A stretch of 14,096 bases of DNA, taken from IMG/VR virus record IMGVR_UViG_2563366951_000003; one strand, written 5' to 3'. Source of the DNA: a virus (lineage: Duplodnaviria > Heunggongvirae > Uroviricota > Caudoviricetes). Positions within the stretch are counted from its first letter, which is position 1. Every line of letters starts with the position of its first letter. The notes under the pieces were generated by a model, which was not told the origin of the DNA, made no database searches, and was given only the letters and a program-made list of their open reading frames with translations. Of this stretch, positions 1 to 14,096 are shown piece after piece. A program made the translations under genes and the position numbers.

Positions 1-1236
1 CTACGATAACCGCGCATTCAACATGGCTATCTGTTCGTCGTTCATGTCATCAATCCACATACCGTAAATTTTATACACCATCTGCGCAGTTTCATGCCCC
101 ATTTGGCTGGCTATAAATGCCGGGTTCGCTCCTGCCGTCAACAGCCAGCAGGCAAAAGTATGCCGCGTATGGTACGGATTACGGCGGCGAATACCAGCAC
201 GTTTTACTGCTGCATTCCACCTTGCCCCCAAACTGCTTACCGAGTAATAAGGTTTTTGTTTTCCGTTACACACCCTGGGCATGAAAACAAAATGCAGTTT
301 TTGCTTTTCGGTTCTGCCGTACTCCCGATGATAAAAGGTGATTTCGCTTTTGCGATGATGCCCGGTCAGTTTGTATTGCTCCTTCAGTGCTTCAAGAGCA
401 GGCTGCAGTAGTGTTACTGTTCGGATCCCGGCATTTGTTTTTGGGGGACCGAACATATCAAGTATCGTCAGGTTTCTTCTGACATTCACTATTCCCTTTT
501 CGAGATCCACATCCTCCCACGCCAGAGCTGCCAGTTCCCCGTGACGAAGTCCTGAGTAAACGGCAAATTTCCACAAGTTCTGGCTCTGTCCTTTTTCACT
601 TTCCATTAATGCATTGAATTCTGTTTTAGATAACGGATCAGGCTTTATTCTGTTTCGCTGTAATTTTTTTACTCCTTCAAATGGTTTGGTTGATATAAAT
701 CCCGACTGATACGCAAAACGCAACAGCGAACAGAGCAGGGCGATATAGTTATCAACTGTGCGCACGGTTCTTCCTTTTTTGTTGGATCTTGGATTATCCA
801 GGTAAAGCGTTTCTCCATGCAGCAGTTCATTCCGGTAGTTTAAGATATCGCTATAACGAATATGTGATATCGGGGTACTTTCACAAATTATTATTCTGAG
901 TGTTTTTAATTGTGATTTCGTTTTCTTCATTGTGTTTGTTGTTAACTCTGTCTCTTTAATTTTTGTCCAGATATCACAAAGCTCTCCGAACGTTTTTATG
1001 ACTCTCGTTGTCACCATTTTTGCCCCAGTGCTGGACTGGGGAAAACGTCTTAAATACTCAAATTCACCGGAGTTTATTTCATGAACTATCAGCGCTCTTA
1101 AATTTCCGGCCTTTTTAATATTACTGTTTGTAATCTCCCAGCCTTTTAATGTTTCCCGACATCGTTTTCCTCGAAACATGAACCAGATGCGAATGTATCT
1201 ACCTCTAATCTCGACACCTGTTGGTAATTTAGACAT
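1..1236 (-). CDS. intR: Prophage integrase, tyrosine recombinase (411 aa)
   Basis: Full ORF with stop at 1-3. C-terminal catalytic signature of tyrosine recombinases (HTRHT ... MVYKIYG with the Tyr nucleophile). Sequence and length match my recollection of Rac IntR. Preceded by a small excisionase-like gene. Confidence 0.93.
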   Translation of the reverse strand: MSKLPTGVEIRGRYIRIWFMFRGKRCRETLKGWEITNSNIKKAGNLRALIVHEINSGEFEYLRRFPQSSTGAKMVTTRVIKTFGELCDIWTKIKETELTTNTMKKTKSQLKTLRIIICESTPISHIRYSDILNYRNELLHGETLYLDNPRSNKKGRTVRTVDNYIALLCSLLRFAYQSGFISTKPFEGVKKLQRNRIKPDPLSKTEFNALMESEKGQSQNLWKFAVYSGLRHGELAALAWEDVDLEKGIVNVRRNLTILDMFGPPKTNAGIRTVTLLQPALEALKEQYKLTGHHRKSEITFYHREYGRTEKQKLHFVFMPRVCNGKQKPYYSVSSLGARWNAAVKRAGIRRRNPYHTRHTFACWLLTAGANPAFIASQMGHETAQMVYKIYGMWIDDMNDEQIAMLNARLS

Positions 1237-1237
1237 A

Positions 1238-1453
1238 TCATGAGTCTTTGATAAACTGATTTATCTTTGGATAGTTGTACCAGATAATCCCTCGTTTGCT
1301 GTCTGGCTTACCTAAAGGAGATACTCGTTTGAAGTGGAAGCCCTCCACCCAACAGTTCTGGCGGTATGCTTCAATTTGTCTGGCCCCCAGACCAGTGCGA
1401 AGCATCAGGCCGTATTCAACCATCCACTCTTCATTAAAGATTACTTGTGCCAT
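1238..1453 (-). CDS. xisR: Excisionase-like small protein (71 aa from the SD-preceded ATG; the tracked ORF is 79 aa)
   Basis: Small ORF immediately upstream of int on the same strand, 1 nt from the int start. AGAGGTGA Shine-Dalgarno precedes the ATG at 1453. Matches remembered YdaQ/XisR. Confidence 0.8.
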
Positions 1454-1531
1454 CGCATCACCTCTGGCAGGCGCCAATGTTAGACTGAAATTGACGCCCG
1501 ATGTTGATTATTAATAATCAGCTATGAAGTT

Positions 1532-1741
1532 TTAATTTGAATACAATGCAATTCTCGAGGACTGAAGTTTCTCGCAATTAAAATTTATCAATTTTACTTT
1601 CTGCTCTCTGGAAACGCCTGCTTCTTTTTTACCTGAGAGCATTTTTTCGCATTCTGATTTCGTTAGTTTAGATTTTGAATATCTTGTCCAGTTAGTAGGA
1701 GTGCCACCTTCCTTTTCAATAGTGGCGGTAATTTTATACAT
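1532..1741 (-). CDS. rcbA: RcbA/YdaC small protein (69 aa)
   Basis: ORF with GGAGG 6 nt upstream of the ATG at 1741. Translation MYKITATIEKEGG... matches remembered YdaC. Its start overlaps the ralR 3' end by 8 nt. Confidence 0.8.
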   Translation of the reverse strand: MYKITATIEKEGGTPTNWTRYSKSKLTKSECEKMLSGKKEAGVSREQKVKLINFNCEKLQSSRIALYSN

Positions 1742-1928
1742 GAACACCTCCATTATTATTTCCAGTGGTTCGTTTATTCCATCTTTCGAGTGCTTCTTTT
1801 TCACTTCCACCATAACCGGTTCGGGATTCGCATCCGTTACACTTCGCTCGGTAATATCCTGAAATGGCTTTCACCGTTACTGATGGACAACCACAAAATG
1901 GACATGGTTTAACATTGTCATATCTCAT
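1734..1928 (-). CDS. ralR: RalR/Lar restriction-alleviation protein and DNase toxin (64 aa)
   Basis: Translation MRYDNVKPCPFCGCPS...CNGCESRTG carries a Cys-rich C4 motif and matches remembered RalR. An in-frame ATG 4 codons upstream (1938-1940) is an alternative start. Confidence 0.8.
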   Translation of the reverse strand: MRYDNVKPCPFCGCPSVTVKAISGYYRAKCNGCESRTGYGGSEKEALERWNKRTTGNNNGGVHV

Positions 1929-1957
1929 AATTTTTCTCATAAAAAATATTTCAAGTT

Positions 1958-1976
1958 GGCGGTGCATTACACCGCC
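1958..1976 (-). terminator. GC-rich stem-loop (GGCGGTG-5 nt loop-CACCGCC) between recT and ralR, followed on the minus strand by a U-rich tract after about 11 nt
   Basis: Read directly: 7-bp perfect stem. The U-tract is not immediately adjacent, so this is at best a weak terminator or attenuator. Confidence 0.3.
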
Positions 1977-1984
1977 AGGCTGAA

Positions 1985-2794
1985 TTATTCCTCTGAATTA
2001 TCGATTACACTGTATTCCCCGGTTAATACAGAGGAATCTGCAGGATCGATTGTCAGTGGTTCCTTTTCATCCATTGATACTGCACGCTGGATCTCAATTG
2101 ATACGGGCAGATATTTGAACAGGCGACGAATAGCCGTTTTCTTTGCCATTTCTTCCCAGTGAGTTACCCACGGCCCGTTATTACCAGCTTTACTCAGGCT
2201 GCGCACCAGCTCAATCTGTTTGCGCGTCATAACTTCAAACTGAGTACCTCCGTCTTTCAGTCTTGCGACAGCATAGACGTGGGTAACCGGGGCATCTTCG
2301 TTTTCTCCCGGGCGGTGTATTAACTTTTCATCAAGGCCAAATTCGAAGCTAAACTCGTCACCTTCACGGACAACACGGGCTGACAGGCTGGCGATTTGAC
2401 CAGAACGGCGAGCCAGATCAATCATGCCGCGATAGCCAATGATTAGCTGAACGTTCTTTTTACCGCTCTTTTCGTTTTTATTACCAAAAGGCAGTAAATA
2501 TGCATGACCGAGGGCGCTACCTGGCTCAAGTCCGAGCTGTGAACACTGTACGATCGCACTGACAAAACTCATAGTGTCACAGTTTCCTAACGCCGGAACT
2601 TTACGAATTTCTGTGGTGGCGATACGGATCATACGTTCAGCCGTCATATGGCGTGGAAGAGCTGCTGCCAGTTGCTCTTTCATTGATGGCTGGTTAATAA
2701 AACTAATCACGTCGCTATTTTTAACTGCTGCTGGTGCACGGTTTCCCTGAGTTTTTTGCAGATCGGCTTTTGCGATTGGTGGTTGCTTAGTCAT
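1985..2794 (-). CDS. recT: RecT single-strand annealing protein (269 aa)
   Basis: Translation from [16 protein letters not shown]... matches remembered RecT. Start overlaps the recE stop by 8 nt. The tracked ORF extends 19 codons further upstream, but that overlap with recE is unlikely to be translated. Confidence 0.93.
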
Positions 2795-5387
2795 TTGCAT
2801 ATTCCTTAGCCCAGCGGGGCAGTGATAATGTCTTAATAGCTGGCCATTCATCGGTATTCAGGCAGTCAGACAGGGTTCGCAGATTGCGGTGATATTCCTG
2901 TTGACCTGCCAGTTTTGCTTCTTCGCCCATCATGAAAATTTCAACCGGATAACGTCCGCATTCAATAGTTGTGCTGGCAACCAGAAAAACGAAAGTTGGC
3001 TGCACTCCAAACTGTGCTTCATAACCGTCACTGTAGAATGCATCCTGAACGTGATAGCGGTAGTCGTAATAAGCGGTTTTGAATCGTTGAATATCCGCCG
3101 TAGTTTTCACGTCCATGATCCAGTGAAATTCAGGGATAATTTTGTCCGGACGGCACCGACACAAAATTCCTGTTTCAGGATCTTCCCAGTAAATTGATGA
3201 TTCAGCGTGTCCGGCGCTTTCAACAAGCCATTGCCCCAGCGGCAAAGCCATAACGCTTTGATACATGAGTTCAATTTTCCGGCCTTCTTCCGCAGTGATA
3301 ACCGTTTTTCCTGTGCTTGCGCATTCCATCAGAAACGCTTTCTCTTCTTCTTTTCCGGCGTTTGTACGGCGGTTAAATTCAGGTGCTACGATAAAGCGGT
3401 TACTGAATTCTTCCGGTTCAAGTACCCGGCAGTGGAAAGCAGTTCCTAAATCGAGCGTTTTTGTCTTTGTGGTGTCCACGGGGGCATTTTTACGCCACAA
3501 ATATAGTGCCGGAGTATCAGCAATGTCATCGAGCTGAGACTTACTGATACCGGGACCCGCGTGGTAATTCTCATTCGAAATTCCGTAATAAATACCTGGC
3601 TCTATGTCTTCTACGATTACGGGATCTGCGACTTCGCCAGTTTCATCACTGCAATCGCGATGCGGATCGCTGCCAGCATTCTCATTGTGCGGATGTTCAG
3701 CGCCTTCCATTTCCTCCGGATCATTTTCCTTAGCTTCAACCTGACTCTCTTCATCGAATGTTTCCTGGTATGTTGCGTCGCCCATCACCGCACCACAGTC
3801 AGGGCAGTTATCCCCGCCAGTCTGGCCGCAGGCATTGCAGGCTATTTCCGGTTCCTGTTGCACTACTGGCTCAGGTTGATTCATATCTGGGCTGGTTTTT
3901 TCCGTTTCTGGCTGGTTCTGGTACACACAATCGCGAGTCTGGATCCCCTTTACCCATTTCGGATCGTTCGGGTCGCTAATTCCGTCAACAAATTCACCAC
4001 GTGATGCAGCAAGCAATTTATCGTCATCGACAGGATTTTTTGATGGAATGTTTTTCCGGGCTTCATGGAGTTCTGCCCGCAGTTCCTGATATTTCGCATC
4101 AACAGAATTTACCTGTGACTGAGCATCCAGCGGCTGCGTGTCCTGATGATGTTCAGTTGCGTCCGGTTCCATTGTTTCAGCCTCTCCCTGTTCAACTGCC
4201 GTTGTTCCAGATGGTTGCGGTTTTTCTTCATCATCCTGTTTTCCTTCTTCTGTTACTCGCTGCGGCATCGGGGCAGAGGAGCGACCGCAGGCAATATCCA
4301 CGATTTCCGGATCAGGGTTGGCATGATCGGTTTCAGTCAGTACTTTGTTCAGATATTCAGTGACGTGCGCGGGGATGACCTCGATCCCAATTGGTGCTTC
4401 TTTTACGGACGCAACCACGATGGCGCGGGAATAATCCAGCCCGCCAGGCATGGTGATGAATTTGTCGCGGAAAACAGAAAAGGGCGGTTTATTTTCAGCG
4501 ATAATTTCCTCAATGCGTTTAGCGTGTGCCGGATGAAGGTTATAGATGTCCAGATCCATTGAACGGGCCAGTACGCCAGTGGCTACGTCGCGCGCCAGTG
4601 ACGTCAGATCGTGTACGAAACCTTCGCCGCGATCGGTGAGGTTTCCGCCGCCAGCATTAGCACCGGAAGCCGTGCGAGTGATGTGTGAAACACGATTACC
4701 CTTCATCCACTCTTTTGTCAGCAGTCCTCGATCGGTGTAGTCAGCGTTCAGGTATGCTTCGAAAAAAGCAGTTATCAGTCCCAGGTTTGAATTACCAGGA
4801 TTAGGGAAAACTTTGTCAGTGTCACGAACCAGTTTGTGGAGTTCGCGAATTTCCAGCGGGTCGAGCAGGCTGGTTTTGTGGGAAACAGCCAGGGCAGTAA
4901 CAGCCGGTAGTTCTTCAGCCCGAGCAATGTGTAATGCCTGGAGTCCGTCGCGTGAAACGTGCGTTACCGGTTTTTCGCTGCCGTGTTGAGCAAGCCAACG
5001 AATGGGCAGTTCCTGGCCAGAAATTGGGAGTAGCATATTCTCCTCAATCTCAGTCATGTCTTCGCCGTTGACGTTGGTATTGCCTTGATAGTGAGCGTTG
5101 TCTGGTGCTGCTCCCGGTTTTAGTTCCCATGTCATGGAGTCTTTGCTGAGTTGATAGCGTTCACTCCAGGTAAAATCGATCTCACCTTCAGCGGGCAGGT
5201 CATTAACGACAGGAAAATTCGTGGCAACAGCTTTAAAATAGCTGCTCAGTTTTTTACCTGACTTAACGATCAGGTAGTCCAGAGTGGCACAGGTCGATTC
5301 AAAATCGTTGCTTGCCCACAGGACGACGTCAGGTTCACTGGATGATTTTTTCGCTTTCCGTAACAGGAAGAGTGGTTTTGTGCTCAT
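2787..5387 (-). CDS. recE: RecE exonuclease VIII (866 aa)
   Basis: 866-aa ORF, the same length as K-12 RecE. The N-terminal two-thirds is acidic and low-complexity with a CxxC-x7-CxxC motif; the C-terminal third corresponds to the nuclease domain. Directly followed by recT. Confidence 0.93.
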
Positions 5388-5458
5388 TGTTTTTTAACCT
5401 CAACTCAGATTAAAATTCGTTTTGTTCAGTGAATGATCTTGCCGGATACACACTGTTC

Positions 5459-5483
5459 ATAGCCTGCGCCATACGCAGGCTAT
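5459..5483. other. Perfect 10-bp inverted repeat (ATAGCCTGCG-5 nt-CGCAGGCTAT) in the racC-recE intercistronic region
   Basis: Read directly. On the plus strand it is followed by TTTCTTTC, so it is terminator-like in the antisense orientation relative to recE. It sits 6 nt downstream of the racC stop. Confidence 0.4.
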
Positions 5484-5488
5484 TTCTT

Positions 5489-5764
5489 TCAGATTTCACC
5501 TTTTAATTTCATTGCAATTAGAGTTGCCAGAAATTCGGCTTTTTTTTCTGCGGGCAGATTCTTTCCGATATGCACCAGGCACATTTTTTTGACACCTTCA
5601 TCAAGTGTTTTTACGTTGCCTGATGGACCATCGATATCAACCACAGTGAATGGGGTTTCTTTATTTTCTGTTTTAATTACGTAGCCAATGCGCTTTCCTT
5701 CCAGATTCACCTCGTGAACAATGTCATCGGTAGTTACAACAGTGGCTTCATAATTGGTAATCAT
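5489..5764 (-). CDS. racC: RacC small protein of unknown function (91 aa)
   Basis: ATG at 5764 is preceded by AAGGAG. Translation MITNYEATVVTTDD... matches remembered RacC. The tracked ORF has a 16-codon upstream extension. Confidence 0.8.
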   Translation of the reverse strand: MITNYEATVVTTDDIVHEVNLEGKRIGYVIKTENKETPFTVVDIDGPSGNVKTLDEGVKKMCLVHIGKNLPAEKKAEFLATLIAMKLKGEI

Positions 5765-5838
5765 GTTTTTCTCCTTAATTAAGGTTGAGCGAATACCTGC
5801 CATTTCTGGCATAAATTCAGTTTCGAATAGTCAATTAA

Positions 5839-6009
5839 TTAAAGTTCATGTGCCATCTGGTCTTTTTCGGCACAAGCTTCACTGCAATATTTTCTCGGTT
5901 CGTCTTTTGATAAAATCCCGTGCATGAAGTGAAGCATTCTTTCAATAGCTTTGCTTTCTTCAACGTCTTTTTTGCAAAGGTGGTAAGCACATTTTATTTT
6001 CTTAGTCAT
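5839..6009 (-). CDS. ydaE: YdaE small Cys-rich protein (56 aa), putative zinc-binding
   Basis: Not in the ORF track (under 60 aa); translated by hand as [56 protein letters not shown]. Has Cx4C ... Cx3C. Its start ATG overlaps the kilR stop by 1 nt (TGATG). Confidence 0.75.
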   Translation of the reverse strand: MTKKIKCAYHLCKKDVEESKAIERMLHFMHGILSKDEPRKYCSEACAEKDQMAHEL

Positions 6010-6230
6010 CACCATGACTCCGCCTTTACAGGTAAACCATCACGACCGAGGAAGACTTTAATCATGCGGTCAGTAATGCATGTTTTTGTGGTCAGGTTAC
6101 GAATATATAGTTTTCGCTTTTTAATATTGTTTGCCGAGGCAATATATGTCCGGCCTTCATGAAGAACATAATCGCCAGGAGTCACACACTGACGTGGTAT
6201 TTCATCAGTTCCGAAGTGATGTGCAATCAT
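6009..6230 (-). CDS. kilR: KilR cell-division (FtsZ) inhibitor (73 aa)
   Basis: ATG at 6230 is preceded by GGAGA. Translation [15 protein letters not shown]... matches remembered KilR. First gene of the leftward early cluster. Confidence 0.85.
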
Positions 6231-6671
6231 AATTATCTCCATTTTTACAAATGAACTTTGTTGATGCGGTGCCTGGTGCCTCCAGGTGACTGCAACCAGT
6301 TAACAATTACAGTCGGCTTTCCCACCCAAACCAATAAGGACTAACATGACTTTTAACTGTGCCACGTGCGCTTAGCCGCATTCACCGCATCACAAAATTC
6401 ACTTTAAAAAGGGCGGACATCAGCCGAACTTCAAGAAAAAAACTGATGCCGCCAGGACTACACACAGCAATGTCGTTATTTACAACCGGAGGCGCACTCC
6501 CACCATTTAAATTTAACAGACAAGACCGACTCTTTATGGATATCGGAAATGCGCCTTCGTGTTGTGCCCGGTTTTATTTCACCACCTCCGGGCTTCGGTG
6601 GTCTCGGCTATACCCCTACAGCGAGAGCTTGTGTTAACATTTCAATACCCTTACAGTTGAGAGTTATTGAT

Positions 6672-7160
6672 ATGTTGGATGTATTTACTCCATTGTTGAA
6701 ACTTTTTGCTAACGAGCCACTCGAAAGACTTATGTATACGATTATCATTTTTGGTCTCACTCTCTGGCTGATACCGAAAGAGTTTACTGTCGCATTCAAT
6801 GCTTATACTGAAATACCTTGGCTCTTTCAGATTATCGTTTTTGCCTTTTCTTTCGTGGTCGCCATTTCCTTCTCAAGATTGCGAGCACATATTCAAAAGC
6901 ATTATTCATTACTACCAGAGCAACGAGTATTGCTTCGTTTATCTGAGAAAGAAATCGCTGTATTTAAAGATTTCCTTAAAACAGGAAATCTTATTATCAC
7001 TTCTCCTTGCCGTAACCCGGTTATGAAAAAATTAGAACGGAAGGGCATCATTCAACATCAGAGTGATAGCGCAAACTGTTCTTATTATCTCGTCACCGAA
7101 AAATACTCCCATTTTATGAAGTTATTCTGGAACAGCAGGAGTAGACGTTTTAATCGTTAG
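6672..7160 (+). CDS. sieB: SieB superinfection-exclusion membrane protein (162 aa)
   Basis: Translation from MLDVFTPLLKLFANEPLERLMYTIIIFGLTLWLI... has two hydrophobic helices and matches remembered SieB. The tracked 203-aa ORF has a 41-codon N-terminal extension without support. Confidence 0.85.
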   Translation: MLDVFTPLLKLFANEPLERLMYTIIIFGLTLWLIPKEFTVAFNAYTEIPWLFQIIVFAFSFVVAISFSRLRAHIQKHYSLLPEQRVLLRLSEKEIAVFKDFLKTGNLIITSPCRNPVMKKLERKGIIQHQSDSANCSYYLVTEKYSHFMKLFWNSRSRRFNR

Positions 7161-7321
7161 CTTACTGTGTGCTTCTCCAACCATCGGCGCGCACCAGTTT
7201 CGGTTTTAAATGTTTTGCTTTTGGTATACGTCATGGCAGTGAACGTTCCATCCTGGTTGGGGAACACGCCGCACACCAGGGATTCGTTGTTGCCGAGGTC
7301 GATTTTTTGCATTTTGCGAAT

Positions 7322-7456
7322 CTCACATCTTGTTGCTACGTATAGCGACTTCTGCCTGCCAGAGATCCCAGTCGTTGCTGCGTAAAGCCTGCACAGCCTG
7401 GTTGTAAGTGATACCGCAACAATCCATCAAATACTGAACTACTTCGTAATGCACCA
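7322..7456 (-). CDS. ydaG: YdaG small protein (44 aa), function unknown
   Basis: Not in the ORF track; translated by hand as MVHYEVVQYLMDCCGITYNQAVQALRSNDWDLWQAEVAIRSNKM. Matches remembered Rac YdaG. Confidence 0.65.
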
Positions 7457-7489
7457 TCTTATCTCTCCCCTTAACGCCGGGTGGCGGAA

Positions 7490-7645
7490 CTAACTGCTGC
7501 ACTGCAAAATTTGAATCCCGCCGTCATGTTCATACGCCTCGGGCTGGCTACTTAACCCCTTACCACTGCCTGGTAACTCGAAGTATTGCCCTGCGTTCTG
7601 TGGGGCGGGGTGGGTTGGTAGGTATATAATGTACTTTGTGTTCAT
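7490..7645 (-). CDS. ydaF: YdaF small protein (51 aa), function unknown
   Basis: Translation MNTKYIIYLPTHPAPQNAGQYFELPGSGKG... matches remembered YdaF. An adjacent in-frame ATG (7646-7648) is an alternative start. Confidence 0.65.
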   Translation of the reverse strand: MNTKYIIYLPTHPAPQNAGQYFELPGSGKGLSSQPEAYEHDGGIQILQCSS

Positions 7646-7672
7646 CATTGTAAAGTACTTTAAGTACATTTT
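7624..7672. promoter_or_regulatory. Candidate left operator/promoter region between racR and ydaF
   Basis: Contains TATATAAT, the heptamer ATGTACT at 7629-7635 (plus) and 7663-7669 (minus), the perfect palindrome TAAAGTACTTTA at 7651-7662, and TACATTTTATGTA. The same heptamer recurs in the racR/ydaS intergenic region. Confidence 0.45.
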
Positions 7673-7744
7673 ATGTATAAAAAAATGAGACGGGATAAAG
7701 TGAAGCACAAACCCGGAGGGGGACGCTACCGGATTTATGCTGAT

Positions 7745-8164
7745 TTAAGAGGCTTTTTGTTTTTTCTTTCGTGCTAACTCTTCGTAAATTGCATTGTACT
7801 TCTGTTTTTTCTCCTCAAGAGTTTTTAAAAGTTCATCTGTCTCACTGTCAGGGAGCTCGTCCAGAAGGTCAATGATGATTTTTTGTCTTGGATTTAACTC
7901 CTGATAGAAACGTATCTGTCCACTTTCTTCTGTATCCTCTCCCAAAAGATAGGTTGGTGTTGTTCCAATGAGTGTTGCTAATTCCCTTAATTTCTCTCGG
8001 CGAGGAATTGTTTCACCATTAAACCATTTGCTAACCGCTTTTGGTGTTAATTTCATTCGACGGGCAATTTCTGCCTGCCTTCCATGTTGTTCATAACCAG
8101 CGTTTTCACAGGCTAGCGCAAGCCTACTGGCGAACTCTTTACGCGCTTTATCTTCATGAACCAT
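7745..8164 (-). CDS. racR: RacR, cI-like HTH (XRE-family) prophage repressor (139 aa from the first ATG)
   Basis: Helix-turn-helix segment QAEIARRMKLTPKAVSKWFNGETIP. Divergent from ydaS-ydaT. An in-frame stop lies 19 codons upstream of the ATG, so the protein cannot be much longer in this sequence. Confidence 0.85.
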   Translation of the reverse strand: MVHEDKARKEFASRLALACENAGYEQHGRQAEIARRMKLTPKAVSKWFNGETIPRREKLRELATLIGTTPTYLLGEDTEESGQIRFYQELNPRQKIIIDLLDELPDSETDELLKTLEEKKQKYNAIYEELARKKKQKAS

Positions 8165-8243
8165 AAGTTCAATGATATTCGCTCTTGAATGTACTGTCAG
8201 TTCTGTTATGGCATGTACTCAAAGTTCACATTGTGAGGATGAT
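8165..8243. promoter_or_regulatory. Divergent racR / ydaS promoter-operator region (OR-like)
   Basis: 79-bp gap between the divergent starts. ATGTACT direct repeats at 8189-8195 and 8213-8219, plus the small palindrome ACTGTCAGT. Position equals lambda OR between cI and cro. Confidence 0.5.
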
Positions 8244-8498
8244 ATGAACCAGAAAACACTTGAAGATGTAATCAAAACTGTTCGCGTTTCTGTTGTGGCC
8301 GACGTTTGTGGTGTCAGCCAAAGAGCAATCTACAAATGGATGGATAACGGAAAATTGCCTCGCACAGAATATACCGGCGAAACAAATTACGCTGAAAAAA
8401 TCGCTCATGCATCAAACGGATTATTTTCTGCCGATGCAATTTTAACTATTGGCAGAAATAAAACTACTACGAAAAAGCTGATGGGAGTTGATTCATGA
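8244..8498 (+). CDS. ydaS: YdaS, Cro-like HTH protein (84 aa from the SD-preceded ATG)
   Basis: HTH segment VADVCGVSQRAIYKWMDNGKLP. GAGGA precedes the ATG at 8244. In-frame ATGs at 8208 and 8172 are alternative starts but lack an SD. Stop overlaps the ydaT start (ATGA). Confidence 0.8.
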   Translation: MNQKTLEDVIKTVRVSVVADVCGVSQRAIYKWMDNGKLPRTEYTGETNYAEKIAHASNGLFSADAILTIGRNKTTTKKLMGVDS

Positions 8499-8917
8499 AA
8501 ATCAAGCATGAGCACATCGAATCAGTGTTGTTAGCCCTGGCAGCCGAAAAAGGGCAGGCGTGGGTCGCTAACGCAATTACTGAAGAATATCTGCGCCAGG
8601 GGGGCGGCGAATTGCCCCTGGTACCAGGCAAGGACTGGAACAATCAGCAGAATATCTATCATCGTTGGTTGAAAGGTGAAACGAATGCGCAAAGGGAAAA
8701 AATTCAGAAACTGATCCCTGCGGTTCTGGCAATTCTTCCTCGCGAGCTGCGTCACCGACTCTGCATCTTCGATACCCTGGAACGCCGTGCATTACTGGCG
8801 GCACAGGATGCACTGAGTACGGCAATTGATGCGCATGATGATGCAGTCCAGGCCGTTTACCGTAAAGCACATTTCAGCGGCGGCGGTTCTCCTAGCGATT
8901 CTGTCGTAGTGCATTGA
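8495..8917 (+). CDS. ydaT: YdaT, toxic protein of the RacR-controlled module (140 aa)
   Basis: 140-aa ORF translationally coupled to ydaS by a 4-nt overlap. Matches remembered YdaT. Confidence 0.85.
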   Translation: MKIKHEHIESVLLALAAEKGQAWVANAITEEYLRQGGGELPLVPGKDWNNQQNIYHRWLKGETNAQREKIQKLIPAVLAILPRELRHRLCIFDTLERRALLAAQDALSTAIDAHDDAVQAVYRKAHFSGGGSPSDSVVVH

Positions 8918-8930
8918 TTGAAATTAATCG

Positions 8931-8952
8931 TACCGAACTGTTTTGTTCGGTA
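8931..8952 (+). other. Stem-loop TACCGAAC-TGTTTT-GTTCGGTA immediately after the ydaT stop
   Basis: Read directly: 8-bp perfect stem, no clear U-tract afterwards. Lies between ydaT and the ydaU leader palindrome. Confidence 0.3.
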
Positions 8953-8961
8953 TCAGTTAAA

Positions 8962-8982
8962 TGTAACGCTGCGAGCGTTACA
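8962..8982. repeat. Perfect 21-bp palindrome TGTAACGCT-GCG-AGCGTTACA in the ydaU leader
   Basis: Read directly: 9-bp arms are exact reverse complements around a 3-bp spacer. Same core as the repeats inside ydaU. Confidence 0.8.
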
Positions 8983-8994
8983 AGGTGAAAACAA

Positions 8995-9783
8995 ATGGCT
9001 TCAAACTGGATAAAGCTCGAAGTTATTACGCCGGATAAGCCGGAAATATTCAGGCTTGCTGAGATTCTGAATATTGATCCAGATGCCGCATTAGGGAAAG
9101 TCATTCGCTTCTGGGCATGGGCGGATCAACAAATGATAGACGGTAACGCAGAGTGTAACGCTCGCGGCGTTACAAAAAGTGCAATAGATCGCATCACTTT
9201 TATGGCTGGTTTTGCTGATGCGTTAATTCAGGTTGGATGGCTGGTCGAAACTAATGGTGTGTTGTCGCTTCCTAACTTTGAGCGCCATAACGGGAAAAGC
9301 TCTAAAAAACGGGCGGTTACAAACGAGAGAGTAACAAAAATACGAGAACTGAAACGAAAAGGTAACGCTGCCAGCGTTACAAAAACGGATCAAAAAGCGT
9401 TACCAGAGGAAGAGAAAGAGGAAGATATAAATACTTATCTCCCCCTAAATCCCCCTCGCCAAAAACGAGCGTCTAAAAAATTCGAACCGGAGGCTATCGA
9501 GCTGCCTGACTGGTTGCCGGAAACACTCTGGCATGAGTGGGTTCAGTTCAGGCAGGCATTGCGAAAACCGATTCGAACGGAGCAGGGCGCTAACGGGGCG
9601 ATACGGGAGCTGGAAAAATTCCGCCAGCAGGGTTTTTCACCTGAGCAGGTGATTCGACACAGCATCGCCAATGAATACCAGGGCTTGTTCGCGCCAAAAG
9701 GTGTTCGACCTGAGACGTTACTCCGACAGGTTAACACCGTCTCGTTACCGGATAGTGCGATCCCGCCAGGCTTCAGGGGGTAA
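8995..9783 (+). CDS. ydaU: YdaU, putative replication-initiation (O-like) protein (262 aa from ATG)
   Basis: AGGTG Shine-Dalgarno 8 nt upstream of the ATG. Gene sits directly before the DnaC-like ydaV and contains multiple GTAACG palindromic repeats, as lambda O contains its ori iterons. In-frame GTG (8986) or TTG (8914) starts are possible. Confidence 0.8.
   Translation: MASNWIKLEVITPDKPEIFRLAEILNIDPDAALGKVIRFWAWADQQMIDGNAECNARGVTKSAIDRITFMAGFADALIQVGWLVETNGVLSLPNFERHNGKSSKKRAVTNERVTKIRELKRKGNAASVTKTDQKALPEEEKEEDINTYLPLNPPRQKRASKKFEPEAIELPDWLPETLWHEWVQFRQALRKPIRTEQGANGAIRELEKFRQQGFSPEQVIRHSIANEYQGLFAPKGVRPETLLRQVNTVSLPDSAIPPGFRG
9143..9174. repeat. GTAACGC half-site plus palindrome TGTAACGC-TCGCG-GCGTTACA inside ydaU
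   Basis: Read directly: half-site at 9143-9149, palindrome with 8-bp arms at 9154-9174. Confidence 0.75.
9316..9380. repeat. Degenerate GTTAC/GTAAC inverted pair (9316-9335) and palindrome GTAACGCT-GCC-AGCGTTAC (9362-9380) in an A-rich stretch of ydaU; candidate origin iterons
   Basis: Read directly. About eleven GTAACG half-sites cluster between 8960 and 9740. The arrangement resembles lambda ori iterons inside gene O. Confidence 0.6.
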
Positions 9784-9789
9784 CTGACC

Positions 9790-10536
9790 ATGAAAAATAT
9801 TGCGGCAGGCGGCATTCTTGAACGTATCCGCAGACTGGCCCCGCCACATGTAACCGCCCCATTCAAAACGGTAGCGGAGTGGCGCGAGTGGCAACTTTCC
9901 GAAGGCCAGAAACGTTGTGAGGAGATCAACCGTCAGAATCGTCAGTTGCGGGTGGAAAAAATTCTGAATCGCTCTGGCATCCAGCCATTGCACCGCAAAT
10001 GCTCGTTTTCGAATTACCAGGTGCAGAACGAAGGGCAGCGATACGCGTTGAGTCAGGCGAAATCCATCGCTGATGAACTGATGACCGGGTGTACAAATTT
10101 TGCGTTCAGCGGAAAACCTGGTACCGGAAAAAACCATCTGGCGGCGGCTATCGGGAATCGCCTGCTGAAAGATGGCCAGACAGTGATTGTGGTTACCGTG
10201 GCTGATGTCATGAGTGCCCTACACGCCAGCTATGACGACGGGCAATCAGGCGAAAAATTTTTGCGGGAACTGTGCCAAGTGGATCTGCTGGTTCTTGATG
10301 AAATTGGCATTCAGCGCGAGACAAAAAACGAGCAGGTGGTGCTGCACCAGATTGTTGATCGCCGGACAGCGTCGATGCGCAGCGTGGGGATGCTGACAAA
10401 CCTGAATTATGAGGCCATGAAAACATTGCTCGGCGAGAGGATTATGGATCGCATGACCATGAACGGCGGGCGATGGGTGAATTTTAACTGGGAGAGCTGG
10501 CGTCCGAATGTCGTCCAGCCAGGAATTGCGAAGTAA
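9790..10536 (+). CDS. ydaV: YdaV, DnaC-like AAA+ helicase-loader replication protein (248 aa)
   Basis: Walker [11 protein letters not shown] and Walker B LLVLDEIG motifs. Position is equivalent to lambda P/DnaC. Length matches remembered YdaV. Confidence 0.9.
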
Positions 10537-10558
10537 TTTTTACCGGGAGAAAAATTTA

Positions 10559-11320
10559 ATGGAGACTGTTTTTGACGCACTGAAAGCAATGGGAAAAGCC
10601 ACATCCATAGAACTTGCTGCGCGACTTGATATCAGCCGTGAAGAAGTGCTGAACGAACTATGGGAACTGAAAAAGGCTGGTTTCGTTGATAAAAGCGCGT
10701 ACACCTGGCGTGTGGCTGATAACAACGTTCAGCAGGAACAGCCAGCGCCGGCAGAACTGCCGGAAGAAACTACCACGGCAACAGTCGCGAAAATTTCAGA
10801 GAGCGATTTAACTGCGACGATTGAACAACGTGGTCCACTAACTGCGGATGAACTGGCTACGTTGTTCGGTACCACATCCCGCAAAGTGGCTTCAACGCTG
10901 GCAATGGCAATCAGCAAAGCTCGTCTGATTCGCGTTAATCAGAACGGTAAATTTCGTTACTGCATGCCGGGCGGTAATTTACCAGCAGAGCCGAAAGCTG
11001 CATCGGTAGCGGAAACAGATGGTAAAGCCTTTCCTCAGCTAGCCGGTGTTGCGTTACCAGTACAGGAAGCTGCAACACAGGAAGATATTAAAACAGAAAC
11101 TGTGGCGGACATTGTGCAGTCGTTGCCATCGTTTACTGAAACGCAAGCGGATAACCTGATTTTACCATCGCTGCATATGGCAAACCGTGAACTGCGTCGG
11201 GCGAAAAATCATGTCCAGAAGTGGGAGCGAGTCTGCGCCGCGCTGCGGGAGCTGAACAAGCACCGGGATATTGTTCGACAGATTACTGATTCTTCCCGCC
11301 GTGTTGTATCGGAAAAGTGA
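10559..11320 (+). CDS. Uncharacterised prophage protein with winged-helix-like N-terminal region and basic/coiled-coil C-terminus (253 aa); possibly the intact counterpart of K-12 ydaW
   Basis: GGGAGA SD 8 nt before the ATG at 10559. The tracked ORF starts at 10508 inside ydaV without an SD. Two segments resemble winged-helix folds ([31 protein letters not shown] and [34 protein letters not shown]). Family assignment is from memory only. Confidence 0.7.
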
Positions 11321-11335
11321 TTGCCGGAGGCGCTT

Positions 11336-11758
11336 ATGGCAAAAGTATTTACACAAGAAGAGCGGGAAAAAATTAAAGGGCAGGTTGTTGAACTAGTACG
11401 CCGGAGTGGGCGCGAGACGTTACGGCAACTGGAAGCCAAGACAGGTGCGACAAGATATCTGATGAGCGTTCTCGCCAGAGAGCTGGTTGCCAGTGGCGAT
11501 GTATACAACTCTGGTTACGGGTTATTCCCGTCTGAACAGGCTCGTAAGGACTGGCAAAATGCCCGCAAAAAACTATCTAGGGCAAAGCTGAAGAAACCGG
11601 TTGTGGTTGATCCGGACCTTATCTGGTCATTACCTGACGGAGAAATACGTCGCTACGACAGTCGCCTAAACATAATCTGTCGCGAGTGCCGGAAGAGCGA
11701 AGTTATGCAGCGCATATTGTCGTTTTATCAGGGGGATGTTCGGTATTTATTGAAGTGA
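11336..11758 (+). CDS. Uncharacterised prophage protein (140 aa) with winged-helix-like N-terminus
   Basis: GGAGG SD 5 nt before the ATG at 11336. Follows the previous gene after a 15-nt gap. Segment ETLRQLEAKTGATRYLMSVLARELVASGDV resembles a winged-helix fold. No match to a characterised protein that I can recall. Confidence 0.65.
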   Translation: MAKVFTQEEREKIKGQVVELVRRSGRETLRQLEAKTGATRYLMSVLARELVASGDVYNSGYGLFPSEQARKDWQNARKKLSRAKLKKPVVVDPDLIWSLPDGEIRRYDSRLNIICRECRKSEVMQRILSFYQGDVRYLLK

Positions 11759-12092
11759 CGAGATTAAAGTGCATTAGTTCAGATGCAAATTGACATTTTG
11801 TGGCACAGGGTAGAGCTAGCGTGGTTGTCCGCTTTGTGCCAAGAGCAGACGCTGGTAATTCGTGCCTAATATACTTCACTTAACTTATATCCCAGCTTTG
11901 ATACAGATCATACAAATTAAATGCCCCAGTAATTGGCAGGCTGAGTAACTTAAAACTCCTTAGAATATAGGATGATTTGTATCGGCACTCATTCCACCAT
12001 GCATTCCGATTAACCCCGCATAGCCAGTTGAACTTTGCTACTCTGTGAGAGGTAGTACCTTCTATCCAGTGCGGATTTAATTAATGGAATAA

Positions 12093-14096
12093 ATGATTAT
12101 GAGTGAAAATGATACAACCCCAAAGAAGTCTACAAGCCAGATTAACAAAGCGGTATTCTTTACATCTGCTTTGCTAATTTTCCTTCTTGTCGCCTTTGCC
12201 GCCGTATTCCCGGATGTCGCCGACAAAAATTTTAAACTACTTCAGCAACAAATCTTCACGAATGCCAGCTGGTTCTACATACTTGCTGTGGCCCTGATTT
12301 TACTGAGCGTCACGTTCCTTGGACTCTCACGTTACGGTGATATAAAGCTGGGCCCAGACCATGCGCAGCCTGATTTCAGCTACCACTCCTGGTTCGCGAT
12401 GCTTTTTTCGGCAGGGATGGGGATCGGCCTGATGTTCTTTGGCGTTGCCGAACCTGTGATGCATTATCTTTCGCCACCTGTCGGCACTCCAGAGACCGTT
12501 GCGGCAGCGAAGGAAGCCATGCGCCTGACGTTCTTCCACTGGGGTCTGCACGCATGGGCAATTTATGCCATCGTGGCGCTGATTCTGGCCTTTTTCAGTT
12601 ACCGTCACGGTCTGCCTTTAACGCTGCGTTCTGCGCTCTATCCCATTATCGGCGATCGCATTTACGGGCCTATAGGCCACGCGGTTGATATCTTCGCCGT
12701 GATAGGCACTGTCTTTGGCGTTGCAACATCGCTGGGTTACGGTGTATTGCAGGTGAATGCCGGTTTGAACCATCTTTTCGGCGTGCCCATCAATGAAACG
12801 GTACAGGTCATTTTGATCGTGGTCATCACGGGGTTAGCGACGATTTCGGTGGTGTCCGGCCTGGACAAGGGAATACGCATCCTGTCTGAGCTTAATCTGG
12901 GCCTGGCGGTGTTGCTCCTGGCGCTGGTCTTGTGCCTGGGTCCCACTGTGCTTCTGCTGAAGTCATTTGTGGAAAATACGGGTGGTTATCTGTCGGAACT
13001 GGTGAGTAAAACGTTCAACCTTTACGCGTATGAACCCAAGTCGAGCAACTGGCTGGGGGGCTGGACATTATTATACTGGGGATGGTGGCTTTCATGGTCG
13101 CCGTTTGTAGGTATGTTCATTGCACGCGTTTCCCGCGGCAGGACAATTCGTGAGTTCGTGACTGGCGTGTTGTTTGTTCCCGCCGGCTTTACGCTCATGT
13201 GGATGACGGTGTTTGGAAACAGCGCCATCTATCTCATCATGAACCAGGGCGCCACTGACCTCGCCAATACCGTTCAGCAGGATGTTGCGCTTGCCCTGTT
13301 TAATTTCCTGGAGCATTTCCCGTTCTCTTCCGTGCTGTCATTCATTGCAATGGCGATGGTCATCGTCTTCTTTGTAACGTCTGCTGATTCGGGGGCAATG
13401 GTTGTGGATACTCTGGCATCAGGTGGGGTGGCAAACACGCCCGTCTGGCAGCGAATTTTCTGGGCATCGCTCATGGGCGTTGTTGCTATTGCCCTGCTGA
13501 TCGCAGGGGGGCTGAGTGCGTTGCAAACCGTAACGATAGCGAGTGCATTGCCCTTCTCAGTTATCTTATTAATATCCATATACGGACTGTTAAAAGCCCT
13601 GCGTCGGGATTTGACCAAGCGTGAAAGCCTTAGCATGGCGACTATTGCTCCTACGGCTGCACGTAACCCAATTCCCTGGCAGAGAAGGTTACGCAATATC
13701 GCGTATTTGCCGAAGCGCTCTCTTGTGAAACGTTTTATGGACGACATTATCCAACCCGCCATGACGCTGGTTCAGGAGGAACTTAACAAGCAGGGAACGA
13801 TAAGCCACATCAGTGACGCCGCCGAGGATCGTATTCGCCTTGAAGTCGATTTGGGCAACGAGCTGAATTATATATATGAAGTGAGGCTTCGCGGGTATAA
13901 CTCACCGACCTTCGCGCTCGCTGCGCTGGATAATGATGAGCAGCAGAGTGAACAACATCGATATTATCGCGCTGAAGTCTATCTCAAAGAGGGCGGCCAA
14001 AATTATGATGTAATGGGCTGGAATCAGGAACAGCTGATTAATGACATACTGGACCAGTACGAAAAACACCTGCACTTCCTGCATCTGGTTCGTTAA
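12093..14096 (+). CDS. BCCT-family transporter, BetT-like choline/betaine transporter (667 aa, complete)
   Basis: Multiple hydrophobic helices and the BCCT tryptophan-rich signature (GGWTLLYWGWWLSWSPFVGMFIARVSRGRTIREFV). Roughly 170-aa hydrophilic C-terminal extension ending ...ILDQYEKHLHFLHLVR, resembling E. coli BetT. Stop TAA at 14094-14096. ATG at 12099 is an alternative start. Confidence 0.88.
   Translation: MIMSENDTTPKKSTSQINKAVFFTSALLIFLLVAFAAVFPDVADKNFKLLQQQIFTNASWFYILAVALILLSVTFLGLSRYGDIKLGPDHAQPDFSYHSWFAMLFSAGMGIGLMFFGVAEPVMHYLSPPVGTPETVAAAKEAMRLTFFHWGLHAWAIYAIVALILAFFSYRHGLPLTLRSALYPIIGDRIYGPIGHAVDIFAVIGTVFGVATSLGYGVLQVNAGLNHLFGVPINETVQVILIVVITGLATISVVSGLDKGIRILSELNLGLAVLLLALVLCLGPTVLLLKSFVENTGGYLSELVSKTFNLYAYEPKSSNWLGGWTLLYWGWWLSWSPFVGMFIARVSRGRTIREFVTGVLFVPAGFTLMWMTVFGNSAIYLIMNQGATDLANTVQQDVALALFNFLEHFPFSSVLSFIAMAMVIVFFVTSADSGAMVVDTLASGGVANTPVWQRIFWASLMGVVAIALLIAGGLSALQTVTIASALPFSVILLISIYGLLKALRRDLTKRESLSMATIAPTAARNPIPWQRRLRNIAYLPKRSLVKRFMDDIIQPAMTLVQEELNKQGTISHISDAAEDRIRLEVDLGNELNYIYEVRLRGYNSPTFALAALDNDEQQSEQHRYYRAEVYLKEGGQNYDVMGWNQEQLINDILDQYEKHLHFLHLVR

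Follow-up and report, generated by a model that had tools for sequence, protein, structure and literature searches.

Genetic content of the kilR-sieB region

The window, the whole 14,096-nucleotide stretch of DNA that was analysed, represents the Rac cryptic prophage of Escherichia coli K-12 and is identical in sequence to NC_000913.3 (window position = NC_000913.3 position − 1,411,999). The genes intR, xisR, rcbA, ralR, recT, recE, racC, ydaE, and kilR are annotated in that order on the minus strand, followed by sieB on the plus strand (6672-7160) and then by ydaF, ydaG, and racR, again on the minus strand. Read leftward, the order of the early operon from the racR side is ydaG, ydaF, the gap region, kilR, ydaE, racC, recE, and recT.

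Between kilR and sieB lies a non-coding gap of 429 bp (6243-6671). Three open reading frames (ORFs) fall within or reach into it, encoding 92 amino acids (6359-6637, plus strand), a 41-amino-acid upstream extension of sieB (from 6549, plus strand), and 63 amino acids (6608-6799, minus strand). None matched a Pfam or PHROG family, and the possibility of a decayed or missed gene was rejected on this basis. The original prediction that the gap holds no credible protein was therefore upheld, and its central feature is KilS, a small RNA that has already been annotated and published.

The ORF of kilR reaches 6242 on its 5′ side, where an ATG opens a frame of 77 amino acids; RefSeq takes the second ATG at 6230 as the start (73 amino acids). 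A GGAG sequence lies 6 nt upstream of the ATG at 6230, and the PHROG Kil profile aligned with the longer form from residue 1 (window 6228-6242, minus strand). Insertion sequences were identified in the same intergenic region of two other records, both at the equivalent of position ∼6637: IS1A in H1 (NZ_CM149871.1) and the IS5-like ISKpn26 in L003 (NZ_CP133811.1), where the element sits between the hairpin region and sieB. Three further loci (L217, L223, and L229) came from records titled Chryseobacterium sp., "Proteobacteria bacterium" MAG, and Candidatus Nanosynbacter MAG, respectively. Over the ∼250-nt stretches compared, the sequences match enterobacterial prophage DNA: L223 and L229 are identical to E. 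coli Rac, and L217 differs from the Scandinavium locus L215 at two positions; assembly or binning contamination is likely for all three.

The small RNA KilS

KilS (b4833) is a RefSeq ncRNA feature with a primary transcript of 98 nt, annotated at 1,418,405 to 1,418,502 on the minus strand. This corresponds to 6406-6503(−) of the window, the same coordinates and strand as the published RNA. Bar et al. (2021) predicted KilS from Hfq RIL-seq data, verified it by northern blotting, and assigned its 5′ end to a transcription start mapped at 1,418,502 (window 6503), its 3′ end to 1,418,405, and an RNase E site to 1,418,471 (window 6472), which is nt 32 of the RNA. The only published RIL-seq partner is yncL (Bar et al. 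2021); the KilS-yncL duplex predicted here was weak, with 47 of 1,000 shuffles equally good, and no convincing second target of the KilS seed was found inside the window. DicF, RprA, and prophages are not mentioned in the text of Bar et al. (2021), nor is KilS mentioned in a 2025 review of phage small RNAs.

A candidate extended −10 element, TGtTAAATT (6510-6518, minus strand), precedes the start site (6503) by 7 nt. Its GTTAAATTT portion is nearly invariant across 45 homologues despite lying in the loop of a longer helix, and on these sequence features the element would serve as the KilS promoter. Both a small RNA and a leftward promoter had been anticipated in this gap from the sequence alone, and KilS, with its published start, accounts for the two together.

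KilS ends in an intrinsic terminator built on a DicF-type scaffold (6406-6453, minus strand), comprising a stem-loop at 6412-6453 (GGCGGCAUCAG...CUGAUGUCCGCC) and a CUUUUU tail. Beyond the invariant GGCGG/CCGCC, the stem covaries among homologues, as in the arm combinations GGCGGGUAUC/GAUACCCGCC and GGCGGUACCAG/CUGGUACCGCC. A consensus promoter/terminator scan did not detect this terminator, because its loop exceeds 8 nt. The predicted fold of KilS has a free energy of −34.9 kcal/mol (z = −3.3 versus shuffles). The terminator and the single-stranded seed were confirmed computationally, while the Hfq association, the northern verification, and the yncL partner are those of Bar et al. (2021).

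The structured leader of kilR

The interval between KilS and kilR (6243-6405, minus strand) forms a structured leader of ∼165 nt. A scan of Rfam at relaxed thresholds returned three minus-strand matches, to DicF, STnc100, and RprA, all below their gathering scores. The STnc100 match (RF02076) covered 6223-6409(−) with 35.5 bits, short of the gathering score of 47, and a related E. coli locus (L212) reached 45.1 bits. The leader is also about 85% identical to the dicF-dicB spacer of prophage Qin. In its fold, 6383-6403 pairs with 6250-6271 as a closing helix of 20 bp that encloses inner hairpins, CCUGG/CCAGG at 6272-6286 among them. This CCTGG-5 nt-CCAGG hairpin had been predicted correctly but placed at 6278-6292, 6 nt away from its true position, and the folding energy of 6270-6300 was no better than that of shuffled sequences (z = −0.33).

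Support for the fold came from an alignment of 87 distinct leaders, in which the same leader precedes dicB-type, kilR-type, or rha-type genes. The 44 pairs of the fold were 99.2% paired in these sequences, compared with ≤45% when partners were slid, and six pairs had changed on both sides. The many G·U pairs were compatible only with the kilR-sense (minus) strand. The helices of the STnc100 consensus were kept with compensatory changes, and the leader matches the model over all 206 positions, the closing helix and CACCNGGAGGCACCNGGCACC hairpin among them, as in the STnc100/PasD small RNAs of prophages. In other Enterobacterales, an STnc100 domain is followed by a KilS-type seed and terminator. 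Since the kilR coding sequence takes the place of the seed and terminator in Rac, the STnc100-like domain there serves as a 5′ leader and does not stand alone as a small RNA.

Other arrangements of the same parts were recovered. An STnc100-like domain lies upstream of a KilS-type seed and a GGCGGUACCAG terminator in L212, L235, L237, and L240 (E. coli/Shigella) and in L219, L231, and L233. A seed followed by an apparent ribosome-binding site and ORF start (AUGUUCU...), with no terminator, was seen in L213, L215 to L217, L222, L224, L225, L227, L238, and L239. The loci with the domain upstream of the seed suggest a general layout of structured domain, seed, and terminator, from which the KilS of Rac has lost the internal domain. 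On one viral contig (L046, 4732-4920, minus strand), C4 antisense RNA (Rfam, 76.7 bits) and isrK (59.6 bits) were identified just downstream of the same leader, which ties the module to the immI-like and IsrK-type regions of other prophages.

Antisense to the leader lies a nine-codon ORF, MTFNCATCA (6346-6375, plus strand; stop codon at 6373-6375), preceded by AGGA at 6337-6340. The mini-ORF is present in Rac as first described, but it is not a conserved leader peptide; its start codon falls in the hypervariable centre of the leader and occurs in 12 of the 87 distinct leaders, all of one central variant. On this distribution it was judged a chance occurrence.

Paired elements upstream of KilS

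On the minus strand, the sequence before KilS can form a long-range helix. Its 5′ arm, CAACACGAAGGCGCAUUU (6547-6564), pairs with the 5′ end of KilS, where the 3′ arm (6483-6499) makes up nt 5 to 21 of the RNA. The helix is 16 to 19 bp long, and the fold of 6483-6565 was more stable than shuffled sequences (z = −4.2). RNAalifold predicted it unaided, with 16 pairs, 99.9% paired, and three pairs changed on both sides. One variable purine/pyrimidine pair, the sole position left free by the search pattern, was A-U in 33 sequences, G-C in 15, G-U in three, and A-C in none. The loop carries a nearly invariant GUUAAAUUU, consistent with an extended −10 element at a distance of 7 nt from the KilS start.

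Further upstream, two interleaved helices, S1 and S2, occupy 6566-6602 of the minus strand in a pseudoknot topology. S1 pairs ACCACC (6602-6597) with GGUGGU (6586-6581), and S2 pairs GCCCGG (6593-6588) with CCGGGC (6571-6566). The order is ACCACC-GAA-GCCCGG-A-GGUGGU-GAAAUAAAA-CCGGGC, which leaves GAA, A, and GAAAUAAAA as loops. The original prediction had described the plus-strand arms GCCCGG (6566-6571), ACCACC (6581-6586), CCGGGC (6588-6593), and GGTGGT (6597-6602) as two overlapping, alternative stem-loops. The positions are correct, but the arms have no base in common. Because they interleave, S1 and S2 are alternatives solely where folding is nested, and a pseudoknot could accommodate both.

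Both helices were kept in 16 variants. S2, which adjoins the long-range helix, occurs as approximately seven different stems (GCCCGG, GCCUG, CCCUGA, UACCCUG, GCUCC, CCGGAU, and GCUGGU among the homologues), with the partner arm matching each time. The arms of S1 (CCAC/GTGG) are almost invariant, and this helix therefore rests mainly on conservation and on one change on both sides, in L236. On the minus strand, the 16 variants have the geometry of an H-type pseudoknot, with interleaved arms and loops long enough to span the grooves (S1, 5 to 6 bp; L1, 2 to 4 nt; S2, 4 to 6 bp; L2, 1 to 3 nt; L3, 6 to 10 nt and A rich); for the plus strand, L3 would come to no more than 2 to 4 nt. These sequence comparisons suggest that S1 and S2 may form simultaneously as a pseudoknot, an element that appears to be unreported in the literature searched. 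In some relatives, only a plain hairpin with an A-rich loop is found.

The energy of 6560-6608 was no better than that of shuffled sequences on either strand (z = −1.2, minus strand; z = +0.27, plus strand), so the significance of these hairpins rests solely on conservation and covariation in homologues. Since these homologues come from prophage copies that are closely related, and the retrieval patterns already dictated part of each helix, the number of independent covariation events is small (∼2 to 7 per helix). Within this set the hairpins did not vary freely, as they were both conserved and covarying. Wobble pairs decided the strand: in all supported helices they were compatible with the minus strand only, the margin for S1/S2 being 5 to 1, with variant L156 having a mismatch that, read on the plus strand, would form a wobble pair. 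The placement of the hairpins on the plus strand was abandoned accordingly. An intrinsic terminator at 6566-6602 was rejected for both strands, as there is no U-tract, and so was a frameshift-stimulating pseudoknot for ydaF: in sieB-less prophages the ydaF stop codon is ∼50 nt away from the element, whose upstream context varies.

The interleaved repeats could alternatively act as DNA, as regulator binding sites for the sieB promoter or for the KilS promoter, which lies ∼60 to 100 bp downstream on the minus strand. Their location, about −63 to −99 from the KilS start, would be typical of an activator or repressor site, and the S1 arms are indeed conserved in sequence and not covarying. S2, on the other hand, changes entirely in sequence while complementarity stays, behaviour that RNA would show but a protein site common to near-identical prophages would not; G·U wobble is tolerated and A·C almost never. 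Moreover, three loci (L222, L234, and L236) have the element abutting the seed, and no promoter-like block separates the two. A role as DNA sites is thus considered unlikely.

The same small probability is given to a cis-acting antitermination signal of the nut/put type, in which the hairpin or pseudoknot with its A-rich loop would let RNA polymerase coming from the early promoter pass the KilS/DicF terminator into kilR/dicB. The setting is suitable: in this early leftward operon, the element precedes an intrinsic terminator that must be read through if the genes downstream are to be expressed, and the expression of kilR has a known dependence on the state of transcription termination. The plain-hairpin variants also read CCCUGAAAAG, close to lambda boxB, GCCCUGAAAAAGGGC. 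Against this, no boxA-like sequence was found alongside the element, no N-like protein is known in Rac, and the element is unlike the two-stem put RNAs and matched no Rfam family. The known control point of kilR is, furthermore, the Rho-dependent terminator inside racR and not 6566-6602. An RNA element of the kilS/kilR module on the minus strand remains the preferred reading of S1 and S2.

The sieB cassette

SieB matched its Pfam family with an E value of 1.5e−31. Comparison with collinear Rac-like prophages delimits sieB as a cassette of 551 bp (6627-7177, plus strand), made up of 45 nt upstream, the ORF at 6672-7160, and 17 nt downstream. The flanks of the cassette are both present in strain MB06101 (L004), where the matches span window 5922-6626 and 7178-7600; only 42 bp stand where 6627-7177 would be, so that ydaF directly adjoins the hairpin region. 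Other contexts without sieB likewise keep the module. As the hairpins are retained in sieB-less prophages, they belong to the kilS/kilR module, and sieB, by these alignments, appears as an unrelated cassette inserted beside it on the opposite strand.

These comparisons bear on the earlier view that the gap holds a plus-strand 5′ leader of sieB, in which two alternative hairpins and a nine-codon leader peptide would form a transcription attenuator. A short ORF and hairpins do exist on the plus strand upstream of a gene, as in trp-type leader-peptide attenuators, and since the consensus scan found no sieB promoter within the 45 nt of cassette-specific upstream DNA, transcription of sieB could in principle start further upstream. 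The hairpins, however, lie outside the cassette and are unlinked to sieB, which as an inserted cassette leaves them no part in its attenuation; unlike a terminator/antiterminator pair, their arms do not overlap, no U run follows either of them on the plus strand, their G·U pairs fit the minus strand, and the plus-strand fold of 6560-6608 is no better than its shuffles; the mini-ORF lies 190 nt upstream of them, is unconserved, and is missing from 75 of the 87 leaders. An attenuator of sieB is therefore very improbable.

A part for 6603-6671 in sieB expression is possible. A hand-picked promoter candidate (TTGTGT at 6629-6634, a 17-bp spacer, and TACAGT at 6652-6657) would leave almost no leader. 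Among the phage records compared for the sieB upstream region, only Rac-like ones were found, so the promoter could not be defined in this way. The only plus-strand promoter-like site returned near sieB was at 6721-6748 (TCGAAA, a 16-bp spacer, and TATCAT), inside the sieB CDS; it may relate to an internal product such as Esc of P22. An in-frame ATG at 6549 would lengthen SieB by 41 amino acids to 203 and span the hairpins. Version.4 of the RefSeq SieB protein starts at 6672, and the extension lies mostly outside the cassette and has no family match.

Relationship to DicF and prophage Qin

The Rfam match to DicF (RF00039) covered 6411-6466(−) with 39.1 bits (E value, 5e−7), below the gathering score of 48. 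DicF of Qin scores 76.7 bits on the same model, and other seed variants also fell below the threshold. The two loci share their gene context: the Qin operon runs dicA, ydfA (DUF1391, like ydaF), ydfB, ydfC, dicF, and dicB, so that a DUF1391 gene lies upstream (ydfA or ydaF) and a division inhibitor downstream (dicB or kilR) in both prophages. KilS likewise has the layout of a DicF-type RNA, lying between early small ORFs and the gene for a division inhibitor and carrying a GGCGG...CCGCC hairpin with a U-tract.

When Rac was aligned with Qin, the two were nearly identical over a stretch that begins with the terminator's 3′ half (CCGCCCUUUUUAAAGUG), takes in the CACCUGGAGGCACCAGGCAC hairpin, and reaches the start codon of kilR in the one and of dicB in the other. 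Common to KilS and DicF are the terminator scaffold UGGCGG[U/C]AUCAGUUUU...CCGCCCUUUUU and the nearly identical downstream leader, as are the internal promoter-like block GUUAAAUUU and the arms of the upstream long-range helix. The 5′ parts of the two differ: the seed is UUUCUGGUGACGUU in DicF and AUUGCUGUGUGUAGUC in KilS, so that only the scaffold is shared between the two small RNAs. In the alignment, the target-pairing sequence of DicF (UUUCUGGUGACG) is absent from KilS, its seed having been replaced. KilS also lacks the ∼110-nt internal domain of the DicF precursor.

When viral contigs were scanned with the terminator/leader junction, 120 loci were returned. Upstream of the common scaffold these carried the DicF seed, the KilS seed, or one of at least two further seed types. 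Natural hybrids were among them: L013 combines the DicF seed with a KilS-like loop, and L105 combines the KilS seed with another terminator. Hybrids were also observed in L239 and other loci, including the Qin-type 110-nt precursor domain together with the KilS seed. The hybrid loci (L013, L105, and L239) suggest recombination between seed and scaffold modules. The seed-plus-scaffold motif was found in prophage regions of many Enterobacterales, and dicF-like sequences have reportedly been described in other prophages.

An RprA-like seed in KilS

The seed of KilS, AUUGCUGUGUGUAGUC (6456-6471, minus strand), is identical to the first 16 nt of RprA as matured by RNase E. Over a longer stretch, nt 23 to 48 of KilS and nt 50 to 75 of RprA share 24 of 26 nt with one gap, 16 of them contiguous, giving an alignment score of 40 compared with 14.1 ± 2.2 for shuffles (0 of 3,000 as good). 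Among the KilS variants, L117 has the longest contiguous identity with RprA, at 20 nt. The Rfam match to RprA (RF00034) was at 6432-6543(−) with 28.1 bits and an E value of 0.41, well short of the gathering score of 70. In both RNAs the common stretch lies just upstream of the terminator. The 5′ hairpin domain and the terminator of RprA, by contrast, have no similarity to KilS, the rpoS-pairing stretch is interrupted in KilS (ACGACAUU versus ACGAAUU), and RprA is encoded by the core genome whereas KilS is encoded by a prophage. On sequence, KilS looks like a hybrid of DicF and RprA, a resemblance apparently unreported in the literature searched.

RNase E matures RprA at GA|AUU (Chao et al. 2017), and the site mapped in KilS falls at ACGAC|AUUG. 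With cleavage directly before AUUGCUG in both RNAs, processed KilS and processed RprA would each begin with AUUGCUGUGUGUAGUC. Nucleotides 60 to 75 of RprA pair with site Ib of csgD, and the same stretch is part of the region that pairs with ydaM, both interactions having been proven by compensatory mutations (Mika et al. 2012). Because its 5′ seed is that of mature RprA, KilS is expected to base-pair with targets of RprA, csgD site Ib among them. A 13-nt exact complement of the KilS seed was identified in the csgD 5′ untranslated region (−98 to −86). The predicted KilS-csgD duplex had an energy of −27.2 kcal/mol, compared with −24.9 for RprA at the same site, and five of 2,000 shuffled seeds were as good; these values are from a seed-only analysis, as folding of whole-length duplexes gave unrealistically long duplexes. 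Processed KilS is accordingly predicted, by this duplex modelling, to pair with csgD site Ib. The KilS seed sits immediately upstream of a cell-division inhibitor gene.

A proposed module of the Rac leftward early operon

The gap is very probably the non-coding centre of the Rac leftward early operon, homologous to the ydfC-dicF-dicB segment of Qin, and we extend the same degree of confidence to the explanation as a whole, with KilS, the leader, processing, and the seed. On the minus strand, from 5′ to 3′, the proposed layout begins with the interleaved helices (6566-6602) and continues through the long-range helix and KilS (6503 to 6406) to the kilR leader. The loop of the long-range helix would hold the KilS promoter, and its 3′ arm would be the 5′ end of KilS itself. 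KilS would then present a single-stranded seed followed by the DicF-type intrinsic terminator, and the leader of ∼165 nt would end ∼10 nt before the ribosome-binding site of kilR.

Others have shown that a start site of its own gives rise to KilS, that the RNA ends at the terminator, and that it associates with Hfq, and also that termination holds down the expression of kilR, for which a Rho-dependent terminator inside racR has been characterised. The KilS terminator would form a second barrier before kilR, limiting transcription into this toxic division inhibitor, and kilR would consequently be expressed by read-through. RNase E cleavage at ACGAC|AUUG may release an RNA of ∼66 nt with the RprA-type seed at its 5′ end. 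The two helices of ∼20 bp that flank KilS could, by analogy with DicF, be determinants of processing or stability for transcripts that start further upstream. Maturation of DicF is reported to involve termination, RNase III, and RNase E (Faubladier et al. 1990).

A broader proposal is put forward more tentatively, at somewhat less than even confidence. KilS may belong to a family of prophage small RNAs that is modular, combining the DicF-type scaffold and flanking processing helices with interchangeable seeds of at least four types. The KilS seed would be a copy of the mature RprA seed, and Rac would supply a second, prophage-controlled regulator of two RprA targets, csgD (at site Ib), a regulator of curli and biofilm, and ydaM/dgcM, which encodes a diguanylate cyclase. 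The pseudoknot-type element and the two ∼20-bp helices would direct the cutting of the small RNA out of long early transcripts through RNase III and RNase E.

The analysis replaces a plausible but wrong reading of the region as a sieB attenuator with one in which every hairpin is assigned to a conserved RNA module of the minus strand. Should the relation between KilS, DicF, and RprA hold, it would provide a clear example in which seeds were swapped on a common prophage small-RNA scaffold and, if true, one in which a core-genome small RNA had its seed copied by a prophage. It also predicts that KilS should repress csgD through site Ib. Such repression, if real, would tie the division-inhibition module of a cryptic prophage to the control of biofilm formation and would help to explain the wide effects that transcription of the Rac early region has on the cell.

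Follow-up and report, generated by a model that had tools for sequence, protein, structure and literature searches.

HK022-type operators on both sides of the repressor gene in the immunity region of a Rac-like lambdoid prophage

Results

Organization of the immunity region

The window, i.e. the whole stretch of 14,096 bp analysed here, carries a repressor gene and a divergent cro-like gene, with ydaG-like and ydaF genes on the left and ydaT on the right (Table 1). The reading frames of the repressor, cro, and ydaT are intact. Comparison with the Rac prophage of K-12 revealed 99.8% identity over 4400–7620, where the homology ends, no DNA homology across 7621–8488, and renewed homology from 8489 on, with 92–93% identity over the aligned ydaT (8489–8915) and over 9410–10425. 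The block is swapped exactly between 7620 and 8489, so the left operators (OL) travel with the repressor, as in the classical imm regions. The YdaT-box, a site established by experiments on the YdaT proteins of Rac and of CP-933P (PMC11879457, PMC9986795), lies at the right edge of the replacement.

Table 1 Features of the immunity region and its borders. Promoter scores are from a consensus scan, which in the region as a whole found 2 promoters against 1.8 expected and is thus not above chance.
Feature	Position	Strand	Description
ydaF (DUF1391)	7157–7312	-	Second gene of the leftward operon; Pfam DUF1391, E = 1.9e-28; likewise annotated as ydaF
ydaG-like small gene	7323–7454	-	First gene of the leftward operon; matches phrog_14709; annotated in L002 and L013
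Non-coding leader	7466–7620	-	Conserved leader of the predicted leftward transcript; nearly invariant in 8 loci with at least 5 different immunity regions
PL-like promoter (predicted)	7626–7654	-	-35 TTTACA (7654–7649), 17-bp spacer, -10 CATTAT (7631–7626); score 9/12
OL1 operator	7630–7644		TGTACTTTGTGTTCA; over -10 and spacer of the leftward promoter; aligns with HK022 oL TGTACTTAAAGTTCA
OL2 operator	7654–7668		AGTACTTTAAGTACA; adjoins the leftward -35; 24 bp from OL1; aligns with HK022 oL AGTACCAATAGTACA
OL3 (doubtful, degenerate)	7674–7688		TGTATAAAAAAATGA; positional equivalent of annotated HK75 oL3 GGTATAAAAAGCTCA
Immunity repressor, 139 aa	7745–8164	-	HK022-CI-like helix-turn-helix domain (about residues 1–75) and short all-helical C-terminal domain
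OR3 operator	8157–8171		TGAACCATAAGTTCA; over the repressor start codon (8164–8162) and predicted transcript start; 0 mismatches to the consensus
PRM-like repressor promoter (predicted)	8172–8200	-	-35 CTGACA (8200–8195), 17-bp spacer, -10 TATCAT (8177–8172); score 10/12
PR-like promoter (predicted)	8185–8212	+	-35 TTGAAT (8185–8190), 16-bp spacer, TG at 8204–8205, weak -10 TATGGC (8207–8212)
OR2 operator	8190–8204		TGTACTGTCAGTTCT; between PR -35 and -10, over the -35 of the repressor promoter; aligns with HK022 oR2 TGTACTATCAGTTCC
OR1 operator	8214–8228		TGTACTCAAAGTTCA; covers the site where PR is predicted to start; 24 bp from OR2; aligns with HK022 oR1; 0 mismatches to the consensus
Cro-like regulator, 84 aa	8244–8498	+	HK022 Cro homologue, 62% identical, E = 1e-34
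YdaT-box	8488–8505		TTGATTCATGAAAATCAA; perfect TTGATT-N6-AATCAA; spans the ydaT start codon (8495)
ydaT, CII analogue	8495–8917	+	Pfam YdaT_toxin; 92.5% DNA identity to K-12 ydaT

The repressor and its divergent partner

The two divergent genes had been named racR and ydaS in the first-pass annotation, and neither proved to be an orthologue of its K-12 namesake. The repressor matches K-12 RacR by BLASTP at 12 of 33 residues, in the helix-turn-helix region only, and the comparison of the Cro-like protein with YdaS gives E = 0.028, which is not meaningful. The K-12 RacR operators, (T/A)TAGGC-N3-GCCTA(T/A), are unlike those described below, and this pattern has chance-level matches only in the window and none in the intergenic regions. 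The missing DNA homology, the generic helix-turn-helix similarity, and the absence of RacR operators rule out an identification of the gene as K-12 racR.

A close counterpart among the compared systems is the immunity region of phages HK022 (GenBank X16093) and HK75, to whose cI–OR–cro segment positions 8004–8414 are about 70% identical at the DNA level. The repressor and HK022 CI share 46 of 99 residues by BLASTP (E = 9e-32), and the recognition helix reads TPKAVSKWFNG in the former and TPKAISKWFNG in the latter. In the family alignments, T40–N49 are invariant, except for V44, which differs in HK022 CI alone. The similarity holds for the DNA-binding domain; the HK022 cI frame has 235 codons (AA 1–208 according to the note in the record) and encodes an S24-type C-terminal domain, whereas the 139-aa repressor has none. 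Pfam searches of the repressor returned helix-turn-helix families only, with HTH_3 as the best, and the S24 peptidase domain, carried as PF00717 by the long relatives, was absent. The protein matches phrog_5736, and its AlphaFold model is all helical with a mean pLDDT of 83. To identify the C-terminal domain, the PDB was searched both by structure with Foldseek and by sequence at the level of chains, and the matches were to helix-turn-helix domains only.

Left and right operator sites

The heptamer ATGTACT occurs four times in the whole window, at 7629 (+), 7663 (-), 8189 (+), and 8213 (+), against a chance expectation of 1.11, and at least four copies within 620 bp were found in 0 of 2000 dinucleotide-preserving shuffles. 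These positions, two on each side of the repressor frame, are as the first-pass annotation had listed them, and no further copy exists in the window. As a definition of the full site the heptamer was wrong: it makes up only the left half of an operator that is 15 bp long and pseudo-palindromic, TGWAC-N5-GTWCA. The core pattern GTAC-N5-GTWC has five matches at four sites in the window, against 0.41 expected. Five clear operators were identified (OL1, OL2, OR3, OR2, and OR1), all with perfect half-sites, and the strict matches across the 14 kb are confined to 7630–7668 and 8157–8228. OR3, which is identical to HK022 oR3/oR1, had been overlooked because its left half is TGAAC and not TGTAC. No sixth operator was found near cro, and the sole other loose match in the window is at 10654.

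Both clusters can be aligned, base by base, with the oL/pL and oR/pR annotated in HK022 and HK75. The comparison was extended to nine related loci, distributed over Escherichia, Citrobacter, Klebsiella, Providencia, and Salmonella, i.e. ten loci overall. Every one of the ten has two sites 24 bp apart downstream of the repressor gene, with OL1 at the same relative position, and three sites upstream, in which OR3 lies 33 bp from OR2 and a 24-bp interval follows. This two-plus-three layout is kept even where 1.3–2.2 kb of other genes lie between the repressor and OL, and the OL–OR distance ranges from 503 to 2235 bp among the loci. Conservation at OL is 0.99 for the half-sites, 0.59 for the centres, and about 0.5 for the flanks. 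Judged from these sequence comparisons, the ATGTACT repeats are real half-sites of the well-known HK022-type repressor binding sites.

Two further left-side candidates were rejected. The perfect palindrome TAAAGTACTTTA, which had been proposed as an additional site, does exist (7651–7662), but it is not a site of its own: it combines the leftward -35 (TGTAAA) with the spacer and left half-site of OL2. Its HK022 counterpart TGTAAAGTACCAAT is non-palindromic, and the palindrome is not conserved there. A third left operator has only the degenerate match designated OL3, whose right half-site is lost in the window (AATGA, compared with GTTCA/GCTCA).

Predicted promoters and the leftward leader

The outward-facing hexamers lie at the positions of HK022 pL and pR and are consensus matches only, with a weak PR -10. 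On the left, they sit where the -35 and -10 of HK022 pL are annotated, with a predicted transcript start at about 7619. The TGTAAA of the -35 region is invariant across the loci, except for one base in the Providencia locus. On the right, the hexamers align with those annotated for HK022 pR (-35 TTGACT, -10 CATAAT), and the -10 of the relatives is TATAGC or TATATT. The repressor ATG lies 7 nt past the -10 of the predicted PRM-like promoter; from this distance, and on the model of lambda cI and PaaR2 (PMC8630535), the repressor mRNA is predicted to be leaderless.

The leader ahead of ydaG was inspected for possible functions. It has no match in Rfam, even at E ≤ 1, its predicted fold is not significant (z-score -0.54), 0 of 35 pairs are compensatory in the covariation analysis, and no second copy occurs in the window. 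A put-like RNA was ruled out by the lack of similarity to putL/putR, and a small ORF in the leader (ATG at 7533) was rejected since it is not conserved.

Discussion

A putative lambda-like switch

Collectively, we read the window as a Rac-like lambdoid prophage with an HK022-type immunity block at 7621–8488, and estimate the probability of this reading as a whole, including the mechanism, at roughly 0.88. On this reading it would be an ordinary lambda-style switch, not a new kind of element. The OL/OR arrangement with one repressor and two promoters, suggested by the first-pass annotation, finds support in the positional homology to HK022/HK75, and so does its proposal of a leftward promoter feeding ydaG, ydaF, and possibly genes beyond, through the homology to HK022 pL.

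We infer the working of the switch from sequence; this concerns operator binding by the 139-aa protein as well as the activity of the promoters, the cooperativity and looping, and the length of the leftward transcript. The repressor, as a dimer, would bind the 15-bp operators, and the HK022-like Cro would compete for the same sites. The OR3–OR2–OR1 array is predicted to overlap the rightward promoter for cro, ydaT, and the replication genes as well as the promoter of the repressor itself. Occupancy of OR1 and OR2 would occlude the rightward promoter, and the location of OR3 over the repressor start may allow negative autoregulation. The two left operators, 503 bp from the right cluster, would sandwich the leftward promoter, whose transcript would begin with the conserved leader, cover ydaG and ydaF, and perhaps run on into kilR-racC-recET-xis-int, which share this strand. 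With repressor at the left and right clusters, both early operons would be kept silent.

Alternative readings

The left sites may instead be auxiliary operators for looping or cooperativity only, with no functional promoter at 7626–7654 and with ydaG, ydaF, kilR, and recET driven from elsewhere. The modest score of the leftward promoter and the chance-level number of promoter hits in the region speak for this reading. We nevertheless hold it to be very unlikely, because the -35 TTTACA and the 17-bp spacing coincide in position with the pL annotated for HK022 and show conservation among the ten loci, the K-12/window homology junction coincides with the predicted leftward start, and K-12 Rac has an 11/12 leftward promoter at the equivalent place. 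Furthermore, loss of RacR derepresses the entire left arm of K-12 Rac (bioRxiv 10.64898/2026.09.06.749655; PMC6765115), and in CP-933P an analogous OL/PL has been shown experimentally, with PL933P both active and repressed (PMC8630535).

A second alternative, to which we give just as little weight, regards the operators as intact relics of a decayed prophage in which the switch no longer works in the present host, either because the repressor is not made or because the rightward promoter is defective. Rac-like elements are often cryptic. Two changes private to the window relative to O157:H7 and the phage relatives point in this direction, namely an A-to-G at 8210 that yields the TATGGC of the PR -10 and a G-to-A at 8239 in the ribosome-binding region of cro. 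Against it stand the intact frames of the repressor, cro, and ydaT, the perfect half-sites in all five operators, and the spread of the module, which is 99.7% identical in entries submitted as complete phage genomes and 97% identical in phage Tritos, and which 1047 of the 5426 complete E. coli genomes carry (about one in five, O157:H7 included). Finally, the view that the heptamers reflect chance or compositional similarity of AT-rich intergenic regions and bind no protein, for which the shortness of the motif might speak, is effectively refuted by the clustering absent from the shuffles, the excess of the 13- and 15-bp patterns far above chance, the exact positional homology to the HK022 operators, and the conservation of half-sites around variable centres.

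Comparison with known switches

The putative switch shares with HK022 and HK75 the operator family, the number and spacing of the sites, the OR3 over the repressor ATG, the positions of the promoter hexamers, and a homologous Cro. Unlike HK022, the block is set in a Rac-like backbone (recET, kilR), the CII function is assigned to YdaT with its YdaT-box, and the OL–OR distance is 503 bp instead of 775 bp. The window also lacks the OFR operator, putL/putR, and nun of HK022; no OFR-like far-right operator was found downstream of cro, and no similarity to HK75 putL/putR was detected. HK022 CI reportedly binds adjacent OR and OL operators cooperatively and loops between the clusters, as PMC8053113 relates at second hand from Carlson & Little 1993, the study also cited for operator binding by the HK022 repressor and Cro. 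By analogy with lambda CI, this cooperativity and looping would be mediated by the S24-type C-terminal domain. The C-terminal domain of the window repressor is different, so these properties of HK022 CI are not simply transferable.

Phage lambda likewise has its repressor gene between two operator clusters, each over an outward early promoter, which in the window is a predicted one. Its adjacent operators, too, lie about 24 bp apart when measured between their centres, and a third OR operator is located at the promoter of the repressor gene. The repressor mRNA of lambda is leaderless, as is likely for the window. The operator and repressor sequences are unrelated beyond the helix-turn-helix fold, however, and lambda has three OL sites whereas the window has two clear ones. 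The RecA-cleavable repressor domain and the N/nut system of lambda are missing from the window.

The gene order is the same in the RacR-YdaS-YdaT module of K-12 Rac (PMC5700373, PMC9638921, PMC11879457), which has the prophage backbone, YdaT, and the YdaT-box in common with the window, and in which one OR operator also overlaps the repressor ATG; its repressor and Cro analogue, however, are not orthologous to those of the window. In the lambdoid CP-933P prophage of O157:H7 (PMC8630535), the PaaR2-YdaS-YdaT module likewise combines a short helix-turn-helix repressor, a Cro analogue, YdaT, and two-sided operators, with an OL1–3 set that controls the repressible PL933P, to which we liken the left set of the window, and with the same conserved leader after PL. 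It differs in the repressor family and operator sequence, and the paaA2-parE2 toxin-antitoxin pair lies between its repressor and OL, where the window has no cargo. Qin DicA/DicC and other antirepressor-controlled short repressors without S24 (PMC10448788) are also of about 135–140 aa without a RecA-cleavable domain and reside in lambdoid cryptic prophages, and a leftward promoter there drives a ydfA/ydaF (DUF1391) operon that is preceded by the leader conserved in the window; repressor family and operators again differ from those of the window. Within the literature covered, our search found no report of a module of the window type in CP-933R or Rac-like prophages, nor of an OL site for RacR.

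Implications for Rac-like prophages

The regulatory architecture itself is textbook, and the main value of the analysis is a correction of annotation: the Rac-like prophage analysed here has a repressor other than RacR, and the operator results obtained with K-12 RacR are therefore not transferable to the many E. coli strains with HK022-type immunity, including O157:H7. Precise coordinates of the operators and predicted promoters are now given for a module that is widespread in E. coli. It is possible, though we consider it rather doubtful, that the common Rac-like module reads HK022-type operators through a repressor in which S24 has been exchanged for a short helical domain of the phrog_5736 type. 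If so, the prophage would not be directly SOS-inducible, and cross-immunity to phages of the HK022 family, or cross-repression by them, would be possible. The pairwise cooperativity at 24 bp and any looping over the 503 bp between OL and OR would then depend on a different, uncharacterised oligomerisation domain. Such a natural domain swap, with the same operators and DNA-binding domain and a different oligomerisation domain, could be used to probe the role of the C-terminal domain in cooperativity, looping, and inducibility.

Operator sites flanking the repressor gene

Four copies of the heptamer ATGTACT are present in the 14,096-bp window (7629, 8189 and 8213 on the plus strand and 7663 on the minus strand), exactly where the first-pass annotation had placed them, versus a chance expectation of 1.11 for the whole window. 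None of 2000 dinucleotide-preserving shuffles placed at least four copies within 620 bp, and the clustering is not due to chance. One pair lies on each side of the minus-strand repressor gene, and the palindrome noticed earlier is also present. Repeat analysis identified the heptamer as part of a longer unit, with 24 bp from start to start between the copies on each side. The core GTAC-N5-GTWC has five matches at four sites (0.41 expected), all within 7631-7667 and 8191-8227. The 15-bp pattern TGWACYNWWAGTWCA is matched at five sites, or 10 strand-matches against 1.58 expected, which form the left operators OL1 and OL2 and the right operators OR3, OR2 and OR1. The heptamers had been proposed as operators: the sites are real, but the unit is the 15-bp operator and the heptamer only a part of it. 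The left and right pairs stand as described, and OR3 had been missed because its left half is TGAAC. OR3 overlies the ATG (8164-8162) of the repressor gene. OL3 is degenerate in the window, in which no OFR operator, putL/putR or nun was found.

Features of the immunity region and its surroundings
Feature	Position	Strand	Details
OL1	7630-7644		15-bp pattern match
OL2	7654-7668		15-bp pattern match
OR3	8157-8171		15-bp pattern match; TGAACCATAAGTTCA; left half TGAAC
OR2	8190-8204		15-bp pattern match
OR1	8214-8228		15-bp pattern match
Palindrome	7651-7662		TAAAGTACTTTA
Repressor gene	7745-8164	-	139 aa
Repressor C-terminal module	7745-7939	-	64 residues
Cro-like gene	8244-8498	+	84 aa
Long cro form	8172-8498	+	108-aa extension of cro; crosses operator region
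ORF across OL	7490-7708	-	72 aa, GTG start; mechanical ORF list
Predicted leftward promoter	7654 to 7626	-	9/12; consensus scan, independent of HK022 alignment
Predicted repressor promoter	8200 to 8172	-	10/12; consensus scan, independent of HK022 alignment
Conserved leader	7466-7620	-	about 155 nt, non-coding
YdaT-box	8488-8505		TTGATTCATGAAAATCAA; perfect; across ydaT start codon
RalA antitoxin sRNA	1557-1735	+	Rfam RF02694, 219 bits; opposite ralR, like K-12 Rac

An HK022-type immunity region inside a Rac-like prophage

The window is a Rac-like lambdoid prophage with the gene order intR, xisR, ralR, recT, recE, racC, ydaE, kilR, sieB, ydaF, ydaG, repressor, cro-like gene, ydaT and replication genes. 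It is 99.8% identical to K-12 Rac up to 7620, and homology returns at 8489 with 92.5%; across 7621-8488 no DNA homology to K-12 Rac was detectable. The K-12 immunity region is thus not carried, and the names racR and ydaS, given earlier to the flanked gene and its divergent neighbor, do not hold. The 139-aa repressor was rejected as K-12 RacR, with which it shares only a 12/33 helix-turn-helix match, and the 84-aa protein was rejected as YdaS (E = 0.028, no match). RacR-type operators are absent from the window. Strain PA20 of O157:H7 carries this block at 99.4% identity, and its identity is 99.7% to three entries deposited as complete phage genomes and 97% to phage Tritos. Among 5426 complete E. 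coli genomes, 1047 contain 80% or more of window 7400-8500.

In a sensitive DNA search, the cI(N-terminus)-OR-cro segment of coliphages HK022 and HK75 matched window 8004-8414 at about 70% identity. The window operators align base for base on those annotated in the GenBank records of the two phages, from which the promoters were also taken. In HK022, the oL sequences are TGTACTTAAAGTTCA and AGTACCAATAGTACA, oR3 and oR1 are both TGAACCATAAGTTCA, and oR2 is TGTACTATCAGTTCC. HK022 Cro and the Cro-like protein share 62% identity. We conclude that an HK022-type immunity region sits here inside a Rac-like prophage; the papers searched included none on this particular module.

In the alignment, the pL hexamers are sandwiched by OL1 and OL2; window and HK022 share the -35 TTTACA, and the -10 is CATTAT in the window versus CATCAT in HK022. 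OR3, OR2 and OR1 share their register with the pR hexamers, of which the -35 is TTGAAT in the window versus TTGACT and the -10 is TATGGC versus CATAAT. Between the -10 of the predicted repressor promoter and the ATG lie 7 nt, so that a leaderless mRNA is predicted. The window PR -10 is weak, with A-to-G at 8210 relative to TATAGC of O157:H7 and phage relatives, and G-to-A at 8239 changes the cro ribosome-binding region from GAGGGTGAT to GAGGATGAT. Both are private differences from strain PA20 and phage vB_EcoS-666R9 in an otherwise identical OR region, and each could reduce rightward (lytic) expression. The long cro form is the one annotated in phage Tritos, and the start at 8244 is favored over 8172 by the HK022 alignment and by the ribosome-binding site.

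Conservation of the operator layout

For comparison, nine further loci were picked because they resemble the repressor or cro, without reference to the motif: E. coli 2012C-4502 (87% identity, dicB-type backbone), phage Tritos, HK022, HK75, Citrobacter phage Omnitron, Klebsiella phage 2 LV-2017, Providencia phage PSTNGR2lys and two Salmonella prophages with short repressors (62-65% identical). In all nine, the downstream side of the repressor gene has a pair of sites 24 bp apart and the upstream side has three, spaced by 33 and 24 bp. OR3 covers the start codon wherever the start was read (seven loci); in the two annotated long forms, from Citrobacter and Klebsiella, it covers an internal Met-Val that aligns with this start. 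The OL-to-OR distance is 503 bp in the window, 1319 bp in Salmonella, where a higBA pair is inserted, and 2235 bp in Providencia, so the left pair follows the repressor whatever sits between.

Conservation was calculated as the fraction of sequences with the majority base in eight non-redundant loci. It reaches 0.99 in the OL half-sites (5-bp centers 0.59, flanks about 0.5) and 0.95 in the OR half-sites (centers 0.84, spacers 0.76), a pattern of half-sites kept over centers and surroundings as would be expected of protein-binding sites. The left-side sites are conserved, and this layout, together with the HK022 alignment, supports the lambda-style OL/OR reading, which was right in substance.

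In the Salmonella enterica prophages, the higB-higA toxin-antitoxin pair (L010 3553-4220, L011 3588-4255) separates the repressor gene from the OL pair, in the position of rexAB in lambda and of paaA2-parE2 in CP-933P. The annotated repressor start of L011, upstream of the conserved ATG in OR3, is probably wrong.

Junctions, leader and the K-12 Rac parallel

The conserved leader, immediately downstream of the predicted leftward start, hardly varies among loci that differ in their downstream genes and carry at least five distinct immunity regions (HK022-like, RacR, PaaR2/CP-933P, another helix-turn-helix type and a LexA-family type). Of the 3767 query-matching E. coli genomes, the majority match this piece alone. 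The leader gave no Rfam match, significant fold, covariation, conserved ORF or putL/putR similarity. The homology junction 7620|7621 coincides with the predicted leftward start in both K-12 Rac and the window, and the replacement extends to the YdaT-box; both recombination junctions therefore sit at regulatory sites. YdaT is the CII analogue, and in K-12 its box activates a reverse repressor promoter (PMC11879457).

K-12 Rac follows the same operator logic with different sequences. For RacR, the published operator consensus is (T/A)TAGGC-N3-GCCTA(T/A). Three or four operators are described between racR and ydaS (PMC5700373, PMC9638921, PMC11879457), the only location given in the papers covered, and the RacR regulon is called uncharacterised (PMC9638921, PMC11014345). 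In the K-12 Rac record (L002), the consensus appears twice more, some 100-130 bp downstream of racR, as ATAGGTAATGCCTAA (3231-3245), which fits, and ATAGGCTATGCCTAA (3256-3270), a perfect match. Both overlap an 11/12 predicted leftward promoter (-35 TTGACA, -10 TATAGT) in 3228-3289, the position equivalent to window 7621-7690. RacR loss derepresses ydaG, kilR, ydaE, racC, recET, ralR, xisR and intR (bioRxiv 10.64898/2026.09.06.749655; PMC6765115). Judging from sequence, these sites may be an unreported OL/PL that explains the derepression of kilR and recET upon RacR depletion.

Proposed switch and the repressor

Beyond the sequence facts, we infer the following mechanism. A repressor dimer would bind the 15-bp operators, with OR1 and OR2 blocking the rightward promoter (cro, ydaT and replication genes), OL1 and OL2 blocking the leftward one, and OR3 over the repressor's own start providing negative autoregulation. 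The leftward transcript would carry the leader into ydaG and ydaF and could extend to kilR, racC, recET, xis and int, which share its strand. At these operators, Cro would compete with the repressor. A PL/OL set has been demonstrated for the analogous CP-933P switch (PMC8630535), and HK022 CI is reported to bind adjacent operators cooperatively and to loop OL to OR (PMC8053113).

Homology to the N-terminal domain of HK022 CI covers the first 75 or so repressor residues (46/99 identical, E = 9e-32), and the recognition helices are nearly identical (TPKAVSKWFNG versus TPKAISKWFNG). The S24 peptidase domain of HK022-type CI is missing: Pfam found only helix-turn-helix families, and PF00717-bearing relatives align only to the N-terminal 55-73% of the query. 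For the last 60 or so residues, AlphaFold (mean pLDDT 83) predicts three helices, of which the third is 33 residues long; this stretch belongs to phrog_5736, annotated as transcriptional regulator. PDB structure and sequence searches recognized the helix-turn-helix domain alone and no solved structure like the C-terminal module. The module is conserved and helical, and short forms are found in E. coli and Salmonella. Because the S24 domain is replaced, cooperativity, looping and the induction route are not transferable from HK022 CI; other short prophage repressors, such as DicA, are inactivated by antirepressors (PMC10448788). The element is a new representative of a well-known immunity-region type, of which the swapped repressor C-terminal domain is the sole non-trivial feature here.

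Follow-up and report, generated by a model that had tools for sequence, protein, structure and literature searches.

The CI/Cro/CII-analogue logic of ydaT-carrying immunity modules has been shown by experiment for the versions in the Escherichia coli K-12 Rac prophage and in CP-933P (PMC8630535, PMC11879457, PMC11014345). In K-12 Rac, the gene order is repressor (racR), divergent Cro-like gene (ydaS) and ydaT, with a 22-nt gap between the last two. The footprinted K-12 YdaT-box, ATGATTCATGAAAATCAA, lies over the ydaT ATG (PMC11879457), and over-expression of YdaT harms the host via rcsA. CP-933P of O157:H7 carries paaR2-(paaA2-parE2)/ydaS-ydaT. Its repressor is short, CI-like and without an S24 domain, its operators are of the GTTTAGTAA type and come in OR and OL sets, and a paaA2-parE2 toxin-antitoxin pair stands behind the repressor. 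The CP-933P repressor mRNA is leaderless, YdaS is Cro-like, and YdaT, footprinted on TTGATT-N6-AATCAA at the ydaS/ydaT junction, activates a PRE-like promoter (PMC8630535, PMC9986795).

Two further systems bear on the present locus. In the lambda cI-cro-cII switch, two operator clusters surround cI, the cI transcript is leaderless, and an activator of the CII type has its site at the cro/cII junction. In phage HK022 (X16093), CI has 235 aa and includes an S24 domain for cleavage and cooperativity. In the parts that align with the window, two oL operators lie 24 bp apart and three oR operators are separated by 33 and 24 bp, and an extra CI operator is reported ~300 bp downstream of OR (PMC8053113).

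Here, we analyzed a stretch of 14,096 nucleotides, which as a whole is called the window. The prophage belongs to E. coli, is Rac-like and defective, and has a control region of the ordinary kind. It shares with K-12 Rac the backbone and integration site (ttcA-intR ... recET, kilR, sieB, ydaF/G), the order of the three control genes and a YdaT-box over the ydaT start. Rac genes flank the control region, as opposed to nun and others in HK022. We are largely confident that the stretch 7626-8917 is the immunity region, controlling lysis and lysogeny, of a truncated lambdoid prophage of the Rac-like kind that sits next to ttcA, and that this region is a mosaic of an HK022-type cassette and ydaT. 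Because HK022-type repressor, Cro and operators occur together with a K-12-type ydaT and a YdaT-box, the prophage is a heteroimmune Rac variant, in which an HK022-type cI/cro cassette is fused to the CII analogue ydaT. The literature on HK022 together with ydaT and on the CP-933R repressor and immunity yielded no study of an HK022-type cassette with ydaT. An NCBI PGAP annotation exists for DNA identical to the window. The sole match in an Rfam scan was the RalA sRNA, far from the immunity region.

Repressor and Cro-like proteins

Direct reading and the ORF listing agreed with the initial annotation that a leftward repressor gene faces a rightward pair of genes (Table 1). However, the names racR and ydaS, which the initial annotation had given to the repressor and to the first rightward gene, were not upheld. 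By BLASTP, the repressor aligned with K-12 RacR across 33 residues only (36% identity, E 1e-4), and the Cro-like protein aligned with K-12 YdaS over 18 residues (E 0.03). Beyond this helix-turn-helix stretch, the K-12 proteins are unrelated to those of the window.

The best relatives of the repressor are HK022-type CI proteins. The repressor matched Pfam HTH_3 (E 1.8e-9) and was 46% identical to residues 3-99 of HK022 CI (E 9e-32), and the recognition-helix segments of the two are near-identical (TPKAVSKWFNGE in the window, TPKAISKWFNGE in HK022 CI). From residue 1 to 73, the Cro-like protein shared 61.6% identity with HK022 Cro (E 2e-24), and it fell into phrog_35 (transcriptional repressor). 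A Pfam scan of this protein gave no match to the YdaS family (PF15943/COG4197) and only a sub-threshold HTH_17, and a PDB search with it returned nothing meaningful. As judged by homology, the repressor and Cro are of the phage HK022 type, and ydaT alone is the K-12 gene.

Unlike HK022 CI and the lambda repressor, the window repressor has no S24 autocleavage/cooperativity domain; the Pfam scan found no PF00717 match in it, and the polypeptide, 139 aa in length, closes with a short helical tail. PF00717 was present in long relatives of the repressor, which align with its N-terminal 55 to 73% only, and was absent from the short ones. An AlphaFold2 model (mean pLDDT of 83) likewise predicts a helical tail in place of the S24 domain. 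Without this domain, the switch should not answer RecA/SOS by autocleavage.

Distribution of the cassette

Among 5426 complete E. coli genomes, the HK022-type cassette occurred in 1049 and the K-12 type in 1089. At least 80% of the cassette was covered in 1047 of the 1049. It was also found, with identical proteins, in the Rac-like phage vB_EcoS-673R7 (37.8 kb), which also has genes for replication and for a Q antiterminator. In phage Tritos, the cassette stands beside another type of YdaT (32% identity) with the YdaT-box kept, and it is present in the ttcA prophage of O157:H7 strain 86-24. An earlier report described ydaT-bearing strains that had “no racR” and whose intergenic region was “lost” (PMC5700373). 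The HK022-type cassette probably explains these strains.

Operators and promoters

We searched the whole window for the 15-bp pattern TGWAC-N5-GTWCA, allowing one mismatch. Six matches were found against a chance expectation of 1.2 (0 of 200 shuffles reached six), and five of them flank the repressor gene. These five agree with the oL and oR sites of HK022 in X16093 in both spacing (24 bp; 33 and 24 bp) and position, with starts at 7630, 7654, 8157, 8190, and 8214 compared to 2201, 2225, 3000, 3033, and 3057. The two systems have the same operator consensus, and one operator, TGAACCATAAGTTCA, is identical to HK022 oR 3000-3014, which also overlaps the start of cI. The OR1-like operator spans the expected pR transcription start, predicted near 8219-8221; the predicted leftward starts are 8164 for the repressor and a position near 7619 for pL. 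We found no counterpart of the extra downstream CI operator of HK022, as no operator match lies beyond 8228. The K-12 Rac immunity region contains no TGWAC-N5-GTWCA sites and has different operator repeats, and the CP-933P operators are also unlike those of the window.

Table 1. Features of the immunity region, in window positions
Feature	Positions	Strand	Description
pL-like promoter	7626..7654	-	TTTACA-17-CATTAT; promoter scan; at the pL -35/-10 position annotated in HK022 X16093
OL-side operator	7630..7644		TGTACTTTGTGTTCA; exact TGWAC-N5-GTWCA; overlaps the pL-like -10; aligns with HK022 oL 2201-2215
Second OL-side operator	7654..7668		AGTACTTTAAGTACA; 1 mismatch; 24 bp from the first; aligns with HK022 oL 2225-2239
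Repressor gene	7745..8164	-	139 aa; HK022-CI-type helix-turn-helix (aa 1-75), linker, C-terminal helical tail
OR3-like operator	8157..8171		TGAACCATAAGTTCA; exact; overlaps the repressor start codon (CAT 8162-8164)
pRM-like promoter	8172..8200	-	CTGACA-17-TATCAT; promoter scan, 10/12 matches
pR-like promoter	8185..8214	+	-35 TTGAAT 8185-8190; -10 TATGGC 8207-8212 (TG before) or TGGCAT 8209-8214
OR2-like operator	8190..8204		TGTACTGTCAGTTCT; 33 bp from OR3; aligns with HK022 oR 3033-3047, same spacing
OR1-like operator	8214..8228		TGTACTCAAAGTTCA; exact; 24 bp from OR2; aligns with HK022 oR 3057-3071, same spacing
Cro-like gene	8244..8498	+	84 aa; SD GAGGA 8235-8239; called ydaS in the initial annotation
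ydaT Shine-Dalgarno	8483..8487	+	GGGAG; direct reading; 7 nt upstream of ATG 8495, within the 3' end of the Cro-like gene
YdaT-box	8488..8505		TTGATTCATGAAAATCAA; perfect palindrome TTGATT-CATGAA-AATCAA; spacer holds the ATGA overlap
ydaT	8495..8917	+	140 aa; CII-analogue transcription activator

The promoter scan yielded two promoters only, pL-like and pRM-like. The pL-like promoter would drive the leftward early operon, comprising ydaG-like, ydaF, kilR, racC, recET, ralR, xis, and int. Seven nt separate the pRM-like -10 from the A of the repressor ATG (8164), with no Shine-Dalgarno sequence; thus, the repressor mRNA is predicted to be leaderless, for which cI and paaR2 set the precedent (PMC8630535). 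The same geometry is seen in the HK022 sequence (CTGATA-17-TATAGT, 7 nt, ATG), where pRM is unannotated in X16093. With its predicted -35 inside OR2, pRM may be activated by the repressor or merely repressed by it. Operator function, transcription starts, and leaderless translation are all predicted here from homology and geometry.

The pR-like promoter appeared in a relaxed scan and aligns with the annotated -35 and -10 of HK022 pR. Its -10 is weak in each register and contains the rare G8210, so that pR is possibly feeble in the window's strain. Position 8210 is an A in phages 673R7 and Tritos, and of 1045 genomes with the region, 940 have the A version exactly and 37 the G version. This minority allele could mean that the locus is a decayed remnant, in which truncation of the prophage and a down-mutation in pR leave the rightward genes silent with or without repressor. 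The source genome does lack late genes, with Rac ending at a DUF977 gene, beyond which lie cargo genes and IS1. G8210 lies in the hexamer aligned with the HK022 pR -10, and in the alternative register, it turns TAGCAT into TGGCAT at the critical second position. However, all three ORFs and all five operators are intact, as are the YdaT-box and the hexamers of pRM and pL, and the coding sequences are the same as in the full-size phage 673R7. A TG extended -10 motif stands ahead of the TATGGC register, G8210 is only a putative down-mutation, and it leaves pL and kilR unaffected. We consider a silent remnant unlikely and retain the reading of an HK022-type immunity region joined to ydaT.

Start of the Cro-like gene

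The plus-strand frame has no stop between 8172 and its TGA at 8496-8498, and it contains ATG codons at 8172, 8208, and 8244. The start had been described as ambiguous among these three, with a Shine-Dalgarno sequence at 8244 only, and the latter point was accurate: GAGGA ends 4 nt before ATG 8244, while direct reading found no purine-rich stretch ahead of 8172 or 8208. The true gene could be the 108-aa frame from 8172, which was chosen by the annotators of Tritos and is open in the window, 673R7, and Tritos, or it could start at 8208. Neither start has a Shine-Dalgarno sequence. In addition, 8172 is part of the divergent pRM -10 and precedes the pR -35, and 8208 is part of the pR -10; therefore, neither would be on the pR transcript. 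ATG 8208 arises from the rare G8210 allele, and this codon is ATA in both phages and in the 940 genomes with the exact A8210 version. The homology with HK022 Cro starts with the Met encoded at 8244, and the HK022 frame is closed by a stop 10 codons upstream of its own start. PGAP also begins the gene at 8244 in the identical DNA. Taken together, homology, promoter position, and the PGAP choice make 8244 the best start of the Cro-like gene, and we regard either upstream start as highly improbable.

ydaT, the YdaT-box, and the overlap with cro

The identification of ydaT in the initial annotation was confirmed. The protein is a true orthologue of K-12 YdaT, with 94% identity over 140 aa, a Pfam PF06254 match above the cut-off (E 6e-11), assignment to phrog_163 (CII-like activator), and relatives 3C4R and 8BT1 in the PDB. 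In the alignment with K-12, the DNA-binding residues H56 and R57 and the oligomerization residues L107 and A110 are kept (residue roles from PMC11879457). YdaT of the CP-933P type is ~30% identical to the K-12 type found in the window (PMC11879457), and its PDB match was weak (E 1.7e-6).

The initial annotation had missed that the ATGA overlap sits in the spacer of the YdaT-box, which is the sole exact match to TTGATT-N6-AATCAA in the window. The box matches the footprinted site of CP-933P exactly and differs by 1 nt from that of K-12. Extra YdaT-box-like sites, as reported for K-12, were sought in the intergenic region, and none were found at up to two mismatches. The placement of the box at the cro/ydaT junction is like that of the CII-type site at the lambda cro/cII junction, and the locus as a whole shares its gene order and general logic with the lambda switch. 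However, lambda CII and the CII analogue of the window have no sequence similarity, and YdaT binds an inverted repeat as a 222-symmetric tetramer, whereas the lambda CII site is a direct TTGC repeat (PMC9986795).

The YdaT-box is a conserved core at the mosaic junction. The HK022-type part appears to run from ~7618 to ~8489 and to comprise OL/pL, the gene for the short repressor of cI type, OR (including pRM and pR), and cro. It would meet ydaT, a Rac gene whose product is the functional counterpart of lambda CII, at the YdaT-box. In HK022, lambda-type cII and pE stand where the window has ydaT and the YdaT-box.

We also searched between the YdaT-box and the repressor gene for a PRE-like leftward promoter and saw weak consensus matches only (TTCGTA-17-AATAGT at 8473..8445 and TTCAGC-17-TATATT at 8396..8368), none of which we claim as a promoter. 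In K-12 Rac, the YdaT-dependent promoter PracR4 lies in the ydaS sequence, which is absent from the window.

Translational coupling had been proposed from the 4-nt overlap of the two rightward genes. The overlap itself is real, with the ATG of ydaT and the TGA of the Cro-like gene forming ATGA at 8495-8498. Such overlaps are a frequent type of junction in phage operons, and other same-strand genes of this prophage overlap as well (recT/recE, rcbA/ralR, and ydaE/kilR), so this one is unremarkable. The predicted RNA fold of 8465-8530 (-14 kcal/mol, z of -1.73) was not significant, as 11 of 200 shuffles were as stable. Of the features of a coupled pair, the locus thus has the overlap of stop and start, but with its own Shine-Dalgarno sequence and no significant structure, ydaT gives no sign of dependence on upstream translation. 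Coupling is therefore possible but not needed. The overlap is also not conserved in ydaS-ydaT modules, as the gap in K-12 shows.

Discussion

From homology and analogy, we propose a model in which the 139-aa repressor occupies the 15-bp operators as a dimer. At OR1 and OR2, the repressor would close pR and keep cro, ydaT, and the replication genes off, and at the two OL sites, it would close pL and keep kilR, recET, and xis-int off. It would be made from the leaderless pRM transcript and probably limit itself through the operator over its start codon. Upon failure of repression, Cro would occupy the same operators and YdaT would be produced from a transcript shared with cro, on which the ATGA overlap would permit coupling. 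Tetramers of YdaT on the YdaT-box could then start leftward transcription and restore the repressor, as PracR4 does in K-12 and PRE in CP-933P.

The initial annotation had described the module as an immunity switch that doubles as an addiction cassette. The first half fits a repressor that is divergent from a Cro-like/CII-like operon. The second half follows the K-12 racR-ydaS-ydaT “toxin-repressor” module, with an essential repressor, YdaS and YdaT as toxins, and self-retention. K-12 racR indeed cannot be deleted unless ydaS-ydaT is removed as well (PMC5700373, PMC5700377), the window YdaT is a close match to the toxic K-12 protein down to its DNA-binding residues, and the cassette is nearly always whole. 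However, the repressor gene and the gene upstream of ydaT in the window are not racR and ydaS; thus, the claim that RacR is needed to silence toxic genes carries over for ydaT, by analogy only for the repressor, and not for ydaS.

The K-12 module itself also behaves otherwise. The entire Rac prophage can be deleted (PMC5700373), excision relieves toxicity (PMC11014345), and harm comes only from selective loss of the repressor. Since an addiction system is defined by killing upon its loss, this reading does not fit. In K-12 there is no protein-protein neutralization, and transcriptional repression alone is enough (PMC5700373). Later K-12 work ascribes the toxicity to YdaT rather than YdaS, which was found not to lower viability (PMC11014345), and CP-933P YdaT is non-toxic (PMC8630535). 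The present view of the field is that YdaS is a Cro analogue and YdaT a CII analogue, not toxins (PMC5917428, PMC8630535, PMC11879457). We believe that an addiction function is quite unlikely, and we favor an immunity switch whose repression is transcriptional. A toxin-antitoxin reading was rejected by analogy with the K-12 counterpart, given its control by transcription only, the deletable prophage, and the rescue of cells by excision (PMC5700373, PMC11014345). No pair like paaA2-parE2 is found in the window, in contrast to CP-933P.

These findings leave the known picture of lambdoid switches unchanged. They do correct one point, namely, that results for K-12 RacR and YdaS are not transferable to Rac-like prophages from gene position alone. 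The same ydaT is preceded by at least two unrelated immunity cassettes, at roughly equal frequencies, and the YdaT-box can be seen as a recombination joint that links immunity cassettes with CII-analogue genes. A more speculative idea, which we hold to be doubtful though worth stating, is that the resident repressor without S24 gives standing immunity or cross-talk towards incoming phages of HK022 immunity and that G8210 is a domesticating promoter-down mutation. If true, around one-fifth of complete E. coli genomes would carry an SOS-blind HK022-type repressor with HK022-type operators in a Rac-like prophage, and G8210 would disarm the harmful cro-ydaT operon while the repressor is kept. The finding makes protection by cryptic Rac remnants against HK022-immunity phages cheaply testable.

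Gene organization and prophage setting

Direct reading and an ORF list bore out the three-gene anatomy of the initial annotation, in which a leftward repressor gene faces a middle gene and ydaT. The ATGA at 8495-8498 combines the ydaT ATG with the preceding middle-gene TGA. Several E. coli strains (e.g., ECONIH4 and ABWA45) have chromosomal DNA 100% identical to the window, which in them is a Rac-like prophage adjoining ttcA, ordered intR, xisR, rcbA, ralR, recT, recE, racC, ydaE, kilR, sieB, ydaF, a small phage gene, repressor/Cro-like/ydaT, and replication genes. In the source genome, the prophage ends after a DUF977 gene, followed by cargo genes and IS1; late genes are absent, so this prophage is defective. 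The cargo genes (12093-14096 and beyond; L003 29099-35349) replace the late region and K-12 trkG and encode a BCCT-family transporter, a DUF2254 protein, a LysR regulator, a gamma-glutamylcyclotransferase, and an MFS transporter, before an IS1 adjoining uspF. Opposite rcbA/ralR, as in K-12, lies a complete RalA, the antitoxin sRNA of the RalR/RalA type I system.

Features of the immunity region and its surroundings, in window coordinates
Feature	Position	Strand	Basis
RalA sRNA	1557-1735	+	Rfam RF02694, 219 bits
Predicted OL sites	7630-7644, 7654-7668		TGWAC-N5-GTWCA
pL-like promoter TTTACA-17-CATTAT	7654..7626	-	Promoter scan; at HK022 pL position
Repressor ORF, 139 aa	7745-8164	-	Direct reading and ORF list
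Predicted OR3-like, OR2, OR1	8157-8171, 8190-8204, 8214-8228		TGWAC-N5-GTWCA
pRM-like promoter CTGACA-17-TATCAT	8200..8172	-	Promoter scan
Middle-gene ORF, open from 8172 to TGA 8496-8498	In-frame ATGs 8172, 8208, 8244	+	Direct reading and ORF list
Middle-gene Shine-Dalgarno GAGGA	8235-8239	+	Ahead of ATG 8244 alone among three ATGs
ydaT Shine-Dalgarno GGGAG	8483-8487	+	7 nt upstream
YdaT-box TTGATTCATGAAAATCAA	8488-8505		Perfect palindrome
ydaT ORF, 140 aa	8495-8917	+	Direct reading and ORF list
YdaT-box-like site TTGATTGAAATTAATCGT	8914-8931		2 mismatches
21-bp palindromes TGTAACGC-N5-GCGTTACA	8962-8982, 9154-9174, 9361-9381		Three copies; chance expectation 0.00
Replication-initiator-like gene	8995-9783		phrog_2509, replication initiation protein

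An HK022-type cassette replaces racR and ydaS

The name ydaT was correct: the protein is 94% identical to K-12 YdaT and matches PF06254, phrog_163 (“CII-like transcriptional activator”), and PDB entries 3C4R and 8BT1. The names racR and ydaS, given to the other two genes, did not hold. The repressor aligned with RacR of K-12 MG1655 Rac over 33 residues only (36% identity, E 1e-4), and its Pfam match is the generic HTH_3. The middle protein aligned with K-12 YdaS over 18 residues (E 0.03) and had no YdaS-family match in Pfam. In tblastn searches of phage genomes, the repressor N terminus (aa 4-102) was 46% identical to phage HK022 CI, and aa 1-73 of the middle protein shared 61.6% identity with HK022 Cro. 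The recognition-helix segment hardly varies (TPKAVSKWFNGE in the window, TPKAISKWFNGE in HK022). By eye and by alignment, DNA identity with K-12 stops near 7617 and returns at 8489, implying exchange of an 870-bp cassette.

In a search for repeats, ATGTACT-N4-GTTC units with 24-bp spacing turned up on either side of the repressor gene. Refined to the palindrome TGWAC-N5-GTWCA with one mismatch allowed, the pattern matched six times in the window versus 1.2 expected by chance (no shuffle gets six), and five of the six are the predicted operators. In the HK022 record X16093, the annotated 15-bp repressor sites lie at oL 2201 and 2225 and oR 3000, 3033, and 3057; spacings (24 bp; 33 then 24 bp) and consensus are identical to those here, and one operator, TGAACCATAAGTTCA, is the same letter for letter and lies over the cI start codon in both. 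The K-12 Rac immunity region, in contrast, has no such sites and carries GCCTAAT-type repeats at two equivalent places.

A promoter scan of the window found two promoter-like sites, both leftward. The pRM-like −10 ends 7 nt ahead of the A in the repressor ATG, the same geometry as in HK022, and the repressor has no Shine-Dalgarno; we therefore predict a leaderless repressor mRNA, as shown for lambda cI and paaR2 of the O157:H7 prophage CP-933P (PMC8630535). A 160-bp stretch (7458-7617) separates the predicted pL start from the first leftward gene and is conserved in K-12 Rac as far as the edge of the cassette. With no convincing ORF inside, it may represent a leader or nut-like region; a 72-aa ORF spanning the promoter (7490-7708) is probably spurious.

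The repressor is short, with 139 aa compared to 235 aa for HK022 CI, and other long relatives carry the S24 peptidase domain PF00717. Salmonella relatives of 138-151 aa are 62-65% identical over their full length and, like the window repressor, diverge from the long forms past about residue 76. In an AlphaFold2 model (mean pLDDT 83), the DNA-binding domain consists of five helices and is followed by a low-confidence linker (78-86) and by helices at 92-103 and 106-138. We infer that the repressor dimerizes through its tail and lacks RecA-stimulated autocleavage.

Just downstream of ydaT we observed a second mosaic exchange. The replication-initiator-like protein shares with K-12 YdaU its C-terminal 124 residues only (81%), and its N-terminal half is unrelated. 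One copy of the 21-bp palindrome, of which K-12 Rac has none, lies between ydaT and this gene and two lie within the N-terminal half; they probably serve as binding sites for the initiator or as an origin, by analogy with lambda O.

The Cro-like gene probably starts at 8244

The initial annotation left three starts for the middle gene and noted that 8244 has a Shine-Dalgarno, which 8172 and 8208 lack. This start is supported on four further counts: PGAP starts the gene there, HK022 Cro homology begins at this Met, the upstream frame in HK022 holds a stop codon, and the other ATGs coincide with promoter elements. Position 8172 lies within the pRM −10, upstream of the pR −35, and 8208 within the hexamer aligning with the HK022 pR −10, so both should be absent from a pR transcript.

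The YdaT-box is a recombination joint

The footprint of CP-933P YdaT is TTGATT-N6-AATCAA, located where ydaS meets ydaT (PMC9986795). The K-12 YdaT footprint, ATGATTCATGAAAATCAA, covers the ydaT ATG, and YdaT activates a reverse promoter, raising racR expression (PMC11879457). The YdaT-box here is the sole exact match in the window, and its spacer, CATGAA, contains the ATGA. Aligning the window, K-12 Rac, the full-size Rac-like phage vB_EcoS-673R7 (673R7), and phage Tritos gave a conserved core, TGATTCATGAAAATCAAGCATGA(G/A)CACATC, left of which K-12 diverges and right of which Tritos diverges. Since Tritos joins the same cassette to a CP-933P/3C4R-type YdaT (32% identity), we conclude that the YdaT-box is a recombination joint between immunity cassettes and CII-analogue genes. 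This joint accounts for the 11-residue Cro-like tail past the HK022 homology and for the ATGA overlap. K-12 has a 22-nt gap instead, so the overlap is not conserved in ydaS-ydaT modules. Translational coupling, as proposed initially, fits the overlap but need not be required: ydaT carries a Shine-Dalgarno of its own and the RNA around the overlap showed no significant structure, making coupling optional.

Since a YdaT tetramer can engage two sites on DNA (PMC9986795), the weak YdaT-box-like site over the ydaT stop codon, ~420 bp away from the main one, may be relevant, but it could equally be chance (4 matches versus 1.5 expected).

Distribution and a variant of the predicted pR

Among complete E. 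coli genomes, the K-12 racR-ydaS segment occurs in 1089 and the HK022-type cassette in 1049, with at least 80% coverage in 1047 of the latter. All three proteins also occur in the ttcA prophage of O157:H7 strain 86-24. The cassette probably explains the few strains reported to have ydaT without racR, their intergenic region “lost” (PMC5700373). Our literature searches found no paper describing an HK022-type short cI/cro cassette with ydaT.

In the aligned immunity region, the window differs from 673R7, whose CI and Cro proteins are identical, at G8210, A8239, and two positions left of the repressor gene; at 8210 and 8239, Tritos agrees with 673R7. A8239 sits in the cro Shine-Dalgarno, where both phages have G. 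G8210 lies between OR2 and OR1, outside both, and changes the predicted pR −10 from TATAGC to TATGGC (or, two bases right, TAGCAT to TGGCAT). It alone creates the ATG at 8208, which is ATA in both phages. Of 5426 complete E. coli genomes, 1045 contained the OR segment (8150-8238), 37 exact to the window and 940 exact to the A8210 version, making G8210 the minority allele. If G8210 weakens pR, this lineage would carry a less dangerous rightward operon.

A probable lambdoid switch

Most likely, the trio is a lambdoid switch. The repressor would bind OR1/OR2 and the OL sites, silencing pR and pL, with its own synthesis limited by the operator over its start, and Cro would compete for the same operators. 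YdaT, made with Cro from pR, would bind the YdaT-box and promote repressor synthesis; for a putative PRE-like promoter we found weak candidates only. Our results show the homologies, the operator layout, and the YdaT-box; binding, transcription starts, leaderless translation, and the PRE-like promoter are predictions. Jobling's letter had already argued that YdaS and YdaT are Cro and CII analogues (PMC5917428). The trio had also been read as an addiction cassette, and the K-12 evidence is against this: K-12 tolerates deletion of the whole Rac prophage, its excision relieves toxicity (PMC5700373, PMC11014345), and control acts solely at transcription. In later work YdaS did not lower viability (PMC11014345), and CP-933P YdaT is non-toxic (PMC8630535). 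YdaT here keeps its DNA-binding residues, and by analogy with K-12, repressor loss alone may be harmful, through YdaT and kilR. Thus, the anatomy of the initial annotation stands without its two gene identities and addiction reading: the element is of an ordinary, well-understood kind, an uncharacterized HK022-type short cI/cro cassette coupled to ydaT.

Follow-up and report, generated by a model that had tools for sequence, protein, structure and literature searches.

The three perfect palindromes in and just before the replication initiator gene of the window (the whole 14,096-nt stretch of Caudoviricetes DNA that was analysed) are probably bound by dimers of the N-terminal domain (N-domain) that the gene itself encodes, and together they would form a phage replication origin on the plan of lambda. 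The N-domain was deemed the most likely binder because it is the sole partner kept throughout the family and because its diverged clades use different half-sites. The initiator gene and the gene immediately 3' of it are as follows.

8995 to 9783, + strand: replication initiator gene, 262 aa, with an N-domain (residues 1 to 122), a disordered linker (about residues 123 to 170) and a C-terminal O-like/DnaT-like domain
9790 to 10536, + strand: DnaC/IstB-like helicase loader gene, ydaV (PF01695, 6.2e-20)

Palindromes and half-sites in the window

The original prediction had proposed a count of GTAACG as a check on repeat enrichment. The count was 20 in the window against 4.73 +/- 2.23 in dinucleotide shuffles (maximum, 10), with none of 200 shuffles reaching 20, and half of the copies (10/20) lay within 8963-9748. 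The full pattern GTAACGC-N5-GCGTTAC was matched exactly three times, always perfectly, at 8963-8981, 9155-9173, and 9362-9380 (0.42 matches expected), with start-to-start distances of 192 and 207 bp. Two of these palindromes are inside the initiator gene and one is in its leader. The sites and the half-sites that accompany them are listed here.

8962 to 8982, no strand assigned: leader palindrome TGTAACGCTGCGAGCGTTACA, non-coding, starting 33 nt 5' of the ATG
9142 to 9149, + strand: extra half-site GGTAACGC, 12 bp upstream of site 1
9154 to 9174, no strand assigned: site 1 palindrome TGTAACGCTCGCGGCGTTACA, encoding the low-confidence N-domain loop C-N-A-R-G-V-T
9361 to 9381, no strand assigned: site 2 palindrome GGTAACGCTGCCAGCGTTACA, within the linker-coding region
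9397 to 9404, - strand: half-site GCGTTACC, encoding A-L-P, 35 bp after the start of site 2

The spacing is uniformly 7-5-7, and the longer spacer formerly attributed to the palindrome at 9154-9174 was a misreading, its spacer being 5 nt as in the other two. The leader copy had been described as overlapping the ribosome-binding region; it instead ends at 8982 and abuts the Shine-Dalgarno sequence AAGGTG (8983-8988). A supposed degenerate fourth palindrome at 9316-9336 proved to be two outward-pointing half-sites with one mismatch each (GGTTAC ... GTAACA). The pair does not form a palindrome of the GTAACGC-N5-GCGTTAC type, comparative support for it was lacking, and it was dropped as a site. 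The isolated half-sites noticed earlier were divided. Those at 9142-9149 and 9397-9404 were retained as part of the system, and the first of these was deduced from alignments to have arisen by a 12-bp (4-codon, ECNA) insertion. Those at 9716 and 9743 were set aside as probably unrelated, since they lie inside the C-terminal segment common to K-12 ydaU, which is without these palindromes.

Conservation of the sites among homologues

The major data on selection were obtained from a set of 74 non-redundant homologues with less than 85% nucleotide identity, and genome contigs were searched with a six-sequence alignment. The same 7-5-7 palindrome was present in 64 of the 74 homologues, at about +148/+160 and at +337 to +393, and the hosts of site-bearing members included Enterobacteria, Pseudomonas, Burkholderiales, Xanthomonadales, Planctomycetes, Verrucomicrobia, Acidobacteria, and others. 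The synonymous codons within the sites were found to be frozen across the family: Gly was GGT in 68/73, Asn was AAC in 68/68, Ser was AGC in 49/50, and Val was GTT in 68/70, while GGT was used at other invariant Gly columns in only 3/74 and 5/74. The third-position entropy of four-fold codons was at most 1.15 bits for every codon inside the sites and at least 1.40 bits for every codon outside them. Site 2 behaved likewise (Asn AAC, 59/59; Val GTT, 49/53), as did the codons of the half-site at 9397-9404 (GCG, 42/45; TTA, 43/45; CCT, 34/44). The arms of the palindromes were conserved while the spacers were free to vary. It was concluded that the palindromes are real DNA sites under DNA-level selection, and the synonymous-site comparison by which the original prediction could have been refuted came out strongly in its favor.

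The isolated half-sites also recurred family-wide, commonly at an offset of -12 and at offsets of +23 or +35. The spacing between the in-gene clusters was 189-237 bp across the family. Helical phasing between the two clusters was tried and gave no usable signal, R staying near 0.4 for all periods tried between 10.0 and 11.3 bp.

The leader palindrome was found in enterobacteria in 30 distinct leaders, of which several had unrelated flanking sequence, and here too the arms were near-invariant and the spacer variable. It was absent from the non-enteric homologues examined. Most homologues lack the leader copy because the upstream gene abuts the ATG, and both in-gene sites are still kept in them. 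When three complete genomes of phages were scanned, the full site was confined to the initiator locus, so the sites are specific to that locus. Only two plasmid records carried the gene, both phage-like and of 41 and 52 kb, and hence there is no natural minimal replicon to cite.

Half-site classes and the identity of the binder

Four clades of initiator were distinguished by their half-sites, namely, GTAACGC, GTCACGC, GTTGCGC, and GTCCGCA, and wherever more than one site was found, the clade's own half-site was used at all of them. In L170, GTTGCGC/GCGCAAC was present at both palindromes and at several half-sites, making eight copies in total. The SPN1S clade had GTCCGCA at +65 and +344 in about 70 distinct loci, and the half-site of the Vibrio-phage clade was GTCAC. 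The half-site class therefore co-varies with the initiator clade.

These data bear on three other explanations. The in-gene copies in the window all share one reading frame and encode (G/C)-N-A-x-(G/S)-V-T, and theoretically the DNA repeats could be a by-product of a needed repeated peptide, G-N-A-x-x-V-T. This is scarcely credible and was rejected on the grounds that the synonymous positions are frozen and that one copy, in the leader, is non-coding. The motif moreover falls in a low-confidence loop and in the linker, and in L170 the peptide becomes G-C-A-P-S-A-T exactly in step with the change of the DNA half-site.

The second explanation, that the palindromes work by forming hairpins in mRNA or single-stranded DNA (as mRNA stabilizers, translational elements, or priming signals), draws on the leader, for which folding gives two strong hairpins side by side (-28.2 kcal/mol; z = -3.9), and on the complementarity of the arms, which survives the clade switches. 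Pairing would account for complementarity but not for the retention of the arm sequence itself across phyla while the loops vary, nor for conserved isolated half-sites that have no pairing partner. The Shine-Dalgarno sequence is left free in the folded leader. Terminator matches on the + strand numbered zero, with no T-run after the hairpin, and matches were obtained on the - strand only, owing to the A-run. A hairpin role was accordingly considered very unlikely.

Recognition by another protein, either a host factor or the products of the two HTH/winged-helix genes (DUF1627 and DUF977) that follow ydaV in the window, was considered quite unlikely. The presence of those two genes speaks for it, but the genes downstream vary wholly among homologues that keep the sites, being, for example, "replication protein P" in VW-6S and DUF1064 in SPN1S. 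A conserved host factor would leave the clade-specific half-site switches unexplained, and the sites occur nowhere else in the three complete phage genomes. From these gene contents, the downstream winged-helix proteins are not conserved partners of the sites.

The initiator protein

The initiator matched phrog_2509, "replication initiation protein," at 4.7e-88, and its residues 76-236 matched phrog_678, "replication initiation O-like," at 3.1e-26. Residues 89-262 were 35% identical to the Gifsy-2 "lambda gpO homolog." The gene was 100% identical to its counterpart in the deposited Escherichia phage genome vB_EcoS-673R7, which ties it to a live phage. By contrast with the PHROG matches, no Pfam family was matched by the initiator, even at E values up to 10, or by the N-domains of 28 homologues, and the N-domain matched no PDB sequence. 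A test for DnaT (NCBIfam NF002770) gave 17 bits against a cut-off of 201, with the match confined to the last 19 residues.

The AlphaFold model of the N-domain was winged-helix-like. The pLDDT was low for loop residues 47-60, encoded at site 1, and averaged 40-52 for residues 121-150, which span site 2. From the model, the N-domain is predicted to be an uncharacterised winged-helix-like initiator domain. Its family comprises 6437 clusters at 50% identity, is without a Pfam model, and is distributed over at least five phyla, in phages and in prophages.

Exchange of the N-domain and sites as a cassette

The window shares with K-12 Rac the prophage type and the gene order racR, ydaS, ydaT, initiator, and ydaV, with ydaT, the last 86 initiator codons, and ydaV being 93-97% identical. 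Nucleotide homology was restricted to 8489-8915 (92.8%) and 9526-10600 (97%). The interval between them is defined as follows.

8916 to 9525, + strand: exchangeable cassette of leader, N-domain coding region and linker coding region, holding every site (from the comparison with K-12 Rac)

Across this interval there was no nucleotide homology to K-12 ydaU, the leader, N-domain, and linker being unrelated in sequence, and the N-domain and sites exactly replace the K-12 ydaU N terminus. Homology of the N-domain with K-12 YdaU was rejected, as hhalign aligned the common C terminus alone. The name ydaU given to the gene in the original prediction is therefore apt for the C-terminal part, but the first two-thirds is not the orthologue of K-12 ydaU. 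In RefSeq the K-12 protein is labeled "YdaU family protein" and the window protein "hypothetical protein."

K-12 Rac is without any GTAACGC palindrome. Its cassette instead carries a repeat peculiar to it, (A/C)AGATGTTCAAACA, in the same layout: copies lie near +141 and +228, and a cluster spans +352 to +459. An active origin, oriJ, has been reported for K-12 Rac (PMC3945230). From the sequence comparison, the N-domain and the sites are swapped together as one cassette between Rac variants. Of 5426 complete E. coli genomes, 687 contained the window cassette.

The tract beside site 2 and accessory elements

Site 2 is flanked by phased half-sites and then by polypurine (AGAGA)n and an AT-rich tract, and a double C5 run follows.

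9405 to 9439, + strand: polypurine tract AGAGGAAGAGAAAGAGGAAGA, then AT-rich TATAAATACTTATC; candidate DNA-unwinding element
9441 to 9458, + strand: double C5 run CTCCCCCTAAATCCCCCT; possible accessory element

The A-rich stretch reported beside the repeats is real, with an AT skew of at least +0.54 over 9280-9439. The family consensus of the polypurine tract was TAGAGAAGAGAAGAGAAGAGAAGA, in which the Arg codons are all AGA. For the family, the tract had an AT content of 0.63, against 0.45 gene-wide, and a purine content of 0.73. The candidate unwinding tract of the window is only moderately AT-rich (GC, 0.35-0.45), and the composition of the tract could partly reflect the acidic/basic linker peptide. 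No DnaA box was found near the region when one mismatch was allowed. The element CCCCC-TAA-CCCCC(C), often followed by GGGGG, was observed at this position in 8 of the 45 anchored homologues and also in some SPN1S-clade members, and C5 runs were absent elsewhere in the genes that bear it.

The surroundings of the sites also bear on whether the palindromes are purely regulatory operators, bound by the initiator or another dimeric DNA-binding protein to repress the replication operon or to block its transcription, with the true origin elsewhere. This was judged unlikely. The perfect dyad symmetry is what is typically seen in repressor operators and the spacing of about 200 bp would suit repressor looping, but the tract and the phased half-sites beside site 2 have no obvious role in repression, and exchange in a cassette with the N-domain resembles that of origin-initiator specificity units. 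The leader copy, being immediately 5' of the ribosome-binding site, is well placed for an operator, yet it is the copy that most homologues lack while both in-gene sites are retained, and no sigma-70-like promoter was found on the + strand between ydaT and the initiator gene.

Comparison with known origins

The reading of the palindromes as a putative origin was compared with lambda, whose origin lies inside gene O and consists of hyphenated-dyad repeats, each bound by an initiator dimer, with an AT-rich opening region adjoining (PMC6022878). In lambda O itself, a flexible linker joins an N-terminal DNA-binding domain to a C-terminal domain that binds the loader (PMC6022878). The window resembles it in its 19-21 bp dyad sites, a cluster in the linker-coding part, a purine-rich and AT-rich tract beside it, the neighboring loader gene, and the PHROG "O-like" C-terminal half. 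The lambda-like layout of repeats within the initiator gene that was first proposed is supported by these features. There are also differences. The N-domain has no sequence match to any Pfam family, lambda O included, and the loader is DnaC-like, unlike lambda P. Instead of the four adjacent iterons of lambda, the family has sites in two or three clusters about 200 bp apart, one of which in the window is inside the coding region of the putative DNA-binding domain. Further differences from lambda are that a polypurine repeat, (AGAGA)n, makes up the flanking tract and that the recognition sequence is kept across phyla.

The Rep systems of iteron plasmids may provide a comparison for the initiator and its sites. 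The initiators of these plasmids (pSC101 RepA, F RepE, P1 RepA, and R6K pi) are winged-helix proteins that act on inverted and single-orientation repeats phased by about one turn. Their site clusters are separated by the rep gene, permitting looping, and the inverted repeats serve autoregulation. In P22 gene 18 and SPP1 gene 38 (oriL), initiator-binding repeats lie in the initiator coding sequence with an AT-rich region adjoining, although the protein families and repeat types are different. No sequence relationship of either protein to the window initiator was detected with PHROG and Pfam profiles.

Proposed mechanism

We propose that the site 2 cluster (9361-9381 with the half-site at 9397-9404), whose half-sites are 11-12 bp apart and so on one helix face, would seed the initiator complex. 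The complex would adjoin the polypurine, AT-rich tract at 9405-9439, the presumed strand-opening region, and the C-terminal O-like/DnaT-like domain would recruit the DnaC-like YdaV-DnaB complex. Site 1 (9154-9174 with 9142-9149) and the leader site (8962-8982), about 200 bp apart, would be auxiliary, serving perhaps to make the complex larger or to loop it. A further role of the leader site may be to throttle transcription that reads through into the initiator gene. Autoregulation through the leader copy is possible, as suggested solely by its position.

Features counting against an origin are the dispersed clusters, the lack of cluster phasing, the moderate AT content, the lack of a DnaA box, and the small number of plasmids. 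Phage initiators usually diversify in specificity, and the keeping of the same half-site across several phyla also counts against it. The literature searched contained no binding or replication experiment for the initiator family and no description of a palindrome-origin system. In it ydaU, ydaV, and replication never appeared together, nothing on ydaU concerned an origin, and nothing relevant to the peptide motif was found.

A broader proposal is more doubtful, namely, that the sites belong to a cross-phylum origin grammar, unrecognised until now, which is common to thousands of phage initiator clusters and works through a looped or wrapped complex. In such a grammar, the initiator coding sequence would contain two or three clusters, separated by about 200 bp and made up of arrays of 7-bp half-sites phased at 11-12 bp. 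A polypurine opener, (AGAGA)n, would come next, in some cases with a C5-TAA-C6/G5 element as well. The peptide motifs G-N-A-x-x-V-T and R-E-E-K-R-R-E would then be by-products of DNA elements. The looped or wrapped initiator complex would link the firing of the origin with control over expression of the initiator itself, a dispersed-cluster mechanism unlike the compact O-some of lambda.

For a gene that bears the label "hypothetical protein" in 687 of the 5426 complete genomes of E. coli, the analysis provides a concrete candidate for an origin and for the sites of its initiator. The half-site classes and fixed positions could be used to automate the marking of origins and to predict replication-specificity groups. 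The sites also present an unusually clean natural case of DNA-level constraint over codon choice, and even over amino-acid choice, within a gene. Finally, the name ydaU, as applied in Rac-like prophages, spans two unrelated N-terminal modules.

The GTAACG palindromes of the window are under DNA-level selection and specific to the initiator locus. They change together with the initiator clade and move with the initiator N-domain (residues 1-122) as a cassette.

Gene order and the initiator protein

The window is a Rac-like lambdoid prophage with the following gene order.

1-1236, minus strand: int
after int: recT and recE
after recT and recE: sieB
7745-8164, minus strand: cI-like repressor gene
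between the cI-like repressor gene and ydaT: Cro-like ydaS
8495-8917: CII-like ydaT
8995-9783, plus strand: initiator gene
9790-10536: ydaV, DnaC/IstB-like
downstream of ydaV: DUF1627 and DUF977 genes

The initiator gene was 100% identical to copies in the deposited phage genomes vB_EcoS-673R7 and vB_EcoS-666R9. Its original labeling as ydaU was correct only for the C-terminal part. Alignment of K-12 Rac to the window covered 8489-8915 (ydaT) and resumed at 9526, the second stretch taking in the last 86 codons of the initiator and ydaV. The 610 bp between (8916-9525) were unrelated to K-12 Rac; they hold the leader, the coding sequence for the N-terminal domain and linker, and all of the palindromes. 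Over the N-terminal domain and linker, the protein is not a member of the K-12 YdaU family.

The protein matched phrog_2509, "replication initiation protein" (4.7e-88), and its C-terminal half matched an "O-like" PHROG. The Pfam search gave no family match, even at E = 10, and the PDB sequence search gave none; DnaT was rejected as an identity, the score of 17 bits falling below the cut-off of 201. In AlphaFold models the N-domain is helical, with a helix-turn-helix and a beta-hairpin wing (residues 61-91), and the rest comprises a disordered linker (~123-170) and a helical C-domain. Both in-gene palindromes translate to segments modeled as low-confidence loop or linker, which on these models are places where a DNA element could be embedded at small cost to the protein. 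A full HMMER scan (E of 1e-3 or better) gave an N-domain family of 6437 clusters at 50% identity. Of 5426 complete E. coli genomes, 687 carried the cassette (8916-9525), with the gene labeled "hypothetical protein." Naming is inconsistent: phage records call the gene "DNA replication protein O," relatives carry it as "primosomal protein I" or "replication initiation protein," RefSeq lists it as "hypothetical protein" for E. coli genomes, and the YdaU family name is limited to the K-12 type.

Palindromes and half-sites in the window

The predicted palindrome cluster was confirmed with minor corrections. GTAACG occurs 20 times in the window (expected, 4.7 +/- 2.2), a count reached in 0 of 200 shuffles. 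GTAACGC-N5-GCGTTAC is matched three times, each time perfectly, at 8963-8981 (leader site), 9155-9173 (site 1), and 9362-9380 (site 2), spaced 192 and 207 bp apart. The longer spacer originally assigned to site 1 was an error, as all three spacers are 5 nt. The supposed degenerate fourth palindrome (9316-9336) consists of two outward-facing half-sites with one mismatch each and gave no conserved-site signal in the homologue comparisons. The isolated half-sites at 9142-9149 and 9397-9404 are part of the system, whereas those at 9716 and 9743 belong to sequence that is also found in K-12 ydaU, a gene lacking the palindromes. The extra half-site at site 1 was traced to a 12-bp, four-codon insertion. 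The A-rich stretch was borne out as an A-rich and purine-rich region at ~9280-9440.

Outside 8960-9750, GTAACG was found at 264, 1835, 1875, 4962, 10955, 11052, 11418, 12330, 13374, and 13530; these 10 copies (12 with the two C-terminal ones) exceed the 4.7 predicted by shuffling for the whole window. None is palindromic, and the 1835/1875 pair is 40 bp apart. A word containing a Dam site, CGGATCAA(C/A)AA, occurs at 9122-9132, 22 bp before site 1, and at 9386-9396, 5 bp after site 2. In some enterobacterial relatives (L066, L073, and L078), but not beyond them, GATC likewise lies between site 2 and the half-site downstream of it.

Conservation across homologues

From phage records, IMG/VR, and one-genome-per-species contigs, 170 homologous loci were gathered and reduced to 74 non-redundant loci (<85% nucleotide identity). 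Of the 74, 64 had two copies of the 7-5-7 palindrome (<=2 mismatches allowed), the first at +148 to +172 and the second at +337 to +393 from the ATG, at a distance of 189-237 bp from each other. Hosts include Enterobacteria, Pseudomonas, Burkholderiales, Xanthomonadales, Planctomycetes, Verrucomicrobia, and Acidobacteria. The arms are fixed and the spacer is free to vary.

Synonymous-site conservation, the decisive check named with the original prediction, was found: the third positions of palindrome codons were frozen. The palindrome Gly codon was GGT in 68 of 73 sequences, compared with only 3/74 and 5/74 at other invariant Gly columns; Asn was AAC (68/68), Ser AGC (49/50), and Val GTT (68/70), and at site 2 Asn was AAC (59/59) and Val GTT (49/53). 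Third-position entropy of four-fold codons was <=1.15 bits each within the sites and >=1.40 bits each outside. That the palindromes are a by-product of a protein repeat is thus judged extremely improbable. The five-base core TAACG/CGTTA occurred 7.1 times per 520 bp at -60 to +460 versus 0.55 in the flanks, and the full site was confined to the initiator locus in all three complete phage genomes checked.

Sites are duplicated or rearranged in a few homologues: in L133, two palindromes lie 24 bp from each other (+148 and +172), and everted CGTTAC...GTAACG arrangements occur in L154 (+346, +359, and +369) and L165 (+596). These suggest that half-site arrays expand and contract through small in-frame duplications.

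Site 2 and the polypurine tract

The consensus anchored on site 2 was gtaAcg..aaagGTAACGCt...AgCGTTAc....gcgttacc.aaagaa.a....aaa..agA..a..a, in the order half-site (-12), palindrome, and half-site (+23 or +35). The 11-12 bp spacing places the half-sites on one helix face. The protein sequence A-L-P is encoded by GCG TTA CCT in 42/45, 43/45, and 34/44 sequences, respectively. The half-sites are followed by a polypurine tract, typically TAGAGAAGAGAAGAGAAGAGAAGA (9405-9425 in the window, then TATAAATACTTATC), with an AT content of 0.63 compared to 0.45 for the whole gene. AGA is used at every Arg codon of the tract and is rare at the gene's other conserved Arg columns; the peptide R-E-E-K-R-R-E was therefore deduced to be translated (AGAGA)n.

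E. coli variants of 376-378 aa (L030, L036, and L041) have a ~115-codon linker insertion right after the tract, including CCCTTCCCTTCCGGAAGGG and placed at about 9425/9440 to 9475 of the window. A double C5 run, CCCCC-TAA-CCCCC(C), with GGGGG often coming next, lies 30-45 nt past the tract in scattered homologues of different clades (L076, L073, L104, L123, L147, L157, L223, L225, and L228), genes with no C5 runs elsewhere. The window copy (9441-9458) is degenerate and lacks the G5 arm, and K-12 ydaU has TCCCCCCCGGGGGA at a comparable place (L010 2255-2268). The run may be an additional origin element or merely a Pro-rich linker.

The leader site

Enterobacterial relatives have an intergenic leader, and the palindrome was found in 30 distinct leaders, 33-45 nt upstream of the ATG. 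Its flanks are unrelated in several of these, and the spacers include TGCGA, TTACA, TCACA, TGTGA, TAGCG, TGTCG, and ATCAT between almost invariant arms. RNA or single-stranded DNA hairpins would accord with the good folding of the leader, but the half-sites are unpaired and it is the arm sequence that is conserved, making this explanation improbable. One Stenotrophomonas locus has the palindrome 93 nt upstream; at loci beyond these, the ATG directly adjoins the upstream gene, and the leader copy is absent. No sigma-70-like promoter was predicted in the window's leader, and a role of the sites in regulation only is considered unlikely.

A second leader hairpin, TACCGAAC-N6-GTTCGGTA (8931-8952), follows the ydaT stop codon and precedes the palindrome. 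It is perfect in the closest relatives only, other E. coli variants having GTGCCGGA...GTTCGGTA, and no T-run follows it on the plus strand. A terminator scan called minus-strand terminators here and at site 2 (9362-9380), because a plus-strand A-run follows each palindrome; these are probably artefacts, as no minus-strand gene ends there.

Half-site classes and initiator clades

Locus L170 (Planctomycetales) has GTTGCGC-N5-GCGCAAC at both palindrome positions and tandem half-sites. GCGCAAC occurs eight times in all there, and the same polypurine tract comes next; the peptide of this locus is altered to G-C-A-P-S-A-T in step with the half-site. GTCACGC/GCGTGAC is used by L137 and L149 and, at both positions, by L261 of the Vibrio-phage clade, other loci of which have GTCACA/TGTGAC. 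The SPN1S/epsilon15-like clade, whose protein is ~27% identical to the window's initiator, has GTCCGC(A/T)-N5-(A/T)GCGGAC at +65 and +344 to +353 in ~70 distinct loci, followed by (AGAGAAG)n. Since the genes downstream of the initiator vary widely among the compared phages, the N-domain is the sites' only constant partner. A binder other than the initiator is rather improbable.

Comparison with known origins

In lambda, dyad repeats bound by O dimers and an adjoining AT-rich region all lie inside the gene for O, a domain-linker-domain initiator (PMC6022878). The candidate origin matches this layout. It differs in that the N-domain is outside the lambda O Pfam family, the clusters are dispersed ~200 bp apart, and one recognition sequence in coding DNA is conserved across phyla. 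The palindromes are probably part of a lambda-type origin, with the N-domain binding them, the site 2 cluster and polypurine tract acting as the core, where strands may open, and site 1 and the leader site serving as auxiliary sites. The same scheme would include recruitment of the loader, as well as looping or autoregulation, if any. As far as sequence evidence reaches, the original prediction of an origin is supported by DNA-level selection, locus specificity, and the lambda-like layout. The feature would be of a kind already known, an origin inside an initiator gene; the literature search found no description of this origin or initiator family.

An active origin, oriJ, has been reported for K-12 Rac (PMC3945230). 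The K-12 Rac cassette has a distinct repeat of its own, (A/C)AGATGTTCAAACA, in a layout similar to the GTAACGC system, with copies ~+141 and ~+228 from the ATG and, at +352 to +459, a cluster in which four copies are direct and one is inverted (L010 1872-2189). These are candidate oriJ iterons, and their presence is consistent with swappable initiator-origin units.

Follow-up and report, generated by a model that had tools for sequence, protein, structure and literature searches.

Two early winged-helix genes of a Rac-type E. coli prophage: an intact form of ydaW and a longer homologue of lambda ren

A stretch of viral DNA of 14,096 nucleotides (Caudoviricetes; IMG/VR record IMGVR_UViG_2563366951_000003; hereafter the window) was analysed around two adjacent genes, here called gene A (253 aa) and gene B (140 aa), which are already catalogued and are ordinary early genes of Rac-type E. 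coli prophages. Judged from sequence comparison, gene A is K-12 ydaW in its intact form, and gene B is assigned as a longer homologue of phage lambda Ren, located where lambda has ren. As mosaic modules, A and B are independent of each other and do not make up a two-component system. The best guess for their function, to which we give a probability of roughly 40%, is that they encode early accessory, anti-exclusion proteins that would protect the phage via their winged helices; it was formed by analogy with the escape of lambda from Rex by way of Ren and with the blocking of a retron toxin by the K-12 YdaW fragment in one screen. The original prediction for this DNA fared well in its reading of winged helices, of an intact ydaW and of an accessory role as a guess, and failed in its view that the products lack any characterised relative and in its idea of a conserved unit.

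Locus and operon context

Gene A was located at 10559..11320 (+), with an ATG at 10559 and a TGA stop at 11318-11320, and was identified as full-length ydaW, encoding a DUF1627 protein, by Pfam, PHROG, RefSeq and dN/dS; gene B, which encodes a DUF977/'LygF'/Ren-like protein (Pfam, PHROG, hhalign, dN/dS), was located at 11336..11758 (+), with an ATG at 11336 and its stop at 11756-11758. The intergenic gap is 15 nt (11321-11335) and both genes lie on the same strand. Shine-Dalgarno sequences were read directly from the DNA as GGGAG for gene A (10545..10549, +; 9 nt upstream of the ATG) and GGAGG for gene B (11326..11330, +; 5 nt upstream of the ATG), and the gene sizes, good ribosome-binding sites and short gap that had been predicted are borne out by these coordinates. 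The predicted position directly downstream of a replication module was likewise found: gene A is preceded by a ydaU-like replication initiator of the same rightward early operon (8995..9783, +; phrog_2509 'replication initiation protein', E 5e-88), which is annotated beside ydaV in a 100% identical genome region, and by ydaV itself, a DnaC/IstB-like helicase loader (9790..10536, +; Pfam IstB_IS21, E 6e-20; phrog_50 'DnaC-like helicase loader', E 5.5e-85) that ends at 10536, 22 nt before the start of gene A. The order in the window is initiator, loader, A, B.

Between ydaV and the stop of gene B, neither a sigma-70-type promoter nor an intrinsic terminator was predicted. No operator candidate in the form of a repeat or palindrome was found near the two genes, and an Rfam search returned no RNA genes in the A-B interval. 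The sole Rfam match in the whole window was RalA (1557-1735). Shared Rac-like sequence ends at 11846, as E. coli W and other strains match the query at 1-1447 only (window 10400-11846), and a variable cargo slot starts beyond; in the window a BCCT transporter occupies it from 12093, relatives have different cargo, and the GC content falls to 0.40 across 11700-12300. With A and B, the conserved part of the rightward early (replication) operon comes to its end in this Rac-type lambdoid E. coli prophage, which is integrated at ttcA. Median dN/dS against distinct alleles was 0.17 for gene A and 0.12 for gene B, and homologue searches returned thousands of relatives for each; because of the family matches, the thousands of homologues and the low dN/dS, both are real genes, far above chance open reading frames and under purifying selection.

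Gene A and K-12 YdaW

Gene A matched Pfam DUF1627 (PF07789) with 323 bits (E 3.3e-97; gathering threshold 28.1 bits), residues 88-242 aligning to positions 1-155 of the 155-position profile, and matched phrog_630 with E 7e-128 (residues 1-249 on 1-252 of 253). It is identical to RefSeq WP_000450660.1 ('DUF1627 domain-containing protein'), and RefSeq proteins identical to A and to B already carry the labels DUF1627 and DUF977, respectively. Gene A has the full-length architecture of the class of about 250 aa, with an N-terminal winged helix and the DUF1627 region, and aligns end to end with seven diverse homologues. The best 120 homologues per search were 85-96% identical, which is too close for an alignment of any depth, and a third search with a 7-sequence profile reached 59-77% identity for gene A; a profile scan of genome contigs with an 8-sequence alignment returned only five loci.

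AlphaFold2 predicted three folded parts. Winged helix 1 (residues 1-52; 10559..10714, +; pLDDT 90-95) has an H-E-H-H-E-E topology and is the most conserved domain, 29 of its 52 columns being invariant among the seven diverse homologues; it is slightly acidic (net charge -1), and its recognition helix is acidic, which argues for a protein partner. Pfam matches of this domain to HTH_Crp_2, HTH_20 and MarR stay below threshold. Winged helix 2 (residues 80-137; 10796..10969, +; fold modelled over 81-135 with pLDDT about 90) is basic (net charge +3, pI 9.6) and gave weak matches to FeoC, HVO_A0114 and phrog_142. A long basic helix (net charge +5, pI 10.4) forms the C-terminal part (residues 194-253; 11138..11317, +), the helix itself being modelled over residues 194-252 with pLDDT 70-84; its core motif (residues 212-234, 23 aa) is almost wholly conserved in the diverse homologues compared, and across residues 200-235 of the diverse homologues 21 of 36 columns are invariant. 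In the model, gene A is built of two winged helices joined by acidic disordered linkers, followed by the conserved basic helix. The winged-helix starts of both proteins, the second such segment in the larger one and its basic C-terminus had all been anticipated from the letters alone, and the predicted domains (A 1-52, A 80-137 and, for gene B, 7-64) and C-terminal helix agree with this.

When the gene A model was searched with Foldseek, the best matches were tandem winged-helix scaffolds (ESCRT-II, ScpB and the C-terminus of SelB). These matches span both winged helices with E 1e-4 to 1e-2, but TM-scores are 0.2-0.3 at about 15% identity, and the winged helices of gene A are split by a 25-residue disordered acidic linker and do not pack against each other; as modelled, the likeness is one of fold class and is not evidence of homology. 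Searched one by one against PDB sequences, proteins A and B gave nothing below E 0.3, and a gene A profile recovered only the FeoC and ST1889 winged helices (E about 0.1). In PADLOC-DB, gene A matched nothing but the winged-helix parts of Csa3/CARF, and these weakly (E at least 3e-4). With paralogy in mind, winged helix 2 of gene A was also aligned with the winged helix of gene B (hhalign probability 62.7%), and phrog_142 matched gene A with E 1.9e-4; this likeness probably reflects generic fold similarity.

K-12 YdaW (b1361, 186 aa) has the same place after ydaV in Rac and is 94% identical to gene A over residues 1-151, which include both winged helices, and then diverges; its last 35 residues are unrelated to gene A and the conserved C-terminal helix is absent. 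Comparison of the window with NC_000913 by blastn gave 96% identity over 9707-11008 and nothing beyond, so that position 11008 is the last base homologous to K-12 Rac and marks the left edge of a deletion. K-12 Rac is without gene B and without about half of gene A. K-12 ydaW is a deletion product, truncated at codon 150 by a deletion that also took out gene B, in keeping with the original prediction that K-12 Rac carries a degraded ydaW and that the window may hold the intact form.

Gene B and lambda Ren

Gene B matched Pfam DUF977 (PF06163) with 99.9 bits (E 1.6e-28; gathering threshold 22.1 bits), residues 1-135 aligning to positions 1-133 of 134, and matched phrog_142, 'Ren-like exclusion protein', with E 5.9e-45; no Pfam or NCBIfam match except DUF977 and no PADLOC-DB match were obtained. 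Lambda Ren itself falls in phrog_142 (E 1.6e-41). When 17 DUF977 representatives were aligned with lambda Ren by hhalign, the probability was 95.5% (E 1.4e-8, Ren residues 16-93), while a shallow alignment gave 71.8% only, on the C-terminal motif. In BLASTP, gene B aligned with Ren residues 73-92 at 45% identity (E 5e-6), and pairwise similarity is limited to these about 20 residues of the C-terminal motif and is undetectable elsewhere. The motif of gene B (11654..11728, +) reads Y-D-x-x-x-N-I-I-C-R-E-C-R-K-S-E-V-M-Q-R-I-L-S-F-Y and is conserved across DUF977 representatives; the form common to both proteins is N-x-(I/V)-x-x-E-C-R-x-S-x-x-M-x-R-(I/V)-L-x-x-Y.

Both proteins belong to the same PHROG family, have an N-terminal winged helix and are basic, with a pI of 9.9 in each case, and both genes share a position, lambda having the order O, P, ren and gene B likewise lying directly after the replication genes. 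The differences are in size and in detail. Gene B is 44 residues longer (140 aa against 96 aa), and the two parts that it has in common with Ren are set apart by an additional basic helix (residues 67-85) and a disordered linker, so that it departs from the compact Ren architecture of about 96 aa; the first cysteine of its C-x-x-C is a phenylalanine in lambda Ren, and lambda Ren scores below Pfam DUF977 and is left outside that family by Pfam. On the strength of the profile alignments, the PHROG membership and the gene position, gene B is assigned to the Ren homologues. The statement that neither product resembles anything characterised therefore does not stand, since gene B is a lambda Ren homologue in the ren position and both products belong to long-standing Pfam families. 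The name 'LygF', given by phage annotators to homologues of gene B, comes from the Sdf/SdrI region of Salmonella Enteritidis, where lygF is listed among the SdrI genes and adjoins ydaO (PMC4490851); the name is function-free, and the comparison was made by name alone.

The winged helix of gene B (residues 7-64; 11354..11527, +) was predicted with pLDDT 91-95, in a model built from a shallow alignment and with low confidence in its C-terminal third. A Foldseek search of this model against BFVD gave generic winged-helix matches only (E at least 4e-3) and did not recover lambda Ren. The best PDB sequence matches of the DUF977 profile were PKZ Z-alpha domains (E 6e-4 to 1.5e-3); a Z-alpha assignment of gene B was rejected, as the Z-DNA-binding residues are not conserved: the Asn/Tyr pair of the PKZ recognition helix faces consensus Arg/Lys (mapped to Ser44/Arg48 in gene B), and the Pro-Pro-x-Trp of the wing is lacking.

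The folds raise the alternative that A and B are conventional winged-helix transcription regulators, acting at specific DNA sites on delayed-early or late phage genes or on host genes. Confidence in the predicted winged helices of both proteins is high, Foldseek places the gene B domain closest to the IclR, GntR and MarR winged helices, and a basic charge marks gene B as well as winged helix 2 of gene A. One list of putative E. coli transcription factors whose function is unknown includes YdaW (PMC9308461), and DUF977 has been classed as a winged-helix DNA-binding domain (PMC2686095). All matches to named regulators are, however, below the Pfam and NCBIfam cut-offs: for gene A, HTH_Crp_2 reached 26.9 bits (cut-off 27), HTH_20 24.1 (27), MarR 17.5 (24.6) and the NCBIfam ArsR/SmtB model 27.7 (55). 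The lack of a repeated or palindromic candidate operator near the genes, the acidic recognition helix in winged helix 1 of gene A and the tandem protein scaffolds that are its nearest folds also speak against this reading, and lambda Ren is not known genetically as a regulator. A role of this kind is considered possible but unlikely.

Distribution, linkage and possible function

DNA like gene B was found in 4,084 of 5,426 complete E. coli genomes (about 75%) and DNA like gene A in 2,710 of the same 5,426 (about 50%), and the families of A and B are thus very common. Sequenced phages whose genome records contain both genes include Rac-SA53, Tritos and HannyBb. The ydaW-lygF pair is present with the same order, spacing and post-replication position in the records of Rac-SA53, vB_EcoS-673R7, POCJ13, 75/02 Stx and PhiR5_2, in which protein identity is 50-95% to A and 66-94% to B; these records differ by alleles or mosaicism and by downstream cargo only, and in PhiR5_2, for instance, an N-terminus of the POCJ13 type is joined to a C-terminus of the Rac type.

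The 15-nt gap on one strand and the presence of a gene B homologue 18-51 nt downstream at all 80 of the closest gene A loci in IMG/VR would suit an obligate two-component unit, whether a toxin-antitoxin pair, a defence system or a jointly working heterodimer, and the original prediction had raised the pair as a possible conserved unit. The co-occurrence data already contradict this. Besides the unequal numbers of genomes given above, 12 phage records carry both genes, 12 carry A only and 12 carry B only; gene B directly follows the initiator, with A absent, in 48 of the 75 evaluable closest-B loci; PPompW phages and an Actinobacillus phage record have gene A but no gene B; the allele identities of A and B are uncorrelated (r = -0.16); and gene B is equally similar whether A is present or absent. 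Membership of A or B in a defence system or toxin-antitoxin pair was rejected, there being no PADLOC match above winged-helix noise and no toxin-like domain. An obligate unit is accordingly regarded as highly improbable.

The same loci bear on the possibility that A and B are replication accessory factors, which would adjust the initiation of prophage replication by binding to the loader, to DnaB or to the origin complex. The genes always lie directly behind replication genes with no promoter predicted from ydaV to gene B, and ScpB and other proteins of replication and segregation also have tandem winged helices. Growth of lambda does not require ren, and K-12 Rac does without gene B and half of gene A, both of which count against such a role, as do the uncorrelated allele identities and the indifference of gene B to the presence of A. 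In addition, position is constant across replication modules of different kinds, gene A following DnaC-like, P-like or DnaB-like genes, that is, three unrelated types of loader or helicase, and gene B following either gene A or, straight away, an initiator without an intervening loader; these varied neighbours make a specific partnership with one replication protein unlikely. Support comes from a two-hybrid study in which Rex proteins interact with both lambda O and Ren, and ren is described there as 'likely involved in DNA replication' (bioRxiv 10.1101/2021.04.19.439022). On balance a replication role is judged distinctly unlikely.

The preferred reading is that of accessory proteins with an anti-exclusion role. 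Expression of A and B would fall early in lytic growth, on one transcript with the replication genes, and both proteins would be non-essential; their winged helices would bind a partner, which may be a protein or, for the basic gene B, a nucleic acid, and abortive-infection or exclusion systems would thereby be kept from stopping phage replication and lytic development. Gene B may act like lambda Ren against RexAB, and gene A may serve as adaptor or blocker towards a toxic effector. Lambda Ren reportedly allows lambda to escape Rex exclusion. The two-hybrid interaction of Rex proteins with lambda O and Ren is a further hint in this direction. K-12 ydaW is listed among the genes whose over-expression blocked the retron-Sen2 toxin RcaT; this was a screen hit with the truncated K-12 protein, whose place among the 11 individually validated blockers could not be confirmed (bioRxiv 10.1101/2020.06.22.160242). 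Points against the reading are the short stretch of pairwise similarity between gene B and lambda Ren, the 44 additional residues of gene B, the position of lambda Ren outside DUF977 and the description of ren as 'likely involved in DNA replication'; in an analysis centred on A and B, moreover, no rex-like genes came to light in the window. The neighbouring defence cargo varies but gene B hardly does, so a role of gene B as cognate antidote to this cargo is rejected. By analogy with these systems, the accessory or anti-exclusion role named in the original prediction is a reasonable guess.

As a discovery the finding is of small value, as RefSeq labels exist for both proteins and published genomes of Rac-like phages contain ydaW and lygF in the same intact arrangement. 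Its use lies in clarification: the 140-aa protein is best regarded as a homologue of Ren and the 253-aa protein as the intact form of the YdaW that is truncated in K-12, and the two should not be treated as a functional pair. Escape from Rex (Ren) and retron-toxin blocking (the YdaW fragment) are the only functional hints, and they point to counter-defence. A wider and doubtful extension would make the 'ren slot' of lambdoid prophages a dedicated counter-defence position, at which full-length YdaW, as a tandem winged-helix adaptor, would neutralise abortive-infection effectors such as RcaT and DUF977/Ren proteins would neutralise Rex-like exclusion. If this were true, half to three-quarters of E. 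coli genomes would carry unrecognised anti-abortive-infection genes, and these genes would adjoin a hotspot of defence cargo exchange.

Prophage context and gene order

The window corresponds to the left arm of a lambdoid E. coli prophage of the Rac type. From left to right it carries intR (1–1236, minus strand), recT, recE (2787–5387, minus strand), sieB (6549–7160), a divergent repressor/Cro-like pair (7745–8164, minus strand, and 8172–8498) and then, all rightward, ydaT (8495–8917), a ydaU-like replication initiator gene (8995–9783) and ydaV, encoding a DnaC/IstB-like loader (9790–10536). The full-length ydaW follows (gene A, 253 aa; ATG at 10559, TGA at 11318–11320, GGGAG Shine-Dalgarno site 9 nt upstream) and, after 15 nt, a Ren-like gene (gene B, 140 aa; ATG at 11336, end at 11758, GGAGG site 5 nt upstream), so that the tight linkage and the Shine-Dalgarno sites of the original prediction were recovered. 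Both are real genes: curated family thresholds were far exceeded, each had thousands of homologues, and median dN/dS, calculated against 30–46 distinct gapless IMG/VR alleles, was 0.17 for A and 0.12 for B. The 1.8-kb stretch spanning them recurred at 100% identity in 14 complete E. coli genomes, and in one of these ttcA, the Rac attachment site, adjoined the prophage. A consensus scan from ydaV to the end of gene B returned no sigma-70-type promoter and no plus-strand intrinsic terminator, and the simplest reading therefore places A and B, like lambda ren, in the distal part of the rightward early operon.

A palindrome of 21–25 nt, TGTAACGC-N5-GCGTTACA, was present three times (8959–8983, 9151–9175 and 9358–9382; spacing 192 and 207 nt), once just upstream of the ydaU-like gene and twice inside it; by analogy with the lambda iterons in gene O, the copies look like initiator binding sites, i.e. 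the prophage origin. The C-terminus of the ydaU-like product (9733–9783) ends in ...(S/E)(L/P)PD-x-(A/E)-IPPGFRG, a tail common to three otherwise dissimilar initiators of 262, 358 and 339 aa (the others at 2884–3960 of relative L005 and 2941–3960 of relative L028), and this tail may act as a peptide that docks onto a host replication protein. Next to the 358- and 339-aa initiators gene B followed directly and the loader gene was absent. The sole Rfam match in the window was the RalA antitoxin sRNA (1557–1735, plus strand; RF02694, 219 bits), overlapping the ralR/rcbA region on the opposite strand.

Gene A is the intact form of K-12 ydaW

Gene A matched Pfam DUF1627 with 323 bits and, along its entire length, PHROG 630; it is identical to RefSeq WP_000450660.1, already labelled 'DUF1627 domain-containing protein', and is named 'YdaW family' in phage records. 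The statement that K-12 retains only a degraded ydaW was borne out, since K-12 YdaW (186 aa) was 94% identical to gene A over residues 1–151 and unrelated beyond, DNA homology ended at position 11008, and in K-12 the rzpR pseudogene and trkG came next; a deletion has reduced ydaW to a remnant in K-12, and gene A is the intact form.

An AlphaFold2 model, built from a 64-sequence alignment (69–92% identity), contained the two expected winged helices (residues 1–52, pLDDT 90–95, and 81–135, pLDDT about 90), disordered linkers (57–76 and 142–199, both pLDDT below 50) and the expected basic C-terminus as a single long helix (194–252, pLDDT 70–84). Charge and conservation were evaluated on seven homologues down to 50% identity: winged helix 1 was slightly acidic, with a net charge of −1 in its recognition helix, and winged helix 2 (+3) and the C-terminal helix (+5) were basic. 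The best conserved parts were winged helix 1 (29 of 52 columns invariant) and the helix core at 200–235 (21 of 36, including a conserved 23-residue motif), while the linkers varied freely. In a Foldseek search of the PDB, tandem winged-helix scaffolds (ESCRT-II, ScpB, SelB, UFL1) were matched at E 1e-4 to 1e-2, ahead of MarR-type regulators; these matches to a predicted model indicate fold class only. The modelled architecture resembles a scaffold.

In the PhiR5_2 allele (4001–4768 of locus L248, compared with L247 and L249), winged helix 1 and its linker were POCJ13-type and the second half Rac-type, and recombination breakpoints therefore lie in the disordered linkers.

Gene B, its neighbours and its range

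Gene B scored 99.9 bits against Pfam DUF977 and fell into PHROG 142 ('Ren-like exclusion protein') at E 5.9e-45; in phage annotation it goes by LygF, a name originating from the Salmonella Enteritidis Sdf region. Lambda Ren (from NC_001416) also fell into PHROG 142 (E 1.6e-41) and matched no Pfam family above threshold. Directly compared by BLASTP, the two aligned in the C-terminal motif only (NIICRECRKSEVMQRILSFY versus NLVFKECRQSAAMKRVLAVY, E 5e-6), and a shallow profile did no better (71.8% probability); a profile built from 17 diverse representatives aligned with lambda Ren over residues 16–93 (95.5% probability, E 1.4e-8). Because of the shared PHROG, the motif and this alignment, gene B is, judged by sequence, a longer homologue of lambda Ren. 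Both have this C-terminal motif, a pI of 9.9 and an N-terminal winged helix, the latter agreeing in the predicted structure of gene B with the opening segment originally proposed, whereas gene B adds a basic helix and a disordered linker between the shared parts. Every sequence-based membership test placed A and B within existing families, except that the size and compact architecture of lambda Ren were not found in gene B. Both are members of existing families and nothing of a new kind was encountered: the interval preserves well an arrangement that had been annotated before.

The gene B family is narrow, with 101 clusters at 50% identity, many of them fragments, in an exhaustive phmmer search of 1.84 billion representatives. 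A one-genome-per-species scan gave five loci, three in Escherichia or Shigella and two in metagenome bins; in the latter, assigned to 'Collinsella sp.' and 'Veillonella parvula', gene B was 91–94% identical to that of E. coli, and these contigs probably derive from E. coli prophages and were mis-binned.

B-like DNA was present in 4,084 of 5,426 complete E. coli genomes, against 2,710 with A-like DNA (1,325 of these at ≥80% coverage). An obligate two-gene system would fit the 80 IMG/VR loci closest to A, all of which had a B homologue 18–51 nt downstream, but is very improbable: the identity of these homologues to gene B (53–100%) did not track that of A (r = −0.16), and A was missing at 48 of the 75 loci that were nearest to B and could be evaluated, where B directly followed a replication initiator. 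In the phage collection, A and B each had a relative in 24 records and only 12 held both, with A alone in PPompW phages and one 'Actinobacillus' phage record, and B alone in Tritos, HannyBb, mEp460 and others. Conservation as a pair, for which such a distribution had been named beforehand as contrary evidence, was thus refuted. The genes upstream of A were of three kinds (DnaC-like, P-like and DnaB-type helicase), and the constant trait of A and B is their position right after the phage's replication module, not partnership. The 'Actinobacillus phage vB_Apl-pPE4' record (PP818812.1) unexpectedly showed, for a Pasteurellaceae phage, the Rac-like order dicA-ydaT-replication-ydaW, with a YdaW 71% identical.

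Directly after gene B lies a variable slot (11847–14096), occupied in the window by a BCCT transporter gene from 12093, and then, in an identical genome, by a DUF2254 gene and IS elements. At eight related loci the cargo was an IetA-type ATPase, a DUF262 gene of NsnA/GmrSD type together with an AAA ATPase (E. coli W), a NACHT/STAND NTPase, QueH, a NUDIX hydrolase, or genes of unknown type; in K-12, trkG lay beyond the deletion scar. This slot resembles a hotspot of defence genes and further accessory cargo. A role for gene B as a specific antidote to the adjacent cargo was ruled out, since it stayed 92–98% identical across loci whose cargo changed completely.

Possible functions of the two proteins

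The gene ren is reportedly the one by which lambda escapes Rex exclusion (Toothman and Herskowitz 1980). K-12 ydaW, in which both winged helices are kept, was a screen hit among the over-expressed prophage genes that block the retron-Sen2 toxin RcaT (10.1101/2020.06.22.160242). Rex proteins interacted with lambda O and Ren in a two-hybrid assay, and ren was termed 'likely involved in DNA replication' (10.1101/2021.04.19.439022); that A and B are replication accessory factors is nevertheless rather unlikely. Slightly less doubtful is that they are ordinary DNA-binding regulators: YdaW appears in a list of putative transcription factors (PMC9308461) and DUF977 is described as a winged helix, fused to Fic domains in some proteins (PMC2686095), while all matches to named regulator families were below threshold and a scan for candidate operator repeats near the two genes found none. 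A Z-alpha domain was ruled out on key residues, and neither protein matched the defence-system models.

Because of the Ren, RcaT-screen and winged-helix hints, the acidic recognition helix, the scaffold-like gene A and the lack of operator repeats, our best estimate (probability roughly 0.4) is that A and B may be dispensable early accessory proteins, which would bind partners and thereby keep abortive-infection or exclusion systems from disrupting lytic development. Both families are very common in E. coli prophages, and the few functional hints for them point toward counter-defence.

Follow-up and report, generated by a model that had tools for sequence, protein, structure and literature searches.

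The window, by which we mean the whole 14,096-nt stretch of viral DNA that was analysed, carries a series of Rac-type prophage genes (intR, recT, recE, kilR, sieB, ydaT, ydaV, a DUF1627 gene and a DUF977 gene), then a non-coding spacer, and then a transporter gene whose stop codon is the last base of the window, as the original prediction had it. The features at this end of the window are collected in Table 1. K-12 ydaW is a truncated remnant of the DUF1627 gene, and homology with K-12 Rac stops inside this gene at window position 11008. The DUF977 gene, for which RefSeq places the start at window position 11336, is conserved even where the island holding the transporter is absent, in thousands of lambdoid prophages.

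Table 1. Features between the prophage replication genes and the end of the window
Feature	Position	Strand	Basis or remark
DUF1627 gene, prophage replication module	10508..11320	+	Pfam DUF1627, E = 4e-97
DUF977 gene, at the end of the backbone ahead of the cargo slot	11321..11758	+	Pfam DUF977, E = 1.8e-28
Non-coding prophage backbone	11759..11826	.	Common to island-free prophages
24-nt palindromic boundary site GTCCGCTTTGTGCCAAGAGCAGAC	11827..11850	+	Phage/cargo junction
Cassette-borne betU leader, presumed own regulatory region	11851..12092	+	Follows the gene to plasmids and C. braakii
betU-type BCCT transporter gene	12093..14096	+	667 aa; Pfam BCCT and NCBIfam BetT subfamily matches

The transporter gene and its leader

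The transporter was predicted to be a complete 667-aa BCCT protein with a BetT-type C-terminal domain, and this is what the open reading frame and the profile matches give. Pfam BCCT (PF02028) matches the protein over profile positions 1–485 of 485 with E = 7e-199 and 661.7 bits (cut-off 27), and the NCBIfam BetT subfamily profile scores 752 bits (cut-off 695). This second profile is covered over positions 4–663 of 675, and therefore the BetT-type C-terminal domain is present. The tryptophan-rich TM8 signature of the family (GWTLxYWxWW) is found as well, the translation of the window reading ...NWLGGWTLLYWGWWLSWSPF... at this point. RefSeq starts the protein two codons later, at 12099, which gives 665 aa. 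Against the NCBIfam glycine-betaine equivalog the protein scores 593, under the cut-off of 650, and the nearest solved structure is 8ybq, with a match that spans residues 7–667. The protein is 97.9% identical in amino acids to the BetU of Tn6062 and just 41.7% identical to K-12 BetT. By its sequence, the gene itself is thus already known as a BetU-type gene, a near-identical copy of an enterobacterial betaine-uptake transporter. BetU was reportedly described by Ly et al. in 2004 as a betaine uptake BCCT transporter from the E. coli pyelonephritis isolate HU734. The equivalence of the window gene with the characterised BetU rests on the naming of SPAP0106 by Holt et al. and on the annotation 'BetU' that a Klebsiella plasmid carries; betU was absent from the one 49-kb region of CFT073 that we searched, a region chosen by guess.

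The spacer in front of betU had been noted as a 334-bp AT-rich non-coding stretch, and it does run from 11759 to 12092 with a GC content of 0.413, compared with 0.49 for the DUF977 gene and 0.51 for the transporter gene. The G12, H3 and A20 prophages align with the window up to about 11850, and plasmid copies of betU are 99.8–99.9% identical to the window from 11826 onward, so that a leader of about 243 nt travels together with the gene. In the allele at the fec locus the shared sequence starts at about 11990, and in Tn6062 at about 12028. A scan of 11650–12200 found neither a consensus sigma-70 promoter nor an intrinsic terminator, and an Rfam scan of 11600–12200 at a permissive threshold returned chance-level matches only. 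The gene may be expressed from its own leader under prophage repression.

Just outside the window, 63 bp downstream of betU in all window-identical genomes, lies a gene for a DUF2254 membrane protein, and betU and this gene together form a 3.65-kb cassette. The length of the cassette is constant, at 3648–3649 nt in 12 copies from phage, plasmids and viral contigs, and its right-hand neighbours vary. In the window's lineage a second cassette follows, consisting of a LysR gene, a gene for a ChaC-like gamma-glutamylcyclotransferase (GGCT) and an MFS gene.

Position of betU in Rac-type prophages

Two genomes proved unsuitable as references for the junction. K-12 Rac is unusable, as a deletion that starts within ydaW and reaches rzpR has removed the region, and strain 2273-PO3 is misleading when taken from its annotation, as a strain-specific IS1 rearrangement links the island to genes of the Qin prophage. 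The order of genes can be read in fuller prophages such as that of CP53, where phage genes lie on either side of the island: DUF977 is to its left, and hokD, nin-like genes, lysis genes, trkG and terminase are to its right. The Rac prophage of strain G12 has the same layout without the island, and its immunity and replication genes are identical to those of island-bearing Rac. In the G12, H3 and A20 prophages both flanks of the slot are shared and other content lies inside it. A truly empty slot was found in none of 5426 complete E. coli genomes, the nearest case being A20, whose sites are 226 nt apart, and no Rac prophage was found with the LysR-GGCT-MFS cassette straight after DUF977 and without betU. 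From these comparisons, we conclude that betU is prophage-borne cargo in a variable slot between DUF977 and hokD/nin, and that this is not the position of trkG.

The original prediction had placed the transporter in the cargo position that trkG occupies in K-12 Rac, which would make it a replacement for trkG. K-12 Rac does carry trkG in this neighbourhood, soon after ydaV-ydaW and about 470 bp after ydaW, so the two positions are superficially the same. However, the neighbourhood is only seemingly shared because a 6.9-kb deletion in K-12 joins ydaW to rzpR, and with this deletion the slot itself is lost. In both CP53 and G12 trkG lies past the holin, lysozyme and Rz genes, in a slot of its own after Rz and before ynaK/terminase, and the DUF977-proximal slot is about 13 kb upstream of it; moreover, the single Rac prophage of CP53 carries betU and trkG both. 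We therefore regard replacement of trkG in the same position as highly improbable. The other part of the prediction, that this prophage carries a different transporter as osmoprotectant-uptake cargo, is upheld by the Rac genes on both sides of betU, by its absence from homologous Rac prophages and by the 97.9% match to BetU.

The prediction had also left room for a prophage that ends within 11759–12092, with the transporter an ordinary chromosomal gene beside it. Rac is indeed truncated in the window's lineage, with IS1 abutting uspF, and a related allele of betU does occur at a non-phage locus near fec, but the break is not in the spacer. The spacer holds a cassette boundary at 11827–11850, conserved as the left edge of a slot in which other prophages have different cargo, and the truncation point is about 3.1 kb past the end of the window, beyond DUF2254-LysR-GGCT-MFS. 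Extending the view rightwards, as had been proposed, thus reaches further phage genes in CP53, and in the window's lineage it reaches IS1 and then uspF. The junction of DUF977 with betU is present in about 390 of the 5426 genomes, and in most of these the phage genes go on past the island, as in CP53. Exactly 13 genomes have the island-IS1-uspF junction, and they are the ones that match the window at 100%; in these 13, IS1 abuts uspF past three more cargo genes. ECONIH4 differs from the window by 1 nt in 14,096. What stands of the truncation claim is therefore the IS1 event in these 13 genomes, and a chromosomal origin at the spacer is scarcely credible. In the window's lineage an IS1-mediated deletion took away all that lay right of the two cassettes, and the transporter is therefore now fixed within the remnant of a prophage.

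The fec copy is a separate, IS-flanked accessory locus and is not the ancestral context of the window's betU. About 29% of E. coli genomes have such a 93%-identical betU-DUF2254 pair beside fec. DUF2254 was absent beside the betU orthologues of Serratia, Cedecea, C. freundii, Scandinavium, Xenorhabdus and Providencia, and none of these showed a native chromosomal pair. All in all, we consider it very probable that the window holds the osmoprotectant transporter betU in a 3.65-kb cassette with DUF2254, inserted in the DUF977-hokD/nin slot of a Rac-type prophage and distinct from the slot of trkG.

The 24-nt boundary sites

The left edge of the betU cassette is a 24-nt palindromic site (consensus GTCYGCTTTGWGCSARNAGCRGAC), which has its sole match in the window at this edge, with 0 expected by chance. 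In the window's lineage DUF977 and this site precede the cassette, a second 24-nt site follows it, and IS1 comes only after the next cassette. Copies of the betU module on plasmids and in C. braakii also start at the 11827–11850 site. By eye, the stretch that adjoins the module in C. braakii resembles a degraded 3′ fragment of tRNA-Pro, a likeness with no tool support; scans for tRNA and tmRNA gave no match at any junction.

At least 60 different cassettes, on lambdoid prophages and on large plasmids, have copies of the site at their ends, and many of these cassettes carry anti-phage defence genes. The site has a 9-6-9 geometry. Its spacers fall into two classes that stand in inverted orientation: GTGCCA marks the left side and GAGCGA the right. 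The sites are hybrid in that the 5′ arm and loop track the backbone and the 3′ arm tracks the cargo; in the window, 11827–11841 (5′ arm and loop) belongs to the backbone and 11842–11850 (3′ arm) travels with the betU cassette. Across sites, positions 4 and 21 are paired as C.A in 49, T.G in 49 and T-A in 3, and of the two sites around the betU cassette, the left one is C4.A21 and the right one T4.G21. A structured RNA was considered for the boundary site and rejected, given that there is no compensatory covariation at 4/21 and that the stability of the hairpin is unremarkable (z about -1.2). No integrase gene adjoins the slot in the annotated loci, and a Phage_integrase domain was found in just 2 of 94 cassette ORFs, one of them a 200-aa protein of plasmid pPO125; some slots do contain a 200-aa tyrosine recombinase. 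Nothing relevant came up in the literature on the motif string, on a described lambdoid hotspot in this place or on prophage-borne BetU.

The hybrid boundary sites suggest, without proving it, that cassettes are exchanged site-specifically, and betU would then have entered the prophage through recombination at the 24-nt site at 11827–11850. We tentatively propose, as a possibility that we would not call likely, that the 24-nt palindromes are the core sites of an undescribed conservative system that shuttles defence and fitness cassettes between a phage slot and a plasmid slot. The phage slot would be the lambdoid DUF977-hokD slot and the plasmid slot one next to hok-relBE in IncHI2/IncF and qnrS1 plasmids, the shuttled cassettes would include betU-DUF2254, and the betU cassette of the window would be one integrated unit. 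The C4.A21 and T4.G21 flanks are the reciprocal hybrids that would be expected when a circular T4-A21 cassette recombines with a C4-G21 phage site, and the junction of a circular betU-DUF2254 cassette is predicted to read GTCTGCTTTGTGCCA+AGAGCAGAC.

A competing view, which we take as a serious possibility if somewhat short of an even chance, is that the palindromes are nothing more than conserved repeats between genes, of a terminator-like or REP-like kind, and that the cargo is shuffled by short-homology recombination via RecET/Red or RecA at the 15-nt conserved part, with no dedicated site-specific recombinase. This would fit with breakpoints that fall inside or at the edge of the sole conserved stretch, with the RecET that Rac itself encodes, with the lack of a recombinase gene that is consistently adjacent, with hairpins that are thermodynamically unremarkable and with a 4/21 pairing that is not maintained. 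However, 15 nt is very short for RecA-type recombination, and homology-driven exchange does not need the inverted arm copy RNAGCRGAC with which at least 60 unrelated cargos start. Two further points against shuffling by short homology are that each spacer class keeps to its side, GTGCCA left and GAGCGA right, in inverted orientation, and that the lengths of the cassettes are exact.

Osmoprotectant transport and comparison with known systems

The product of betU would be a BCCT-family secondary transporter for osmoprotectants, which by the literature are glycine betaine and proline betaine, and it may increase osmotolerance through betaine uptake. Holt et al. 2011 (PMC3139670) report that S. 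Typhi with the cloned pair betU and SPAP0105 can grow at 0.8 M NaCl, and this pair was proposed there as a selective advantage of IncHI1 PST6, the globally dominant typhoid plasmid. The osmotolerance clone held betU together with the DUF2254 gene and not betU alone. Both cloning primers of Holt et al. match the locus compared here as Tn6062 exactly, which confirms its identity.

If the protein were instead a BetT-like choline transporter, it would feed a choline-to-betaine pathway and would not import betaine. The score above the cut-off of the NCBIfam BetT subfamily, the annotation of plasmid copies as 'choline BCCT transporter BetT' and the presence of choline and trimethylamine transporters among the solved relatives are compatible with this. 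Yet identity to K-12 BetT is low, as given above, the gene is not linked to betIBA, and BetU is given as an uptake system for glycine betaine and proline betaine (PMC3139670, citing Ly et al. 2004). A choline transporter is thus improbable, and betaine uptake is the preferred reading.

The gene is ordinary, and it is the short palindromic sites bounding its cassette that deserve a closer look. Rac betU is a discrete cassette apart from the trkG slot, which corrects the view, based on K-12, of one common position. Plasmids from E. coli, Klebsiella, Shigella and Enterobacter have the same cassette in their qnrS1 resistance region at 99.8–99.9% identity. These copies join the cargo slots of prophages and the resistance plasmids into a single gene pool, with betU-DUF2254 a pair that is tied to the salt tolerance of multidrug-resistant typhoid plasmids. 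The edges of the slot are short palindromic sites common to dozens of defence and fitness cassettes, and if these prove to be recombination sites, they would provide a concrete and testable mechanism for the gain and exchange of cargo in lambdoid prophage hotspots.

Among known systems, Tn6062 of IncHI1 plasmids has a BetU (SPAP0106) of the same length and with the same BetT-like C-terminal domain as the window protein, and the same downstream DUF2254 partner as the window's lineage (98.4% identity). The DNA identity between Tn6062 and the window cassette is 92.7%. However, Tn6062 is a composite transposon with IS1 directly flanking betU-DUF2254 and begins about 65 nt upstream of the gene, whereas the window copy lies in a prophage, has the leader of about 243 nt and is bounded by palindromic sites instead of IS1. 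K-12 BetT, the choline:H+ symporter of betT-betIBA, has the BCCT core and a long cytoplasmic C-terminal domain in common with the window protein but is linked to the bet operon, whereas the neighbours of the window gene are DUF977 and DUF2254 and not betI, betB or betA; by the literature, its substrate also differs from that of BetU. Like betU, trkG is a non-phage transporter gene of relevance to osmoadaptation on Rac-type prophages, but it belongs to another family, sits in another slot and has a GC content of 0.38 compared with 0.51, and no 24-nt boundary sites were seen around it.

The site-bounded cassettes may be likened to attC integron cassettes, to the pdif modules of Acinetobacter plasmids and to shufflon sfx sites. 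The likeness would lie in promoter-poor cassettes of exact length with short imperfect palindromes at their ends, in hybrid sites whose halves segregate with different neighbours, in arrays of alternating orientation and in identical cassettes in unrelated replicons. Unlike attC, the 24-nt site, as read directly from its consensus, has no GTTRRRY/RYYYAAC boxes, and it does not resemble the dif of pdif modules. In contrast to integrons, pdif modules and shufflons, no intI, xer or rci is adjacent, and the sites are located in a lambdoid slot and at a hok-relBE-adjacent plasmid site. The defence hotspots of P2 prophages and P4 satellites combine a fixed position with variable cargo that is rich in anti-phage genes (Rousset et al. 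2022, PMC9122126), and the DUF977-hokD slot is likewise a fixed position in temperate phages with highly variable, anti-phage-rich cargo. It differs in lying in lambdoid phages, which are another phage family, and at another position, in that its cargo includes fitness genes outside defence such as betU, and in that its boundaries are a specific palindromic site.

Identity and predicted function of the transporter

The gene that closes the window encodes a complete BCCT transporter, as originally predicted, and its reading frame does end on the window's last base. Pfam BCCT covers the protein end to end (E = 7e-199), and the NCBIfam BetT subfamily profile matches over positions 4-663 of 675 with 752 bits (cut-off 695), an extent that makes the BetT-type C-terminal domain real. 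RefSeq annotations of identical DNA start the gene at 12099, which gives 665 aa. The closest solved structure is 8ybq, a full-length 685-aa BCCT, in a match spanning residues 7-667. The predicted AT-rich spacer is likewise present: the DUF977 ORF directly before it stops at 11758, leaving a 334-bp gap with a GC content of 0.413 against 0.49 and 0.51 in its neighbours.

Identity to K-12 BetT is only 41.7%, and betIBA linkage is absent. The protein is 97.9% identical to the one encoded by the BCCT gene that Tn6062 carries on an IncHI1 plasmid of Salmonella Typhi, a locus that contains exact matches to both primers Holt et al. used for cloning from Tn6062 and whose gene those authors named betU (SPAP0106; PMC3139670). 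These identities mark the gene as a known one, BetU, in a setting without description in the literature searched, and the main interest is the site-bounded cassette slot that this betU copy reveals. For a 97.7%-identical copy on a Klebsiella plasmid, the annotation is "secondary glycine betaine transporter BetU". Other annotations read "choline BCCT transporter BetT" for plasmid copies and only "BCCT family transporter" for most chromosomal ones; the plasmid name BetT is probably overspecific and gives the wrong substrate, because the protein is so distant from BetT and about 98% identical to BetU.

The cloned SPAP0105 and SPAP0106 pair allowed S. Typhi to grow in 0.8 M NaCl (PMC3139670), and BetU, as cited in that paper, is a glycine betaine/proline betaine uptake system first obtained from pyelonephritis E. 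coli. From its family and this literature, BetU would be a secondary transporter importing compatible solutes under hyperosmotic stress, with a C-terminal domain that is probably regulatory, as in BetT and BetP. The gene runs in the same direction as the early-right operon, and since a 243-nt leader moves with it, betU may be expressed from its own promoter while the prophage is repressed; a scan of the leader and spacer detected no consensus promoter or terminator.

Position of betU in the Rac prophage

Over positions 1-7620 the window matches K-12 Rac at 99.9% identity. The region for immunity and early replication that follows (7620-9410) is unlike K-12 racR/ydaS/ydaU and is the variant also found in Rac of E. 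coli G12; a Pfam search gave no match for the 262-aa ORF at 8995-9783. Positions 11300-14096 are matched at 100% in 14 complete E. coli genomes, and about 390 of 5426 have the DUF977-betU junction. In strain CP53, Rac sits at ttcA and its left part, intR to DUF977, is followed by the island, beyond which prophage genes continue from hokD to terminase. This gene order places the transporter inside the prophage, with trkG also present elsewhere, past the lysis genes.

The original prediction had put the transporter at the trkG cargo position, which CP53, carrying both, contradicts. Rac of G12 shares its immunity and replication proteins with the window, carries trkG, and has after DUF977 a 984-bp insert with one unknown gene in place of the island. 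Alignment of K-12 Rac to G12 stops inside the DUF1627 gene and restarts inside Rz, so K-12 has lost 6.9 kb that include DUF977, the slot, nin/Q-like genes and the genes for holin and lysozyme. It is this deletion that brings trkG beside ydaW in K-12 and gave the original impression. The reading as an osmoprotectant moron is upheld by the prophage-borne copy in CP53 and by the near-identity to Tn6062 BetU.

The competing reading was that the prophage is truncated here and the transporter chromosomal. The window differs from E. coli ECONIH4 at one base in 14,096, and in that strain only IS1 separates the island from uspF and ompN, the chromosomal genes to the right of Rac. Exactly 13 genomes have this island-IS1-uspF junction, and all of them belong to the 14 with a 100% match to the window; in the 14th, 2273-PO3, the same IS1 is joined to Qin prophage genes. 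The prophage of the source genome is truncated, but about 3.1 kb past the window end and outside the spacer. Truncation thus fails for 11759-12092, which holds a slot boundary, and survives only as the downstream IS1 event. In 2273-PO3, three IS1 copies lie around Rac (L001 959-1656, 9257-9954 and 28567-29264; also L004), and the left half of Rac with the island is fused to Qin late genes and ends on the right in ydfJ, implying that IS1 mediated a rearrangement between Rac and Qin across the terminus region.

Features of the window and of compared loci (L-numbers)
Feature	Location	Strand	Remarks
HTH repressor-like gene	7745-8164	-	139 aa
24-nt imperfect palindrome	11827-11850		overlap of backbone and plasmid module; GTCCGCTTTGTGCCAAGAGCAGAC
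BCCT transporter ORF	12093-14096	+	667 aa; stop codon is last window base
Remaining window, left half of Rac-type prophage			intR, recT, recE, kilR, sieB, immunity region, ydaT, ydaV, DUF1627, DUF977
CP53 island	after DUF977		betU, DUF2254, LysR (-), ChaC-like gamma-glutamylcyclotransferase (GGCT) (-), MFS (-)
CP53, right of island			hokD, DUF1367, DUF1364, DUF1133, ..., holin, lysozyme, Rz, trkG, ynaK, terminase
Boundary sites	L005 20501-20524, 24174-24197, 27240-27263
Boundary sites	L008 7507-7530, 8515-8538
betU-DUF2254, fec locus	L218 9110-12447		O104:H4 2011C-3493
betU-DUF2254, fec locus	L219 9110-11508		BAP1, BL21 lineage

A cargo slot bounded by a 24-nt site

The backbone of island-less prophages matches the window to about 11850, and plasmid betU-DUF2254 copies (99.8-99.9% identity) start at 11826. 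The palindrome lying between these limits has a single match in the window, where chance predicts none. The DUF2254 stop codon is followed after 62 nt by a second copy in the same orientation, on whose last base the C. braakii module ends; the plasmid module extends 2 nt further. A third, inverted copy forms the island's right edge, and the outer copies with adjoining bases make a 37-nt inverted repeat around the slot. The slot content between the outer sites varies in size with the strain (A20, 226 nt; G12, 984 nt; CP53, 6715 nt).

Cassettes that occur beside different neighbours have hybrid boundary sites. Of 14 informative groups of sites sharing an inner flank, 13 have an invariant 9-nt 3′ arm. 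Of 18 groups sharing an outer flank, 14 keep the 15-nt 5′ arm plus loop unchanged but only 2 the 3′ arm, which places the breakpoint between loop and 3′ arm. The 5′ arm and loop go with the backbone and the 3′ arm with the cargo, and unrelated cargos all begin with a recognisable inverted arm. The spacer is GTGCCA at left sites and GAGCGA at right sites. The two ends of the betU cassette (3′ arm AGAGCAGAC, 5′ arm GTCTGCTTTG) would form a perfect pair at position 4/21, but the integrated left site has C.A there and the right site T.G; over 233 sites this position is C-G in 127, C.A in 49, T.G in 49 and T-A in 3.

The slot is a hotspot for cargo in general. The motif GTCYGCTTTGWGCSARNAGCRGAC was found in more than 120 viral contigs among the matches listed (L098-L217), usually as DUF977, (+) site, cargo, (-) site and, about 500 nt further, hokD; multi-cassette arrays with alternating sites also occur. 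About 128 loci hold at least 60 different cargos, and copies of the same cargo agree exactly in length: 3648-3649 nt for betU-DUF2254 (12 copies), 3042 nt for LysR-GGCT-MFS (4 copies), and 984 nt (10), 1442 nt (6), 2192 nt (5) and 2056 nt (3) for others. The neighbour after the betU cassette varies, being LysR-GGCT-MFS, another cassette or, on a Shigella plasmid, a G12-type cassette. Many cassettes carry anti-phage defence genes, and the numerous PADLOC defence families among cargo ORFs include PD-T7-1, PD-T7-5, PDC-S06, PDC-S33, reverse transcriptases and PrrC-like proteins; Pfam adds TIR, HEPN, AbiGi and RelA/SpoT domains, and transport or metabolic cargo includes BCCT, MFS, LysE, CDF, QueH and adenosine deaminase. 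Sites of this kind also lie beside hok-relE-relB on more than 800 plasmids, again with other cargo, for example a CDF transporter and cytochrome b on an IncHI2 plasmid. Some slots (L002 9800-10402; L102, L201) contain a 200-aa tyrosine-recombinase-domain protein abutting a degenerate boundary site, which could be a candidate recombinase or just cargo.

Spread and acquisition of the betU cassette

Of 5426 complete E. coli genomes, 1931 contain betU. The allele at 99% identity or more (about 408 records) lies in the Rac slot or on plasmids; a 93%-identical allele, again a betU-DUF2254 pair (about 1550 records, about 29% of complete E. coli genomes), lies in an IS-rich patch beside fecABCDE, as in O104:H4 and the BL21 lineage. 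The betU first described may come from this fec locus. An allele of about 92% identity is on about 1300 plasmids, mostly of Klebsiella. All examined plasmid copies at 99% or more share one context, qnrS1-ISKpn19-resolvase-...-relB, betU-DUF2254 ... IS26, and represent essentially one capture event, spread since. The qnrS1-ISKpn19 ... IS26 region (L002 3654-11654; L094; L095) carries betU-DUF2254 and a G12-type cassette (WP_000161640.1) within the same palindromic bounds, so that this widespread resistance region looks like a holder of prophage cargo-slot content.

In every mobile context a DUF2254 membrane-protein gene directly follows betU; orthologues 78-94% identical in Serratia, Cedecea, C. 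freundii, Scandinavium, Xenorhabdus and Providencia have no DUF2254 neighbour. Among species-representative genomes (L013-L031, L065), DUF2254 accompanies betU in E. coli and plasmids, with a remnant in C. braakii and Raoultella; the C. braakii module keeps the same two ends with DUF2254 mostly deleted internally. This distribution suggests that the pair arose a single time and was disseminated afterwards. The C. braakii module (L013 7660-7745) adjoins a stretch read by eye as a degraded tRNA-Pro 3′ fragment, on which ARAGORN made no call.

We propose that the betU cassette may have entered by conservative recombination at a defined site of 9-6-9 geometry. The hybrid sites and the position 4/21 pattern agree with conservative site-specific recombination without proving it; no recombinase gene consistently adjacent to the cassettes was found, and the hairpin stability of the boundary site is not unusual. 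Short-homology recombination at the 15 conserved bases, for instance by Rac RecET, would give similar breakpoints. Literature searches found no account of the motif or of this hotspot, which does not show either to be undescribed. As for conservative recombination at a defined site, the 9-6-9 geometry resembles that of simple tyrosine-recombinase sites.
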